Below are positions 1 through 64,000 of a DNA stretch of 64,000 nt, one piece after another. A program made the position numbers and the translations under genes. The notes below the pieces were generated by a model. The model saw nothing but the letters and a program-made list of their open reading frames with translations. It did not search any database and was not told the DNA's origin. The stretch comes from Bacteriovoracaceae bacterium (GTDB lineage: Bacteria > Bdellovibrionota > Bacteriovoracia > Bacteriovoracales > Bacteriovoracaceae), in contig JBLWTJ010000001.1 of assembly GCA_048270185.1 (NCBI GenBank), positions 928,001 through 992,000 of the forward strand, written 5' to 3'. Numbering within the stretch: position 1 is the stretch's first letter; each line of letters begins with the position of its first letter.

Positions 1-2
1 AG

Positions 3-596
3 GTATTTTATTTACTGATCCTTGGCCTCTTTCTCTATCAAGAAAGAGTTAGCACTAAGAAACTTTTAGTTTTCTTCTTCGCATTCTTTGGAGTTTTTCT
101 AATCTTAAAGGGTCAAATCGAGTTCTATACAGATGAAGATTTCTTCTGGGGCGTTCTCTTTGGGCTGGCCACAGGGCTTTGCTACTCTCTTTATACTACT
201 TCGATTAAGAAAACGACGAATATGCAATTTAAACAAAGTGTTAATTCACTACAAATTATCACTTTCTCTTCTCTTGTAACTGGATTTTTACTAGCATTGG
301 CCTCCCTCTTTGAAGTCCAAAATATTACAAGTATCTCAAGTGTTATAGGCCCAGTTCTAGGGCTGGCCATAGTTTGTCAGATCATTGGATGGAGCCTCAT
401 CAGCTTTGGACTTAAAACAGCTCCTCTTTCAATTTCAGGTTTGATTATACTTATGCAACCAGTTATTGCTAAAATACTAAGCGTTGCCATATTTAATGAG
501 CCATTTTCAAAATTAGAATTAATAGGCGCTGCCATTTTATTAACTTGTATTTACTTTGGAACACAAGTGGCAAGACCTCATAAAATAAAGAATTAA
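3..596 (+). CDS. DMT/EamA family transporter (5' truncated by window edge)
   Basis: Frame is open from base 3 (VFYLLILGLFLYQERV...) through the 222..596 ORF; multiple TM helices; C-terminal EamA pattern QPVIA..LS..IFNE..S..ELIGAAILL. Confidence 0.85.
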   Translation, partial: VFYLLILGLFLYQERVSTKKLLVFFFAFFGVFLILKGQIEFYTDEDFFWGVLFGLATGLCYSLYTTSIKKTTNMQFKQSVNSLQIITFSSLVTGFLLALASLFEVQNITSISSVIGPVLGLAIVCQIIGWSLISFGLKTAPLSISGLIILMQPVIAKILSVAIFNEPFSKLELIGAAILLTCIYFGTQVARPHKIKN

Positions 597-606
597 TAAA
601 AGGATA

Positions 607-2979
607 ATGATGAGAGTAACTTTCTATTTAATTTTGCTATTATTACTTTTAGGAAGTTGCTCAGGGCCAGAAGAATCGATTTATCTTACACCTGAAGTTA
701 GAAAAGAACATGAGTCACTTTATCAGAATGCTCAAGAGAACTTAGAGCAATCACCTCTCGAATTTAAGAAAAAAAACTTAGAAGAAATTCATCAAGTAGT
801 TCGAACAAAGCACATTGATTTTAACAAGCAAGTAAAGCCAATTATCGACAATCGTTGCGTCGTTTGTCACAGTTGTTACGATTCTCCTTGCCAGCTAAAA
901 CTTACAGCAAAAGAAGCCATCACTCGTGGAGCTTCAAAGGAGAAGGTCTATGAGGGCGATCGACTTCTCGCAATCCCCCCAAGTCGACTCTATGTCGATG
1001 CGAAAAATACAAAGCAGTGGCGTTCGAAAGACTTTTATCCCGTTATATCTGATGAGGGCCATGAAGGTCTCAAAGGACTTAATAGCAGTAGTCTTGCTAA
1101 GATGTTACTTCTTAAAAGTCGGATCCCATTACCGCAAACTCCAGTACTTCCTAGCAGCCTAGATTTTAGTTTAGAAAATGATCGTTTTTGTCCTAAGCCT
1201 GAAGAGATGCAAGATTATGCAGAATCATCTCCATTTGGTGGTATGCCTTACGCGCTCCCGGCCCTGACAAAAGCTGAAAATTACACAATTCTAAAATGGG
1301 TTGCCCAAGGTTCGAAGATTGAAGATGAAAATAAGATATCTAAGAGTGATCAAATCTATATTGAGAAGTGGGAAGATTTTCTCAATCAAAAGAGCAATAA
1401 AGCAAAGCTAATGAGCCGCTACCTTTATGAGCACCTCTACTTGGCCTCTTTATATTTTAAGAAAAGTGACACGCCAGTTTTCTATCAATTAGTTCGATCG
1501 AAAACACCGATAGGAAAGCCAGTTGATATTATTGCAACAAGAAGGCCCTTTGATGATCCAAAAATTGAAAAATTCTACTACCGTCTAATTAAAAGAAAAG
1601 AGACGGTCGTTGCCAAGAATCATATGCCATATCTCTTTGATCAAAAGCGTATGAATTGGTATCAAAATTTATTTTTAAAACCAAAGTATATAGTTAAAAA
1701 GCTTCCATCATATAGACCTGATATCGCATCAAATCCATTTGAATCATTTAGAGACATCCCAACGAAGTCAAAGTATGAATTTCTTTTAAAGGAGTCAATG
1801 TATACTATTTCAGGTTTTATAAAAGGCCCTGTTTGCCGCGGACAAATCGCCTTAAATGTTATTCAAGATCATTTTTGGGTCTACTTTCTTGATCCTAAAA
1901 TTTATGACAACAACGATAACACGCTAATACAAGAGCTTGCTCATATGAGTCTTCCCGCAGAGTATTCAAACCGCAAGGGCGGTATTCAGTGGTTCAAATA
2001 CGAAATTGAAGAAAAAAAATATTTAAAGAAGAAATTTGAAGTTATTAATAAGACAAAAGATCTACTATCTATTGATTCTATATGGAATGGAAATAGAAAG
2101 AATCAAAATGCGGCCTTAACAATTTTTCGCCACTTTGACAGTGCCAGTGTCGTCAAAGGTCTAGTCGGACAAGTCCCTAAAACAGCTTGGGTCTTTGACT
2201 ATCCTCTACTTGAAAGAGTTCACTACTTATTAGTTGCAGGCTTTGATGTCTATGCCGATGTCTCTCACCAATTAAACACTAGACTTTATATGGACTTTCT
2301 TCGTATGGAAGGAGAATCTAATTTTCTGGCCTTTTTGCCATCTCAGTCGCGAATTAAAGAAAGAGATCTTTGGTATAAGAATGCATCTGAGAGTGTGAAA
2401 GACCATATCGTTGGCCGTTACGCATGGATAAAGAAAGAGCCAAAGATAAAGTATCAAACAAAGAATCATAAGTATGAGTTACACGAGAAACTTAAGAATC
2501 ATCTTGGAACGGCCCTCAATCACCAGTATGACGTCAGCAATAAGATACTCAGTGCACTCATGACCGAAGTTGATCCTAAGATAGTTGATATGGAGCTCTT
2601 TTCTCAAGTTTCATATTTACTCATTGATAACGAAGTCTATAGTTTGATTCATAATAATGCTCACGAAAATATCACTCACCTTTTAACAGAAGGTAGTAAT
2701 AGGGCCAAGAATGAAGATAGCTTCACTATTGTTAAAGGAGCAGTAGGAACGTATCCAAATACTATTTTTAAAATGAATATAACAGAAGTTCCTGAGTTCG
2801 TAGGCTTGATAGAGAAAGTTACATCACCAAGAGAGTATGCACGATTACTTGATCGTTTTGGCGTACGTCGCAGTAACCAAGACTTCTGGAAAATCCTCGA
2901 TCGTATTCATAAAATCAATAAAGCAGCTGATCCAATTGAATTTGGTCTTCTCGATTTAAATCGTTTAGAAAATCGATAG
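607..2979 (+). CDS. cti: Fatty acid cis/trans isomerase (c-type heme, lipoprotein signal)
   Basis: RCVVCHSCYDSPCQLKL heme motif, FIKGPVCRGQIALNVI, FRHFDSASV, C-terminal GLLDLNRLENR; lipobox LLGSC. Confidence 0.92.
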   Translation: MMRVTFYLILLLLLLGSCSGPEESIYLTPEVRKEHESLYQNAQENLEQSPLEFKKKNLEEIHQVVRTKHIDFNKQVKPIIDNRCVVCHSCYDSPCQLKLTAKEAITRGASKEKVYEGDRLLAIPPSRLYVDAKNTKQWRSKDFYPVISDEGHEGLKGLNSSSLAKMLLLKSRIPLPQTPVLPSSLDFSLENDRFCPKPEEMQDYAESSPFGGMPYALPALTKAENYTILKWVAQGSKIEDENKISKSDQIYIEKWEDFLNQKSNKAKLMSRYLYEHLYLASLYFKKSDTPVFYQLVRSKTPIGKPVDIIATRRPFDDPKIEKFYYRLIKRKETVVAKNHMPYLFDQKRMNWYQNLFLKPKYIVKKLPSYRPDIASNPFESFRDIPTKSKYEFLLKESMYTISGFIKGPVCRGQIALNVIQDHFWVYFLDPKIYDNNDNTLIQELAHMSLPAEYSNRKGGIQWFKYEIEEKKYLKKKFEVINKTKDLLSIDSIWNGNRKNQNAALTIFRHFDSASVVKGLVGQVPKTAWVFDYPLLERVHYLLVAGFDVYADVSHQLNTRLYMDFLRMEGESNFLAFLPSQSRIKERDLWYKNASESVKDHIVGRYAWIKKEPKIKYQTKNHKYELHEKLKNHLGTALNHQYDVSNKILSALMTEVDPKIVDMELFSQVSYLLIDNEVYSLIHNNAHENITHLLTEGSNRAKNEDSFTIVKGAVGTYPNTIFKMNITEVPEFVGLIEKVTSPREYARLLDRFGVRRSNQDFWKILDRIHKINKAADPIEFGLLDLNRLENR

Positions 2980-3038
2980 AAGTTATTGTAGTTAATTTTT
3001 TTGTTAATTAATTAAATAAAATTGCCGAGTAATTGCCC

Positions 3039-3800
3039 ATGGATAAAGTACTACTTTCGTGGGTTGGTAACGAAGAAATTGAATCATATTCACCGAGATG
3101 CTCGACGATTAATCGCCTCTTCTCTGCTCTTAGTATAGATTTTAAAACTAAAATTATTGGTATAGACTCTGAACTAAAAGGTGCTAGTGAAAAGCTACGA
3201 GGACTACCTATTATCATCGATGGTAATAAGAAAATCATGGGACAGCGAAATTGTATTAATTATCTTCGCGAACTCAGAGGTGAATCTGAAATTTTTCAAC
3301 TAACTGATGAGCAGAGAATTCAAGAACAAATTCTCTTTGATTGGTGCCTCTCCTCTCTACATGCAACCACAGTATATTTTCAATTTAAAGATATTTCTGG
3401 ATTAAATGGTATGCGAAAAAGAATTTTAAAAAGTGCAAAATTAAATGGTGACACCGAAGATACAATTGAAGATGTGGCCAATCCGATTAAGGAGGCCCTA
3501 TTAAATTATGTCTCAGGCTTTGAAATTATGGATATGGATAAAGATGAGGCCATTGCCTACTTCGACGCACAAGTTTCGTATATCAATGAAATGCTTGGTA
3601 ATAAGCAATTTCTCTTTGGTCATTCATTAAAGGTGATTGATATTGCCATCTACACTCACTTTTCTCGTGCACTACTTCCAGGACTGGCCGCAACTGAGCA
3701 TATAAAGAGAAAGTATAACCGAGTTATTCGCTGGCTTTTGAAAGTAGCCGCTCAAACGAGATCATCAAATAATATTTATCCTTCTCACCTTGAATCATAA
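3039..3800 (+). CDS. Glutathione S-transferase-like protein (metaxin/FAX-like)
   Basis: N-terminal SYSPRC, LPII.DG motif, C-terminal LGNKQFLFG....IDIAIY; ATG at 3039 preferred over TTG 3033. Confidence 0.65.
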   Translation: MDKVLLSWVGNEEIESYSPRCSTINRLFSALSIDFKTKIIGIDSELKGASEKLRGLPIIIDGNKKIMGQRNCINYLRELRGESEIFQLTDEQRIQEQILFDWCLSSLHATTVYFQFKDISGLNGMRKRILKSAKLNGDTEDTIEDVANPIKEALLNYVSGFEIMDMDKDEAIAYFDAQVSYINEMLGNKQFLFGHSLKVIDIAIYTHFSRALLPGLAATEHIKRKYNRVIRWLLKVAAQTRSSNNIYPSHLES

Positions 3801-3871
3801 TTTCATTTTACGTCGAGTTTGAGCTAAAATTACATAGAATTTATTAATTTTAGCAGTAGGAAATTATCGAG

Positions 3872-4573
3872 ATGAAGGATATCGCAATCATTATGGCAAT
3901 GGATTCAGAGGCCAAGCCACTTTTAGAGATGCTCAATCTAGTAGGTAAAGAAACAAAGCTTGATCCAAAGCTTCCAATGAAACTCTATCGTTGTGAATAC
4001 CACGGTCATAACCTCTCAATTATCATTAGTGGTGAGTGTAAGAACCATGGCGTTCAAAATGTTGGAACAGCTCCGGCCGTTACCTCTACTCTTATTGCCA
4101 TCAGAGACCTAAAGGCTGACTTCATTATAAATGCAGGAACAGCTGGAGGTTTTAGAAAACGTGGTGTTGAAATTGGAGAAGTCTACACAGTCGACACAAC
4201 TGTTTTCCATGATCGTCGTATACCTATTCCTGGCTATGAAAATTACGGAATTTATAAGACAAATCACGAAATGGCACACAAGTATGCAAGTGAGCTTGGC
4301 ATTAAGACAGCAACGATTTCAACAGGTAACTCACTTGATATGTGCAGTGAAGATGAAAAGCTTATAGAGAGCAATAATGCTCACCTCAAGGATATGGAAG
4401 CCGCTTCTATTGCCTGGATTACAGATCAATTCCAAGTTCCTACTCTCTTTCTAAAATCTGTAACTGACATCGTTGACGGAGAGCATCCAACACAGGAAGA
4501 GTTCTTTGCCAATCTGCAATTAGCATCAGATAATTTAGGAAAGAAATTAACGCAACTGATTCAACTGATCTAA
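3872..4573 (+). CDS. mtnN: 5'-methylthioadenosine/S-adenosylhomocysteine nucleosidase
   Basis: AMDSEA, INAGTAGG, STGNSLD, KDMEAASIA, KSVTD motifs of the PNP/MTAN family. Confidence 0.85.
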   Translation: MKDIAIIMAMDSEAKPLLEMLNLVGKETKLDPKLPMKLYRCEYHGHNLSIIISGECKNHGVQNVGTAPAVTSTLIAIRDLKADFIINAGTAGGFRKRGVEIGEVYTVDTTVFHDRRIPIPGYENYGIYKTNHEMAHKYASELGIKTATISTGNSLDMCSEDEKLIESNNAHLKDMEAASIAWITDQFQVPTLFLKSVTDIVDGEHPTQEEFFANLQLASDNLGKKLTQLIQLI

Positions 4574-4583
4574 GGAGAGATTA

Positions 4584-5000
4584 ATGAAGAAGCTAATCGC
4601 AACTCTTATAATATTACCGACTCTAGCTGTACCATGTGGTGGTCAAGAAGGTGAATATCGAATTAATAACGATGGAACAGAAGGTGGATTCGTTTCTGCG
4701 ACGGCCTATGTTTCAAAGAGTGTCTATATTGGTGCGAACGCACAAGTTTGTGACTACGCTCAAGTAACAGGCTCTGCCAAGATCACTGGAAATGCGATTA
4801 TTGCAGATCATGCAAAAGTCTGGGGCAATGCTCACGTTTATGAAAATGCACAAGTATATGATGAGGCTTCAGTTTGGGATAACGCCCAAGCTTATGGTGA
4901 AGCAAGAATCTATGGTTTTGCAGGGCTAAAGGGAAATGTTCGTGTTTACGGAAAAGCACGTATGTTTGATGCAACTTATTCTTCTGGGCGTTACTACTAA
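4584..5000 (+). CDS. Secreted left-handed beta-helix (hexapeptide repeat) protein
   Basis: Signal peptide, then about 13 A-x-V-x-(G/D)-N hexapeptides (AQVCDY AQVTGS AKITGN AIIADH AKVWGN AHVYEN ...). Confidence 0.75.
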   Translation: MKKLIATLIILPTLAVPCGGQEGEYRINNDGTEGGFVSATAYVSKSVYIGANAQVCDYAQVTGSAKITGNAIIADHAKVWGNAHVYENAQVYDEASVWDNAQAYGEARIYGFAGLKGNVRVYGKARMFDATYSSGRYY

Positions 5001-5008
5001 GGACAAAT

Positions 5009-6955
5009 ATGAAAAAGTACTTCTTAATTTTACCTCTCTTACTTTCTATTTATAGTTGTAAGGAGCAAACTCAAGTTAAGCTTCGAATCATTGAGACAAC
5101 TGATCTTCATGGTTACTACAAAGATTATGACTACTATCAAAATCAAGAGAGTAAGAAGTTTGGACTCGTAAAAACGGCCACACTTGTTAAGAAGTACGCT
5201 AATAGCGCTGATAATTATACTCTAATTGATAACGGAGACCTCCTACAAGGTAATCCAATGGCAGACTTTGTGGCCACTCATGGAAAAGATGGTATTCACC
5301 CGGCCTATAAGTTAATGAATCACTTGAAATATGATGTTGGGAATATAGGAAATCACGAATTCAACTACGGACTAGACTTCCTAAAAGAATCACTAGCTGA
5401 TGCAAAATTTCCATATATTAGTGCTAACGTCTTTCACGACGAAGGCGGAAAACCAGGTAAGCCTTACTTTAAACAATATGTGATTATTGAAAAGAAAGTG
5501 AAGGATACAAAGGGTAAAGAGCACAAACTTAAAATTGGTTACATCGGCTTTGTTCCTCCGCAAATTATGAAGTGGGATAAAGTTAATTTAACGGGAAAAG
5601 TTCTTCCTCGTGATATTGTTGAAGTGGCAAAAGAGCTCACGGTAAAAATGAAAGATGAAGGTGCTGATATTATCATCGCCATTCCCCACTCAGGCATCAG
5701 TACAGATGAATACAAGCTCTACGCCGAAGACTCTGTTTACTACCTTAGCCGCGTACCTTTCATAAATGCTATTGCCTTTGGCCACTCTCATGCCCTATTT
5801 CCTTCAAAAGAATATGACGGACTTAAGGGCGTCAATATTCAAAAAGGGACAATCAATGGCATCCCTGCCGTTATGCCAGGGAAATGGGGATCACACGTAG
5901 GCCTTATTGATTTAAAAATTAACTTCGATGGTAATCGCTGGGAAGTAATCGACGGTCAATCAGAAGTTCACTCAATCTATGACAAGGCTTCTGATACAGC
6001 TGTTAAGCCAGACCTTGAATTAAGTGAAATCATTGAAGCCGATCACCAAAGAACACTAAAACTTGCTAATGAGAAAATTGGATTTTCAAAGCAGAACTTC
6101 TATAGTTACCTTTCACTCATTCAAGACGATGCAGCAACTCAAATTGTATCAAATGCACAAATTGCCTATGTTAAGAATGCAATCCAAGGTGATCCAAATC
6201 TTTCTGATCTGCCAGTTCTTTCGGCCGTCGCACCTTTTAAAGTAGGTGGCCGCAAGAATGATCCAGAAGGATTTACGGTGGTTGAAAAAGGAGACCTCTC
6301 TTTAAGAAATGCAGCAGATCTCTACCTCTACCCTAATACACTCTACGCTCTAAAGATTACAGGTAAAGAGCTTAGGATGTGGCTAGAATGTTCGGCCGGT
6401 CTTTATGCCCATATCGATCCAAATTATGACAAACCACAACCACTAATTAACTGGGGTGGTTTTAGAACTTATAACTTTGATATGATTGATGGTGTGACGT
6501 ATGAAATTGATGTCACAAAGCGAAGACACTTTGACGAGAACTGTAAGGCTTTAAACAAGGACTCATTTAGAATCACAAAATTAAAATATGCCGGTAAAGA
6601 TGTTCTTGATGAGCAACAATTTATTATTGCCACAAATAACTTCCGTGCCACAGGTGAGAAATTTGCAGGGACAAAGAAGGAAAATGTTGTCTTTGCAGCT
6701 CCCGATACAAATCGCCAAGTTCTCATTAACTTTATTCGAAATGAAACAAAGAAGAATGGTTTTGTTGAAGCTGAACCAAATGGAAATTGGAAAATTAAGA
6801 GTGTTCCTAATGCACAAAATTTAAAAGTATACTTTGAGACTTCTCCTTCAAAGAAGGCCAACCTCTATATTAAAAGGAAGTCGAATTATCCTCTTCAAAA
6901 ACTTCCTAAGCTTGATGACGAAGGTTTCGCACGCTATCAAATCATCCTAAAATAA
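5009..6955 (+). CDS. cpdB: 2',3'-cyclic-nucleotide 2'-phosphodiesterase/3'-nucleotidase
   Basis: ETTDLH, DNGDLLQGNP, GNHEFNYG, GHSH metallophosphoesterase motifs; APFKVGGR, LYLYPNTL, YNFDMIDGV; lipoprotein signal. Confidence 0.93.
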   Translation: MKKYFLILPLLLSIYSCKEQTQVKLRIIETTDLHGYYKDYDYYQNQESKKFGLVKTATLVKKYANSADNYTLIDNGDLLQGNPMADFVATHGKDGIHPAYKLMNHLKYDVGNIGNHEFNYGLDFLKESLADAKFPYISANVFHDEGGKPGKPYFKQYVIIEKKVKDTKGKEHKLKIGYIGFVPPQIMKWDKVNLTGKVLPRDIVEVAKELTVKMKDEGADIIIAIPHSGISTDEYKLYAEDSVYYLSRVPFINAIAFGHSHALFPSKEYDGLKGVNIQKGTINGIPAVMPGKWGSHVGLIDLKINFDGNRWEVIDGQSEVHSIYDKASDTAVKPDLELSEIIEADHQRTLKLANEKIGFSKQNFYSYLSLIQDDAATQIVSNAQIAYVKNAIQGDPNLSDLPVLSAVAPFKVGGRKNDPEGFTVVEKGDLSLRNAADLYLYPNTLYALKITGKELRMWLECSAGLYAHIDPNYDKPQPLINWGGFRTYNFDMIDGVTYEIDVTKRRHFDENCKALNKDSFRITKLKYAGKDVLDEQQFIIATNNFRATGEKFAGTKKENVVFAAPDTNRQVLINFIRNETKKNGFVEAEPNGNWKIKSVPNAQNLKVYFETSPSKKANLYIKRKSNYPLQKLPKLDDEGFARYQIILK

Positions 6956-6973
6956 CTCTCAAATATATCTCAT

Positions 6974-7005
6974 TTAAGGCGTAAGTTACTAAATTTACGC
7001 CTTAA
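6974..7005 (+). terminator. Hairpin after cpdB, probable terminator
   Basis: ttaaggcgtaa-N10-ttacgccttaa 11-bp inverted repeat; weak U-tract. Confidence 0.5.
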
Positions 7006-7108
7006 CACATTAATAATATGACATTTTAATCAATCGAGGATAATATCTAAGGTCCGAGAATGAAGCGCATCGAGCGCGACTCTCGTCTAATTAATAAAAG
7101 GAATTTAT

Positions 7109-8485
7109 ATGTCAGTTTACGTCAATAGAACACTTAATATGAAGAAGATCAAGGCCATTGGCTTTGATATGGACTACACGCTTGTTCGTTATAATACAGA
7201 AGCATTTGAAAAATTCGTTTTCGAATTAGTCCTAAAGAAACTTGTGGAAGTTAAAGATTACCCAAAAGAAGTAATGGATTTAAAATTTGATTTTAATCAA
7301 GTGATTCAAGGTCTTATTATCGATCGACTTCGTGGAAATATTCTACAAACAAATCGCTATGGAAAAGTAAAAATTGCAAAGCACGGTACAAAGCCAATGG
7401 ACTTTCATGATCAAAATGAAATCTATGGAAATAGTATTATCGATTTAAATTCAGATCAGTATCAGTCTCTTGATACTAACTTCTCGATTTCAAATGGAGC
7501 GATGTTTGCAAATCTCGTTGATCTTAAAGACCAAGGATTTAAACTTCCAGATTACGAAACGCTTTCACACGATATCAAAGAAGTTATCGATATCGCCCAC
7601 TCTGATAATTCACTTAAAGGTTATGTTGAAAATCACCTTGAAGACTTTATTATCAAAGACCCTGAAGTTGCAAAACTACTAGAGCGCTTTAAGCGTTTTG
7701 GTAAGAAGCTAATTCTTATCACAAATAGTGAATGGACTTGGACAAAGAGATTGATGGAATACACAATCAATCCATTTCTAAAAGAGCACGAGACATGGAC
7801 AGATCTATTTGATATTTCAATCTGTCTTGCTTGTAAGCCGCGTTTCTTTAACGTTAGTAATATGTTTCTTGAAATTCAGCAAGAAACTGGGCTTATGACA
7901 AATGCAGAGGGAAAGCTTGAGCCAAATAAAGTTTACCAAGGTGGATGGGCCGGAAAACTTCAAAAAGATTTAGGTCTTAACGGAGAAGAAATTTTATATC
8001 TTGGTGACCATATTTACGGTGACGTTCTAACTTTAAAGAAAACATTTAACTGGAGAACGGCCCTTATTCTTGACCCTCTTGAAGCTGAGATTGCGGCCAT
8101 CAAAAAGTCGACACCAACACAGACTTTAATTGACCAGGAAATGCAAAAGAAAGAAGAACTTGAGCATGAGCTTAATAAGCTTGAACTTCTAAAACATGAA
8201 GATCCTGAAAAGTATAATAAAGAAGATATTGGAAAGATCTTTAGTGAAATTGATAAAATTAACTCAAGGATTTCTCAGCATCTTGAAACTTACCGTCAAT
8301 TCTTTAATCCACACTGGGGAGAAATGATGAGAGCAGGCCTTGAAGAGTCTCGCTTTGCTGATCAAGTTGAAAAGTACGCATGTTTCTATATGGCAAAGAT
8401 TACAGATCTTCTTGAATATACTCCGCGTACTTACTTTAGACCTAAGAAGAGAATCCTAGCTCACGAGGACTCAACTCTACTCTAA
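7109..8485 (+). CDS. HAD-IG family 5'-nucleotidase (cN-II-like)
   Basis: GFDMDYTL, LITNS, KPRFF and YLGDHIYGD HAD motifs. Confidence 0.9.
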   Translation: MSVYVNRTLNMKKIKAIGFDMDYTLVRYNTEAFEKFVFELVLKKLVEVKDYPKEVMDLKFDFNQVIQGLIIDRLRGNILQTNRYGKVKIAKHGTKPMDFHDQNEIYGNSIIDLNSDQYQSLDTNFSISNGAMFANLVDLKDQGFKLPDYETLSHDIKEVIDIAHSDNSLKGYVENHLEDFIIKDPEVAKLLERFKRFGKKLILITNSEWTWTKRLMEYTINPFLKEHETWTDLFDISICLACKPRFFNVSNMFLEIQQETGLMTNAEGKLEPNKVYQGGWAGKLQKDLGLNGEEILYLGDHIYGDVLTLKKTFNWRTALILDPLEAEIAAIKKSTPTQTLIDQEMQKKEELEHELNKLELLKHEDPEKYNKEDIGKIFSEIDKINSRISQHLETYRQFFNPHWGEMMRAGLEESRFADQVEKYACFYMAKITDLLEYTPRTYFRPKKRILAHEDSTLL

Positions 8486-9450
8486 GGCTTAAACTGAGAA
8501 TTAACAAATTGACGAAAGACTTTGTAAACTTCGTCACCATATCCCCCGGCCATAACCCACGCCTGGGGGATACCTCTCTTCTTAAGTAACTCGTAAGTAT
8601 ATAGATCTCGCTTTAGACAATCTTCTAAACTTAATTGAATCCCTTTTGCACTTTCTAAAATATCATCAACGTAGACATCGGCCCCTTGAACGACCATACA
8701 TAGGTCATAGTCATCATTGAGATATTCTTCAATACGGCCTTGCTCTTTCAGATAGTCGTCACTTGGTAAGACAGGAATATCATAAGTACTAGGAGTAAAA
8801 CTTGAATTTGTTTTATCAGGATTGTCCAGCGGCCAACCTTCTTTCATGTGAATTGAAATACAGTCAATCGAATCATCATCTTTTAAAATTTCCGCAGTCC
8901 CGTCACCTTTATGGGCATCAGTATCAATCACAAGGGCCCTTTTAATCTTACCGTCCTTTTGTAACTTTCTAATGGCGATGACCATATCATTAAAGAGACA
9001 AAACCCCCCTGGCCCATCACTCTTTGCATGGTGCATGCCTCCACCTAAGTGATAGCTAAAGCCAGATTCAAGAGCATTACAAGCTGCCAAATATGTTCCT
9101 TCACAGTGACCAAGGGCGCGTTGGATAAAATCACTAAGAGGTTTTGTGGCACTATCGGGATCATAGCGATGATAGCTGCCATCTTCATTGATAAGCTCAT
9201 ATGCTTTAAGAACGACACTCTGAGGATCTTTTTTACAACTTTCCACAAATTCAGGAGTGTGTGCAAGAAGAAGCTCATCAAGAGTAAAATTTGTAAGTTT
9301 TGAATTTACGAGGAATTTTGAATTCTTATAATCACTTAGAATTTTCGTCACTCGCTCGTCTCTAAGAGGCACGCCAATGCCGTATTCAAGATAACTCCCG
9401 AGAGAGTCTTTCATAAAATACATTCTGCTCTTTGATTGATCATACTTCAT
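8482..9450 (-). CDS. Histone deacetylase family (Zn-dependent amidohydrolase)
   Basis: GGGMHHA, GGFCLFND, DTDAHKGDGT, GAD, GGY motifs. Confidence 0.9.
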   Translation of the reverse strand: MKYDQSKSRMYFMKDSLGSYLEYGIGVPLRDERVTKILSDYKNSKFLVNSKLTNFTLDELLLAHTPEFVESCKKDPQSVVLKAYELINEDGSYHRYDPDSATKPLSDFIQRALGHCEGTYLAACNALESGFSYHLGGGMHHAKSDGPGGFCLFNDMVIAIRKLQKDGKIKRALVIDTDAHKGDGTAEILKDDDSIDCISIHMKEGWPLDNPDKTNSSFTPSTYDIPVLPSDDYLKEQGRIEEYLNDDYDLCMVVQGADVYVDDILESAKGIQLSLEDCLKRDLYTYELLKKRGIPQAWVMAGGYGDEVYKVFRQFVNSQFKP

Positions 9451-9580
9451 CTAATACCTCTTAAATCGATTATATTTAAAGATAACTTGTCAGTTCGTTC
9501 TAATATTATATATTTATACCTTAAATCCTCTTGTAAATCTTACAATATTAGCGTTTGCTGGACCCGTTCTGCTATATTAG

Positions 9581-9672
9581 GGTGCCATGCTCCTTTGGTT
9601 TCGCATCTGCTAAACAAAGGCCTAAGCATAGGTAAAGATTTAGCAGATGCGAAACCAAAGGAGCATGGCACC
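9581..9672. repeat. Perfect 34-bp inverted repeat with 24-nt spacer, covering the RBS of the downstream gene
   Basis: 9581-9614 ggtgccatgctcctttggtttcgcatctgctaaa is the exact reverse complement of 9639-9672. Confidence 0.95.
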
Positions 9673-9673
9673 A

Positions 9674-10786
9674 ATGAGAACACTCTGGCTTAGACATGAA
9701 ACGAAACCATTCGAAGAGCGCTGTGCTTTAACGCCACAGTCTGCTGAAATTCTAAGAAGCCTGGGTCACGAAGTCATTATTGAACGCTCTCCAACTCGTA
9801 TCTTTAAAGATGAGGAATATGAGGCCCTCGGCTTAAAAATGATGCCGGCCAACTCGTGGATTAATTTTGCTCCTTCAAATGCCTATATTCTAGGCCTGAA
9901 AGAGCTTGATGATGAAGATTTTGCCCTCACTCATCGCCATATTCACTTTGCCCATGTCTATAAGAACCAAAACGGTTCACAAAAGATGCTTGATCGCTTC
10001 TTTCAAGGAGATGGGAAACTCTTTGATCTTGAATACCTAACAGATACTAATGGCAAGCGTATAGCGGCCTTTGGTAAATGGGCCGGATTTGTTGGTGCAG
10101 CTATTGGCCTTAAGAATTGGATTTGCCAACAACGTGGAGAGGACTTCAATAAGTATGGACCTCTAAAGTCTTACCCAACTCAATTTGAGCTTGTAAATGA
10201 AGTTTCAAAGGAGTTAACTGCATTAGGTAAGAAGCCAAGAGTTCTTGTTATTGGTCACCGTGGACGATGTGGACAAGGTGCCAAAGAATTTTTATCTCTA
10301 GTTGGAGTAGAAACGACAGCTTGGGGACGCCAAGAAACAAGTGTAGAAAGACCAATTCGTGCGATTCTTGACTTTGATATTCTTGTTAATTGTACTCTTA
10401 ATACAAAGAAGGCCCAACCTTTCTTGAATTTGGAAATCTTAGAGGAAGAAAGAAACCTAAGTGTTATCTCTGATGTTAGTTGTGATCCGACTGGCCCTTG
10501 TAACCCTCTACCGATCTATCCAGATATTACAACAATTGATACTCCAACAATTAAAGTTGCAACTTCTAATCTCTTAGAAGTAACGGCTATCGATCACTTA
10601 CCATCTCTGCTTCCAAGAGAAAGTACACAAGAGTATGTGGAACAACTTCTGCCTCATCTTATCAATTTACTTGATGGAAGAATTGAAAACTCTCCATGGG
10701 AGAGATCACTTGAGTGGTTTTATCGCAAGACATTTGAATTAGGACTAGAGAAGAGACCTGTCGATGAATCGACACTTCTTATGTAA
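9674..10786 (+). CDS. Saccharopine dehydrogenase (NAD+, L-lysine-forming; LYS1-type, AlaDh/PNT fold)
   Basis: LWLRHETKPFEERCALTP, ILGLKEL, HIHFAHVYKNQ, DLEYL, IGHRGRCGQGA, DVSCD, AIDHLPSLLPRES; start placed at ATG 9674, 10 nt after AAGGAG. Confidence 0.88.
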   Translation: MRTLWLRHETKPFEERCALTPQSAEILRSLGHEVIIERSPTRIFKDEEYEALGLKMMPANSWINFAPSNAYILGLKELDDEDFALTHRHIHFAHVYKNQNGSQKMLDRFFQGDGKLFDLEYLTDTNGKRIAAFGKWAGFVGAAIGLKNWICQQRGEDFNKYGPLKSYPTQFELVNEVSKELTALGKKPRVLVIGHRGRCGQGAKEFLSLVGVETTAWGRQETSVERPIRAILDFDILVNCTLNTKKAQPFLNLEILEEERNLSVISDVSCDPTGPCNPLPIYPDITTIDTPTIKVATSNLLEVTAIDHLPSLLPRESTQEYVEQLLPHLINLLDGRIENSPWERSLEWFYRKTFELGLEKRPVDESTLLM

Positions 10787-11592
10787 TCTAAGATTTCTTT
10801 GACTTCATCGTAATCTTTAAAGTTTTGATATTTCTCGTAACCACGTAGTAGGTATTCGGATTTCTTTGTGCAGATTTTGCAAAGACTCTCTAAGCGTTCT
10901 TGGTTTAATCTGCGATTCTTAGCAATCCAGGCCATGCTCTTTACTCTCCAGTAATCCATCGCAAAGAACTTAAACGAGAGTTGATCATCGTGTCCGCCAT
11001 TTTTGATAATCAGCTCCTCTTCGATAAAATCAATTTCATAAAGTGAAGTAAGTTTTAGCCAAAAATCATAGTCTTCACAAACCACAAAGTCTTCGCGCAT
11101 TCCTTCCAATTCTCGATAGAGGGATTTCTCCATAAGAGAAGTTGAAGGTGAGATAACACAATTAGCGAGGCTTCGAATAAACATGTCACCACCGTGCTTT
11201 TGATGAGATTTCTTTTGTTTGACGACTTCACCATCTCTCATCCATTTTTCGGCGGTATGAATAAAGCGACTACGAGACTGACTAATTTTAGAAATTTGCT
11301 TTTCTAATTTCGAAGGTAACCATTCATCATCAGAGTCTAAGAAAGCAATGTAGTCATAATTTGCATTTTCAACACCAGTATTTCTAGCACTCGATACCCC
11401 AGCATTATCTTGATAGATATAAGTCAGTCGTGAATCATTAAATGACTGTACGATTTCTTCAGTCTCATCTGTTGATCCATCATCAACAATTATTACTTCT
11501 AATTCTTTTAAGCTTTGATTTAAAACGGAATTAATAGCACGCCCTATAAAGCGTGCTCGATTAAATGTAGGAATGATAACACTTGCAACCAC
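10720..11592 (-). CDS. Glycosyltransferase family 2
   Basis: SVIIPTFNR, VDDGSTD, NAGVSSARN, FLDSDD, CEDYDFW. Confidence 0.9.
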   Translation of the reverse strand: MVASVIIPTFNRARFIGRAINSVLNQSLKELEVIIVDDGSTDETEEIVQSFNDSRLTYIYQDNAGVSSARNTGVENANYDYIAFLDSDDEWLPSKLEKQISKISQSRSRFIHTAEKWMRDGEVVKQKKSHQKHGGDMFIRSLANCVISPSTSLMEKSLYRELEGMREDFVVCEDYDFWLKLTSLYEIDFIEEELIIKNGGHDDQLSFKFFAMDYWRVKSMAWIAKNRRLNQERLESLCKICTKKSEYLLRGYEKYQNFKDYDEVKEILDYIRSVDSSTGLFSSPNSNVLR

Positions 11593-12515
11593 TAGCTTAC
11601 ACTTTTGATAATCTCGGCCAGCATCTCAGGTGTTACTTTCTTCTCCAGAGAATTAAGCACTCCATCAAGTTGTGCCATATTTCTAGCGCCACAAAGAACA
11701 GTGCTTAGTTCATCATGAGAAAGATTAAAATGTATTGCAAAGTCGAGCCCTGTTAGCCCCTGCTCTTTTAATGCCGGTTGCATACGCTCAACAATATCGT
11801 AGCGAGATTCTTTATCCATGGCCTTCCACCAAGGGGCCCATGAACGACAATCTGACTTATCAAATTTACGATCACGATTGACTCGTCCAGTAAGAATTCC
11901 CTTATCAAGAGTTCCCCAACTCATTAGGCTTAGATCTTGATCTTTGATTATTGGGAATAAGTCTTTTTTAATATCTTGTTCAAAGAAGTTAAATTGTGAC
12001 TGTAGAACTTCAACACGGTCAACTTCACTTGCTTTAACAAATTCATCTTCATTTGTATTACAAAGTCCGATATGCTTAATTTTTCCTTCAAGTTTAGCCT
12101 TTGCTAAGACTTCCATTGTGTCACGAATATCAACATTTTCATCAGGCCAGTGAACCATATAGAGATCGATATAATCAGTTTGTAGATCTCTTAATGATTG
12201 CTCAATCATTTTACGAGTAATGACTGGATCATTTGTCATATCAACGCGTTTATTTTCATGCCAAGTCACTCCTGACTTTGAAACAATAAATACTTTCTCG
12301 CGATTATTTTTGAAGGCCTTACCAATTCTCTTTTCACTTTCACCAAATCCATAGATCGGCGCCGTATCAAAAATTTTGACTCCGCGATCAAAGGCGTATT
12401 CAAGAAGCGAGATTGCATCTGCTTCTGAAATATCACCAAACCCATAACCTGCGCCCTCGCCTGAGATACTTGCGCCACCAAATGCAAAATTTCCATACTG
12501 ATCTAATATTTTCAT
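11592..12515 (-). CDS. Aldo/keto reductase
   Basis: FDTAPIYGFGESE, SKSG, SLRDLQTDYIDLYMVHWPD, GKIKHIGLCN. Confidence 0.9.
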   Translation of the reverse strand: MKILDQYGNFAFGGASISGEGAGYGFGDISEADAISLLEYAFDRGVKIFDTAPIYGFGESEKRIGKAFKNNREKVFIVSKSGVTWHENKRVDMTNDPVITRKMIEQSLRDLQTDYIDLYMVHWPDENVDIRDTMEVLAKAKLEGKIKHIGLCNTNEDEFVKASEVDRVEVLQSQFNFFEQDIKKDLFPIIKDQDLSLMSWGTLDKGILTGRVNRDRKFDKSDCRSWAPWWKAMDKESRYDIVERMQPALKEQGLTGLDFAIHFNLSHDELSTVLCGARNMAQLDGVLNSLEKKVTPEMLAEIIKSVS

Positions 12516-12589
12516 ATTTAATGTCTATCCAGTTAGCCTCAATGCGTAAAGACTTGACGCACCGTCAGGATAAGCGTTATTTCTGGGAT

Positions 12590-13606
12590 ATGGAATTACT
12601 AGTATTTGCACACCGCGGCGAGGCCCAAAGCTTTCTTAAAGAGTTAAGTTTTAAGTCACACCCGCAATTCAATGATCTCTACCTTGGTAGTGAAGCTGCT
12701 CTCATAATTACAGGTGAAGGATACTTTAATGTTATCACTTCCCTATCCAGAGCTCTTGGAATTTTAGGTGATGAAATATCAAGTATAGTGAATCTTGGAA
12801 TATGTGCGGCCTTTGATGAAGGTATCGAAGCTGGAGAAGTTCATCCTATACGAACAATCTATGGCCAAGATGAGTTCAAAAGCTTTCAAACACAAAATAC
12901 TCAAGCAAGACTTGATATTATCACGGCCAAAGAACGCGTCTTAAATCTTGAGCTAGCACAAAACCTAAAGTGCTTTGCACCTCTAGCTGACCGTGAAGCA
13001 TGGGCCGTAGGTTTCGTTGCCAAACAAGCAGGCCTTCCCATTTATTGTTATAAACTAATTTCAGACCATGTCAGTGATGCTCCAATTTGTGAATATATTA
13101 AAGAACTGGCCCTTGATTACTCTAGTGATCTTCTGCGCTTTTATTTAAATTTATCAAATCCTAAGCGTGAAGAGGCCATTGAGAATCCATTTATGTGTGA
13201 TGATAATTTCTACTTCACTGTTTCGATGGAGCGAGAAGTAACAAATCTCATCAAGCAATTATGTGTTAAAAATGAGTGGAGATTTGAAGAGATTCTTAAT
13301 CACACTGAAGTTGAAAAGCTTAGAGACTTAGAGACAACACCTAAGAAGAGGGCCCAGGGCCTAAGAGATCTTTTAAAAGAGATGCTCTACCCGACTCGAA
13401 CTAAAATTATTCAGCAGTTAAATGACTTTTTAAATGAAAGTGGTTTTCGAAATGGTGAACTTGCCTTTGACCCATCACTTGAAAAAGTTAACTTAAATTT
13501 GAAGTCAGTTATTAAAGACGAAAAGCAATTACTTCATTTAAGCACCAGACTTTCAAAAATTGATTGGAAGAGATTTGAAGCAATTATGAATGGAGAGCTT
13601 CTTTGA
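12590..13606 (+). CDS. Nucleoside phosphorylase/MTAN-fold protein with C-terminal extension
   Basis: AHRGEA, IITGEG, VNLGICA, DREA, KLISD; start moved to ATG 12590 because the longer ORF overlaps the divergent gene. Confidence 0.6.
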   Translation: MELLVFAHRGEAQSFLKELSFKSHPQFNDLYLGSEAALIITGEGYFNVITSLSRALGILGDEISSIVNLGICAAFDEGIEAGEVHPIRTIYGQDEFKSFQTQNTQARLDIITAKERVLNLELAQNLKCFAPLADREAWAVGFVAKQAGLPIYCYKLISDHVSDAPICEYIKELALDYSSDLLRFYLNLSNPKREEAIENPFMCDDNFYFTVSMEREVTNLIKQLCVKNEWRFEEILNHTEVEKLRDLETTPKKRAQGLRDLLKEMLYPTRTKIIQQLNDFLNESGFRNGELAFDPSLEKVNLNLKSVIKDEKQLLHLSTRLSKIDWKRFEAIMNGELL

Positions 13607-14604
13607 AAATTGAAAAAATATTCATTGAAGATGAGGCTAAGAATAGTCCTCAGGCGCTTTCAATCCCAGCGCGTTTTCCAAAGGCACAAGTACAGGTCAT
13701 TAAAGATCATGCTCAAGTCTGGGGGCGAGTTAAGAAGCCATATCTACAAAAGAGGGATTCTCTAAATCTCTTTATTGCCCATAAGAAAGGTACTCTTGTT
13801 AAGCAAGCACCTGATGCCTATGGGCTCTCAGGAGAGCCTCATTACTATTTCATCCATGCCTATAATTGTATTTACGAATGTGATTATTGCTACCTTCAAG
13901 GTTATTTTAATACTCCCGACTTGGTTCTCTTTGTTAATCACCAAGAAATTATCGAAAGTATGCAAGAGCTAGTGGATAGTAGCACTGGAAATATATGGTT
14001 TCATGCTGGGGAGTTTAGTGATTCATTGGCACTTACTCATCTTACGGGAGAGCTTAATTTCTACCATGAATTTGCAAAGAATAACCCACGTGCCTATATT
14101 GAGCTTCGAACAAAGTCGGCCAATATAAAAGAGCTTTTAAAGCTTAGTCCACTACCTAATTTCATTACTTCTTTCTCATTATCACCAAAAGATAAAGTAA
14201 AGAGTCACGATTTAAAAACACCAAGCCTTGCGGCAAGGCTTAAGGCCATTGAAAAACTCTATCAAGCAGGGCATCCAATTGGCATTCATCTTGACCCAGT
14301 CATTCATAGCGATAATTTCAAAGATGAATACGAAGAGCTCATAGGCGAATTATCCAAAGTCATTCCACTTAATGAAATTGAGTATATTTCGATTGGGGTC
14401 GTGCGCTTCACGAAAGATGTCTACAATCAAGTGAAGATGAATTATCCACAAACGACATACTTTCATTCAGAACTAACTAAAGGTGAAGATGGAAAGATTC
14501 GCTACCCGAGACCGATGCGCTATTGGATACTAGGGACAATTAAAGATATGTGCTTAAAGGCCGGGGCAATTGAAGAGTCAGTTTACCTTTGTATGGAAGA
14601 GTAA
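13603..14604 (+). CDS. Spore photoproduct lyase-like radical SAM protein
   Basis: NCIYECDYCYLQG (CxxxCxxC), GEFSDSLA, ELRTKS, SFSLSP, ARLKA, HLDPVI, YLCME C-terminus; 4-nt overlap with the upstream gene. Confidence 0.85.
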   Translation: MKIEKIFIEDEAKNSPQALSIPARFPKAQVQVIKDHAQVWGRVKKPYLQKRDSLNLFIAHKKGTLVKQAPDAYGLSGEPHYYFIHAYNCIYECDYCYLQGYFNTPDLVLFVNHQEIIESMQELVDSSTGNIWFHAGEFSDSLALTHLTGELNFYHEFAKNNPRAYIELRTKSANIKELLKLSPLPNFITSFSLSPKDKVKSHDLKTPSLAARLKAIEKLYQAGHPIGIHLDPVIHSDNFKDEYEELIGELSKVIPLNEIEYISIGVVRFTKDVYNQVKMNYPQTTYFHSELTKGEDGKIRYPRPMRYWILGTIKDMCLKAGAIEESVYLCMEE

Positions 14605-14609
14605 ATTCT

Positions 14610-15566
14610 TTATTCCTCAATGAATTCATCAAAATTAGCATAGATTACATCCATCAACTCTGCGGCCAGTGCTCTTTGACGAGTACGGTAATCTCGGTAG
14701 ACATCACCAGGACGAACAAGCTTATCAGTATCAGAAGATTTAGAGCTATATTTTTCATATTCGGCCGTCATGGCATCATAGACTTCCTCTAATGTTGCTC
14801 GGTATTCACTTGAGCGTCCAGATAGATTTCCCATTCCCTTCATTAGAGAAAGGGCCATAAGAGTGTTATCTTGTAGACTATCGACTTCAAGGGAATCAAG
14901 AAGACTATTTGTCATAACAGATAGAACTTGTGCTTTTTGTAGATCTGTTAGTTCCCCTTCCCTAGCAAGATCGACAATACTTTCTACAAAGATCGTTAAA
15001 TTAGTTTGGCGACATATCGAGTCCGTCGCTCTTAAGATTCTTGAGAAATCTTCAGTTTTTATCTCATCATAATTATCCAGAACTTCTTGGGCACGCTGTG
15101 GAAATTTACGAGCATCAACTCGACCTTGTGAACTTTCATATAAAGACATGGCCTGGCCAAAGATCTGGGCAAGTGAATCGCGACTAGAATAGAAAGTACT
15201 TTTTGAATCAATAATCGCATCACGTGGCAGAAGATCGTTAATTGTCACTTCACAGTCCGCATTTGCTGATTTAAGAGCTTCAATTTCAACCTGCAGCTCA
15301 GACAGAGCACCATCACCAAATTGACCAGCGTTAACTACTGCAACCTTGTCACTACTTCTCTTGTAGTCATTATTGTCGTGATATTCTTTGCGAGGAACGA
15401 ATTTCTTCTGAAGTCTCTTATTTGTAAAATGAATTGAACGAGTACTTTCATTGTGATGTTCTCTCACCATTTTGGGACGATATTCGTCATTATACGTTTG
15501 ATATAGATAGTAAATGGCACCCAAGACGGCCAAGACGAATGAGAACAATAAAATTCGTTTCTTCAC
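14610..15566 (-). CDS. Hypothetical membrane-anchored protein
   Basis: Long ORF with one N-terminal TM helix; GTG at 15566 preceded by GAGGA. Confidence 0.6.
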   Translation of the reverse strand: MKKRILLFSFVLAVLGAIYYLYQTYNDEYRPKMVREHHNESTRSIHFTNKRLQKKFVPRKEYHDNNDYKRSSDKVAVVNAGQFGDGALSELQVEIEALKSANADCEVTINDLLPRDAIIDSKSTFYSSRDSLAQIFGQAMSLYESSQGRVDARKFPQRAQEVLDNYDEIKTEDFSRILRATDSICRQTNLTIFVESIVDLAREGELTDLQKAQVLSVMTNSLLDSLEVDSLQDNTLMALSLMKGMGNLSGRSSEYRATLEEVYDAMTAEYEKYSSKSSDTDKLVRPGDVYRDYRTRQRALAAELMDVIYANFDEFIEE

Positions 15567-15719
15567 AAAAGTCTTCCTCGAAGATTGATACAACCATGTA
15601 AGTGGCTAAAATTACGAAACTCTCTTCATATATGATAGCTAGAGATTGTTGCTATGTCCAAATATCTTTGATATTTGAAGTAAAAACGATGGGATATTAA
15701 GCAATTTGCACAAAAATGG

Positions 15720-15748
15720 TTGCACTTTTATGACGTTATGTTTATATT
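15720..15748 (+). promoter_or_regulatory. Sigma70-type promoter of rpmB
   Basis: TTGCAC-17 bp-TATATT. Confidence 0.6.
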
Positions 15749-15808
15749 CTACAACCTAATAACCCATATATTAATGTAGAGTTTATATAAATAAATAAGG
15801 ATGAAGTG

Positions 15809-16045
15809 ATGGCACGTACATGTGATTTAACAGGAAAGAGAAGACTTATTGGTAACAAAGTTTCTCACGCTAAAAACAGAACTAAAATGGCTCAAAAACC
15901 AAACCTTCAAACAAAGAGAGTTTTTGATCCTGTAACTGGTGAAACAATCAAGCTTAAGCTTTCAACTAGAGCAATCAGAACTCTAGATAAAGTTGGTTCA
16001 CTATCTAAGTTCCTAAAGAAATATAAGCACCTTTGGAACGCTTAA
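15809..16045 (+). CDS. rpmB: 50S ribosomal protein L28
   Basis: MARTCDLTGK..GNKVSHAKNRTK..KPNLQ..LKLSTRAIRTLDK. Confidence 0.95.
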   Translation: MARTCDLTGKRRLIGNKVSHAKNRTKMAQKPNLQTKRVFDPVTGETIKLKLSTRAIRTLDKVGSLSKFLKKYKHLWNA

Positions 16046-16078
16046 TTTAGATTTTAAGAATTTCGATTCATATAAAAG

Positions 16079-16112
16079 AAAAGGCCAGCATTAAGCTGGC
16101 CTTTTTATTTTT
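16079..16112. terminator. Bidirectional intrinsic terminator
   Basis: aaaaggccagc-attaa-gctggcctttt between convergent rpmB and the S8 peptidase gene. Confidence 0.85.
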
Positions 16113-16129
16113 ATAATTTCTATTTTGAA

Positions 16130-17821
16130 TTAGTACTGAACATCTACTTGATCAATAACGAATCCCCAGTTTTGAACTGAACGATCTGATTTGAAAACTA
16201 GCTTTAGAGTATCACCTTCTGCGAAGAATGAAGTGTAGTTCTCACCTGCACCAGTAATAGTCTCAACTAGAGCACCTTTAGAGTCTCTAACTTCGATGAA
16301 GTCATAACGATTCTCAAGATCAAATTTACGAACTCTAACTCTCATGAACTTAGCACCTTCAACTGAATAAGTAGTTTCTAGTGTTTGGTTTTCTGAGTAT
16401 GGGTGAGCTGATTCAAAAGTAGTTACATCAACTGTTTCCCAATCTTCTGGATTTGGTTCGTTTCTTTCTGGAATTGTATCCGTAAGTAGGTTGTAAGCAT
16501 TGATACGACCAGAGTTAATTGTCTTTCCTCTTAGAGCAGCAACTGGATCAGAAGTTACCATTACTTTATTTCTAATTTGTAGTGGAGTTAGATCTTTGTT
16601 CTGAGCAAGTAGAAGACCGATTACACCAGAAACGTGTGGAGTTGCCATTGAAGTTCCTGAGTAAGAAGCGTATCCACCATTTTTAACAGTTGATAGGATC
16701 TCATGTCCTGGAGCACCAATATGTACAGTTGAACGTCCGTAACAAGAGAAGCTTGCTAGTTCATCAGCAGCAGTTGTAGCTGCAACAGAGATAACGTTAT
16801 CGACATTATAATTTGATGGGTAGTGTGGTCTTGAATCGTTATCAGTTGAAGAGTTACCAGCAGCTGCAGTAAATACGATTCCTGCTTCATTAGCTCTTTC
16901 GATTGCTTCTTGAAGAGCTTGTGAGCGTCCGCCCCCACCCCAAGAGTTTGACATTAGATCTACACCAATTTTTGTAGCGTAATCAATTGACTTGATTGCT
17001 GCTTCAGTTGAACCAGAACCGCTATCTGTTAGGAACTTAACTGCTACAAATTGTACATCTCTCATTACCCCAGCAACACCAATTGCGTTGTGTGAAGCAC
17101 CGATTGTACCAGCACAGTGAGTACCGTGTGAGTGACCATCAATTGGATCACCATCATTATTTGCGAAGTCATATCCATGAACGTCATCGATATATCCGTT
17201 TCCGTCATCATCAATTCCGTTACCTGGAATCTCACCTTCGTTTACCCACATTTGATCTCTAAGATCTGGGTGGTTGTAATCAATCCCAGTGTCAATTACT
17301 GCGATCTTGATAGCACGATCACCTTGAGTAATTTCCCAAGCTCTTAATGCATCAACGTCAGCACCTTCAACACCTGAAACACTTCTTGGACCATTTGACC
17401 CTGTGTTTTTTAGACCCCAAAGTTGTCCAAATTTTTCATCAGCTGGCGTGTAGTAAACACCTCTATCTGTATTTGAGTAGCTAAGAATTTCTTCTAGTAC
17501 ATTTGTATGAACGATTGGCTTAACAATTGAATAAATAAAGTTAGGCTCTGCATATTCAACTTCTTCGTTCTCATTCATTTGCTTTGCTAAAGCATCAATT
17601 GAAACGAGAGACTCATTGAATTTTACAACATAAAGATCACCTGAACTTAATTCGATTTTACGATCAAGTGATGAACCTAGAAATGATTGTCCAAAGAAGC
17701 TTTCTGCTTTTACCGACTTCTTAAGCTTAACAATAAGCTCACCTGGAACGTGTTCTGCTGCTAGCGGAGAAAGGGCCATCGCTGAAACAACAACCGGTGC
17801 TAGAAATGATTTGATTTTCAT
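16130..17821 (-). CDS. Secreted S8 (subtilisin) serine peptidase with propeptide and C-terminal CUB-like domain
   Basis: AVIDTG, HGTHCAG, AAAGN, SGTSMATPHV catalytic motifs; signal peptide; ESAHPY..FDLE..YD..FKSD.SV..WGF CUB-like tail. Confidence 0.93.
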   Translation of the reverse strand: MKIKSFLAPVVVSAMALSPLAAEHVPGELIVKLKKSVKAESFFGQSFLGSSLDRKIELSSGDLYVVKFNESLVSIDALAKQMNENEEVEYAEPNFIYSIVKPIVHTNVLEEILSYSNTDRGVYYTPADEKFGQLWGLKNTGSNGPRSVSGVEGADVDALRAWEITQGDRAIKIAVIDTGIDYNHPDLRDQMWVNEGEIPGNGIDDDGNGYIDDVHGYDFANNDGDPIDGHSHGTHCAGTIGASHNAIGVAGVMRDVQFVAVKFLTDSGSGSTEAAIKSIDYATKIGVDLMSNSWGGGGRSQALQEAIERANEAGIVFTAAAGNSSTDNDSRPHYPSNYNVDNVISVAATTAADELASFSCYGRSTVHIGAPGHEILSTVKNGGYASYSGTSMATPHVSGVIGLLLAQNKDLTPLQIRNKVMVTSDPVAALRGKTINSGRINAYNLLTDTIPERNEPNPEDWETVDVTTFESAHPYSENQTLETTYSVEGAKFMRVRVRKFDLENRYDFIEVRDSKGALVETITGAGENYTSFFAEGDTLKLVFKSDRSVQNWGFVIDQVDVQY

Positions 17822-17841
17822 TAGATCCTCCTAATCTGGAA

Positions 17842-17859
17842 TCTCCCATCCGTGAGAGA
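17842..17859 (-). promoter_or_regulatory. Candidate CsrA/RsmA binding hairpin in the S8 peptidase leader
   Basis: Minus strand UCUCUCA-CGGA-UGGGAGA places CACGGAUG in a hairpin loop just upstream of the SD. Confidence 0.55.
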
Positions 17860-17970
17860 CTTTTTTGTGTTTGTACTCTTAAATTTCGTCTGTCGATTAT
17901 TTTATCACCAATTCAGAGGCAAAAATTTCAAAACATACAAAAACATGAAAATGTGAGAAAATGTTAGTTA

Positions 17971-18645
17971 ATGATACATGGCAAAAGTGGTGACCCAGTC
18001 CTAATTAAAAGAATCAAACTTAACGTTTGGACCCTTCGAGATGAAGTCGAAGCGGCCATAAAATTGCGTTATAAAGACGGCGAAAAGCCTAATATTGATG
18101 ACCTTATCGAGGTTTATAAGGACAAAGGTGAACTCCCTATTTTAGATGAAGTTGATGAAGGTTCAGATGAACTTGATCCTCAAGCTTTAGCTGATGCGGC
18201 CATGGCCGGTGAGAATGTTACGCCGATCAAAGAGACTAAAGTTATCAAGCAATTTCTACCTGACTTACCGCAAGAAAAACTCTATGTGGGGAATCTATTG
18301 CTATCAGAATTATACATGGAAGGTATGTACTTTTTTTGTGAGAGACAATTCACTCAGGGTCAATCAATTGTTGTTGATATTCAGATCCCAAATCGTATTA
18401 TTTTGAATGGTGTCGTGGTTTTCTCTCGCGCCTTTAATATGAAAAGTCGTATTATCTCTCAAACAAGTATGCCTTTCCGTACAGGAATTAAGTTTAGTTT
18501 CCTAAAAGAGGGTGAAAGAACTCTTCTTCGTAATTTTATCAAGTCAATTGAGCCTGAAGTTGTTGAAGTAAAAGCTGCTCCGAGTGCTGCAGCTACTTCT
18601 GATGATGAAAGTGATGGGGACTTCGATATCTTTGACGATCTCTAA
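17971..18645 (+). CDS. Hypothetical protein with C-terminal PilZ-like beta-barrel
   Basis: Acidic linkers; C-terminal pattern EGMYF..F..GQSIVV..NGVVVF..RTGIKF..R..LRNFI typical of PilZ folds; canonical RxxxR not seen. Confidence 0.5.
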   Translation: MIHGKSGDPVLIKRIKLNVWTLRDEVEAAIKLRYKDGEKPNIDDLIEVYKDKGELPILDEVDEGSDELDPQALADAAMAGENVTPIKETKVIKQFLPDLPQEKLYVGNLLLSELYMEGMYFFCERQFTQGQSIVVDIQIPNRIILNGVVVFSRAFNMKSRIISQTSMPFRTGIKFSFLKEGERTLLRNFIKSIEPEVVEVKAAPSAAATSDDESDGDFDIFDDL

Positions 18646-18665
18646 TAAGAATTCTAATATTTCTT

Positions 18666-19673
18666 ATGCAAAATATTAAACGTAATTACTTTTCACTAAG
18701 CCTTGTTTCAATCCTATTTGTCACTCTCCTATTCGGCGCTGTGATCAGTGAGTTTTTTCAGGCCCCAGTAATTACATCAAAGGAATTATCAAACCTTCAA
18801 TTTCTTTTTACTAGTGATCAAATTGATAAGGTTGATAATATCTCCCTGCAGTCAAACCTGGGTCGCTTTAGTCTTGCAAAGAATAAGAACCAGTGGATTA
18901 TCACAAAGCCTAGACGTATTAACGCCAACGAAACTGTCATTACAAAACTTCTTGATTCACTAAAGAATGTAAAAATTAAAAAGATCTTCCCGAAAGATCC
19001 AATTAACTTATCGAACTTCTCTCTTGATAACCCGACTTCAACAATTACTCTAAAGGGTGAATCAGGTGGAGATGAAACGATCTCATTTGGTCTAATCAAT
19101 CCTATTGATAATTCAACATATGTTGTTAGTGATAAAGACAATGCTATCTATCACGTTAATGCTGTTAAGTTTTCACTTGAAAAAATTGATTTACCATCAC
19201 TCATCGACTCACGAGTCTTCAGTTACGCCCCTAGTGATATTCGTGCCGTGACAGTTATCAATTCAGGTAAAGTTCGTTTTGAGTTTAGTCGCAATAATAA
19301 CGATATTTGGGTGTCTGGAAACAAGGCCCTTGATGATGAGTCAGTCCAAGACTTCTTAGTAAAGCTTACAAGCTTTAAATCAAATTCAATTCTTGATAAG
19401 AGAACAGAAGATATGGATAAGGCCATTGATCGCTACCTAGCAAAGCCTTATTTTAAAATCATTGTTAAGATTAAAACTGGTGAAGATATTGAGTACGATC
19501 TTTCATGGGTTTTAAATTCACTACCTGATTTAAATATTGAAAAGAAAGAAAACTTCATTATTCGAGCATCTAATAGAGAGCACCCGTTCCTTGTTAGTAA
19601 GGAGTATATGAGTATTCTCTATAAACGTCTAAATTCTTTTAGGCCGAGTCCTCTTAATAATATTATTTACTAG
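18666..19673 (+). CDS. DUF4340 domain-containing membrane-anchored protein
   Basis: N-terminal TM; W.ITKP...AN...LL..L, F.LDNP, FG..NP..STYV repeat architecture. Confidence 0.7.
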   Translation: MQNIKRNYFSLSLVSILFVTLLFGAVISEFFQAPVITSKELSNLQFLFTSDQIDKVDNISLQSNLGRFSLAKNKNQWIITKPRRINANETVITKLLDSLKNVKIKKIFPKDPINLSNFSLDNPTSTITLKGESGGDETISFGLINPIDNSTYVVSDKDNAIYHVNAVKFSLEKIDLPSLIDSRVFSYAPSDIRAVTVINSGKVRFEFSRNNNDIWVSGNKALDDESVQDFLVKLTSFKSNSILDKRTEDMDKAIDRYLAKPYFKIIVKIKTGEDIEYDLSWVLNSLPDLNIEKKENFIIRASNREHPFLVSKEYMSILYKRLNSFRPSPLNNIIY

Positions 19674-20578
19674 GCGACGAGCTTACTTAGAATCTTTGAT
19701 GCTTCACCTTCAACTTCATCAATAACATGTTGAATGGCCTTACCAATTCGATGGTGCTTGATTGGAAATTTAGCGAAAGGTACAAAGATAAAGTAGGTCT
19801 CACCCTTACATGACTCAAGAGCGTTTAAGTCTTTGAAGATATTCTCATCGAAATCAATCTTAATACTCTTAGACTTGGTATTAGAAATAACTTCATCTAA
19901 TTCTTCATAGGTCTTTCCATTAGCACTGAGGAGCCCCCCTACCTCAGCACTAAGAGAAATTTGATCGGCCTGGGAAAGGCTTAAGAAGTTCTTGTGTCCC
20001 TCAATTGATACAAGGATTCCCTTGCGACTCAATTGCACAATCTGTCCATCGACCGGCTTTAATATTGAATTCCAAAATGAAAACTTTGCTTTTAAATTTG
20101 TATTCATTCTAAAGTCACGATGACTAAGAGAAAGATTAGTTAGAAGACGATCATAGACAAATAATTTGTAAATATCGTAATCAACCCATCTCATCGAATG
20201 CAGGTGCATGAAAGGTCCTGCTTTATGCTTTAAAGATATAAGAGTTTGTTTATTTACATCAAACCAAAGATGCTTAAGTCTTGGATCAATATAGAAGTTA
20301 TAAAGATCATAGAGAGTGGTCTCCATCTCACCTTTCTTATTAACAAGCCAAACTGGAATCTCTTTAAAAGATTCAAGTTCTTGCTTAACTTCTTCAACAC
20401 TCATTGAAGAATCCCCAGCGATATGGCGATCTTTCATTGCTTGAATAAGCTTTGACCAATTTGACCAGTGAAGACTATAAGGTCCTTCATCAAATAATTG
20501 AATTGATTCAAAAAGTTTCGGGTCTGCAATGTAATCTTCTAAATTCTTTAGAGCACTCATGGCCTTCTCTCTTGTCAA
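19670..20578 (-). CDS. Hypothetical protein, possible degenerate PilZ domain
   Basis: HRDFR...QLSRKG resembles RxxxR...D/NxSxxG; start uncertain (TTG 20578 or ATG 20560). Confidence 0.45.
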   Translation of the reverse strand: MTREKAMSALKNLEDYIADPKLFESIQLFDEGPYSLHWSNWSKLIQAMKDRHIAGDSSMSVEEVKQELESFKEIPVWLVNKKGEMETTLYDLYNFYIDPRLKHLWFDVNKQTLISLKHKAGPFMHLHSMRWVDYDIYKLFVYDRLLTNLSLSHRDFRMNTNLKAKFSFWNSILKPVDGQIVQLSRKGILVSIEGHKNFLSLSQADQISLSAEVGGLLSANGKTYEELDEVISNTKSKSIKIDFDENIFKDLNALESCKGETYFIFVPFAKFPIKHHRIGKAIQHVIDEVEGEASKILSKLVA

Positions 20579-20784
20579 AATTTCTTCAACTTGTGTTGTA
20601 TCTATCCACTATAGCAACATGGTTAAGAAACACGAGGCAAAGCTGGTGCAAGTGTTTAGTTACTAATAAAATTGGATACTTAAGTCATAAACAAGGGCTT
20701 TTTCCAAGAATGTGTTCAATTGAGAAAAATTGCCTATTTTCGTTGGTGTTTAGTGATTTTAAACCCTTAGGGTATAATTACTCT

Positions 20785-21795
20785 ATGAACGCGACTGATA
20801 TCTTTAGAAAGTCACATTTGGCCTTGAATTTAACTCCCTTTACGATCAGGGAGCTCTTTAATATTCCAACGACCCCTTGTGATGTATATATCTTTAAAGA
20901 TGGAAAGTTTCAGCATAGCCTCTATCGTGGCACATACGTTGCTAATGACACTCTTAAAGAAATGATCGAAGATGGGCATACGATTGTCTTTGCAAGCCAT
21001 GCTCAAAGAGTGGAGCTAAAGGAATTACAACAAGAAATTCTACGCCAAACAACGCGCTCTTTTTCAATGGGAGACTCTTACCAAAACTGTAAGGATCAGC
21101 TCAACCTCATTACCATTAACATGCGCTATCTCTTTGAGGACCCTACTGATGATAATACAATTAATCTTCAGTATCAGAGCTTAAAAGTCCTGGCCAATTA
21201 CCTCATTCAAAACCCAAAGAAGCACGAGGCCTTATATCGTTATTTCTCAAGTCAGGGCCATCACTATATTTTTGCTCAACCCATGCTTTCGTCAATTTTT
21301 TTAGTGGGTATTTTAAAGACTTCTCAGCTCTACAATAATAAAGATATCGAGAATTTCTTTATCACAAGTTACTTTAAAGATATTGGGATGTCGGCCATTC
21401 CTATTGAAAAATACGACAAGCAAAACTTATCGGAAATGGATAAGACTCTCCTTGCAAAACACCCTGTGATTTCTTCTCGCATTCTACAAGGTCGAATTCA
21501 ATTAAGCCCTGCTCATATGAAGGTCATTGAAAATCATCACACGTTCAGTATTCTAGATAAGTACGATACTGAGGGGCAGTACTCAAAGAATTTAACTGTT
21601 GTTGGATTTGAAACCATCATGGTGAATATTTGTGACATCGTTGCGGCCATGATCTCTCCTCGCCCTTATAGAGAGGCTTTAACCATCTTTGATGCTTTAG
21701 AAAAAGTACGAACACATATCGGAAAAGATTATCCTCACGAGTTTAAAATCATCATTAACTACTTCCGCAATTTCTTTACAACTTCAGTCAAGTAA
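20785..21795 (+). CDS. HD-GYP-like protein (degenerate HD motif)
   Basis: FKDIG in place of HDIG, KHP..S, HH, CDIVAAMISPRPYR; start moved to ATG 20785. Confidence 0.75.
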   Translation: MNATDIFRKSHLALNLTPFTIRELFNIPTTPCDVYIFKDGKFQHSLYRGTYVANDTLKEMIEDGHTIVFASHAQRVELKELQQEILRQTTRSFSMGDSYQNCKDQLNLITINMRYLFEDPTDDNTINLQYQSLKVLANYLIQNPKKHEALYRYFSSQGHHYIFAQPMLSSIFLVGILKTSQLYNNKDIENFFITSYFKDIGMSAIPIEKYDKQNLSEMDKTLLAKHPVISSRILQGRIQLSPAHMKVIENHHTFSILDKYDTEGQYSKNLTVVGFETIMVNICDIVAAMISPRPYREALTIFDALEKVRTHIGKDYPHEFKIIINYFRNFFTTSVK

Positions 21796-21914
21796 AAAAA
21801 ACTTTTCATAACGTTTTAAATATTTCACAATTAAATGAGACCAAGGACTAAGGTTAATATATTTTTAATTACATATATTTAAATTCAACAATTGCCAGAT
21901 TCTAGGGAGGGAAC

Positions 21915-22130
21915 ATGGCCAACGAAGTAAGCCCGGTAACGGGAATTATTGCAGAAGAAAATGTCTTTATCGATTTTGGAGAACACGAGGGCAAATCAGT
22001 CCTTGAGGTCCAAGACACTTTGCCAGATTATTACGATTATCTGATTAACAAAAGAGAAGAAGGAATTTGCACTATTCGTCGCAACCAAGATAAGTCCTTC
22101 AGACTCTACGTCTCAAACACATTACAATAA
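21915..22130 (+). CDS. Small hypothetical protein (FG.H.GK motif)
   Basis: Strong SD GGGAGGG, own terminator; IDFGEHEGKSVLEV..PDYYDYL. Confidence 0.65.
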   Translation: MANEVSPVTGIIAEENVFIDFGEHEGKSVLEVQDTLPDYYDYLINKREEGICTIRRNQDKSFRLYVSNTLQ

Positions 22131-22140
22131 GTTACAGCGC

Positions 22141-22167
22141 AGGGCGGCTCAAAAACCGCCCTTTTTT
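22141..22167 (+). terminator. Intrinsic terminator
   Basis: agggcgg-ctcaaaaa-ccgccct followed by T-run. Confidence 0.8.
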
Positions 22168-22240
22168 AACGAAATCTTAATAAACACCCTATTATCGATA
22201 TGCTAAATTTCCTAAGTAACACATATTTAGGAGACAACAC

Positions 22241-23239
22241 ATGTTCAAGAAACTACTAGTACTAATTTGTGCCATATTTACGGCCCAAGGTGCTATGGCC
22301 ATCAAAATCAATGCGGCCGGAGCTTCATTTCCATATGCCATTTACTCAAAATGGTTTTCAGAATACTCAAAACTACACCCAGAAATTCAATTCAACTATC
22401 AGCCAATTGGATCAGGTGGTGGTATTCGCCAACTAATAAAAGAAACAGTTGATTTTGGTGCTTCCGATGCACCAATGAAAGATAAAGATAAGAAGAAAGC
22501 AAAGTGGCCAGTACTTCACGTACCAATGGTACTAGGAGCAGTTGCTATTGCTTACAACCACCCAGGTGTTCCTGATGAGTTAAAGCTTGATGGTGCCGCA
22601 CTCGCTGATATCTACCTTGGTAAGATCACAAAGTGGAATGCACCACAAATTGCTAAACTTAACCCAGGTGTGACTCTTCCAGGAGACGATATTCTTGTTG
22701 TTAGAAGAGCTGATGGATCAGGGACAACGAAGAACTTTGCTGACTTCTTAGTTGATGTAAGTAGCGAGTGGAAGCAAAGAGTTGGTACAGGTAAGTCACT
22801 TAGATGGCCGACAGGTATTGGTGCAAAGGGTAACGACGGAGTTACTTCCATTGTAAGCAATACAAAAGGTGCCATCACTTATATGGACCTTGCACACGCA
22901 AGAAAGAATAGTATCAAAACTGTAGCTCTTAAGAATAAATCAGGTGAATTTATCAATCCAACAGTTGAAGCTGTTTCAAAATCTGCCGAGAACTTTAAGA
23001 CAAATGGCAAGGAATTAACTGGCTCCCTCATCAATGGACCAAGTAAAGGCGCCTATCCAATTAGTGCCCTAACTTACATCCTTCTACCAATGGTTGAAAA
23101 AGATAAAAAACGTGAAGAAATTTACAAATTTGTTGAATGGGCCATCAGTACTGGTCAAGATTATGCAAAAGAGCTGTATTATGCTCCACTTCCAAAGAGC
23201 CTTTCCAAAAAAGTTCTAACTAGTGTAAAATCTCTTTAA
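22241..23239 (+). CDS. pstS: Phosphate ABC transporter substrate-binding protein
   Basis: AGASFP, YQPIGSGGG, DFGASD, RRADGSGTT, GAKGNDGV. Confidence 0.95.
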   Translation: MFKKLLVLICAIFTAQGAMAIKINAAGASFPYAIYSKWFSEYSKLHPEIQFNYQPIGSGGGIRQLIKETVDFGASDAPMKDKDKKKAKWPVLHVPMVLGAVAIAYNHPGVPDELKLDGAALADIYLGKITKWNAPQIAKLNPGVTLPGDDILVVRRADGSGTTKNFADFLVDVSSEWKQRVGTGKSLRWPTGIGAKGNDGVTSIVSNTKGAITYMDLAHARKNSIKTVALKNKSGEFINPTVEAVSKSAENFKTNGKELTGSLINGPSKGAYPISALTYILLPMVEKDKKREEIYKFVEWAISTGQDYAKELYYAPLPKSLSKKVLTSVKSL

Positions 23240-24174
23240 TGAATTTACTTAAAAACTTAAGGTCACCTTCAGTCCAAGACAAGGTGGCCTATACTACCCT
23301 ACGATTCTTTTCACTCATCGTTATCATTCTACTAGCTCTAATGATTGGCCAACTATTCTTTGCCAGTCGTGAAGCCTTTAGCGAATTTGGATTTAGTTTC
23401 ATCACTGATGATTTCTGGAATCCAATCGATGATGAATTTGGTGCCCTTCCATTTATCTTCGGAACTGTTGTAACAAGTATTCTTGCACTTCTGATGGCAG
23501 GCCCAGTTAGTATTTCAGTAGCACTCTTTATTACGGAGTATCTACCAAAGGGTATATCAAATATCCTTGGAACTTTCGTTGAGTTAATTGCAGCTGTTCC
23601 AAGTATTATCTTTGGCCTATGGGGCCTTTATTATCTTGCTCCATTTGTAAAAAACTCAGTAAGTCCACCCCTAAAGTCGGCCTTTGGCTTCATGCCTCTG
23701 TTTCAAGGTCCAAGCTTTGGAATTGGAATTCTTACGGCCTCAATTATTTTGGCCATAATGATTATTCCAACGATCTCCTCTGTTGCAAGAGAAGTCTTTA
23801 AGTCAGTTAGCATTCTTCACAAAGAAGCAGCACTTGGCCTTGGAGCAACTAAATTTGAAATGATTAAGATTGCAGTATTAAGGCCTAGTTTTTCAGGGAT
23901 AGTTGGGGCCCTTGTTCTAGGACTTGGACGAGCTCTTGGCGAAACGATGGCCGTTGCCATGGTTATTGGAAATACCCCACAAATATCAAAATCAATTTTT
24001 GCACCAGCATCAACAATGGCCTCAGTGATGGCCAATGAATATGCAGAAGCGGAAAGTGATCTTCACTTATCTGCTCTATGTCTTGTGGGCCTACTACTCT
24101 TCGTAGTTACTTTCGTTATTAATTTAATGGCAAGAACAATTGTCTGGAATCAAACGAAGGGGGCCAAGAAATGA
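23239..24174 (+). CDS. pstC: Phosphate ABC transporter permease
   Basis: ELIAAVPSIIFGLWG, GLGRALGETMAV; operon position. Confidence 0.95.
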   Translation: MNLLKNLRSPSVQDKVAYTTLRFFSLIVIILLALMIGQLFFASREAFSEFGFSFITDDFWNPIDDEFGALPFIFGTVVTSILALLMAGPVSISVALFITEYLPKGISNILGTFVELIAAVPSIIFGLWGLYYLAPFVKNSVSPPLKSAFGFMPLFQGPSFGIGILTASIILAIMIIPTISSVAREVFKSVSILHKEAALGLGATKFEMIKIAVLRPSFSGIVGALVLGLGRALGETMAVAMVIGNTPQISKSIFAPASTMASVMANEYAEAESDLHLSALCLVGLLLFVVTFVINLMARTIVWNQTKGAKK

Positions 24175-25031
24175 GTCTATCTACTTCAAGAAGAGCGAAG
24201 AACTTTATCTTTAAGTCACTATTAGTACTAAGCGCCCTACTCGTTATTCTGCCACTCGTTTTAGTTTTTATCTTTTTAATGCAAAAAGGTTCAAGTTCAT
24301 TGAGCTTAGAATTTTTCTTAAATGATCCCAAACCAGTTGGCGAAGTTGGTGGTGGAATGAGACATGCTATTGTCGGAACTCTAATGATGGTTTCCCTAGG
24401 CTCTCTTATTGCAGTACCTGTTGGGACTCTTTGTGGCGTTTACTTAAGTGAATTTGGAAAAGGAAAGATTGCAACTTTTCTAAGATTTACAATTGATCTT
24501 TTAACAGGGGTTCCTTCAATCGTTGTCGGTATCTTTTCTTATCTGATCTTTGTTGTAAGTTTTAAATCCTTCTCTGCTCTTGCAGGAGCCTTTGCACTTA
24601 GTATTATTATCCTTCCAATTGTCACAAGAACAACAGAAGAAATTTTAAAACTTATACCACGCCATGTGCGTGAAGCAGGCCTTGCTCTTGGACTTCCAAG
24701 ATGGCGAGTCATCTACAATATTATCCTAAAAGGTTCACGTAGCTCTCTAACAACAGGAGTTATCCTTGCGGTTTCAAGAGCAGCAGGTGAAACAGCACCT
24801 CTACTCTTTACGGCCTTTGGAAGTATGTATCTAAGCTATAGTGTTACAGGACCAATGGCATCACTTCCTGTTCAAATTTATAATTATGCCATTAGCCCTT
24901 ATAAAGATTGGCAACAACAAGCCTGGGCAGGCTCTTTTACACTTATTATCATCGTTCTAGGACTAAACCTAAGTGCGAAATTCTTTTTTAATACAAAAGC
25001 AATTAAGAAATTCTTTGTGAGGAAATCATAA
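24171..25031 (+). CDS. pstA: Phosphate ABC transporter permease
   Basis: GVPSIVVG, RAAGETAPLL, AWAG. Confidence 0.95.
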   Translation: MSLSTSRRAKNFIFKSLLVLSALLVILPLVLVFIFLMQKGSSSLSLEFFLNDPKPVGEVGGGMRHAIVGTLMMVSLGSLIAVPVGTLCGVYLSEFGKGKIATFLRFTIDLLTGVPSIVVGIFSYLIFVVSFKSFSALAGAFALSIIILPIVTRTTEEILKLIPRHVREAGLALGLPRWRVIYNIILKGSRSSLTTGVILAVSRAAGETAPLLFTAFGSMYLSYSVTGPMASLPVQIYNYAISPYKDWQQQAWAGSFTLIIIVLGLNLSAKFFFNTKAIKKFFVRKS

Positions 25032-25807
25032 TGTCCATGACACAAGAAAATGACATCATCTTAGAAGTAAAAAATATTCAAGCCTGGTTTGGAGATTTCC
25101 ACGCCGTTAAAGGAATTGACTTAAATTATCATAAGAATACAGTAAACGCGATTATTGGACCTTCTGGTTGTGGTAAGTCCACTTATATTAGAACACTTAA
25201 TCGTATCCACGAAGAAGTGGCCGGAGCGCGTGTTTCAGGTCAGGTACTACTATCAGGAAATGATATCTATGCACCAGATGCTGATCCTGTTGAGATCAGA
25301 CGCTCGATTGGAATGGTTTTTCAAAAACCAAACCCATTTGCGGCCATGAGTATCTATGACAATGTTGTTATTGGCCCAAGACTTTGGGGAAAGAAGAAAA
25401 AGAGTGAACTCGATGAGATTGCATATAATTGTCTTTCAAAAGCGGCCCTATGGAACGAAGTAAAGGATAAGCTTCACCAAGAAGGGACATCTCTTTCAGG
25501 TGGACAACAACAAAGACTTTGTATTGCCAGAACATTAGCAACAAATCCACCTATTGTACTTATGGATGAGCCAACTTCAGCTCTCGATCCTATTGCGACA
25601 GGAAAAATTGAAGAGCTTATGAGTGAGCTTAAGAAAGACTATACGGTTATTGTTGTTACACATAATATGCAACAAGCAGCTCGTATTGCCGATTACACGA
25701 GCTTCTTTATTCTAGGTGAAATGATTGAGCACGGCCTAAGTAGTGACGTGTTTACGAATCCAAAAGAAAAGAAAACTGAAGATTATATCACTGGCCGTTT
25801 CGGTTAA
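25031..25807 (+). CDS. pstB: Phosphate ABC transporter ATPase
   Basis: GPSGCGKST, VFQKPNPF, LSGGQQQRLCIAR, DEPTSALDP, YITGRFG. Confidence 0.97.
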   Translation: MSMTQENDIILEVKNIQAWFGDFHAVKGIDLNYHKNTVNAIIGPSGCGKSTYIRTLNRIHEEVAGARVSGQVLLSGNDIYAPDADPVEIRRSIGMVFQKPNPFAAMSIYDNVVIGPRLWGKKKKSELDEIAYNCLSKAALWNEVKDKLHQEGTSLSGGQQQRLCIARTLATNPPIVLMDEPTSALDPIATGKIEELMSELKKDYTVIVVTHNMQQAARIADYTSFFILGEMIEHGLSSDVFTNPKEKKTEDYITGRFG

Positions 25808-25817
25808 GGAGAATTCA

Positions 25818-26432
25818 ATGGAATTAACTGTTGAAAGACTAAGAAAAGATATTACAGAAATGGCAGCAGTCGTTGAGAAAATTCTATATGTTGCTGTTGA
25901 TGAAAAATCGCAAATAGAGGACCTCTACAAGCTAGAGCATGAAATTAATGAATTTCATAAATTAGTTGATGATCACGTCTTTAAATTTATAGCTCTTAAA
26001 TCCCCTACTGCAATTGATCTTCGAACGGCCCTCGCTATTATGAAAATTAATTCAGAGTTAGAACGACTTGGAGATGAGGCCGTTAATCTTAAGCGCTATC
26101 TCATGAGAATAACAAATCAAGAAAAGCACTGCAGTATTATTCAAGCTGAAGTTTTTGAAATGGTTAGAAAATCTCTAATTGCATTTGCTTCAAATAATAT
26201 TCAAATGGCCACTGATGTTATCAAGGCCGACCAAGAGGTTAACTCTCTTCACCGCGACCTTGTTAAGAAGTTTTATCAATTATTAAAAGAAGGAAAGGCC
26301 GAAGTCGATGAAGGCTTTGCCGTCATTCGTGTTTCAAAAATATTTGAACGTTGTGGAGACCACGCAACAAATATTTGTGAAGACATTATCTTCCTTGAAT
26401 CAGGAAAAGACGTAAGACACACAGAAGATTAA
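25818..26432 (+). CDS. phoU: Phosphate signalling protein PhoU
   Basis: P.A.DLR, ELERLGDEA, ERCGDHATNICE, GKDVRH; ATG 25818 after AAGGAG. Confidence 0.9.
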   Translation: MELTVERLRKDITEMAAVVEKILYVAVDEKSQIEDLYKLEHEINEFHKLVDDHVFKFIALKSPTAIDLRTALAIMKINSELERLGDEAVNLKRYLMRITNQEKHCSIIQAEVFEMVRKSLIAFASNNIQMATDVIKADQEVNSLHRDLVKKFYQLLKEGKAEVDEGFAVIRVSKIFERCGDHATNICEDIIFLESGKDVRHTED

Positions 26433-26438
26433 AAGTAT

Positions 26439-27128
26439 ATGAAGGCCCTAATCGTTGAAGACGAACAAGCAATTGCCAAGCTCATAGGTGTTAACCTAAA
26501 AAGCCTCGGAATTGAATTTGATATAGCTAATACAGGTAACGATGCCATCAAGAGCATTGATTCAAATCATTACAATCTCTTCATTCTCGATCGCATGCTG
26601 CCGGACTTTAACGGTGTCGAAATTTGTCAGTATATAAGAAAAACAAAGAGCATAGCCGATGCAGGTATTCTCTTTGTGACTGCAATGACTTCGAGCGAGT
26701 CAATTATTGAAGGGCTTGACGCAGGAGCTGACGACTATATTACTAAACCTTTTGATATAGGTGTTTTAAAGGCACGAATTAGCAGCCTTACACGTCGAGT
26801 TCAAATCGAATCGAGTAAGAGTGATGATAGTCATATCTTTAAGCATCTTGGAATTGAAGTTGATACAAATAGCGTATCAACCAAGGCCCATGGTGAGGAA
26901 GTTAAATTAACTCTATCAGAATTTAATATTCTATCAGTTCTCATTTCCTCTCCAGGCAAGGTCTATACAAGAAAGCAAATTGTTGACTTAATTAAAGGTG
27001 AAAATATCTACGTAACAGATCGTACTGTGGACACACATGTCTTTGCACTAAGAAAGAAACTTGGAGATTGTGCTAGTGTCATCGAAACTGTACGCGGAAT
27101 TGGTTATCGAGTACAAAGTGAAGAGTAA
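26439..27128 (+). CDS. phoB: OmpR/PhoB family response regulator
   Basis: VEDE, LDRMLP, GADDYITKPF, winged helix RTVDTHV..LRKKL, ETVRGIGY; located in the pst operon. Confidence 0.8.
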   Translation: MKALIVEDEQAIAKLIGVNLKSLGIEFDIANTGNDAIKSIDSNHYNLFILDRMLPDFNGVEICQYIRKTKSIADAGILFVTAMTSSESIIEGLDAGADDYITKPFDIGVLKARISSLTRRVQIESSKSDDSHIFKHLGIEVDTNSVSTKAHGEEVKLTLSEFNILSVLISSPGKVYTRKQIVDLIKGENIYVTDRTVDTHVFALRKKLGDCASVIETVRGIGYRVQSEE

Positions 27129-28797
27129 CTTTTTTAATTTTCTAAAAATTAAATTTCTAAATGATATTATCTTCTATCAGACTATTATCTTTTGTGTCTC
27201 TTTATTAACACTTGGAATCTTTTTCATATTCAACTTTAAAGATAACTTTATCAAATCGATTGTTGATCAAGAAATTCTAACTCTTCGCCAAGAAGGTGTG
27301 GCAAAGATGTGCAAGAATCGCACAAAGCGTAGCCAATTTATTATATTAAGTAATAACAGTACCACTCGATGTGCAGATGATAGCTTTAGCATCGAAGAAT
27401 TTAAAAATATTGGTATTAATGAATATAAGAGTGATGAACACTATATCTATAATCACCGAGTGATTCATTCAAAAGGGAAAAATTATACTCTCTTTTTAAA
27501 GGTTGAATCAGATGCTCTAAAACTTGTCTCATCTAAGGTATTCTCTAAACTTTTTATTTCAATGGGAATCTTGGGGCTACTATTTCTAACGGGGCAATTC
27601 TTTCTCTTCAAGCACTACTTCACTCCTCTTTATAATCTCTTCAATATATTCAAAATGGATGGAGTCATTAATACTGAGGATAGTCGTGATTATTGGGATT
27701 ATATCGAATCAAAATCATTAAAGAGTTTTAGTAAGCGAAGAAAACTACACCGAGAACTATTTAACACAAGACAGTACTATTCCGTCATTATTAACTCGAT
27801 CGATGACCCTCTTGCCGTAACTGATGCTAAGGGAAATATTATTTTCTGTAATAATTCTTTTAAGGACTCGTTTGCTTCTTTTAATGGCCACTACAATAAG
27901 ATTAATCTCATCAATATTATACGCGACTATGACTTTATCAATTTAATTAAAACGAATGGCTACACCCCTACACGTATTCACAATTCTCAGATTAAATTAA
28001 CAAAGACAAATGGAAAGGCCCATTCATTTCAACTCAAAACGAGCTCAATTGACTCGAAGAAGAAGGAAAAGGAAATTTTATTCTTCTTCAGTGATATTAC
28101 GAAACTTCAAGATATGAATAATATGAGAAGGGACTTCTTTGAAAATGTTTCTCATGAAATTAAAACTCCTTTGACATCTATTAAGGGCTACTCTCAAACT
28201 CTTAGTGCAATTAATACAGATGTAGATCAAAAAGAAATTCTTGATATCATCACACAAAATGTTGACCGTCTAGATGAGTTAATTAATGGAATTCTCTCTC
28301 TTTCTAAAATCGAAAATGAAGGCCGCATCACAATTGAAGATATCGATTTCTCTGCCTTCATCAATGGGCTTATTAATGACCAACAAATCAAGCTTGATGC
28401 AAAGAATATGAGTATCGATACTTCGGCCATTAAAGTTGATACAGTGATGGCCAATGAGAGACTTCTCTACCACTGTCTTTCAAACCTTCTCTCAAATGCT
28501 ATAAAGTATTCACAAGAAAGGACTAAGATTACGATTAGCGGTGGAATATATAATAATGATGAAGTCTATATTTCCATTACTGACGAAGGTGTTGGGATTC
28601 CAAATGATAAGATCGCTCGTATCTTTGAGAGATTTTACCGCGTCGATCAATCAAGAAGTATTAATACAGGTGGTACAGGACTAGGGCTTGCTATTGCCAA
28701 ACATTCGGCCCAGAAAATGGGAGCACGTATTGAGGTCGATAGTGAAGTTAATAAGGGAACGACTTTTATCGTAATCTTTCCAAATAAGAAATCTTAG
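27118..28797 (+). CDS. phoR: PhoR-like sensor histidine kinase (2 TM, PAS, HisKA, HATPase)
   Basis: RRDFFENVSHEIKTPLT, NLLSNAIKY, DEGVGI, FERFYRVD.SRS, GGTGLGLAI; GTG 27118 likely start. Confidence 0.82.
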   Translation: MKSNFFNFLKIKFLNDIIFYQTIIFCVSLLTLGIFFIFNFKDNFIKSIVDQEILTLRQEGVAKMCKNRTKRSQFIILSNNSTTRCADDSFSIEEFKNIGINEYKSDEHYIYNHRVIHSKGKNYTLFLKVESDALKLVSSKVFSKLFISMGILGLLFLTGQFFLFKHYFTPLYNLFNIFKMDGVINTEDSRDYWDYIESKSLKSFSKRRKLHRELFNTRQYYSVIINSIDDPLAVTDAKGNIIFCNNSFKDSFASFNGHYNKINLINIIRDYDFINLIKTNGYTPTRIHNSQIKLTKTNGKAHSFQLKTSSIDSKKKEKEILFFFSDITKLQDMNNMRRDFFENVSHEIKTPLTSIKGYSQTLSAINTDVDQKEILDIITQNVDRLDELINGILSLSKIENEGRITIEDIDFSAFINGLINDQQIKLDAKNMSIDTSAIKVDTVMANERLLYHCLSNLLSNAIKYSQERTKITISGGIYNNDEVYISITDEGVGIPNDKIARIFERFYRVDQSRSINTGGTGLGLAIAKHSAQKMGARIEVDSEVNKGTTFIVIFPNKKS

Positions 28798-29846
28798 TCA
28801 ATTTCAAATTTTGTTGGTGACTTCATAAGCTTTGTCAGAACTTCTTCAACGTTGGCATCATTATAAAGAACATCATAAAGTCCTGTAAAAATACGAGCGC
28901 GAATATCGTATTTTTCACAAATGAGAAAAGCTGCCTTTGTCGTCTTATAACCCTCAACAACAGTACGTTGCGAATTGATAATCTCAAGCGGCTTGCGTCC
29001 CTTAGCGATCTCAATCCCAAAAGTTTTGTTACGAGAAAGGCCTCCAGTGGTTGTGAGGATAAGATCCCCCATTCCGCTTAAACCATAGAATGTTTCAGGA
29101 CGTGCATTAAAGACTTTTCCAAAGCGAAGCATTTCTACGATACCACGAGTAATCATCGCAGCACGTGTATTGTGGTTATAGCCTAGGCCTTCGACAATTC
29201 CACCAGCAATGGCCAAAACGTTCTTTAAGGCACCACCAAGTAGAACACCTTTAATATCGTAACTAGGTAGAGCTTTAAAATACGGAGTTTCTAATTTATC
29301 CGCAATATCCATTAAGATTTTTTTTGAACGGCCAGCAATAGTGACAAGCGTGATTTGCTTTTCCATAATTTCTTTAGCGAAACTTGGGCCTGATAAGAAA
29401 GTTATATGATCCTTATATTGAGGAAAGAAGTCATGAAAGAGATCATCACTAAGCTCTAGTGTTTCAGGATCAATCCCCTTTGAAAGACTGATAAGTGGGA
29501 TATCTCGTTTAAAATATCCTGTAAAACGCTCAAGGTTTTCACCAAAGAATGTACGAATTCCATGAGTCGGTAACCCTGAAACAATAAGTTCTAACTTATC
29601 TTCGTATTCTTCATCAAATTCATTCCAGCCTACAATGGCCTTGATATTTGAATCGAGTTTAATTCCTGGAAGATAGACCGCATTTTCACGATCTTTATTG
29701 ATGGCATTGTACACATCTTCAGAACGTACTTTAAGAATGACGTGGTCAAATTTATTGGCAAGTATTGAAGCGATTGAAGTACCAAAGGCACCAGCTCCAA
29801 CCACAAGTGCTGTCTTATATGTCTTTGCTGCTTTTGTTTTTGTCAT
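28794..29846 (-). CDS. gpsA: NAD(P)H-dependent glycerol-3-phosphate dehydrogenase
   Basis: GAGAFGT, SKGI, LSGPSFA, GGALKNV, GLSGMGDL, SRN. Confidence 0.95.
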   Translation of the reverse strand: MTKTKAAKTYKTALVVGAGAFGTSIASILANKFDHVILKVRSEDVYNAINKDRENAVYLPGIKLDSNIKAIVGWNEFDEEYEDKLELIVSGLPTHGIRTFFGENLERFTGYFKRDIPLISLSKGIDPETLELSDDLFHDFFPQYKDHITFLSGPSFAKEIMEKQITLVTIAGRSKKILMDIADKLETPYFKALPSYDIKGVLLGGALKNVLAIAGGIVEGLGYNHNTRAAMITRGIVEMLRFGKVFNARPETFYGLSGMGDLILTTTGGLSRNKTFGIEIAKGRKPLEIINSQRTVVEGYKTTKAAFLICEKYDIRARIFTGLYDVLYNDANVEEVLTKLMKSPTKFEID

Positions 29847-30106
29847 AGAGAAATAATACCATGAAGTCTTGATACGCGTTCGTATATCGTTAACACTTCT
29901 TGGGAACTATTGCATGTTACATTAAACGAGAAAGAAATATACTTTCCTGTTTTAGACGGTTTTTCATGGTGAGGTTTCTCACCAACGGCCATGATTAATT
30001 CATCTCGATTTGAATCATTACCGATAAATTTAAAGTTATAAACTGCTGGCCATTCATACTGGTCATCTAACAGCGCTTTTAACTTCTGCATATCCATTTT
30101 AATCAA
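29843..30106 (-). CDS. DUF493 (YbeD-like) protein
   Basis: WPAVYNFKFI, SKTGKYIS, IYERV. Confidence 0.8.
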   Translation of the reverse strand: MIKMDMQKLKALLDDQYEWPAVYNFKFIGNDSNRDELIMAVGEKPHHEKPSKTGKYISFSFNVTCNSSQEVLTIYERVSRLHGIISL

Positions 30107-30109
30107 CTC

Positions 30110-30685
30110 CTACTTCGGCCAACTCGACTTGAAATCAATTGCCGTATCATCAAAATCTAAAACTTCAGGTACAATTCCGTGAACGTAGCGAAAAATATCG
30201 ATCACTTCGCGAACTGCACCATGGCCACCATCACGCTCAGTAACATAGTCACAGAAGTGTTGAATTTCATGCGAAGCATGTGGTGTCGTAGCAGCAAAAC
30301 CTGCTGCTTTTAATAGAGGGACATCAAAGAATTCATCGCCCATGAAGAGAACTTCTTCAGGCTTAAACCCAAGGTCTAAAACCTTTTTAAATGCCACTCT
30401 CTTATCTTCGTCTCCTAAGAAAGCAAAGTCTAACTTAAGATTATTCACAAAGCGCTCTTGCACACCTTTAGAAGCTCCTCCTGAGATGACTCCAACTTTA
30501 AAACCAGCTCTCATGAGAAGTTTTAGAGCATAACCATCAGAAGTGTGTGATGAACGGTTAAATCCCATCTCATCATCTTGATACCAAACATGTCCAGGAG
30601 TTAAGACACCATCGATATCAAAAGCAAGAACCTTGATATCTTTTAGTTTGTCTTTAAATTGCTGCGCTTTAATAAATAAATCCAT
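30110..30685 (-). CDS. kdsC: KDO 8-phosphate phosphatase
   Basis: FDIDGVLT, DG, MGDEFFD, GGHGAVRE; next to kdsA. Confidence 0.88.
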   Translation of the reverse strand: MDLFIKAQQFKDKLKDIKVLAFDIDGVLTPGHVWYQDDEMGFNRSSHTSDGYALKLLMRAGFKVGVISGGASKGVQERFVNNLKLDFAFLGDEDKRVAFKKVLDLGFKPEEVLFMGDEFFDVPLLKAAGFAATTPHASHEIQHFCDYVTERDGGHGAVREVIDIFRYVHGIVPEVLDFDDTAIDFKSSWPK

Positions 30686-30688
30686 TAA

Positions 30689-31495
30689 TTATTCCGTAAT
30701 TGCGTTTTTGATTCTTAGTAATCTTTCAATAATCTTTCCAGCTTGATCTAGTGGTAAGCTCGTTGCTGCATCTGATTTTGCTTCATTTGGATTCGGGTGA
30801 ACTTCCATAAAGATCCCATCAGCACCTGCTGCTACGGCCGCTTGAGCAAGCGTTAAGATTTGCTCACGCTTTCCTCCTGTTGAAGTACCAAGACCACCTG
30901 GTCTTTGAACACAGTGAGTAGCATCGTGAATGGCACGAACACCAAATGACTTCATGATTTGAAAACTTGCCATATCAACAACAAGATTATTGTAACCAAA
31001 TGAAGTCCCTCTTTCTGTTAGAAGAATTTTATCTTTTGTAATAAATTCTTCTGCCTTCTTGACAATATTTCCTGTCTCTTCTGGAGATAGGAATTGTCCC
31101 TTCTTAATCTTAAGTTGAGCGTCGTGCTTCTTACAAGCTTCAGCACCAGCTAAGATCATATCTGTTTGACGACAAAGGAAAGCTGGAATTTGAATTGTAT
31201 CTACAACACTTGCCACAGCATCCGCTTGCTCTGCAGTGTGGAAGTCAGTGATTAATTGAACTCCATATTGCTTCTTAACTTTCTCAAGGATTTGTAGGCC
31301 TTTCTCAAGTCCTGGCCCTCTGAAAGAGTCAATTGATGAGCGGTTGGCCTTATCAAAACTTCCCTTATAAGAGAAGTTGATTTGATCCTTTACCGGCTCA
31401 AGCATTTCTAATAGACGTCCACAAACATCCATACACATTTGTTCAGACTCGATTACACAAGTCCCCATGAATAGATCAAATTTCTTATTTTCCAT
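30689..31495 (-). CDS. kdsA: KDO 8-phosphate synthase
   Basis: KGSFDKANRSS, QIPAFLCRQTD, KKGQF, ERG..FGYNNL, DATH. Confidence 0.96.
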   Translation of the reverse strand: MENKKFDLFMGTCVIESEQMCMDVCGRLLEMLEPVKDQINFSYKGSFDKANRSSIDSFRGPGLEKGLQILEKVKKQYGVQLITDFHTAEQADAVASVVDTIQIPAFLCRQTDMILAGAEACKKHDAQLKIKKGQFLSPEETGNIVKKAEEFITKDKILLTERGTSFGYNNLVVDMASFQIMKSFGVRAIHDATHCVQRPGGLGTSTGGKREQILTLAQAAVAAGADGIFMEVHPNPNEAKSDAATSLPLDQAGKIIERLLRIKNAITE

Positions 31496-33089
31496 AATTA
31501 TCGGCCTCTTTTATAAATTCACTAAATACTGGGTGGGCCGCATATGGCCTCGATTTAAATTCTGGGTGGTACTGACACGCAAAGAAGAATGGATGATCCT
31601 TAATCTCGATTGTTTCGACGAGATCAAGTTCAGGATTTCTTCCACTAATGACGAGTCCCTTCTCTTTTAATTGTTCAACATAGAAGTTATTAACTTCAAG
31701 ACGATGACGGTGTCTTTCGTGGATTAACTTTTCACCGTAGACTTGTCTTGCACGACTTCCTTCTAGTAATTCACACTCATAACTTCCAAGGCGCATACTT
31801 CCACCTTTTGCTCCGTCACGAGTTTGCCCTTCCATATAGTGAACTAAGTGATCTCCACCAGCATTGAATTCTTCTGATGTTGCATCTTTGAGTCCACAAA
31901 TATTTCGAGCGTATTCAATAATCGCAAGCTGCATTCCAAGACAAATACCAAAGAAAGGAACTTTGTTTTCACGAGCATATTGAATGGCCGCAATCTTCCC
32001 TTCTGTTCCACGCTCTCCAAATCCACCAGGAACAAGTACACCTTGAATGTCTTTTAGAAGCTTTGCAGCCCCTTCTTTTTCAATCTCTTCAGAATCAACA
32101 TAAACAGGAACAAGTTTTAGCTGGTGAGCTAAGGCCCCGTGTTTAAGTGCTTCATCAAGTGACTTATATGACTCAACTAGCTCAGTGTACTTTCCAACGA
32201 TTCCGATTTTCACTTCTCTTAGAGGATGATCAAAGTTGTAGGCAACTTTTTCAAGATCATCAATCTTAGGAGATGAAGACCAGATCCCTAGAATCTTTGT
32301 GATCTTCTCATCAAGTCCTTGGGCGTGGAAATTAAGAGGTACTTTATAAATTGAATCCAAATCAAGAGATTGGAAAACATTATCTTTTGGTACGTTACAA
32401 AATAATGAAATCTTATCCATAATCGACTTATCAATTTCGCGGTCACTTCGACAGATAATAATATGTGGGAAGAGACCTTGTGAGCGTAGCTCTTTCACTG
32501 AGTGCTGAGCAGGCTTTGACTTTAACTCTCCAGCCGCTGATAAGTATGGAATAAGAACTAAGTGAACAAAGAGAACATTCTCTTGTCCAACGTCATGTGC
32601 AAATTGTCTGATTGATTCAACATATGGAAGAGATTCGATATCACCAATTGTTCCACCGATTTCACCAATTAATATATCTGCATCTTCTGCTGCAATATGA
32701 ATTCGGCGTTTAATTTCATCAGTAATATGAGGAACAACTTGAACAGTCTTTCCAAGATACTTCCCTTCTCTTTCCTTCTCAATAACTTCAAGATAAACCT
32801 GACCAGTTGTGAAGTTAGACTGCTTTGAAAGAGTTAAAGAAGTGAATCTCTCATAGTGACCAAGGTCTAGATCTGTCTCAGCTCCATCGTCTGTAACAAA
32901 AACTTCACCGTGCTGAGTTGGGCTCATAGTTCCCGGGTCAACATTGATATATGGATCCATCTTCAGCATATTAATGCGAATCCCACGTCTTTCAAGTAAC
33001 GATGCAATTGATGCAGCGGCAAGTCCCTTTCCTAGAGAACTAGCAACACCACCAGTAATAAAAATATACTTTTTCTGGCTATTGGCCAT
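31485..33089 (-). CDS. pyrG: CTP synthase
   Basis: TGGVASSLGKG, DPYINVDPGTM, GICLGMQ, RHRHR, QYHPE. Confidence 0.98.
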   Translation of the reverse strand: MANSQKKYIFITGGVASSLGKGLAAASIASLLERRGIRINMLKMDPYINVDPGTMSPTQHGEVFVTDDGAETDLDLGHYERFTSLTLSKQSNFTTGQVYLEVIEKEREGKYLGKTVQVVPHITDEIKRRIHIAAEDADILIGEIGGTIGDIESLPYVESIRQFAHDVGQENVLFVHLVLIPYLSAAGELKSKPAQHSVKELRSQGLFPHIIICRSDREIDKSIMDKISLFCNVPKDNVFQSLDLDSIYKVPLNFHAQGLDEKITKILGIWSSSPKIDDLEKVAYNFDHPLREVKIGIVGKYTELVESYKSLDEALKHGALAHQLKLVPVYVDSEEIEKEGAAKLLKDIQGVLVPGGFGERGTEGKIAAIQYARENKVPFFGICLGMQLAIIEYARNICGLKDATSEEFNAGGDHLVHYMEGQTRDGAKGGSMRLGSYECELLEGSRARQVYGEKLIHERHRHRLEVNNFYVEQLKEKGLVISGRNPELDLVETIEIKDHPFFFACQYHPEFKSRPYAAHPVFSEFIKEADNYGK

Positions 33090-33843
33090 TAATCACTCCC
33101 TCCACAAATGGAATATCTTCTGGAGTATCAACTCCACATAATGTCATATCAGTAATGGCCGCACCAATAGTGTAACCATTGTCGAGAAGTCTTAATTGCT
33201 CTAGGCATTCAATCTTCTCATTTGTCGACTCACCAAGTGAGCAGAAGTTTTTTAGAACTTCAGGTTTAAAAGAATAAATTCCAATATGGAGATACCAATT
33301 AAGCCCCGTCGTATTCTGTCGATTAAACGGATGAGGACTGCGAGTAAAATAATGGCAAATATTCTTCTCTTTTGAGAAGACGGCCTTTACCTTATTTGGA
33401 TTCTTATAATCTTCATTGTCATTATCGATGGACATCTCTTTAATAACAGTTGCCACATCAAAGCCATGTTTACTGTGAAGCTTAACAAGGTCACTTAGTA
33501 GTTCTGGTTTAATGAGTGGTTCATCCCCTTGAACATTGATGACAAAATCAAAATCCTCATCTTTGAAAAATCTCTCATAAGCAAGATAGATTCTTTCACT
33601 TCCAGAAGGAACATCATCATCAACGCGAACCACATTACGACCACTAGTTTTTAACATCTCCTCAATCTCGTTATTATCTGTGACGACACAAACTTTTGAT
33701 CCTGGAAAATTTTCGATAATCGGCGCACAACCATCGTAAACATGAGAGACCATGGCCTTACCATTTATTTGTGCAAGTGGTTTTCCGGGAAAGCGAGTAG
33801 AGGCGAATCTTGATGGTATTAATACCAAAGCTTTTAAGTTCAT
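33079..33843 (-). CDS. kdsB: CMP-KDO synthetase
   Basis: IPSRFASTRFPGKPL, SGSER, NVQGDEP, LEQLR, VDTPED. Confidence 0.95.
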   Translation of the reverse strand: MNLKALVLIPSRFASTRFPGKPLAQINGKAMVSHVYDGCAPIIENFPGSKVCVVTDNNEIEEMLKTSGRNVVRVDDDVPSGSERIYLAYERFFKDEDFDFVINVQGDEPLIKPELLSDLVKLHSKHGFDVATVIKEMSIDNDNEDYKNPNKVKAVFSKEKNICHYFTRSPHPFNRQNTTGLNWYLHIGIYSFKPEVLKNFCSLGESTNEKIECLEQLRLLDNGYTIGAAITDMTLCGVDTPEDIPFVEGVINGQ

Positions 33844-33912
33844 TATTTACCTTTTTGACAGTAAATAATAACAAATCCCTAGGCTCCTTGCAAAGTATGA
33901 TATTATAAATCT

Positions 33913-34260
33913 ATGAAATGCTTCAGCTTGTTGCTTTGTGCAATAACCCTTGTGGGATCAACAAATATTGCAGCGCAAACACTATCGGATTCAATTATCA
34001 CGGACCCTTCGATTTCACGTCGTTGCGACGCACTAATTAAGCAACGCCAAGAAAAGATCGCGCACCGCCAAAGACTGCTCTTTCTACTTGAGAGAAACAA
34101 AAATCTATTGAGCACCACTCCAGAGCAGAAGAAGACTATTGCAAGCAAGCTTCGAGAGAATCAATATCGAGTCATTCAAGAATTAAAAATTACTAATCTC
34201 AAGGTTATTAAAACGGAAGAACAAATCGTGCGCCGTGGCTGTCCAGGCCTCACCCTTTAA
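33913..34260 (+). CDS. Secreted hypothetical coiled-coil protein with two Cys
   Basis: Signal peptide; helical hairpin flanked by RRC and RGCPG. Confidence 0.6.
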   Translation: MKCFSLLLCAITLVGSTNIAAQTLSDSIITDPSISRRCDALIKQRQEKIAHRQRLLFLLERNKNLLSTTPEQKKTIASKLRENQYRVIQELKITNLKVIKTEEQIVRRGCPGLTL

Positions 34261-34345
34261 ACCTGTTTAACCATTGCCATCTTAAGTCTCACAAGACATA
34301 ATTTTACTACACACATGAATAGAATTTTTTAGAGGGACTTCAAAT

Positions 34346-35779
34346 ATGAAAATGGCACTAGGCTTTTTATTGGCCTATCTGACACTTGCGCCGTGGGCCT
34401 TCGCAGTTGACGGCACAACTCCACAATTATTTATCCAAGAAGCTGACGAAAAAACGATTCTAACAAGAACCTATAAGGCCTTAGATATCGGAACAGTTAT
34501 TGAGCAAGGGATGCGTAGTTATCAAGAAAATATCATCCGTCGCAAAAATATCGAAATTCTAAAAAATGAACTTCAAGATAAGAAAGAATCTTTTTGGACA
34601 CCAAACCCACGAATTACTCTGCAACTTAATCCTCAACGAATTGGAACAATTAAAAGTGGTGGTAGTGATGCCACAAGAATTTCAAAAGACCCAACAGGTG
34701 CAGCAGGACTTGAGCTTGGTGAGTACACACTCTTTAATTGGGGAAAGGATTATCTTCAATATAAGAATGATAAAGAAGACCTAGAAAGGCAGATTGAGCG
34801 AGATAAGGAAGGGCTTCGTGATTTTAAACAAAATCTTGTAAAGCAATTTGTAAATCTCATTCACGCCAAAGATATTAAGATTATCTCACGCCAATACCTA
34901 CAAAGTGCCACCCTCGCCTATCGTATAAATCGTGAAAAAGTATTACAAAAGAAAGTAACAAAGCATGAGTATTATCAATCTCGCTCGGAGTATTTAAGAG
35001 CGCAGGAAAATTTCACAAATGCCACTTTATTTGAAGAGACGGCCAATGAAGTTATGGCCAAGATGCTCAATGATCCTCCGGGAACTCTTTATACAATTAA
35101 CCAAGACTATCAATATGAGGAATCAACTTATAGCCGTGAAAATGCTATTGCCACAGCAAGAAAGGTTTCACCATTTATTCTCGATCAAAAAGTTGAAACA
35201 AGTATTAGAACTCGCGAATATGAAATTGCTTTAAGAGATAATCTACCACTACCTAAGATCTCAGTTAACTTTGGGACATATTCTAAGGCCTTTAATAACG
35301 GAACTATTACTAACGACTACTACACTTCTTCACCTGGGGACTCAAATATCGATTTGGTTGCAAGTCTTAATGCTAGTTGGACTCTCTTTGGAGACGGCGG
35401 ACTCTTTAATCGCAGAAAGCTTGCCAATGCTCGCCTTGAAAAAGAGAAGGCCATACATCGTTTAAGTCTAACAAGACGTCGTGTGGAGGAGGCCATTGTA
35501 AATATCTTCAATTACCTTAGTGCTAACGTAAAACAATTAAAAATTATTGCTAGTCGCAACGACTCACTAAAGAAGAGAATGGATACAGCACTTAATCAAT
35601 ACACGCAGAGAAAGACACGCTTTCTTGAATATCAAATGGCCATGCAAGATTACTATGATTCACTAAAGAAAGAATCGACCCTTAAGTATCAGTACCTCGT
35701 AAAAAGGGTTGAACTTGCACAAATTATCGGTGTTGAAAACCTTCCAGATTCTCCATTTGATAAAGCGGTTATTAAATAA
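34346..35779 (+). CDS. TolC family outer membrane protein
   Basis: Signal peptide; two OEP-like repeats (YTLFNWG / WTLFGDGG), LPKISV, long helical segments. Confidence 0.75.
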   Translation: MKMALGFLLAYLTLAPWAFAVDGTTPQLFIQEADEKTILTRTYKALDIGTVIEQGMRSYQENIIRRKNIEILKNELQDKKESFWTPNPRITLQLNPQRIGTIKSGGSDATRISKDPTGAAGLELGEYTLFNWGKDYLQYKNDKEDLERQIERDKEGLRDFKQNLVKQFVNLIHAKDIKIISRQYLQSATLAYRINREKVLQKKVTKHEYYQSRSEYLRAQENFTNATLFEETANEVMAKMLNDPPGTLYTINQDYQYEESTYSRENAIATARKVSPFILDQKVETSIRTREYEIALRDNLPLPKISVNFGTYSKAFNNGTITNDYYTSSPGDSNIDLVASLNASWTLFGDGGLFNRRKLANARLEKEKAIHRLSLTRRRVEEAIVNIFNYLSANVKQLKIIASRNDSLKKRMDTALNQYTQRKTRFLEYQMAMQDYYDSLKKESTLKYQYLVKRVELAQIIGVENLPDSPFDKAVIK

Positions 35780-35790
35780 GGATAGATGAT

Positions 35791-36429
35791 ATGAAAAAAT
35801 TAATACTCTTAGTCGCTCTTATTTATCTTTCATCATATACTTTGGCCCAAGGGCTTATGGATTTTTCTGAAATCGAAATTCAAGATGAAAAGTATGGCCT
35901 GCAAGTCGATAGTTATAATGCCAAAGATGACGATTTCTCACTTGAGTTTAATTTTGGTGCCATTACAAATTTTAGTGAATTTAGTGAAACCAATACCATG
36001 AGTGGAGTCATCACTTTCTATCGTGACACTTTCTCATACACTCTCTATGGCGCAATCAATAGCCTCAATGTCGCTGCCACAACAAATTTCACAACCAATG
36101 AAGAAACACTTAGTGTCTATACAGTTGGAGCAGGATTTAGTCGTCGATCAATTCTTATCAACGACTTCATAAATATTAAGTCAATCTATGATGAAATTCA
36201 GACTAATATAACGTATAACCTAGGTGACGCCGAAGCTTTAGGAGTAGACGTTGCGGGTCTTGGTTTTAACGCAAGTTACGGACTCATTTACCGTGCAGCA
36301 AGTGGTATGCACTTAAGTGCTCGTATGGTTTATAATTTTATGGCCCTTGAAGGTGATGATGACATCACAAAGATTAAGGCCACAGCAAGCTGGGTTAGTG
36401 CTCAAGCAGGACTAGCATTTATTTTTTAG
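35791..36429 (+). CDS. Probable outer membrane beta-barrel protein
   Basis: Signal peptide, alternating beta-strands, C-terminal GLAFIF (terminal Phe). Confidence 0.6.
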   Translation: MKKLILLVALIYLSSYTLAQGLMDFSEIEIQDEKYGLQVDSYNAKDDDFSLEFNFGAITNFSEFSETNTMSGVITFYRDTFSYTLYGAINSLNVAATTNFTTNEETLSVYTVGAGFSRRSILINDFINIKSIYDEIQTNITYNLGDAEALGVDVAGLGFNASYGLIYRAASGMHLSARMVYNFMALEGDDDITKIKATASWVSAQAGLAFIF

Positions 36430-36432
36430 GGA

Positions 36433-37725
36433 ATGACCATGATTGAGAGATACGAAAAGAAAGAAATTAGTGAAATTTGGACAGATCAATTTAAGTTTGA
36501 AAAATTCTTAGAAGTTGAAAAGGCCTTAGTTGAAGTCTTAGAAGATAAGGGCATGATTAAGAAACCTTTTTCAAATAAGCTAAATACTGTTTCAGTTAAC
36601 CCTGAACGTATCAAAGTCATTGAACAAGAAACGCGTCACGATGTGATTGCTTTTTGTACATCAATCACAGAACAACTTGAAGTCAACGAAGGAAAGTATT
36701 TTCACTTCGGTGTGACGTCTTCAGACATTATTGATACGGCACTAACTCTTCAAATTAAAGAATCACTAAAAAGAATTCGTCCAAGTTTTTGCAAACTACT
36801 TGATGTCTTAGACCGAAAAGCAAAGGAGCATGCAGGAACAATTTGTATTGGCCGCTCTCATGGAATTTTTGCAGAGCCAATGAGCTTTGGACAAAAGCTC
36901 TATGGACACTTCTGTGAATTTAATCGCAGATTTAATGATCTTGAAGATTACACGGAAAAAGAGCTAACAGGTCAAATTTCAGGAGCTGTTGGAAATTACA
37001 CAATCCTAACGCCAGAGATTGAAGAGGCCGTTTTAAGAAAGATCGACCTAAAACCGGAAACAGTTTCAACCCAAGTAATTCCACGTGATCGCATTGCAAA
37101 GCTTACAGGTATCATTGCCCTCTTTGGTTGCGCTTTAGAGAGACTCTGTGTTGAAATCAGACACCTACAACACTCTGATGTTGCCGAAGCTTTTGAAGGT
37201 TTTAAGAAAGGTCAAAAAGGTTCTTCGACTATGCCTCATAAGAAGAATCCAATCTCAAGTGAGAACCTAACGGGAATGGCGCGCATGCTTCGTTCATACT
37301 CACAAATTGCGCAAGATAATTGTCTGCTATGGCATGAAAGAGATATTAGCCACTCAAGTGCTGAGAGATTCTTCCTACCAGATATGTTTGGAATCCTTCT
37401 CTACTCGATTGAGAGAATGACAAGTACAGTTGATGATCTTGTCATTAACGAAGAGGCCATGAAAGCAAAAGTCACAGGAAATTTTAAACACCTTAGTAGT
37501 TTTGTACTCCACCGCCTAATTGAAGTTTCAAACACGACTCGTGAAGATCTCTACAAAGTTGTACAGGCCGCTTCTTTTGAGGCCCAAGACCGCGAAGGAT
37601 TCTTTGATCATCTTGCAAATTCTTTAAAAGAAGAAGTTGAGACAAATCTCATTAAAGAGCTGCGTTCTCTAAATGATTTAGAAATCTTTAGTGCACACAC
37701 TGGTGCTATCTTTGCGAGGAGCTAG
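36433..37725 (+). CDS. purB: Adenylosuccinate lyase
   Basis: MIERY, TRHDVIAF, HFGVTSSD, GRSHG, GSSTMPHKKNP, WHERDISHSSAER. Confidence 0.96.
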   Translation: MTMIERYEKKEISEIWTDQFKFEKFLEVEKALVEVLEDKGMIKKPFSNKLNTVSVNPERIKVIEQETRHDVIAFCTSITEQLEVNEGKYFHFGVTSSDIIDTALTLQIKESLKRIRPSFCKLLDVLDRKAKEHAGTICIGRSHGIFAEPMSFGQKLYGHFCEFNRRFNDLEDYTEKELTGQISGAVGNYTILTPEIEEAVLRKIDLKPETVSTQVIPRDRIAKLTGIIALFGCALERLCVEIRHLQHSDVAEAFEGFKKGQKGSSTMPHKKNPISSENLTGMARMLRSYSQIAQDNCLLWHERDISHSSAERFFLPDMFGILLYSIERMTSTVDDLVINEEAMKAKVTGNFKHLSSFVLHRLIEVSNTTREDLYKVVQAASFEAQDREGFFDHLANSLKEEVETNLIKELRSLNDLEIFSAHTGAIFARS

Positions 37726-37733
37726 GCCAGTCG

Positions 37734-38156
37734 CTAAACTGTAAACTCAGTAAAGGGATGAGGAAGTAATTCTTTAAAGAGAATTTTCTTCGTTAGTCCC
37801 TTAAGATTTCCAAGATAGATTGGAAAGTCTGGTTTTACAAATTCAGATAAGACCTGAAGGCAGAAGGCACATGGTACGGCCGGATCTTCTTGATCTGTGA
37901 CAACCACAATATACTCAAATCCACGTTTCCCATGCTTAGCAACTGAAGAAAGTACACTTCCTCTTTCAGCACAGATTGTTCCACCGTAGCTTGCGTTCTC
38001 CACATTACATCCAGGGATTAGTTCTTCCACACCTTCAATTTTTAAGGCACTTCCAACTAAGAACTTTGAATATGGGGCGTGAGCATTTACGCGAGCAGCG
38101 AGGGCCACTTTATACGCTTCTTGTATATTTGAATCGACTGTAATTTTATTTTCCAT
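37734..38156 (-). CDS. cdd: Cytidine deaminase (homotetrameric type)
   Basis: APYSKF.VG, GCNVENASYG.TICAER, PCAFCLQ, ELLP.PF; start moved to ATG 38156. Confidence 0.92.
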   Translation of the reverse strand: MENKITVDSNIQEAYKVALAARVNAHAPYSKFLVGSALKIEGVEELIPGCNVENASYGGTICAERGSVLSSVAKHGKRGFEYIVVVTDQEDPAVPCAFCLQVLSEFVKPDFPIYLGNLKGLTKKILFKELLPHPFTEFTV

Positions 38157-38171
38157 AGAGCTATTATAGTC

Positions 38172-38202
38172 AAAAAGGACGTGAAGAGCTAGCTTCACGT
38201 CC
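38172..38202 (-). terminator. Intrinsic terminator of the MDR oxidoreductase gene
   Basis: ggacgtgaag-N6-cttcacgtcc followed by TTTTT on the minus strand. Confidence 0.75.
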
Positions 38203-38214
38203 ACATTTTCCTAC

Positions 38215-39204
38215 TTAATGGAAACTTAGGGCAATTTTACCCATGATCTTACCTTCCTCAAGGAGACGATGTCCTTCGTTTAGACTCTGCGGTGTGATCG
38301 CACCGAGGTCATTTGTAAGGGGCGACTTCAATGCCCCGGCCTCGATGAGGTCGGTAATCTCACGCAAGATTTCTCCTTGGCTTTCTTTGTCGATATTTTC
38401 CATCGGCCCAAGAAAAATGAACTCTTGCTCAACATCAGGAATGGCCTCGACGAGATCTTCTGCAACGAAATCATCATTGACCATAATTAAAGAAGTCATG
38501 CGACTCTTTTCATTTAATATATCGCGAAGTCCTGCAATATAGCGACTTGGAGAATGAGTACATAGAACATAGTCGATTTGCTCGATATCAAGACTTTGCA
38601 ATTGCATCTCAAGAGGCAGCACTTCATTTAAAACATGGTGGGCCCCCATCCCTACACTATAATGTAGAACGCGGTTATTTGTAGCTGTAGTTAAAACTTT
38701 TAAATTTGTAATCTGCTTGGCAAGTTGCGTGGCCATCACCCCAATGCAGCTTCCTCCATCTGTTATTAAGATGGTCTTACCGCGACTGGTTTCGGGGTCA
38801 ACCTCAAGCTTGTCGAATAAGGCATCGAAGGCCGTCACTGAAGCATAGGGAAAAGTCGCCGCATTTAAGAAGTCCATATTGTAAGGACGACGTGAAACCA
38901 CGCGCTCATCAACTAAGTGGTACTCTGAATTAGATCCACTGCGATCAATTTCCCCACAGTAGATGACTTCATCCCCGACCTTAAAATCTCGAACATTCTC
39001 ACCGACTTCTCGTACAATCCCTGAAGCATCATAGCCTAAGGTCTTTCCTAAACTAATTCTCTTCATGATGGCGTCATTTGGATTGAGTGAGACGGCCTTA
39101 ACTTCTACCAGTAGGTCACGGCCGATGGCCTGTGGCCTTTCGGCATCAATATGAGAGAAGACTTCTGGACTCGTTTCACTGACAATAAATGTTCTCATGC
39201 TCAT
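38215..39204 (-). CDS. MDR family (zinc-type ADH-like/quinone) oxidoreductase
   Basis: DLLVEVKAVSLNP, LGYDASG, FKVGDEV, RSGSNSEYHLVDER, GKIAL; start 39204 or 39198. Confidence 0.85.
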   Translation of the reverse strand: MSMRTFIVSETSPEVFSHIDAERPQAIGRDLLVEVKAVSLNPNDAIMKRISLGKTLGYDASGIVREVGENVRDFKVGDEVIYCGEIDRSGSNSEYHLVDERVVSRRPYNMDFLNAATFPYASVTAFDALFDKLEVDPETSRGKTILITDGGSCIGVMATQLAKQITNLKVLTTATNNRVLHYSVGMGAHHVLNEVLPLEMQLQSLDIEQIDYVLCTHSPSRYIAGLRDILNEKSRMTSLIMVNDDFVAEDLVEAIPDVEQEFIFLGPMENIDKESQGEILREITDLIEAGALKSPLTNDLGAITPQSLNEGHRLLEEGKIMGKIALSFH

Positions 39205-39376
39205 TCTCCATGTATGAGGTTGCACTTGTTAGCTTCATTATGCGCTCCACCTCCATGACATTTGTTTTGCTTAGGTCAAATAAGCGTTAATTTACGCCAT
39301 AAGTACTGTTCATAAAATGACAAAGGTCGCTTAGTGCTATAAAATCCCTCTATAAACAAATAGAGAGAGGAAGCCA

Positions 39377-41035
39377 ATGACACCTAATAAGGTCAAGCAT
39401 AGTGAAGACGTCAGTTCTACACTCAAGAATAAATTTATCCAACTTACAATAAAGAAACCCGAAAATATCAAAAACGATATTCTTTCAGGTCTTACTGTTG
39501 CACTAGCACTCGTTCCAGAGGCCATTGCCTTCGCCTTTGTGGCAGGAGTTCACCCAAAAGTCGGTCTCTATGCTGCTTTCATGATGGGACTAATTGCTTC
39601 AATCTTTGGAGGACGTCCAGGGATGATTACAGGAGCAACTGGAGCAGTTGCCGTCATCTTCGCACCACTTGTTTATAAGATGATGGAGATGAGTAAGGCC
39701 CAAGGAATGAGTTTTGAAGCGGCCATGGAAGTTTCACTTTCTTACCTCTTTGCCGCTGTTATTTTAATGGGAGTTATTCAAATTCTCTTTGGTGTACTTA
39801 AACTTGGTAAATTTATTCGCCTCGTTCCACATCCAGTTATGCTTGGATTTGTTAATGGTCTTGCCATCATTATCTTCCGCGCACAATTTAGCCAATTCAC
39901 TGTTGGAGGAGAACTTCTTCCAAGTCCACAATTGATGGTGATGTGTGGTCTTATTGCTCTGACAATGGGAATAAGTATTTTTCTTCCAAAGCTTACAAAA
40001 GCGGTTCCAGCAACACTTGTTGGTATTCTTGTTTCAACGGCAATTGGATTCTTCGTTAATCAATCGAATCCTGGACTTGTTAGAACAGTACTTGATTTCG
40101 TTCAAGACCAAGATAAAACAATTACAACAATTGCAGCGGGACTTCCATCATTTGCCATTCCTCAGATTCCAGCAACAATGGATGCCTTTATGTTCATCCT
40201 GCCATTCGCTCTACTTGCAGCGGCCGTAGGACTTATCGAATCTCTTATGACACTTCAACTTGTTGATGAGTTAACAGATACTCGTGGACAAGGAAATCGT
40301 GAGTGTGTTGGGCAAGGCCTTGGAAACGTTGTTAATGGTTTCTTTGGTGGTATGGGTGGTTGTGCCATGATTGGACAATCAATGATTAATATTCGCGGTG
40401 GTGGACGAGGACGTCTATCAGGAATTACTGCAGCTGTTCTTCTTCTATTCTTCGTTCTCTTTGGTGCCCCTCTTATTGAGATGATTCCACTTGGAGCACT
40501 TGTTGGTGTTATGTTCATGGTTGTTATCGGAACATTTGAGTGGTCAAGCTTAAGACTATTTAAAAAGATTCCAATGTCTGACCTTCTTGTAATCATCCTA
40601 GTTTCTGTTGTGACGATTCTAGCTGACCTTGCCATTGCGGTTCTTGTTGGTATCGTTGTTTCGGCCCTGGTTTTTGCATGGGAGCACGGAAAGGTTATGC
40701 ACGCTAAGAAGCGTGAAGAAAATGATAAGACGATTTATGAACTTGAAGGTCCACTCTTCTTTGGTTCGGTGACTTCATTTAAAGATCTTTTTGATTTTAA
40801 AGAAGACAAAGAACACGTTGTGATTGATTTTGATAACTCACGTGTTTGGGACCACTCAGGAATTGAGGCCCTACAAAATATCACAGAACGCTACGCACAA
40901 GTTGGCAAGAAATTGCACCTTCTTAATCTAAGTAAAGATTGTGAGCTTTTATTAGATCGCGCAGCTAATATTGTGGAACTATCTGTAATTGCGGAGCTTG
41001 AGGGCCATATTGCAGACGATCGACTCGATGGGTAA
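39377..41035 (+). CDS. SulP family anion transporter with STAS domain
   Basis: SGLTVALALVPEAIAF, GGRPGMI, GGCAMIGQS, GPLFFGS. Confidence 0.93.
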   Translation: MTPNKVKHSEDVSSTLKNKFIQLTIKKPENIKNDILSGLTVALALVPEAIAFAFVAGVHPKVGLYAAFMMGLIASIFGGRPGMITGATGAVAVIFAPLVYKMMEMSKAQGMSFEAAMEVSLSYLFAAVILMGVIQILFGVLKLGKFIRLVPHPVMLGFVNGLAIIIFRAQFSQFTVGGELLPSPQLMVMCGLIALTMGISIFLPKLTKAVPATLVGILVSTAIGFFVNQSNPGLVRTVLDFVQDQDKTITTIAAGLPSFAIPQIPATMDAFMFILPFALLAAAVGLIESLMTLQLVDELTDTRGQGNRECVGQGLGNVVNGFFGGMGGCAMIGQSMINIRGGGRGRLSGITAAVLLLFFVLFGAPLIEMIPLGALVGVMFMVVIGTFEWSSLRLFKKIPMSDLLVIILVSVVTILADLAIAVLVGIVVSALVFAWEHGKVMHAKKREENDKTIYELEGPLFFGSVTSFKDLFDFKEDKEHVVIDFDNSRVWDHSGIEALQNITERYAQVGKKLHLLNLSKDCELLLDRAANIVELSVIAELEGHIADDRLDG

Positions 41036-41127
41036 TAAATTTTTTAGCTAAACGCCTCGACAAAGAGGCCGTTTTCCTAAACAATTATTGAATACATAAA
41101 ATTAAAAGATTTCAAAAGGATTGAATC

Positions 41128-41457
41128 ATGACTGAAGCAAAAGGACTTAAGAAGCCAGTTAAACTAAAAGCAGACCTAGCAGCAATGCTAAATGAAACTG
41201 AACTTCCAAGAACTGAAATTACAAAGAAACTATGGGATTATATCAAAGGTAAAGGCCTTCAAACTAAGACTGAAGGTGGAAAGCCAGAAAATGCAGGAAA
41301 GTTCATCGTTGCTGATGCGACTCTTCTTCCAATTTTCAAGAACACTTTCTCAACTTCTAAGTCAGGAAAAGTAACTGACCTAAGAAATATGAAAGAAGGT
41401 GAAACAATTGATATGATGCAAATGGCGGCCGTTGTTGGTGCTAACATCGAAAAATAA
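41128..41457 (+). CDS. Standalone SWIB/MDM2 domain protein
   Basis: LAAML...LPRTEITKKLWDYIK.KGLQ..I.AD..L..IF..IDMMQM. Confidence 0.85.
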   Translation: MTEAKGLKKPVKLKADLAAMLNETELPRTEITKKLWDYIKGKGLQTKTEGGKPENAGKFIVADATLLPIFKNTFSTSKSGKVTDLRNMKEGETIDMMQMAAVVGANIEK

Positions 41458-41482
41458 TCACTGATTACATTTTCAAATAAAG

Positions 41483-41509
41483 AAGGGACCTCATGTGGGT
41501 CCCTTTTTT
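41483..41509 (+). terminator. Intrinsic terminator
   Basis: aagggacc-N7-ggtccctt followed by T-run. Confidence 0.8.
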
Positions 41510-41558
41510 AATAATAAATTTCAACTTCACCTTTTTCTGGCTTAAGGAGCTTTTAACT

Positions 41559-42377
41559 TTAGTGAGTAACTGGGCCACCGGAAACCTCTGTAATTAGCCA
41601 GCGTTTTTCACCTATTTCTTTTATAAATTGATAAGTAACAATAACCCAATACTCTACGTTTCCTATTTCAAGCATAACAGGAAAGCCTTCTTTTACTTTA
41701 TATTTTTTGCTATCGTACAATTCTTTCTTTTTAATCGAAGCCTTTAAGTAATTTTCAACAAATTTTTTCTTTAATAAGAAAGATTCATTAGCAAATTGTC
41801 GTTTAATAATAGGAGGATAAAAAGATGGATCTGTCGTTGGTACTTCTATATCAATATAAACCATTTCATTTAAGCAAGTCTCATCAAAACGTTTCAAACA
41901 TTTTTTTAGAGCAGTATTAAATTCTTCAAATGTTTTATAATTATTATATTTTTCACTTACCTTCAAGGCTACGTATTCCGGGCATTCAACGACTTCAACA
42001 CGATCAAAGACTTGATGTCGATCTGTTTTATCATACGAAACTTTAATGCATTTTTTCACAAAGCGATGATAGAAAACACCATCATTGACATCTTCATCTA
42101 TCCCCAAAGAGCCGTTATTTAACATTTTAATTTTCGCAGGAATAAATCGATAAGTTTTATTCTTGTCACAAGTAACATCACGTAAAAACTTCCCATAAAA
42201 CTGAATCTCTTCTAGTTTCAATTTTTCCTTAGTAAAGCGACAAGTAGGACTCTGATACAAAAGTGATTCGAATGATACTCCCGCCTTAGACAAATCTTCG
42301 ACAGGCTTGTACACGGTATCTTCAGCTTGTATATGCAAGCAAAAACTGAGAATAAAGAAGATAAAGATTTTTTTCAT
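41559..42377 (-). CDS. Secreted hypothetical protein
   Basis: Signal peptide, SD AAGGA, several Cys; AT-rich. Confidence 0.6.
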   Translation of the reverse strand: MKKIFIFFILSFCLHIQAEDTVYKPVEDLSKAGVSFESLLYQSPTCRFTKEKLKLEEIQFYGKFLRDVTCDKNKTYRFIPAKIKMLNNGSLGIDEDVNDGVFYHRFVKKCIKVSYDKTDRHQVFDRVEVVECPEYVALKVSEKYNNYKTFEEFNTALKKCLKRFDETCLNEMVYIDIEVPTTDPSFYPPIIKRQFANESFLLKKKFVENYLKASIKKKELYDSKKYKVKEGFPVMLEIGNVEYWVIVTYQFIKEIGEKRWLITEVSGGPVTH

Positions 42378-42431
42378 ATTATTTCCTTATAGACGAGGAA
42401 TTAAGTACTAGGAAGAGTTTTAGCAAACGTA

Positions 42432-43286
42432 TTACTTACTTTGAACAGTATAACCATGAGAATCGAGTATCGGGTAAAGCTTTTCATAAAATTCTCCCAA
42501 GCTAGTAAGTTCACCCTTATAAATATTAAAATCAATATAATCTTTATATATTTCTCTATAGTTATTCTTAAAACGCTCTTTATCAACTATTTGATATGTC
42601 TTTCTGGCGGGGTTTATAAATGAAGAATTATCGACTTCAAGAGAAAACAAATCATCTTCACTCAAGTCTAACCTTTTACAAAATATACGAACTGCTTCCC
42701 CGAAGTGCTTAGCAGAAAATGTTGACAAATATTCATTTTCACTAAGTTTCTTCTTACGTAAAGATGTATTAAAAGCTAAATCAACCGCTTTCCCCGTAAA
42801 ATAATGGTCGAAACGTGAATCCGATTCAAAATGGTACATCCAGATACCACTATTTTCTCCACCCACTATTCTTGAATTAAAGTGTTTGTTCGAGTACATC
42901 ATTTCTAAACATGATAAAGAGTCGATGTACCACCTCTTTATAGAGATATAGTTTTTATCAGATGGGTCAAGATTCAGATTGGCATATAAAGCCTCTCCCC
43001 AATTCATATAAGCCTTCAAAAGCTTTTTATCTTTATGGTAGATCTTCAAATTACCATATGCTTCAATATCATCTCTAATATTATTTGAATTCTTATCTTC
43101 ACCTAAGATAGTTTCAGTTTGATCCTGATATTCAGCATCTAGCTTTATCGCATTTTGAAAAAATATTCCATATAAGAACATTGGAGCGACAACAATAAGA
43201 GCTAAAATAAATCCAAACAAAGCAATTATTTTTTGAGGAAGCCCAAGGTATAGGCTAATTGCAACGAGCCATTTATTAAGGTTCAT
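42432..43286 (-). CDS. Membrane-anchored hypothetical protein with DxNxNxIRDD motif
   Basis: N-terminal TM; GEDKNSNNIRDDIEAY; AT-rich. Confidence 0.6.
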   Translation of the reverse strand: MNLNKWLVAISLYLGLPQKIIALFGFILALIVVAPMFLYGIFFQNAIKLDAEYQDQTETILGEDKNSNNIRDDIEAYGNLKIYHKDKKLLKAYMNWGEALYANLNLDPSDKNYISIKRWYIDSLSCLEMMYSNKHFNSRIVGGENSGIWMYHFESDSRFDHYFTGKAVDLAFNTSLRKKKLSENEYLSTFSAKHFGEAVRIFCKRLDLSEDDLFSLEVDNSSFINPARKTYQIVDKERFKNNYREIYKDYIDFNIYKGELTSLGEFYEKLYPILDSHGYTVQSK

Positions 43287-43437
43287 TTAATATTTCCTAA
43301 TCTATATTATCTTACAAATTCTTATCGGAACAAATCTCACAAAATATTATTGACGTTAAAAAGAAATTCACCCCACTAGGCATAGGGCAATTGAGAGTTT
43401 ACCTATAGAAATTCTAAAGAAAGATGGTGAGCAAGAC

Positions 43438-44562
43438 TTATTTATCACCCTTACGCTTGATCTCAACTTTTAAGTCGCGCTCAATTTTCTTGAGGAGTTT
43501 TTCTTCCTCAGGAGCAACGTAAGAGATGGCAACACCACGGCGTCCGGCGCGCGCTGTACGGCCAATACGGTGAGTGTAATTCTCACTTATATTTGGTAGG
43601 TGGAAGTTAATGATATAGCCAATATTGTCCACATCAATTCCGCGGGCAGCGATATCAGTTGCAACTAAGACATCGACCTTACCTTTTTTGAATTCACGAA
43701 GAACAAAGATGCGCTCGCTCTGCTGCTTATCAGAGTGAATGGCACGGGCCTTAATTTGGGCGTCAGCAAGTTTACGTGTCAGCTTATTAGCAAGGGACTT
43801 TGTTTTCACAAAGACAATGAGGTTTTTAACATTGCGATCTTTGATGAATTTAATTAAGAAATTTGGCTTATCTTCTTCACGACAAAAATAAGCTATCTGC
43901 TTAATACGTTCAATACCCGTATTCACTTCTTCGATCTCAATTTTAAGTGGATCGTTTAATAGATCCTTGGCGATGGCCTCAACTTTCTTTGCCATCGTCG
44001 CCGAAAACATTAAAGAAGTCTTCTTACTTGGAAGCTTAGCTAAAATGGCCTCAATATCATTTTGAAAACCCATATCAAGCATACGATCAGCTTCATCAAG
44101 AATAAGATATTCAAGTTCATCAAAGAAGACTTGATCTTCATTCATTAAATCAAGCAGACGCCCAGGAGTTGCAACGAGAAGTTGAACTCCCTTAGAGAGA
44201 TCCTTAACTTGCATCTTACGACTTGAGCCACCAAAGACACTAACGGTATTTAGGGCCAGACCCTTTCCGTAATCTTTTAGACTTTGCTCCACTTGCATGG
44301 CAAGTTCTCTTGTTGGCACAAGGATGAGTGAGCGCGTATGAAAAGGCTTCATCTTCTTCTTATTTGTTGAAAGATTGTGTAGCAGTGGCAGGCAAAAGGC
44401 GGCCGTCTTTCCACTTCCAGTTTGTGAAAGAGCAATCAAATCACGTCCTTCAATGACAGGAGTAATCGCCTGCTCTTGAATCGGAGTTGGAGTGGTGTAA
44501 CCCTTTTTAGAGAGGGCCTCGAGTATTGTTGGAGCAAGCCCCAGATCTTTAAATTCTGCCAT
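43438..44562 (-). CDS. DEAD-box RNA helicase (RhlE-like, short C-terminus)
   Basis: Q motif PTPIQ, SQTGSGKT, PTRELA, DEAD, SAT, ARGID, HRIGRTARAG. Confidence 0.95.
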   Translation of the reverse strand: MAEFKDLGLAPTILEALSKKGYTTPTPIQEQAITPVIEGRDLIALSQTGSGKTAAFCLPLLHNLSTNKKKMKPFHTRSLILVPTRELAMQVEQSLKDYGKGLALNTVSVFGGSSRKMQVKDLSKGVQLLVATPGRLLDLMNEDQVFFDELEYLILDEADRMLDMGFQNDIEAILAKLPSKKTSLMFSATMAKKVEAIAKDLLNDPLKIEIEEVNTGIERIKQIAYFCREEDKPNFLIKFIKDRNVKNLIVFVKTKSLANKLTRKLADAQIKARAIHSDKQQSERIFVLREFKKGKVDVLVATDIAARGIDVDNIGYIINFHLPNISENYTHRIGRTARAGRRGVAISYVAPEEEKLLKKIERDLKVEIKRKGDK

Positions 44563-44587
44563 TCGTCATTTTTAGCAGAAATGTGGA

Positions 44588-45172
44588 TTATTGGCCACTA
44601 AGACTTAGATGAAATTTAATGATAATCGTATCATCAAGGCGTGCATACCAAGGAGAGGTATTGTTAATATCCAACTCATTTAAAGATAAGAAACACTGGC
44701 CAAGAACCATGGTCTTATTTCCTCCCTCCATTTTGGCGAGGTAGAGCTTAATTGGATGTTTAAGGCCTAGTATTGAGATGGTTCCATCAGTTTCTCCATC
44801 AAAATTGACTTCACCTTTGATTTCAATCTCAATTTCTTTAAAGCGATCTGTAAGGAGATAGTCTTGATCCATGATCTCATTGCGAAATTGATCATTTATA
44901 TCAAGAGAGCTACTTGGAATCGTAAGCTTTAAGTCACTGATTACCAATTCCCAGCGTCTGGTCTTAGACTTGAATTCAATATGTGCTTTCTTGGCAACAC
45001 CTTCGCTTGAAGTTGTCACAAGTCCTGCGTTTGTTGTTTTCAAATAGAAGGAAATACGATTCTTTCCAAGAAGAGCGTCGCGATAGGAGTCATGAGAGAT
45101 TTGAATGATGTCCTTTGCAACTGTAGTAAGTTGCACTGCAAGCATCACAAAAATGGATAGTATTAATCGCAT
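44588..45172 (-). CDS. YceI-like lipid/polyisoprenoid-binding protein (paralog 2)
   Basis: Signal peptide from ATG 45172; IPSSSLDINDQFRN..L....F; clear similarity to the neighbouring paralog. Confidence 0.65.
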   Translation of the reverse strand: MRLILSIFVMLAVQLTTVAKDIIQISHDSYRDALLGKNRISFYLKTTNAGLVTTSSEGVAKKAHIEFKSKTRRWELVISDLKLTIPSSSLDINDQFRNEIMDQDYLLTDRFKEIEIEIKGEVNFDGETDGTISILGLKHPIKLYLAKMEGGNKTMVLGQCFLSLNELDINNTSPWYARLDDTIIIKFHLSLSGQ

Positions 45173-45285
45173 GAAAAACTCTCCCAATAACCCATTATAT
45201 CGGCAGAATGATTTAAAAGAATTCGATGCAATTATGGGAGAAAGAATCACCAACTTAGAAAGTTAGGGCATTCAAACGCCCATAA

Positions 45286-45314
45286 ATCTGTGCAAGTTTT
45301 CACTGAGCACAGAT
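45286..45314 (-). terminator. Hairpin between the two YceI genes, possible end of the PKS operon
   Basis: atctgtgc-N13-gcacagat. Confidence 0.4.
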
Positions 45315-45342
45315 AATTGGTAAATAGCAGAAATTACAACGA

Positions 45343-45918
45343 CTAATTCCCTAACGTAATATGAAACTTGACGATGACATTATCATCTACTGTTGCAATC
45401 CAAATTGATGGATCAGGAATTTCAAGCTTCTTCAATGAAAGAAAGCTTTGCCCAATAAGCATCAGCTTTCCCTCACCTTCTTTCTTAGAGATATGAACCA
45501 TAATTTCATGCTTCTTACCTAAGATTGTGATCATTGCCTTATTTTCCTTCTCAAATTTAACAGGGCCTTTGATGTCAATTTGAATGTCATTGTACTTATC
45601 GACTTGTAAGCATTTCTCATACATCTTCTTATTACGAGAATTATTATCTGTATCAAGAGAACGACTTGGAATAACGAGATGAATATCCCTTAGTGTTAAT
45701 TTTTTTCTCTTATGATTGCTATTGTAATGAATAGAGAAACTCTTTGCGACACCTTCAAATGAAGTTGTAATCATCCCCGCCTTTGTGGACTTCATATAGA
45801 ATGTTATATTACTGGGACCAACGAGGGCATCATCATAAGAGCTGTAGTTCAAATCTAGTTTTTCACGAGCAAGAATCGTACTTGAGAATAATAACATTAT
45901 TAAGAAGTAGAATTTCAT
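45343..45918 (-). CDS. YceI-like lipid/polyisoprenoid-binding protein (paralog 1)
   Basis: Signal peptide; SLDTDNNSRNKKM..L...Y YceI motif, ITILGKKH. Confidence 0.75.
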   Translation of the reverse strand: MKFYFLIMLLFSSTILAREKLDLNYSSYDDALVGPSNITFYMKSTKAGMITTSFEGVAKSFSIHYNSNHKRKKLTLRDIHLVIPSRSLDTDNNSRNKKMYEKCLQVDKYNDIQIDIKGPVKFEKENKAMITILGKKHEIMVHISKKEGEGKLMLIGQSFLSLKKLEIPDPSIWIATVDDNVIVKFHITLGN

Positions 45919-45928
45919 ATTTCTCCCT

Positions 45929-47080
45929 TTAAAAAAATAAAATCTTCTTTAGGCCCTGCAGAGGCGAATAAATATTACCAATTATACCAATAAAGGCGTC
46001 TCTTCTTTGTTTACTTTTGTTTAAGAATTTAGCGATGAACTCAATAAGTCTTGCATGTTTAATAAGCCACTGAAAACCGTTATTTAAAACTGACTTCTGC
46101 TGAAACTCACGCATCTTGGCGCTGCGATAATTCATGAGAGCGTTCGTAAAAGAAAGTAAGCTCGTATCAGCTTCTAATGCTTCCCAAAGTAAATTTGCAG
46201 TACGAAGAGCATTAAAAATTCCCTCTCCTGTTATGGGGTCAACAAATCCTGCAGCATCACCAATTAGGGCCAGATTATGACCAATGATATCTGAGACTCG
46301 ATGTTCAATTGGAAAGCTTGAGTGGATTTGGGTATCAGGACTAAGAGTTACCTTAACACCATTATTTGAAAGCTTCTTAAGATAGTACTCAAAAGTTTTT
46401 CTAGTATTTCCATGCTCTTTGACAACTTCAGGATTGCACACGAGAGAAATATTTAACTCTTCGTCACCGATGGGATCAAGGCCAATATAGCTGCCGTCAT
46501 CAAAGATATGCATCTGACCTTTACGCCTTAGTGGCCGATCAATTTTAACCCACGAGTGTATGGCAATTCGCTTACTCTTAGCAGGGATCGTAAGTCCTAC
46601 ACTCTTTGCAACAAATGAATTGCGTCCATCAGCGCCAACTAAGAGTCTGCCACAATAAGACTCATCATCACTTGTCCAAACTTGCCAATAATTACCCTGA
46701 CAAACTATTTTGGTAATGGTCTTTCCTAATTTTATTTGAGCACCAGTACTTAGGGCCACATCAAAGAGGGCCTGATCAAAGAATTGGCGGTTAACACTTA
46801 TTCCGAATCGCTCTTCAGGAAAGTCTGTATCAACTTCAGTTGCTTTTGGTGTATAGATTTTCATGCCACTAAGCTTTGGAAATTTATCTGCGATAAATGA
46901 GAGGTTCATTTTATTTAATTCCTCAACCCCTAGAGGACACAGATATTCACCACATACTTTTCTTTTAATTTCTCTAGATCGATCAAGAACTAAAACTTCA
47001 CGCCCATTCTTACTCATCAGATGAGCGAGACTTGATCCAGCAGGGCCTGCCCCAATAATAATGGCATCATAGATTTTCAT
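45929..47080 (-). CDS. FAD-dependent oxidoreductase (geranylgeranyl reductase/flavin monooxygenase-like)
   Basis: IIGAGPAGS, RKVCGE, R..FD..L, VGADG..S, IGDAAGFVDPITGEGI; ATG 47080. Confidence 0.85.
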   Translation of the reverse strand: MKIYDAIIIGAGPAGSSLAHLMSKNGREVLVLDRSREIKRKVCGEYLCPLGVEELNKMNLSFIADKFPKLSGMKIYTPKATEVDTDFPEERFGISVNRQFFDQALFDVALSTGAQIKLGKTITKIVCQGNYWQVWTSDDESYCGRLLVGADGRNSFVAKSVGLTIPAKSKRIAIHSWVKIDRPLRRKGQMHIFDDGSYIGLDPIGDEELNISLVCNPEVVKEHGNTRKTFEYYLKKLSNNGVKVTLSPDTQIHSSFPIEHRVSDIIGHNLALIGDAAGFVDPITGEGIFNALRTANLLWEALEADTSLLSFTNALMNYRSAKMREFQQKSVLNNGFQWLIKHARLIEFIAKFLNKSKQRRDAFIGIIGNIYSPLQGLKKILFF

Positions 47081-49100
47081 ATTGCACCTTCTTATATTGA
47101 CTATTCCCCAAGTACATTGTTGGAAGGACAAAGAGATCAAAGATCATTCCGCAAAATAAAATGAAAGCGAGATTAATGCCAAATTCACGTATTGGCAGAA
47201 AGCTATAGAGACTAAAGAGAGAGAATGAAAAGATTAAAATGAATGAACTTGTCACAACAGGAGTGACAATTGTTTCTATAAATCTTTGAAAGTCGATTTC
47301 TTCTTGTTCTAAGAAGTGAAGAATATGGAATGTACTATCAACAACCATACCTAGCCCCACACTATAGGTCATAACCGTTGCAATATTGAGGGACATGTTA
47401 AAGAAGTAGATAAAGAATAGAGATAAGCCAAGTGGCAAGGTATTGACCACGATAAAGATCACAAAGAGTTTAAGCTTCTTAAGACTTACAACTGCAATGG
47501 TTGCCATAATAAGAAGACTTAGAAGAAAGCTCTTTGCTAGCGTATGGACCATCTCTCTTTGAGAGATCATAAGATTATAGTAGAGACCATCGATTTTATA
47601 ATCATGGCCCTTAAGAGTTTGTCTCACCTGTGCGATCATCTCATCATATTGATCCACATTAACAGGCTTACCAAGTAATGTTATTTTATAGCCTTCACTT
47701 CCTATTGGATAAGCACTCTTGATTCCATCCGGAGCTTTTGAATAAAGGGCGGTATAGGCAAAGTGATTATCTGGTAGAGCATCAATTCCTGCGTAGTCCT
47801 TATTCATTTCCTTAATCACTTGGTTTTGAGAAATGAGGTGCACTCCTTCAATGGAGCTTAAACGATCTTCCACTTGGGCAAGCTTTAAACGATATTTGAA
47901 GTCGAGTCCTTCTTCAGGTGTTTTAAATCCAATTTCTGCGATTGGAACGCCACCAGTTACTTTTAAGACTTCTTGGAAGTTCTTTTGGATTTTCGAGTCC
48001 TTGGCAAAGTACTTTGTTGCATCAGTGACAATGTTGACCTTCTCACTACCAAGTCCTCCAAGGATAAGGGAGATAAGACACAGTCCAATTATTGTGATGA
48101 TTGAGAAAGACTTTGTTGGGTACTTAGAAAGCTTTACGTTGATAACTTCTTTGTAAGTAAGATATTCACTAATACTCATAAGCCAAAGTGCTGAAACGAG
48201 AGTTGTTAAGACGATGAGTATTCCACTTAATAGGCCAAAGATTCGAATAACAAAAATCTCACTCGTGTACAATGAGAGAAAGCCCACAAAAGTAGTAATG
48301 AGCATAAGAGAAATTGGCTTAAATTTTTCATATAGAGCGCTTTTTATACTCTTTGTCTTAATTGCACTGAAGTAGATATGCTGACCTAAAGAGAGGTTTA
48401 TAACAAAGGCCATAAGAGGCACGATTGATGTCACCATATTCATATTTGTATAGAAGAATTTAATACTTGAAAGCGATAGAAGCGCACTAAAGAGGCATGG
48501 GATAAAGAGAAGTGCAGCATCTTTTATTGATCTGACAAAGAACCAAATAAGAAAGAAGGAAAAGACAAACATGATGGGAAAGAGACGCTCTTGAACTAAG
48601 CTTGAAGCATCATCCAAGAGGTAATTGGTGTAATCATGACCCGCACTCTCTAGTCCTAAATCACTTGTCTCAATATAGTGAACGATCTTTTTCAAACTCC
48701 CCTTCTCACCTGTATTAAAGATTAAAGCGGCCATCGTTTCATGATCGATTAACTTCTTTCCAAAAATTTTCTCATCGAATTCTTTTCGCGTTTTATAGAG
48801 ATCATGAGGATAGACAAAGCTGCACTCGTCATCGCAGATCTCTTCTATTTTTTTAATCTTTAAAAGAAAGTCTTTATAGCTTTCAAGATTAACTTGGGCT
48901 TCTTGCATATTTTCAAACACCACAAGACTTTCGGCCTCAGGGTACTCTTCTTGAAACTTGGTATATTCTCTCATTCCTTCATCAGTTAGAAAGATTGATT
49001 CAGGATTCTTTTGCTGCATCCTTGCCGTATAAATAGCAGAGGCGACAAAGGATGCGGCAAAGAGAATTAGGAATGTAAGCTTTGTGAAATTCTTATTCAC
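47067..49100 (-). CDS. MMPL/RND family lipid exporter
   Basis: Two repeats of 1+5 TM helices; LITTFVGF.SL, GMVVDSTFH, PIREFG..DLFVLP; GTG 49100 directly after the PKS stop. Confidence 0.8.
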   Translation of the reverse strand: MNKNFTKLTFLILFAASFVASAIYTARMQQKNPESIFLTDEGMREYTKFQEEYPEAESLVVFENMQEAQVNLESYKDFLLKIKKIEEICDDECSFVYPHDLYKTRKEFDEKIFGKKLIDHETMAALIFNTGEKGSLKKIVHYIETSDLGLESAGHDYTNYLLDDASSLVQERLFPIMFVFSFFLIWFFVRSIKDAALLFIPCLFSALLSLSSIKFFYTNMNMVTSIVPLMAFVINLSLGQHIYFSAIKTKSIKSALYEKFKPISLMLITTFVGFLSLYTSEIFVIRIFGLLSGILIVLTTLVSALWLMSISEYLTYKEVINVKLSKYPTKSFSIITIIGLCLISLILGGLGSEKVNIVTDATKYFAKDSKIQKNFQEVLKVTGGVPIAEIGFKTPEEGLDFKYRLKLAQVEDRLSSIEGVHLISQNQVIKEMNKDYAGIDALPDNHFAYTALYSKAPDGIKSAYPIGSEGYKITLLGKPVNVDQYDEMIAQVRQTLKGHDYKIDGLYYNLMISQREMVHTLAKSFLLSLLIMATIAVVSLKKLKLFVIFIVVNTLPLGLSLFFIYFFNMSLNIATVMTYSVGLGMVVDSTFHILHFLEQEEIDFQRFIETIVTPVVTSSFILIFSFSLFSLYSFLPIREFGINLAFILFCGMIFDLFVLPTMYLGNSQYKKVQYENL

Positions 49101-49101
49101 C

Positions 49102-50157
49102 TTACTTCCATTCAAGCAGAATACTCTGGGCCATAAAGCCAGGGCCAAAGGCCAGCATATAACCAGTTTGTCCCTTTTTTATTTCACGCTCACGATTTAC
49201 TTTCTCAAAGATATGCATAATGGTCGCACTCGACATATTTCCATGATTTTCTAGCACCCACTTTGATTCTGAAATATCCTTTTGGAAGTCAGAGATATAG
49301 GCCTCAACCATTTGAATGATCTTCTTTCCACCTGGGTGAAACATATAATTATCAATATCCGCTACCCCGTAACCATTGCGTTTTAGAAATGGCAGGAAAA
49401 TATCTTCAAAGTTTCCTTCAATGGCACTTGGAACATCCTTATCAAGAATAATTTTTAGCCCTGAGTTTGTGAGGTTAAATCCCATCAGATACTCACCGCC
49501 TGCAAAGTGATACATATCAGTATCAACAATATGAGCACCATCTCCTTCTCCACCTTTTAAGATGGCACAAGCAAAGCCGTCGGAGAAGATGGCCGTCGAA
49601 ACAAGGTTGGAAGCATCAAGATCATTTAATTGAAAAGTGATACTTGGAATCTCAAGAGTTAAGATGGCACAAGTCTTATCAGGGTTGGCCTTTAAAAATT
49701 GATCGGCGTAGATTAAGGCCGATGTTCCACCAGCACATCCCATTTCAGTAACAGGAAGTCTTATGATATCACCACGAAGACCAAGCTCATCGACTAAGTA
49801 GGCATCAACAGATGGAATCATGAAACCAGTACAACTTGTTGTGATAATGAAATCTAATTGCTCTGGTTTAGTCCCCGAATTCTTGAGTGCCCTCTCCAAC
49901 ACACGCTTGCCATAGCGAACCATTTCTTTCTTATAAATATTATTTTTTTCCTCAAAGCTTAAATCTGAAAAAACGGTCTCCAGATCAACAACAGAACATC
50001 GTTCATCGATCTTGGCTCCCTTAAAGATTTTCAAGGCCTTGCGTCTGGTTAGCTCATCGACTTTTGAAAGCCATAGGCGATCAGCAACCGCGATTATTTC
50101 ATCAGTTGTGTAAGTGTTGTCGGGTTTACAAATTTCCGTATGTACGATTCGTGTCAT
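49102..50157 (-). CDS. Type III polyketide synthase (chalcone/stilbene synthase family)
   Basis: TSCTG, EMGCAGG (Cys), HPGG (His), GNMSSAT (Asn), AFGPG. Confidence 0.93.
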   Translation of the reverse strand: MTRIVHTEICKPDNTYTTDEIIAVADRLWLSKVDELTRRKALKIFKGAKIDERCSVVDLETVFSDLSFEEKNNIYKKEMVRYGKRVLERALKNSGTKPEQLDFIITTSCTGFMIPSVDAYLVDELGLRGDIIRLPVTEMGCAGGTSALIYADQFLKANPDKTCAILTLEIPSITFQLNDLDASNLVSTAIFSDGFACAILKGGEGDGAHIVDTDMYHFAGGEYLMGFNLTNSGLKIILDKDVPSAIEGNFEDIFLPFLKRNGYGVADIDNYMFHPGGKKIIQMVEAYISDFQKDISESKWVLENHGNMSSATIMHIFEKVNREREIKKGQTGYMLAFGPGFMAQSILLEWK

Positions 50158-50208
50158 GCTGTCCTCCTAGCACTACTAATTCTCGTCCAAACAGGTAAAA
50201 TTAGTAAC

Positions 50209-50281
50209 TGGACTTAGGTCCTAATTCGAAATAAACTAAATAATATTAGATAGTTATATTACCATATAGGACTTAAGTACA
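50209..50281. promoter_or_regulatory. Pair of near-palindromic candidate operators (GGACTTARGT) in the PKS/LuxR divergent region
   Basis: tggacttaggtccta (50209-50223) and taggacttaagtaca (50267-50281) match each other's reverse complement at 13 of 15 positions. Confidence 0.55.
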
Positions 50282-50800
50282 ATGCAATCTCTAAGTAAAA
50301 AAGAACGCCTAATAAGCGGCCTTCTCTTTCTATCCATCTCGATCTTTCTCATCTTTGATATCTACGAAGATATTTCAGAGGGAGCAAGTCTTGAACATGT
50401 CACGGAAGAGTCCATCATCATGGTTCTAGGCTTTATCGGAGTTGCAACACTATGGTTTAAGTGGCTATTTACAAAAAAAGAAAACTTAAGATTTAATTCA
50501 GATACAAAGAAATTAAAAAAGGATCTCGCTGAATATAAGGCAAAGACCAAGGAATTATCTCAAGGTCTTTCAGAGAAGATCATGATCCAATTTAATGATT
50601 GGCAATTAACTAAATCTGAAAAGGATATTGCACTCCTACTTCTTAAAGGCCTAAGTATTAGAGAAATATCTGAAATCCGTGCCACTTCGGAAAAAACTAT
50701 TAAACTCCACTGTACACACCTTTACCAAAAATCAAACCTAAGTGGACGCGCTGATCTGTCGGCCTTCTTCTTGGAAGATATCTTAATTATTCATGAATAA
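50282..50800 (+). CDS. Membrane-anchored LuxR-family HTH regulator
   Basis: Two N-terminal TM helices, coiled coil, LTKSEKDIALLLLKGLS..EIS..R.TSEKTIK.H...LYQK. Confidence 0.88.
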   Translation: MQSLSKKERLISGLLFLSISIFLIFDIYEDISEGASLEHVTEESIIMVLGFIGVATLWFKWLFTKKENLRFNSDTKKLKKDLAEYKAKTKELSQGLSEKIMIQFNDWQLTKSEKDIALLLLKGLSIREISEIRATSEKTIKLHCTHLYQKSNLSGRADLSAFFLEDILIIHE

Positions 50801-50802
50801 GC

Positions 50803-50830
50803 AAGGCCCTAATAAATAGGGCCTTCTTTA
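50803..50830. terminator. Bidirectional terminator
   Basis: aaggcccta-ataaa-tagggcctt between convergent genes. Confidence 0.75.
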
Positions 50831-51340
50831 TTAATGATTATCCTTCTTATCTCCACTACTCTTTCTTTCACTATCACTAAATAACTTCACAAAATTATCA
50901 CTCGCATCCTTCACTTCAATTTTCTTACTTTTACTTGTAGCAGACTTTGGAAGGGCCAAGTAAAGGATACCATCTTGAAGTTGGGCCTGAACTTCATCTT
51001 TTTTAATAGTCGCTGGAACACTTAAACGACGTGAAAAAGTTTGAGTTTCTCCCCCTCCATTTTCAAATAAGGTCTTACGCTCACCCTTAATTGAAACAAC
51101 ACCATCATCAACTTCAATAGTCATATCCTCTTTCTTTACACCTGGCATATCAACACTTAATAAGTAAGCAGAATCAGTTTCCTTGATATTACCAAATTCA
51201 TTTTGACTGGCCGTACGCCCTTGCCAAATATCTTCGAGACCTTCAATCATATTATGAAACTCTTGATCAAAGAGACTCGTATTCAAAAGGCCATTGGTAA
51301 AAGGTGAACGATTTCTTGCGACCATAGATCTGCGACTCAT
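50831..51340 (-). CDS. Hsp20/alpha-crystallin family small heat-shock protein
   Basis: ETDSAY...DMPGVKKED, F.R...P, AQLQDGIL...LPK. Confidence 0.9.
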   Translation of the reverse strand: MSRRSMVARNRSPFTNGLLNTSLFDQEFHNMIEGLEDIWQGRTASQNEFGNIKETDSAYLLSVDMPGVKKEDMTIEVDDGVVSIKGERKTLFENGGGETQTFSRRLSVPATIKKDEVQAQLQDGILYLALPKSATSKSKKIEVKDASDNFVKLFSDSERKSSGDKKDNH

Positions 51341-51442
51341 AAAAACACTCCTTATTAGGTTGATAGATTATTTGCATATTAACACCGCGCTCCATTCGAA
51401 TAAAGTTAAGACTTTCTCAAAAGATTGCCCTAGAATTTATCT

Positions 51443-51658
51443 ATGATTGAAATGAATAAAGAGCATCTTTTAAAATTTGTGCAAGTGCGAATGCCTTTTG
51501 GGAAGTATCAAGGAAGACTTTTAATCGACCTCCCTGATGAGTACTTAGTGTGGTTTTCTAATAAGGGGTTTCCAAAAGGAGAGCTTGGTAAACTCTTAGA
51601 AGAGCTGGCCGAGATAAAGCTCAATGGACTTGAGTACTTGTTCAAAGATTTACGTTAA
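51443..51658 (+). CDS. DUF3820 family protein
   Basis: MPFGKYQGRLLIDLPDEYLVWFSNKGFPKGELG..L..IKLNGLE. Confidence 0.88.
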   Translation: MIEMNKEHLLKFVQVRMPFGKYQGRLLIDLPDEYLVWFSNKGFPKGELGKLLEELAEIKLNGLEYLFKDLR

Positions 51659-51668
51659 TCAATGCATA

Positions 51669-52133
51669 TCATAAGAGATATTTATCATAGAGAATTTTGC
51701 TCCAGAAGGCGAAACCAATACTATTAAGAATTAGAATGAGAATAATCCTTGTGAATTTTAACTTTTCACGATGAGTGACCGCTAAGATGAGCTTATAGAT
51801 TGACAGAATATTCAGAACAAGTGGAACAACTAACATACCAAAGATAGCAAGTCTTAGAGAATCATGAAGATAATCAACTTCCCTTTTTGATTCTGTTATT
51901 TTCGTGTGATCAATGACTTCAATATCATGCTTTTCCAGTAAGAATTTTGCATCGATAAAGTAGAGCTCTTCTACGAATATAGTATACTCATTGGCCGATG
52001 AAGCATTAAGGTAAATATGATTATTTAAAAGGCTACTCGATACCTCTGATTTAAAACCAGATTCATCGAGTAGATTTCTAATATGATCAGCATCTTCTTT
52101 GATTAGTGTGGTGTAAATTGCTTTTCTTTTCAT
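51669..52133 (-). CDS. Hypothetical membrane protein (N-terminal soluble domain, two C-terminal TM helices)
   Basis: ATG at 52133 directly follows the stop of the 1012-aa gene. Confidence 0.55.
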   Translation of the reverse strand: MKRKAIYTTLIKEDADHIRNLLDESGFKSEVSSSLLNNHIYLNASSANEYTIFVEELYFIDAKFLLEKHDIEVIDHTKITESKREVDYLHDSLRLAIFGMLVVPLVLNILSIYKLILAVTHREKLKFTRIILILILNSIGFAFWSKILYDKYLL

Positions 52134-52134
52134 T

Positions 52135-55100
52135 TTAATTTGCAATTAATCCTTTGATCGCTTCAGCACAACTACTTGTTCTCTTTAAACGTGGAAGTCC
52201 AGAGTAATTAGGGTTAACTGTCGCACGATTAATCTCACCTTGCTTTGCCGACTCTATTCTTAGCTCTTGAAATTCTAATGCTTCATCATAGATTGGTCCA
52301 GTATAAGCACGACCTTCTGAAGTAATAGCAGAGTTCTTTCCACGAGGAGAGACAGCACTTCCCCAGTTATGAAAGATTGGATTAATTTTTAATTGATCCT
52401 TTAGAGGTCGATAGAATCTCGTTTGTGTGTAATTTTGTACATTTGAAATTGCTTCACCTGCCATTGGACGATATTCACGCATCTCAAGTCCTAGGTCACT
52501 TGTCATCTTTTCAAGATCTTCAAATAACTTCTTTGGATTTCTCATATACTCTTCATGGGTTACACTTTGTAGCTCACCTGAGATTTCATCGGTACGATTT
52601 AATGCCTTATCTAGAATTGCACGGAATAACTTCATTTGAAGAGCACTCTCATAAGCATCACGAGGAGCATTCATGAGCCTTACTTCACCCTTTCTAATTT
52701 TTGGATTCACTCTAAATGCTGGTCTCCATTCTACCTTTGGATTTGAGATATCAAAGTCATCACTAATGAATTGTTCTGGAATAACATCTTGGAAGTAAGC
52801 CGAGACATCAAGGTGTGTATAACGGGCCTTACGTCCTACTCGCTTATTAAAATAGCCTTCATTATAAAGTGCCTTCTTAAGCTCAGTTTCAGTTCCCGTC
52901 CAATTAGCAAGTTGTCTTGCAAAGTCTTCGCTAATATTGACCGCTTCAGCACTTTTGACACGATTTAGGTCTTGAAACATAAAGGCAATCACTGAACGAT
53001 ACTCGTGAAAAGTTGCCAGAAAGCGTGCAAACTCTGTTGGCTTACCTTCAAATATTGAAAGATCGATATTTAAGTGACCACCACCGGCCTTAATATAAGG
53101 TAGGGCATTATTCTTTTGAAATGTATCAAAGACGGCCTGCATCTCACTCATATTTGGTTCAAACTTAGGTGTGACAACTTCGATTGAACCAGCACGAACT
53201 GACTCAACAATAACATCACCACTTGGTGTATAGTTACGTCCGATACCATCCCATTCAACTCGCCATGAGCGATTCTTTGAATCTTTAATCTTATAGGCAA
53301 TATCAAGGCCGTGACCATGGCCATCTTCCATTAGGCGTTCTGGCTCACCTTCACCACCAAGCTTATCTCTTAAGTCTGCGGCAAGCTTTTTAATATAGGC
53401 TTCCTTTTCATCAACTGGCATATCAACTCGTGACTGAAGCCATGACATTTTTCCATCTATTAGCCTTTCTGTTGTATAAGTTCCATCTGCTTCTTGGGCC
53501 ATTGTGTAATCCCCTTGAAACTTTAATGGAAATTTTGCTGAGTACTCGATCCCAAGGTCAATCTTATTAACATCGTGGAGCATATTTGTCCCAGGCTTAA
53601 ATTTGTGAAAGTTTTCAGTGTCTGCAAATTTTCTAACAGGCATCATATACTTCTTCACATCTTCGGCGATATGAGAGCTGGCAACCCAATCTCTTTGTAG
53701 AGCGATGACAGCTCGTTGAAGTGACTTCGGATTTGTCTGTCTAAGACTTGCAACATCTTCAAGGTAATTCTTTGTTAAATCTTTTAAAAGCAGACTCTTT
53801 GTCTTTCCAATCATCGGATTAGCATCATACCAATTCCAAAGAGGAACATGGTAGCCATCGATTCCGGCCTTATTAAGTTTTTCAGCGGCCTTCTTAGCTT
53901 TTGCTTTGGTTAGGCCAAATCTCTCCTGCAAACCTTCTGGAGTAATATATCTTGTGATATCATCATCAATAAGTGACCAATCATTTACTTTAGCAAGTCC
54001 TTCAAAATCACCACGAGAAAAACGTGAGGCCATTGAAGTTTGAATAAAACGCGCAACACGAGAGTTCTTTGTCCCTGAGCGAAACTCAATGGAAATGGAG
54101 TCATTCATAAATCGTCCTTCGTAGTCAATTCTTAAAGGACCACGATCACTCTCTTCGCCATTTACAATCCCTTCAAAGATCTGCCAATCATCAAGGACCC
54201 ACTTATAGTCGGCCGTCTCAATACCTGATCGACCTGCAATCCCCTCAAGAACAATTAACGCTTGGGCGGCTTTTGTCATCTCAGCAGCTTTAGGTAGGTT
54301 GAATTTTTCACCAACAGGAACAACCATACGCTGGTGACCTGGTGCTTGGAATAACTCACCTCCACGGCCCATCGTCTTTTTAAACCATGCAATCATCTCT
54401 TGAAATTCACCGTAAGTTTTTTGAGGAGCAAACTTAACTTCCCATCCAACTGATGTGCTTTCAATTTCTTCCATATACTTTTCAGGGGCACCAATATTTG
54501 GAACCATTCGGTAAAAGTCTGTCGACTCTTCTGTCAGAGTTGAGAACTCTCCTTTATAGAATTTTCTTCTTGTATTTGGAGTTAGGTAACTAAAAGGACT
54601 ATTATTTGTTTTTGAACACCACTCACTCCATTTTGTTTCAAGTTCTTCAAGTGTTGCACTAGCTGGATCAAAACCTTCAAGGAAGCTAATATCCATGGCC
54701 TTATTCTTACCCTGCCAATCAAATAATTCGTGGGCAGGATCAAAGCGATTTCCCTCACTATCAATCCATACTCGAAGAGATGAGCCACCTTTTGAATTTG
54801 TCCATCCTTCAAAGAAATCTTTTAAGAAAACTTTCTTCTCGTCTTCATCAAGATACTCAATGGCATCTTCAAAAGTTGAAGCATCAGGTCCAAAGATTCG
54901 TGTGACATAAGAAGATGAACCTTCTTTCTCACCACCCCAAGTAATGGAGCGTCTTCCTGAGCCTAAGACTTGGGTGGCCTTGGCATTAAAGCCAACGGAA
55001 GCTTCCATCATTTCGCCCCAAACTTCATAAGCTGTCTTTGGAGGTGTCGAAGCAGGAAGCCTAAAATCAATATTGAGATCAGGAAAGTCATGATTTACAA

Positions 55101-55173
55101 AGTAGACCTGCGGAAAGACCCCAAGAAGAAGTGAAAGGATGAGAATTAAAGATGGCCGCTTAAAAAAATTCAT
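52135..55173 (-). CDS. Large exported protein with putative amidoligase (COOH-NH2 ligase) domain(s)
   Basis: N-terminal signal/anchor; C-half LGIEY, WRVEWDG, IEVVTP, GGHLNI, RY..LD, GEVRL; N-half GWEV..P, GH, SIEFR. Confidence 0.55.
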   Translation of the reverse strand: MNFFKRPSLILILSLLLGVFPQVYFVNHDFPDLNIDFRLPASTPPKTAYEVWGEMMEASVGFNAKATQVLGSGRRSITWGGEKEGSSSYVTRIFGPDASTFEDAIEYLDEDEKKVFLKDFFEGWTNSKGGSSLRVWIDSEGNRFDPAHELFDWQGKNKAMDISFLEGFDPASATLEELETKWSEWCSKTNNSPFSYLTPNTRRKFYKGEFSTLTEESTDFYRMVPNIGAPEKYMEEIESTSVGWEVKFAPQKTYGEFQEMIAWFKKTMGRGGELFQAPGHQRMVVPVGEKFNLPKAAEMTKAAQALIVLEGIAGRSGIETADYKWVLDDWQIFEGIVNGEESDRGPLRIDYEGRFMNDSISIEFRSGTKNSRVARFIQTSMASRFSRGDFEGLAKVNDWSLIDDDITRYITPEGLQERFGLTKAKAKKAAEKLNKAGIDGYHVPLWNWYDANPMIGKTKSLLLKDLTKNYLEDVASLRQTNPKSLQRAVIALQRDWVASSHIAEDVKKYMMPVRKFADTENFHKFKPGTNMLHDVNKIDLGIEYSAKFPLKFQGDYTMAQEADGTYTTERLIDGKMSWLQSRVDMPVDEKEAYIKKLAADLRDKLGGEGEPERLMEDGHGHGLDIAYKIKDSKNRSWRVEWDGIGRNYTPSGDVIVESVRAGSIEVVTPKFEPNMSEMQAVFDTFQKNNALPYIKAGGGHLNIDLSIFEGKPTEFARFLATFHEYRSVIAFMFQDLNRVKSAEAVNISEDFARQLANWTGTETELKKALYNEGYFNKRVGRKARYTHLDVSAYFQDVIPEQFISDDFDISNPKVEWRPAFRVNPKIRKGEVRLMNAPRDAYESALQMKLFRAILDKALNRTDEISGELQSVTHEEYMRNPKKLFEDLEKMTSDLGLEMREYRPMAGEAISNVQNYTQTRFYRPLKDQLKINPIFHNWGSAVSPRGKNSAITSEGRAYTGPIYDEALEFQELRIESAKQGEINRATVNPNYSGLPRLKRTSSCAEAIKGLIAN

Positions 55174-55211
55174 ATGAATTTCCCCAATTAAATTAATAAA
55201 TATTCAAAATC

Positions 55212-55238
55212 TCATCGGTTTTCACTCATAATTCTTGA
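55212..55238 (-). promoter_or_regulatory. Sigma28 (FliA)-like promoter of the 1012-aa gene
   Basis: Minus strand TCAAGAAT-N11-ACCGATGA versus consensus TAAAGTTT-N11-GCCGATAA. Confidence 0.55.
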
Positions 55239-55423
55239 CTAAAACACTTTAAAAACTAGTAATTTCAAATAGTTGGTGATTTGCTTATACGAGATTAACT
55301 CGTCTATAATGGCCCGATGAAAAATAAGCGCCCATTAAACTACACAAGAATTGCCTTTAAATTCGCCCTCTTAATCCTATCCATCTATATCTGGTTTGCG
55401 ATCTATCAAGGGATGACAGGTAA

Positions 55424-56086
55424 ATGAAAATAGTAATGACACTACTCTTTTCATCTTTGATTTTTGCAATTAACCCAGGCCACTGCCTGACGGATTATTC
55501 TTCAAAGCGCTATATTCAAAATGATTTCTCGGCCCCTTACCCAAAGGAAGTCATCTTTTCGTGTAAGTATGAATGTGAGAACTTTGATGGAGTTAAATCT
55601 CAGATGACGGGCATAAGTACTATCGTCGTCAATTCACTAAGGGACGATGCCTACCGAGTCGTTTGCCAAGGAGTCAAAGTAAAGAAGACTTCGTGGGGTT
55701 ATGACTACGACAGTACAAATGAGTTCTATGCCCATGACACAAGAATCCCAGAAGTTAAAGAATGGGCCAATGATGAATTACCAATTTATAATTTAATCTC
55801 AGAAAAATATCTTAAAGAATTTGCTTCAAAGATAAGTAACGTTGCTCAAAGCTATCTTATGGCAGCTCAATCGCAATCTCCTTATGCTAAAGACTTTGAA
55901 AAGGCCGGACAAGTTTTAGAGAGAATCTCTAAAGAGCTTCCAGCTAATAAGAAAACTTTTGAAGAGTATCGATTAGTTTTAGAAGATTTAAATGCACAAA
56001 CAGGAAAGGACTTAACAGCACAGAAGTTAATCCTAGACCAAATTCTCTACGGAGCACCTTGGTCGCTTTCTGTGCTGTTAAAATAG
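55424..56086 (+). CDS. Secreted hypothetical protein (four N-terminal Cys)
   Basis: Signal peptide; HCLTD..SCKYEC..VCQG. Confidence 0.6.
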   Translation: MKIVMTLLFSSLIFAINPGHCLTDYSSKRYIQNDFSAPYPKEVIFSCKYECENFDGVKSQMTGISTIVVNSLRDDAYRVVCQGVKVKKTSWGYDYDSTNEFYAHDTRIPEVKEWANDELPIYNLISEKYLKEFASKISNVAQSYLMAAQSQSPYAKDFEKAGQVLERISKELPANKKTFEEYRLVLEDLNAQTGKDLTAQKLILDQILYGAPWSLSVLLK

Positions 56087-56088
56087 AC

Positions 56089-56835
56089 CTAGTCGCGACT
56101 TCTAAGTTTAGATAGAAGTCTTAGCATTTCAATATATAGCCATACCAATGTCACCATTAGGCCAAAGGCACTATACCATTCCATATACTTTGGAGCACCT
56201 GACTGTACACCTCTTTCCACGAAGTCAAAATCAAGGATTAAGTTAAAAGCCGCAATACAAACAACCACTAAACTAAAACCTATCCCAACAGGACCATTCC
56301 CATGAATAAGAGGAATCTGAGCTCCAAAGAAGCTCATGATAAAACCAACTAAGTAAACAACGGCAATAGAAATCGTTGCAGTTATAATAATCTTTCTAAA
56401 AGTACCCGTCGCACGAATAAGGCCCCAGCGGTATAAGAAGAATAAAGTAATGAAAGCAGCAAAAGTCATTGTCACAGCATTAAAAACAAGACCCTTAAAC
56501 TGATACTCATACATGGCAGATATTGAACCAAGAAGTAAACCTTCAAGTAAGGCATAGATTGGGGCCGTTACAGGTGACCACTGAGGCTTAAATGCCGTGA
56601 TAATAGCAAAGATAAAGCCACCAATTCCGCCGATCATAGGCCATGCTGACATTTGATTCATCATACCACTCTCTAAAACCCCAAGAGTTGCATTCCATGT
56701 ATAGATGAACGTCATCATCATAAGTGCAAAGAGAATCATCCCTTTGTTGAAAACTCCTGCAAAACTCATTCGTTCAGCAGTCATTGATTGAGTATTAAAA
56801 ATGTCTTTTCCCAAGACAGGATTAGAAGATCGCAT
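56089..56835 (-). CDS. Bax inhibitor-1/YccA family membrane protein
   Basis: MRSSNPVL, YALLEGL.LG.IS, LILDFD, APKYMEWY.AFGLMVTLVWLYIE.LRLL. Confidence 0.92.
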   Translation of the reverse strand: MRSSNPVLGKDIFNTQSMTAERMSFAGVFNKGMILFALMMMTFIYTWNATLGVLESGMMNQMSAWPMIGGIGGFIFAIITAFKPQWSPVTAPIYALLEGLLLGSISAMYEYQFKGLVFNAVTMTFAAFITLFFLYRWGLIRATGTFRKIIITATISIAVVYLVGFIMSFFGAQIPLIHGNGPVGIGFSLVVVCIAAFNLILDFDFVERGVQSGAPKYMEWYSAFGLMVTLVWLYIEMLRLLSKLRSRD

Positions 56836-56877
56836 ATAAACTCCGTTTTATGTTTTCTTCTATTCTAGCAAATAACT

Positions 56878-58209
56878 CTAAGAAAGTAGTGATTTTTTAA
56901 AATTTAACGTGAATTGTGTACCATGATTATCAGGATTATCTTCTTTTGTTCGAGAAGTAACGGCTATCGTTCCATGACATAGTTCCACAAAGCTTTTGAC
57001 GATGGCCATTCCAAATCCAGTCCCTTTCTCACCTTCAGTTCCGGTACGAGATGAATAGTAATTACTATCGAAAAGTAAATTGGCAAGTTTCTCATCCATC
57101 CCAATTCCTTCATCAACGAGATGGATTTGAACACCTTCTTTAGTTTCTCTAGCCTCAATTTTTATCGTTCGTCCATGGTCAGAGAATTTAATGGCATTTG
57201 ACAGTAAATTCCCAAAGATTTGATACTGGAGGGCCGTGAGATTCCCCATAAAATAGATATCTTTATTTAATTCAAAATCGTACTCGAGACTTATTTCTTT
57301 AATAGTAAGGTTTGGTTCAAAGAAACGTGATAGATGTTCAACTACTTCATTTAAATAAATTTTTTCAAAACTTAGTTCAACTTTTCCTTGCTTGATGGCC
57401 TGGATCTCACGAATTTGCTTTAGGATATTACTCATCCCCTCAGTATTAACCTCAAGACGTTTTAAAGCTTTACTAACTCTCTCATCTTCGTGATCTTTTA
57501 ATATCTTTTTAAGTTTGTGAGTTGATAGATTAACAATAGTTAATGGGTTACTAATATCGTGACCTACGAGAGTTAAAAGTGCATCGATTTGCTCTCTTTT
57601 TTGAACAATAGTTTTATAGAAATTTTCACGATCAATAATATAGGCCAGCATGAAGACTGAGTTTAATATAATCAATCCAACCATAATAAAGATCTTACCT
57701 AAAGCGTAGCCATCACTCGAGATCTCTACAGGAAATCTAATCCCCATTTGATACGTGATATAGAAGAAAGCGGCACCGATAATTGATGTCGAGAACCAAA
57801 TTAATAATTCTTTCTTTCCCCCAACAACCCCAGCAATAAGAGGTAGAACTGCAAACCAAAGAGCGATATATCCTTCAAAGCCACCAGTATAAACTCCCCA
57901 AGTAAATTGGTGAATAAAGCCTGCCGCGAGAAAAACATTTAAACTTAAAGAAATTGATCCAAAGAAGTAATAAAGGAGCAAGCTTGACAGATGAATGATC
58001 GACATAGAAAAGGCAATCGTATGCCAAAGAGTATTAGTACTATAAAGATATGGAGTAATTGCATAACACCACATCAGAATACCAGTTAAGAAAACGACAA
58101 AGACAAGTAAGGCCAATTGTGATCTTTCATGTTCATCTCTACACTCATGTCGCTTAGAGAGAAAATTCAGAATGTCATTGTAGAATTTCATATTTATTGT
58201 TTTTATCAT
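56878..58209 (-). CDS. Orphan multi-TM sensor histidine kinase
   Basis: About 6 TM helices; GHDISNPL H-box, NLLSNAIKFS, DEGIGM, GEKGTGFGM. Confidence 0.9.
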   Translation of the reverse strand: MIKTINMKFYNDILNFLSKRHECRDEHERSQLALLVFVVFLTGILMWCYAITPYLYSTNTLWHTIAFSMSIIHLSSLLLYYFFGSISLSLNVFLAAGFIHQFTWGVYTGGFEGYIALWFAVLPLIAGVVGGKKELLIWFSTSIIGAAFFYITYQMGIRFPVEISSDGYALGKIFIMVGLIILNSVFMLAYIIDRENFYKTIVQKREQIDALLTLVGHDISNPLTIVNLSTHKLKKILKDHEDERVSKALKRLEVNTEGMSNILKQIREIQAIKQGKVELSFEKIYLNEVVEHLSRFFEPNLTIKEISLEYDFELNKDIYFMGNLTALQYQIFGNLLSNAIKFSDHGRTIKIEARETKEGVQIHLVDEGIGMDEKLANLLFDSNYYSSRTGTEGEKGTGFGMAIVKSFVELCHGTIAVTSRTKEDNPDNHGTQFTLNFKKSLLS

Positions 58210-58349
58210 AATCCAAACTTTTCATTGAGGCACTTTTTTGGCCAAGTGATAAGAGTGCTAAATTATTATACTCTTATTGTTATTTTTTAATCTTTAAGTT
58301 ACTAAGACTTGGAAGATTTTTTAAAATTAGCCAGTTTTTAGAGGCATAT

Positions 58350-59816
58350 TTAGAATTGTATACTTGCCGAAATTTCATAAAGTGGCATATATTCGACACC
58401 TTGCCTTCTTAGCTCTCGATCAACTTTAATTAGTTCATTTTTAAACTTAACGGCGGCTTCGAGATGCGATTTCTTCGTAAACTTATAATCAGCATCAATT
58501 AGTCTAGTCACTGTTGTTGGAGAAAAAAATAGATTATCGGCCATCGAATACTTCATTTGATCAACGGCATTGACCAACTTCTTACGACTTATCATCTTAT
58601 CACCTTTAGTAGGTGGAGCTTGTCTTAACCTAAGGGGAACTTGCCTCTTATCTAGAATTCCATAATTATAATGATCAGTTGCATGAGCTACTGTTACAGT
58701 AAATAGATAAGTCGTTACAGCACGAAAGAGATTATCTCCTTCAAAAATTGTTTCACTTGAAGGAAAATTATTAACGTGTTGATGACAGTAATCTGCCCAC
58801 TTACTAATCCAGAAATCACCTTTCTTTATATCGCTAAGGACATGTGAGACAAATCCATATACAACACTATAATAACTCTGTAGATAGACTCCGTATGGTC
58901 CTTCACATGATGGAGCGGTCATTGAATATGAGAATGGTGGATAAGAATAATTTCCTTTAATACCTTTATAGCCTTCAACCAAGAGATCACGTAACCCCTC
59001 AGGTCCACCGGGATACGGAGCATATGTCATCCACCACTTTTCCTGCAAGAGTGATGACTTATAATTTAAAACAGCATTTTCCAAGGGAAGAGTAAATCTT
59101 AAATGTGGCGAAAGTAATTTAAATAGAATGTGTTCTCGCGGTAGAGAGGTTTTTGTAATTGCGTTTATTGAATCAAATGGAAAGTGTAATAAAGGATGAA
59201 TTACGAGAGTTGCACATAGGGCACCACCTTGTAAGACAAAGTACTTTGCAAGCTCCCATGCTGATGTTTCTTCTGAAATATCAAATACAGTCTGTGTTTT
59301 CTTTATATAGATTGCTTGAACTTTAAAACGCTCACCTTCTTTGTATAACAGTGTCTTTGTAGCGCTAACATAGATTCCTTTCAGGGGTTCGACAACATCC
59401 ACTGCAGAAAGATCCACAATGAACCATTCTTTTTCTAGTTCTTTGTAATCCACGAAATTTTGCCAATCTTCATCATCGAGCTTATTAGTTAAGAACTTAC
59501 TCATCATCGAAGTATTGAGTAACTCCTCAAACTCAGTATTAGTTACTTCTTTTAATCCGGGATAGATCAAAGCTTTGAGAAAATATGGCAGAGATAGTAA
59601 TAATGTTACTAAGTAACGAGACCCAATCCAAATCCACCAATCAATTGTTTCCCTTAGTGGAATATGAATGACAGCAGGAGACTCTCCCCAGGGGTGAATT
59701 GGAGAAGGTTGAGGCCATGGCCCTTTCCTCGAATACATAAAGTCTTTGGGAGAATAAAGATGCTGAGCTGAAGTTGCACTATTTTCTTTTTCTCTAATCT
59801 CTTCTTTAACTTTCAT
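58350..59816 (-). CDS. Lipoxygenase-like protein (compact, divergent metal-ligand motifs)
   Basis: WELAKYFV, HPLLHF, LPREHILFKLLSPHLRFTL, AHATDH, C-terminal ASIQF align to LOX motifs W.LAK, H..(.)H, HP..KLL.PH, HA.(N/H), SI.I. Confidence 0.72.
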   Translation of the reverse strand: MKVKEEIREKENSATSAQHLYSPKDFMYSRKGPWPQPSPIHPWGESPAVIHIPLRETIDWWIWIGSRYLVTLLLSLPYFLKALIYPGLKEVTNTEFEELLNTSMMSKFLTNKLDDEDWQNFVDYKELEKEWFIVDLSAVDVVEPLKGIYVSATKTLLYKEGERFKVQAIYIKKTQTVFDISEETSAWELAKYFVLQGGALCATLVIHPLLHFPFDSINAITKTSLPREHILFKLLSPHLRFTLPLENAVLNYKSSLLQEKWWMTYAPYPGGPEGLRDLLVEGYKGIKGNYSYPPFSYSMTAPSCEGPYGVYLQSYYSVVYGFVSHVLSDIKKGDFWISKWADYCHQHVNNFPSSETIFEGDNLFRAVTTYLFTVTVAHATDHYNYGILDKRQVPLRLRQAPPTKGDKMISRKKLVNAVDQMKYSMADNLFFSPTTVTRLIDADYKFTKKSHLEAAVKFKNELIKVDRELRRQGVEYMPLYEISASIQF

Positions 59817-59843
59817 CGACTTCCTTTTCGACTATACTTAAAT

Positions 59844-60410
59844 TTAATCTATGATAACGCCAAAGGGTGTTAGTAATTCTAGAACTTCAGGAATACTAAA
59901 GCGACAACCATTAACATTAGTACTTGTAACATCAATTTGATAATTGATGGCACCTTTAAAATTTGATGACTTAAAATTTGCTCTATTTAGGATGGCATTT
60001 AGAAAATTAGAATGAGAGAAGTCACATTCGATAAAGCTACCTTCTGTAAGCACACTACTTCTAAAGCTAGAATTTATAAAGTTTGATTTATTAAGTTTCA
60101 CATTTTCGAATGAAGAGTAATCAAGAATACATTCGTCAAAGTTCAGATCAAAGAGTGTGTTGCACTCAGAAAAATTTACTCCAATACATTTAGAGTTCTT
60201 AAATTTCACATCGCGAAAAGATGCGCTCAATATATTGGTATTACTTAAATTACAGTTTACAAATTCACATTCAATAAATTTAGCGTGACGAAGATCTTTC
60301 TCACTAATATCGATATTCTTAAATTCACAACTAATAAATTCACAACCAGAAAAGGAATCGATGTCTTTAAGATTCTCTATCGTAAAACATTCGTCTTCAA
60401 AATAATTCAT
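59844..60410 (-). CDS. Pentapeptide repeat protein
   Basis: Tandem [C/A/S]-x-F-x-x repeats (CEFIS CEFKN ... SNFIN SSFRS ... ANFKS SNFKG). Confidence 0.9.
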   Translation of the reverse strand: MNYFEDECFTIENLKDIDSFSGCEFISCEFKNIDISEKDLRHAKFIECEFVNCNLSNTNILSASFRDVKFKNSKCIGVNFSECNTLFDLNFDECILDYSSFENVKLNKSNFINSSFRSSVLTEGSFIECDFSHSNFLNAILNRANFKSSNFKGAINYQIDVTSTNVNGCRFSIPEVLELLTPFGVIID

Positions 60411-60449
60411 ATGAATATTGTAAACTGTATTTGTTTTATTCGCTAGTAA

Positions 60450-60866
60450 CTAAATCGAAATTTCTGGTACCTCTGACACAACAGAAATTGGCCTTCTTTC
60501 ATCATCAATTGCCACAAGTGTGAAATTTCCTTTAACAGCGAGAATCTTACCTTCTTCATACATGCCTTCGAGAAAGAGTGATACGTCAATTACTAAGCTG
60601 GTATTACCGACTTTCACGACCTCTCCAATCAGTTCCGCAAAGTGTCCTCCAGGTATTGGCATATTGAAGTCAACTCGATCACTAGAGACTGTTACGAATT
60701 TCTTTCGACCGAAGCGAGTGGCCGTAATAAAGGCTACTTCATCCATCCACTTCAAAGTGTTTCCACCAAATAATGTGTCATAGTGATTTGTGCTGTTAGG
60801 AAAGACGGCCCTAACTACCGTAGTTTTTGCGCTGGCAATAGCAGCACTGTGTACATCAGTACTCAT
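60450..60866 (-). CDS. Acyl-CoA thioesterase (hotdog fold, YciA-like)
   Basis: VFPNSTNHYDTLFGG..LKWMDEVAFITATRF, VTVSSD, VGNTS. Confidence 0.9.
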   Translation of the reverse strand: MSTDVHSAAIASAKTTVVRAVFPNSTNHYDTLFGGNTLKWMDEVAFITATRFGRKKFVTVSSDRVDFNMPIPGGHFAELIGEVVKVGNTSLVIDVSLFLEGMYEEGKILAVKGNFTLVAIDDERRPISVVSEVPEISI

Positions 60867-60867
60867 A

Positions 60868-60979
60868 TATTCCTCCTCGGGATAGTGAATTTTGTAATTA
60901 GGGTCGGACTTATTAGCTAAGTAGCTAAAATACCGTTGCGGGACAGTAATGGAATCTCACCATGGTTTCACTAATTACA
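60868..60979 (-). ncRNA. Cobalamin riboswitch (short class II/variant type) in the thioesterase leader
   Basis: Minus strand: closing stem UGUAAUUAG/CUAAUUACA; AUGG-UGAGAUU-CCAU T-loop hairpin; ACUG-UCCCGCAA-CGGU; short UUAGCUA/UAGCUAA stem; AAGUCCGA B12-box; SD GAGGAGGA follows. Confidence 0.82.
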
Positions 60980-61070
60980 GCTCTATCTTATGCATAAAAA
61001 TTTACTTATGGAACAAAAAACATTCATCTTTTGTATTGAGACTGATATTAAGACTAAAAAGGAAGTATTT

Positions 61071-61715
61071 ATGAATAAAGTAACAAAGAAAATTTTAGTA
61101 TTTGGTCTTCTTGCCTACTCTGCAAATACTCTTGCAGTTGAGACAGTTGCAAAGCCTTTTAGTTTTGAATTTGAGACGACTACTGATGAGTATCAATTTG
61201 ATGTATCAATTGAACAAAATTGTCGTTATGAAATTCCAGTTTGGGGAGACTCAGCGAAGTACGATACAAGATTTCAATCGACTCCTCTAAAATTAACTAA
61301 GAAGAAACTTAGAGATGGTAAAGTTCAATACAAGTACTCACTTGATAAGACAGTAAAGCTTGCTGTAACAGGAATGTTTAAGTCAGGAAAAGAATGCACA
61401 ACAGGTCTAAGAATTATTGCTAATAGTAGTAAGTACGCACTTGGTTGGGCCAATCAATTTCATCGTCCAGTTTCATTTACATTCTTAGATGATATGTATG
61501 ACTATGAAGATTATGATGCGACATTCGAACCATCACAAGATAAGAATTTTCAAAAATTTGCAAATAATGAGATTAGCTTTCAATTTAAGAGTTACCCACA
61601 AGGAAATCAAGTCAATGTTTGGATTATGAGTAACGGCAAGAAGATGCCAAGTGCATTTCCGATCGGTGTCTTAAAGAATCCTAAAACCAATCTTCCATAT
61701 CCATTAAAGAAATAA
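61071..61715 (+). CDS. Secreted hypothetical protein
   Basis: ATG (MNKVTKK) after AAGGAAG; signal peptide ending TLA. Confidence 0.6.
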   Translation: MNKVTKKILVFGLLAYSANTLAVETVAKPFSFEFETTTDEYQFDVSIEQNCRYEIPVWGDSAKYDTRFQSTPLKLTKKKLRDGKVQYKYSLDKTVKLAVTGMFKSGKECTTGLRIIANSSKYALGWANQFHRPVSFTFLDDMYDYEDYDATFEPSQDKNFQKFANNEISFQFKSYPQGNQVNVWIMSNGKKMPSAFPIGVLKNPKTNLPYPLKK

Positions 61716-61746
61716 AAAAGGCCCTGATTAACAGGGCCTTATTTTT
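61715..61746. terminator. Bidirectional terminator
   Basis: aaggccctg-attaa-cagggcctt flanked by A- and T-runs. Confidence 0.8.
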
Positions 61747-61761
61747 GTATATTTTTTGAAC

Positions 61762-62172
61762 TTACTTCATTAGGTCGTAAACTTCTTCTTCCATTTCTGT
61801 TACACAATCAGAAACCGCTTCATAAAAGTCCCAATTTAACTCTCCTGGGCCTTCAATCATCTTACTATATTGAGTAAAGCCTTTGATCACACATGAACTA
61901 GGATAATAAGTTTTAACTTCGTCTGCATCATAACCATTTGGCCAGCTATAATCGATAAGATAAGCAACGAAGACACATGAGTTAGTTGCATCACTACATT
62001 TTAAGGACTCAAATGAGAAATTAAAATCACCTTCACACCAAGTATCACCACAAATATTGTCAATTTGAGTTAATACTTCTGCCTCTTGGTCAAAAGATAG
62101 AGTATTCACATTGTCTGATGCAGCTGCTGCTGAAGTTACAAGCATAAGTGTAAGTAGAATAATTTTCTTCAC
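61762..62172 (-). CDS. Small secreted acidic Cys-rich protein
   Basis: Signal peptide; IDNICGDTWCEGDFNFSF; six Cys. Confidence 0.65.
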   Translation of the reverse strand: MKKIILLTLMLVTSAAAASDNVNTLSFDQEAEVLTQIDNICGDTWCEGDFNFSFESLKCSDATNSCVFVAYLIDYSWPNGYDADEVKTYYPSSCVIKGFTQYSKMIEGPGELNWDFYEAVSDCVTEMEEEVYDLMK

Positions 62173-62272
62173 GAGTCTCTCCCATAAGTTTGATTTAGGC
62201 GCACTATAGGAAAGACAGATGAGTCTGTAAATTTGATTAATAATATTTACACGATATAAAAATTAGATAAGC

Positions 62273-63757
62273 TTAATAATATAATGCACTTTCAAGCATT
62301 TCCATCCCACGAGCAAGTTTTCCCGCTTCAAATGAGTCCCTTTCATTACGGCCAGAAATATCGTAGAGATCTTCAGATGTTATTTTTCTCTTAAGAGCGA
62401 AGTATGCTTTAGTTTTATTCTTTTCAAAAAGCGCTGTCATAAGGGCCTTTACATATTCTTTATTAACTTCAGCTATGAAGTCATTTGTCGGTTGATAGCG
62501 CTTGATATCTTTTAAAAGCTCTTTTGTATCACTAGAGTTTGAAATTACATATCCTCGGTTTTTGAGTTGTCTTAGAAACTCTCCTTGTACTCCTTCTCCA
62601 CGAGGAGAAAGTCCGATGAAAATTGACTCTAAGTTTTCCTTGTCGATTTTTATTCGTTCTAAGTTTCCATAAATAAAAGACTCTGCAGCAATAAGATTTG
62701 AGTCGCGTGAAAGCCTTGCTAGATCCCTAATATACTTCGGATCCATATTATCTTCGTAATTACCACGACAGATATTACACGCACTCTGCTTACCTTTACT
62801 GTCATCCATAAAGCAGCAAGTTTCACAGGCATAGCTCATATCCAGTCCAGTCTGATGGGTGTAACCAAAATTATGGATCATTTCGTGAAAGATAATTCCT
62901 TCAAGCTCATCTTTGGGTGGCCCATCTTTTACAACACCAAAGAAATTAGTCTTCATTTTAGGATTTAGTGAAACAAATGGGTGTTCAACATTAAGCCCAC
63001 TCGCTTTTGTCTGAGCTATACTAGCATGGGCAATTTCACCACTGCCCCAATCGGCTTTCTTCTCATGACAAATAACTGAGATTGGTTTTACCTTGCCCGA
63101 AAGTTGAATATTAAATTGATTAATAAGATTTGATATCTCGCCCTTAATACTATCCTTAGGATTTTGGCGGGCCAGATCAGTTAAACAACTTAATCCCTTA
63201 TCCATTGCATTCTTAAACATCTTAACAAAAGTCTTTTCACCAAAATTTTTAAAGCATGATTTATGGACCTGTAGGCCCTGGGCCATTGGAGAAAAATCAT
63301 TATTGAACTTAGCAACAACAGGTCGCAGTTTTTCAACAAAATCATCGATATTATTTAAGTTATCGAGGTATTGGCCATAATTACAAGAGTTCTCAGGGCC
63401 AAGTCCGTATTGAATATTGCTATATCTTTGTTCAAAGGCCAATTTTCTTTTGCCGTTACTCAGACGAAAAATTCTTAGAGTTGAACTTCCCCCTTCATTT
63501 GAAATCTCTTCAAGTCGATCAAATTTATGGTCAAAATCTTCATCGACCTTGATTGTCGTAGCCTTTCCAATTACTTTTAAATGATAATCGAAGTGCCCAT
63601 CATAATTTCGGTCATTTCGGTGTTCAATTAGATGCCCATCTTGATAAGTGAATATATTATCAACTTTACCATCTTTGTTATCATCAAACTCAAAGACTTC
63701 ATTTGAGGCCAGGGCCATTGAACTAAGTAAATATAAAGATAACAGTATCTTAAGCAT
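62273..63757 (-). CDS. Secreted putative zinc metallopeptidase with N-terminal DxNxDG repeats
   Basis: Signal peptide; DDNKDGKVD, DRNYDGHFD, DEDFDHKFD; FHEMIHNFGYTH (HExxHxxGxxH). Confidence 0.65.
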   Translation of the reverse strand: MLKILLSLYLLSSMALASNEVFEFDDNKDGKVDNIFTYQDGHLIEHRNDRNYDGHFDYHLKVIGKATTIKVDEDFDHKFDRLEEISNEGGSSTLRIFRLSNGKRKLAFEQRYSNIQYGLGPENSCNYGQYLDNLNNIDDFVEKLRPVVAKFNNDFSPMAQGLQVHKSCFKNFGEKTFVKMFKNAMDKGLSCLTDLARQNPKDSIKGEISNLINQFNIQLSGKVKPISVICHEKKADWGSGEIAHASIAQTKASGLNVEHPFVSLNPKMKTNFFGVVKDGPPKDELEGIIFHEMIHNFGYTHQTGLDMSYACETCCFMDDSKGKQSACNICRGNYEDNMDPKYIRDLARLSRDSNLIAAESFIYGNLERIKIDKENLESIFIGLSPRGEGVQGEFLRQLKNRGYVISNSSDTKELLKDIKRYQPTNDFIAEVNKEYVKALMTALFEKNKTKAYFALKRKITSEDLYDISGRNERDSFEAGKLARGMEMLESALYY

Positions 63758-64000
63758 ACTAACTTATCGGAAAAACTCACTATTTATAAAGGGATTCTTT
63801 GGTAAATCAATATGAATTACCTACGATAACTATTGAAAATTACGGTATGTAGAGTTCATGAATGAAAGTGGCGTTGGTACATTTAGAGAGAATCGAATAA
63901 AGCTTACCCAGTTTTCCCGAGTAAGCTCAATATTTATCACCAAGTGTTGTAACAACGCTGACGAGAAAGTCTCTTTTGCGTTTGATTGTAGTAAATTGTA

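Follow-up and report, generated by a model that had tools for sequence, protein, structure and literature searches.

Bacterial lipoxygenases (LOXs) are regarded as rare, and to our knowledge their native roles are mostly unknown. Mammalian 12/15-LOXs (1lox/2p0m, 3rde and 8ghb) hold their metal with four His side chains and the C-terminal carboxylate, the first two His being spaced as HxxxxH and the last residue being Ile. The Cyanothece mini-LOX CspLOX2 (5med) is a PLAT-less bacterial enzyme of 569 residues, for which we know of no kinase linkage. The fungal manganese LOX (Mn-LOX, 5fno), also without PLAT, is secreted and carries an HVLFH pentamer, so that its first two His ligands are spaced as HxxxH. 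Outside the LOX superfamily, sensor kinases with GAF or intramembrane input are encoded beside small metallo- or lipid enzymes: in BphO–BphP the kinase binds, through its GAF domain, a chromophore made by the haem oxygenase encoded next to it, in RpfF–RpfC a fatty-acid signal synthase is encoded beside a membrane sensor kinase, and H-NOX proteins gate neighbouring kinases directly. According to the available text of PMC13059375, the LOX ligand set consists of three fixed His and one position occupied by His, Asn or Ser, and the C-terminal residue is Ile, very occasionally Val. The same text describes the ligands as common to Fe-LOX and Mn-LOX, with the second sphere deciding metal competence; Mn-LOX combines an Asn ligand with a C-terminal Val and requires a lowered metal reduction potential.

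Here we describe a compact LOX-like protein encoded in the window, the whole 64,000-nucleotide stretch of DNA analysed, from a Bacteriovoracaceae bacterium (Table 1). The gene is a single, intact open reading frame with an ATG start, and every motif quoted in the preliminary description is present in its translation, in the order expected of a LOX: WELAK (187–191), HPLLHF (207–212), LPREHILFKLLSPHLRFTL (225–243), TVAHATDH (375–382) and the terminal SASIQF (483–488). As had also been suggested, the protein lacks a PLAT domain: a Pfam search finds no PLAT/C2 domain, and the structural alignment starts with model residue ~12 on residue 117 of rabbit 15-LOX (1lox), past the N-terminal β-barrel of the latter. 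In our best reading, to which we give a probability of about 0.55, the product is a metalloenzyme of the LOX fold whose oxidation of a lipid provides the input to a sensor kinase encoded next to it.

Table 1. Features of the compact LOX-like locus, in window coordinates.
Feature	Position	Strand	Basis
Gene of the compact lipoxygenase-fold protein, 488 aa (stop codon included)	58350..59816	−	ORF, Pfam, AlphaFold, Foldseek, VIA-align
Codons of the Pro-rich N-terminal motif G32-PWPQPSPxHPxG-E45	59682..59723	−	Conservation
Codons of two hydrophobic N-terminal helices, residues 54–84	59565..59657	−	AlphaFold model, hydropathy
Codons of H207-P-L-L-H211, first two predicted metal ligands, HxxxH	59184..59198	−	Conservation, hhalign, HMMER
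Codons of H378-A-T-D-H382, predicted third ligand and His at the usual Asn position, the latter preceded by a conserved acidic residue	58671..58685	−	Conservation, profile alignment
Codons of S485-I-Q-F488, terminal carboxylate as predicted fifth ligand	58353..58364	−	Structural alignment, conservation
443-aa membrane histidine kinase, ~5–6 TM segments, HisKA and HATPase; putative signalling partner	56878..58209	−	Pfam, hydropathy

The sequence evidence for a lipoxygenase is weak. The Pfam LOX family PF00305 does match the protein, yet at 23.4 bits, 0.2 below the cut-off of 23.6, and over residues 175–245 only, and no NCBIfam model matches it. Precomputed PF00305 matches flag 13 of the 120 relatives listed, two of 13 longer relatives pass the family cut-off, scoring 24.4 bits, and the Algoriphagus member has no match; with no NCBIfam model either, standard annotation mostly overlooks this compact clade. 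A PDB search with the family profile returned 29 matches at E ≤ 1, 27 of them LOX or AOS-LOX chains, as are all 11 at E ≤ 0.001 (best match 3rde, E 4.9e-07). On the AlphaFold model (pLDDT 86.2, pTM 0.87), the evidence for membership in the LOX fold is decisive. The model shows the all-helical fold of the LOX catalytic domain; Foldseek matches it to human 12-LOX (ALOX12, 8ghb) with E 2.5e-14 and to LOX structures with TM scores of 0.62–0.69, and VIA-align superposes it on 12 of 12 LOX cluster representatives (Z 22.4–28.8, rmsd 3.1–3.8 Å over 369–454 residues), the next fold reaching only Z 4.7. It matches both an Fe-LOX (1lox, Z 28.8) and the Mn-LOX (5fno, Z 26.1). The divergent bacterial LOX clade proposed beforehand is thus borne out at the level of the fold.

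The closest matches in both sequence and fold are the mammalian 12/15-LOXs (3rde by profile, 1lox and 8ghb by structure), which share with the predicted site the four His side chains and the terminal carboxylate. However, identity to them is only 16–19%, and the compact protein is bacterial, ~170 residues shorter, devoid of PLAT and encoded beside a kinase gene, with HxxxH and Phe/Tyr in its family where the mammalian enzymes have HxxxxH and a terminal Ile. CspLOX2 aligns with Z 27.5 over 453 residues (profile E about 6e-05), yet shares 14–15% identity and is still 80 residues longer than the compact protein. The fungal Mn-LOX has the same PLAT-less fold, but its identity to the compact protein is 12%. 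Pseudomonas aeruginosa LOX (4g32, Z 27.7) belongs to the same superfamily. Canonical LOXs of bacteria whose genes adjoin a compact gene (e.g., L056:1514-3676, 721 aa) can be aligned along the ligand helix (hhalign E 2.5e-05), whereas they pass Pfam (PF00305, 44.9 bits) and carry HxxxxH as HFTGTH, HxxxN as HTWIN, and a C-terminal Ile.

The compact family comprises 334 clusters at 50% identity and lies on a very long branch of its own, apart from canonical LOXs; this deeply divergent bacterial clade is both large and uncharacterised. Literature searches returned nothing relevant on the compact clade or on a LOX–kinase linkage: in the available portion of a preprint surveying bacterial LOXs there is no mention of Bacteriovorax or of kinases, and Bdellovibrio and Bacteriovorax do not occur in the main text of a 2026 bacterial LOX review (PMC13319228).

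The predicted metal site would draw two ligands from each of two helices (His207 and His211; His378 and His382) and a fifth from the terminal carboxylate. The four His align to the ligand His of ALOX12, 3rde and a neighbouring canonical LOX; in the family profile, H378 and H382 fall on the H..H of porcine 12-LOX (3rde), and the structural alignment ends with model residue 488 on the C-terminal residue 663 of 1lox. Among 119 divergent full-length relatives, H207 is conserved in all, H211 in 118, H378 in 116 and H382 in 115. All four are invariant in 46 sequences at down to 25% identity, which argues that the motifs are not due to chance; across that set (25–52% identity), they are among only seven invariant columns.

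Three deviations of the ligand sphere pointed out in the preliminary description prove real and conserved throughout the clade: HPLLH instead of the canonical HxxxxH of iron LOXs, His as the fourth side-chain ligand, and a terminal Phe488 instead of the canonical Ile (occasionally Val). HxxxH arises from HxxxxH by a one-residue deletion: in hhalign, the HFTGTH of canonical LOXs encoded nearby falls on HP-LLH with a gap of one residue, and HMMER aligns the H207/H211 pair to the ALOX12 His pair, again with a one-residue gap. In a motif survey, the pentamer followed by a hydrophobic residue and Pro was present in most representatives long enough to reach the ligand helix. Within the same 119 relatives, position 381 is Asp in 105 and Glu in 10, S485 is conserved in 101 and Q487 in 106, and the last residue is Tyr in 76 and Phe in 33. 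The three deviations are clade signatures, and HxxxH, HxxDH and a C-terminal S-I-Q-Tyr/Phe together define the clade.

The preliminary description had raised the possibility of a Mn-dependent, membrane-anchored LOX that dioxygenates polyunsaturated prey lipids, which we consider improbable. The HxxxH spacing behind the manganese proposal is real and matches that of fungal Mn-LOX; a literature text search for HVLFH or His-Val-Leu-Phe-His gave no occurrence in the papers listed, and the His274 matches listed are to unrelated proteins. The conserved D381 beside a ligand could also lower the metal reduction potential, as Mn-LOX needs according to the available text of PMC13059375. However, 5fno is not the nearest structure, ranking ninth of the 12 LOX representatives although within about 3 Z of the best, and is not among the 29 profile matches at E ≤ 1. 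The Asn and C-terminal Val of Mn-LOX given in that text are His382 and Phe488 here (His and Phe/Tyr in the family). An alignment with 3rde shows that the set of four His and a carboxylate is present in iron 12/15-LOX too; since Fe-LOX and Mn-LOX share their ligand sets, these do not discriminate between the metals.

A hydrophobic stretch near the N-terminus, as had been noted, does exist at residues ~60–88, but its best 19-residue Kyte-Doolittle mean of 1.49 falls under the usual transmembrane-helix mark of ~1.6, and the region exceeds 1.6 in only 4 of 35 relatives, leaving a membrane anchor in the form of a conserved transmembrane helix unsupported. In the model, the corresponding helices 54–73 and 75–84 fall within the part of the protein that aligns structurally with the LOX catalytic domain. 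As for prey lipids, the host does belong to a predatory lineage; however, the family also occurs in non-predators among Bacteroidota (e.g., Algoriphagus), cyanobacteria and Proteobacteria (e.g., Paracoccaceae), and only 26 of the 81 genomes from the host's own order yielded a member.

The gene context hints at a role in signalling. A histidine kinase gene lies 140 bp downstream of the LOX-like gene on the same strand; its product matches HATPase_c (75.9 bits) and HisKA in Pfam, with hydrophobic segments between residues 28 and 194, and this transmembrane block alone has no Pfam match at E ≤ 10. Orthologues with a homologous block adjoin the LOX-like gene in the window and in 13 Bacteriovoracia-type loci, in four arrangements, with the phospho-acceptor H217, N box and G boxes invariant among them. 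The host genome contains only 24 HisKA matches in 3.35 Mb. Overall, 32 of 67 loci have a kinase-cluster ORF directly beside the compact gene; the next commonest neighbour cluster occurs in nine. Of 124 flanking slots, 32 hold a kinase-cluster ORF, as against 10 of 281 ORFs elsewhere in these loci; the odds ratio is 9.4 (p 1.4e-10, kinship ignored). The adjacency spans at least five phyla and two unrelated kinase classes, the partner being a membrane histidine kinase in Bacteriovoracia and elsewhere a Ser/Thr-kinase/STAND/GAF giant, built as Pkinase-AAA_16-GAF-cyclase or with a C-terminal GAF-HisKA-HATPase, which in most of its loci starts 3–62 bp downstream on the same strand. This LOX–kinase adjacency is a new observation of the present analysis, and it lends circumstantial support to the earlier idea of an oxylipin signal.

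An operon of thioesterase, pentapeptide and LOX genes was considered as a functional unit and rejected, because only L009 and L010, the two nearest genomes, have the same thioesterase and pentapeptide neighbours. Their restriction to close relatives shows that plain collinearity exists at the locus, and the kinase adjacency could likewise be inherited synteny without functional meaning, next to a stand-alone lipid-detoxifying or membrane-remodelling oxygenase. Many of the loci are indeed close relatives, and 31 of the 67 have no signalling neighbour, some of them being cut by contig ends. We nevertheless judge this explanation quite unlikely, given the spread over phyla, the two unrelated kinase classes, the four arrangements within Bacteriovoracia alone and an enrichment of about 9-fold over other ORFs of the same loci. 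A promoter/terminator scan yielded 13 sites versus 15.4 expected, which is chance level, so the scan does not support co-transcription of the LOX-like and kinase genes in the window.

The context also bears on the chemistry. Five loci (L053, L056, L057, L060 and L061) carry a canonical LOX gene upstream of the compact one and in divergent orientation to it, which suggests a two-enzyme pathway. The compact protein would then be a secondary oxylipin enzyme rather than a dioxygenase, i.e., a LOX-fold hydroperoxide isomerase, epoxyalcohol synthase or lyase acting on hydroperoxides from another LOX or from autoxidation, by analogy with epidermal LOX3, which acts after 12R-LOX. Hydroperoxide isomerase is described as a regular side activity of LOXs in the available text of the 2026 review (PMC13319228). 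Yet no second LOX was found in the host genome, most loci have no adjacent canonical LOX, and the tools used here offer no residue-level marker by which to tell isomerase and dioxygenase LOXs apart; we regard a purely secondary role as rather unlikely.

Another possibility is that the protein serves mainly as a sensor subunit, binding lipid, oxygen or metal, docking on the kinase and gating it directly in the manner of H-NOX. The same-strand spacing of 3–62 bp to the giant kinase is typical of accessory-sensor pairs, and the N-terminal region offers a candidate docking peptide: G32, P33, W34, P35, Q36, P37, P39, H41, P42 and E45 are invariant in 35 relatives, the Pro-rich motif persists in the consensus of 46 distant relatives, and model residues 35–49, with pLDDT below 50, are predicted to be disordered, as a docking peptide would be. 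Residues 1–87 match no Pfam family at E ≤ 10. On the other side, the fully conserved redox-type metal site is equally compatible with catalysis, the two partner classes have no sensor domain in common (a multi-TM block versus STAND-GAF), and no fusion to an identifiable domain was found in the 13 longer family members examined. A complex prediction for the LOX-like protein with its neighbouring kinase scored 0.00 against a mark of 0.32, without controls, and has no bearing on binding. We assign this sensor role a low likelihood.

In the reading that we prefer, an enzyme feeding a sensor kinase, the protein is a cytoplasmic, PLAT-less member of the LOX fold with a complete mononuclear metal site, which would bind iron or, less likely, manganese. 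The enzyme would oxidise an unsaturated lipid or a lipid hydroperoxide. In the host genome, a PfaD-type PUFA synthase gives no match over the cut-off and four FA_desaturase-family genes can be assigned to family level only, so an endogenous polyunsaturated substrate stays hypothetical. The adjacent sensor would read either the product or the state of the enzyme. Here that sensor would be a histidine kinase with intramembrane sensing, and its counterpart in other phyla a Ser/Thr-kinase/STAND-ATPase/GAF protein with cyclase or histidine-kinase output. By analogy with BphO–BphP, RpfF–RpfC and H-NOX–kinase pairs, the two proteins may form an enzyme-plus-receptor signalling module, although those systems involve unrelated protein families and the LOX-like pair is known from gene context. 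More tentatively, the family as a whole may be ancient, phylum-spanning and dedicated to supplying input, either an oxidised-lipid ligand or a lipid/redox-sensing subunit, to bacterial signalling proteins. In most phyla the receivers would be cyclases and kinases of the STAND Ser/Thr-kinase/GAF type, replaced in the predatory Bacteriovoracia by a histidine kinase that senses within the membrane.

Because it alters three LOX features treated as near-universal, the compact clade is a natural test case for the influence of ligand-helix geometry and of the terminal residue on a non-haem Fe or Mn centre. Its recurrent pairing with sensor kinases and cyclases gives a concrete starting point for testing whether lipid oxidation serves signalling in bacteria, among them a predator that remodels prey membranes. 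If the broader, more tentative reading of the family is true, prokaryotes would have an oxylipin signalling system of their own, with an altered metal centre built from HxxxH, HxxDH and an aromatic C-terminal carboxylate.

The gene is one intact ORF in the ORF listing of the window, and every lipoxygenase (LOX) landmark quoted for its product in the preliminary description occurs in the claimed order in the translation. It is present in one copy in the host's 3.35-Mb genome, where no second match to PF00305, the Pfam lipoxygenase model, was found, and G+C is 35-40% across the whole window. From sequence alone the LOX identity is marginal. The PF00305 check returned a match confined to residues 175-245, but its 23.4 bits fall below the cut-off of 23.6, and an NCBIfam search with the protein found nothing. 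As a single-sequence phmmer query, the protein matched human ALOX12 in the PDB (E 3.6e-04). A profile built from 35 relatives (A1) reached porcine 12-LOX (3rde) at E 4.9e-07; LOX or AOS-LOX chains make up 27 of its 29 PDB matches at E<=1 and all 11 at E<=0.001.

Features of the window and of the LOX-like protein, with residue conservation in the compact family alignment (n=119)
Feature	Position	Strand	Length or sequence	Conservation
LOX-like gene	window 58350..59816	-	488 aa	
Histidine kinase gene	window 56878..58209	-	443 aa	
Pentapeptide-repeat gene	window 59844-60410	-		
4HBT acyl-CoA thioesterase gene	window 60450-60866	-		
Amidoligase_2 gene	window 52135-55173	-	1012 aa	
FHEMIH gene	window 62273-63757	-	494 aa	
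Canonical LOX gene	L056 1514-3676	-		
Pro-rich motif	residues 32-45, window 59682-59723	-	GPWPQPSPxHPxGE	
Motif	residues 187-191		WELAK	
Motif	residues 207-212		HPLLHF	
Motif	residues 225-243		LPREHILFKLLSPHLRFTL	
Motif	residues 375-382		TVAHATDH	
Motif	C-terminal end		SASIQF	
Predicted ligand	H207			119/119
Predicted ligand	H211			118/119
Predicted ligand	H378			116/119
Residue	D381			Asp 105/119, Glu further 10
Predicted ligand	H382			115/119
Residue	Q487			106/119
Last residue	F488			Tyr 76, Phe 33, other or gap 10

The AlphaFold2 model (mean pLDDT 86.2, pTM 0.87) settles the fold. Foldseek matched it to LOX structures at E 2.5e-14 with query-normalised TM of 0.62-0.69, and VIA-align 2, a structural comparison independent of Foldseek, gave Z 22.4-28.8 for 12 of 12 LOX cluster representatives (rmsd 3.1-3.8 Å over 369-454 residues) against 4.7 for the best non-LOX fold. 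Model residues ~12-488 superpose on residues 117-663 of rabbit 15-LOX, finishing at the C-terminal residue, i.e., on the entire catalytic domain with the PLAT barrel left out, in agreement with the earlier remark that no PLAT domain is obvious. The predicted structure thus shows a LOX fold and, with relatives in several bacterial phyla, bears out the proposal of a divergent bacterial LOX clade. The suggested membrane anchor fared less well. The hydrophobic N-terminal stretch is modelled as two helices (54-73 and 75-84) within the part superposing on LOX catalytic domains, and its KD19 maximum is 1.49; of 35 relatives, just 4 rise above 1.6. These values give no support to a TM anchor conserved in the family, and the protein may still touch the membrane peripherally. 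Nearer the N-terminus, the Pro-rich motif is invariant in the 35 relatives and visible in distant ones, yet its AlphaFold pLDDT is below 50; a Pfam search with it gave no match. The motif may serve as a docking peptide, or it may become ordered only once a metal, a lipid or a partner is bound.

The predicted metal-ligand set is complete and conserved, with altered spacing and terminus. HMMER aligns H207 and H211 to the first two LOX His ligands with a one-residue gap, hhalign places HP-LLH opposite HFTGTH of canonical LOXs encoded beside family members, and the family profile aligns H378 and H382 to the H..H of porcine 12-LOX. Conservation was scored on the query, relative P0098 and all cluster representatives of at least 430 aa, aligned together. 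Among 46 sequences at 25-52% identity just seven columns are invariant, four of them these histidines. All three ligand deviations put forward earlier (HxxxH, His at the usual Asn site and C-terminal Phe) are present and, with Tyr or Phe at the end, conserved across the clade, and on this alignment evidence HxxxH, the fourth His and the aromatic end read as clade signatures, not quirks of a single gene. Iron 12/15-LOXs have the same four-His set, which places it inside the known LOX range; the HxxxH spacing and aromatic C-terminus fall outside the canonical pattern. Since the C-terminal ligand would be the main-chain carboxylate, an aromatic residue in that place is compatible with metal binding.

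Could the protein be a Mn-dependent LOX acting on prey lipids? Mn-LOX reportedly has an HVLFH pentamer, a finding ascribed to Hornsten et al. 2002 and Cristea et al. 2005. The fungal Mn-LOX 5fno ranks 9th among the 12 LOX representatives in VIA-align 2 (Z 26.1) and is absent from the PDB matches of profile A1 at E<=1. According to PMC13059375, Mn-LOX carries Val at the C-terminus and Asn at the fourth side-chain ligand position, where our protein has Phe and His. The same paper states that Fe-LOX can take up manganese and Mn-LOX iron, in both cases with loss of activity. Metal identity cannot be read from sequence; the protein would bind a redox metal, with iron the default for a four-His LOX site.

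The compact family's neighbourhood is enriched in kinases. In the window, a histidine kinase gene follows on the same strand after a 140-bp gap. Clustering the ORFs of 70 fetched loci and the window placed the kinase cluster in 41 loci and the next commonest neighbour cluster in 9. Of the 67 loci with a called LOX-like ORF, 32 have a kinase-cluster ORF directly beside it, and such ORFs fill 32/124 flanking slots versus 10/281 other ORFs of the same loci (odds ratio 9.4, Fisher p 1.4e-10, a statistic that ignores kinship between loci). Upstream on the same strand, the pentapeptide-repeat gene (27-bp gap) and then the thioesterase gene (39 bp further) are common to only the two closest genomes (L009 and L010), so that ordinary collinearity accounts for them and no functional link is implied.

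Partners fall into two classes. The membrane histidine kinase (about 440 aa; window and 13 fetched Bacteriovoracia-type loci) has a multi-TM block homologous from locus to locus and invariant H217, N box and G boxes, and remains adjacent in four arrangements: downstream (6 loci) or upstream (5) on the same strand, divergent (1) or convergent (2). The giant STAND-type protein occurs in 18 loci, plus 3 with the partner at about 0.9 kb; in most of them it is encoded on the same strand from 3-62 bp downstream, and it begins with Pkinase and AAA_16. A full-length Algoriphagus partner (1707 aa) reads Pkinase-AAA_16-GAF-adenylate/guanylate cyclase, another ends in GAF-HisKA-HATPase, and in one Cytophagales locus a SpoIIE/PP2C phosphatase fills the slot. 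In L053, L056, L057, L060 and L061, a canonical LOX (721-761 aa; PF00305 44.9 bits, HFTGTH (HxxxxH), HTWIN (HxxxN), terminal Ile) is encoded upstream, in divergent orientation, of the compact gene and its STAND kinase/cyclase partner, which makes two LOX-fold genes per locus. In a tree rooted with these canonical LOXs, STAND partners occupy deep clades and membrane kinases are scattered over the Bacteriovoracia clade, so linkage to signalling proteins looks ancestral, with an exchange of partner.

We propose that the LOX-like protein would oxidise unsaturated lipid, or convert lipid hydroperoxide, and that the neighbouring kinase would sense its output, as in the enzyme-sensor analogues bphO-bphP, rpfF-rpfC and H-NOX with its kinase. 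The input part of the window's kinase is buried in the membrane and has no sizeable loop, as would fit a hydrophobic signal. For the giant partners of other phyla, the obvious candidate ligand pocket would be their GAF domain. Several points weaken this reading: a signalling neighbour is missing from 31 of 67 loci, no fusion proteins were found among 13 longer family members, a promoter/terminator scan gave transcription signals at chance level, and an endogenous PUFA source is unproven. Kinase adjacency may be meaningless synteny, and the protein may instead be a secondary hydroperoxide enzyme or a docking sensor subunit. A PfaD-type PUFA synthase was sought in the host genome and not found above cut-off. 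The genome encodes four members of the FA_desaturase family (PF00487, each scoring above cut-off; loci L005-L008), to which an NCBIfam search assigned no specificity.

Freshwater Bacteriovoracaceae loci (L021, L022, L025, L026, L032, L041, L042 and L038) have an aldehyde dehydrogenase gene (PF00171) downstream in convergent orientation in 7 cases and a flagellin gene upstream in 8. As these loci are closely collinear, simple synteny may account for both, though it is conceivable that an aldehyde released by lipid cleavage is processed here. Elsewhere in the window, the 1012-aa protein has a hydrophobic N-terminus and one weak Amidoligase_2 domain (PF12224, 26.9 bits), its sole Pfam match. The 494-aa protein, with a signal-peptide-like start, an HExxH-type FHEMIH stretch and no Pfam match at E<=0.001, may be an unclassified metalloprotease.

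The search for relatives found 282, most unnamed or 'hypothetical'; a source gives three (P0042, P0050, P0102) a lipoxygenase-type name, and a precomputed PF00305 match is attached to 13 of the 120 relatives listed. An exhaustive search gave 334 clusters (50% identity) at E<=0.001 and 148 at E<=1e-30. A locus search gave 71 loci with a copy; the named genomes among them include Halobacteriovorax, Bacteriovorax, Peredibacter, Myxococcota (Minicystis rosea, Sandaracinus), Bacteroidota (Algoriphagus, Prolixibacteraceae, Cytophagales), cyanobacteria and Alpha-, Beta-, Gamma- and Zetaproteobacteria. Matches occur in 26 of 81 sampled genomes (9 of 39 genera) of the host's order, two of which (G023, G053) hold two divergent copies each, and in 8/8 other genomes of its genus, at either ~76% (G019, G048, G073) or ~40% identity (G009, G036, G051, G060, G074). 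Judging from their identity, the ~40% copies may represent the L045-L049 clade, in which a STAND kinase lies about 0.9 kb off in 3 loci. Copies in a Shewanella waksmanii assembly (L012; G+C 43.7%) and a Flavobacteriaceae MAG (L015; 31%) are 60-63% identical to the window protein and fall inside the Halobacteriovorax clade (loci 34-38%); they could have arrived by horizontal transfer, or the contigs could come from mixtures of predator and prey and be assigned to the wrong organism.

The LOX assignment of family members is not new, as a few databases already say 'lipoxygenase family protein'. A literature search on the compact clade, ligand pattern and kinase linkage, covering the main text of openly available papers, found no paper, and neither the clade nor the linkage was found in passage searches of a bacterial LOX survey preprint and a 2026 bacterial LOX review (PMC13319228). 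The interest of the family lies mainly in its family-wide altered metal centre, as predicted, and its cross-phylum pairing with signalling proteins.
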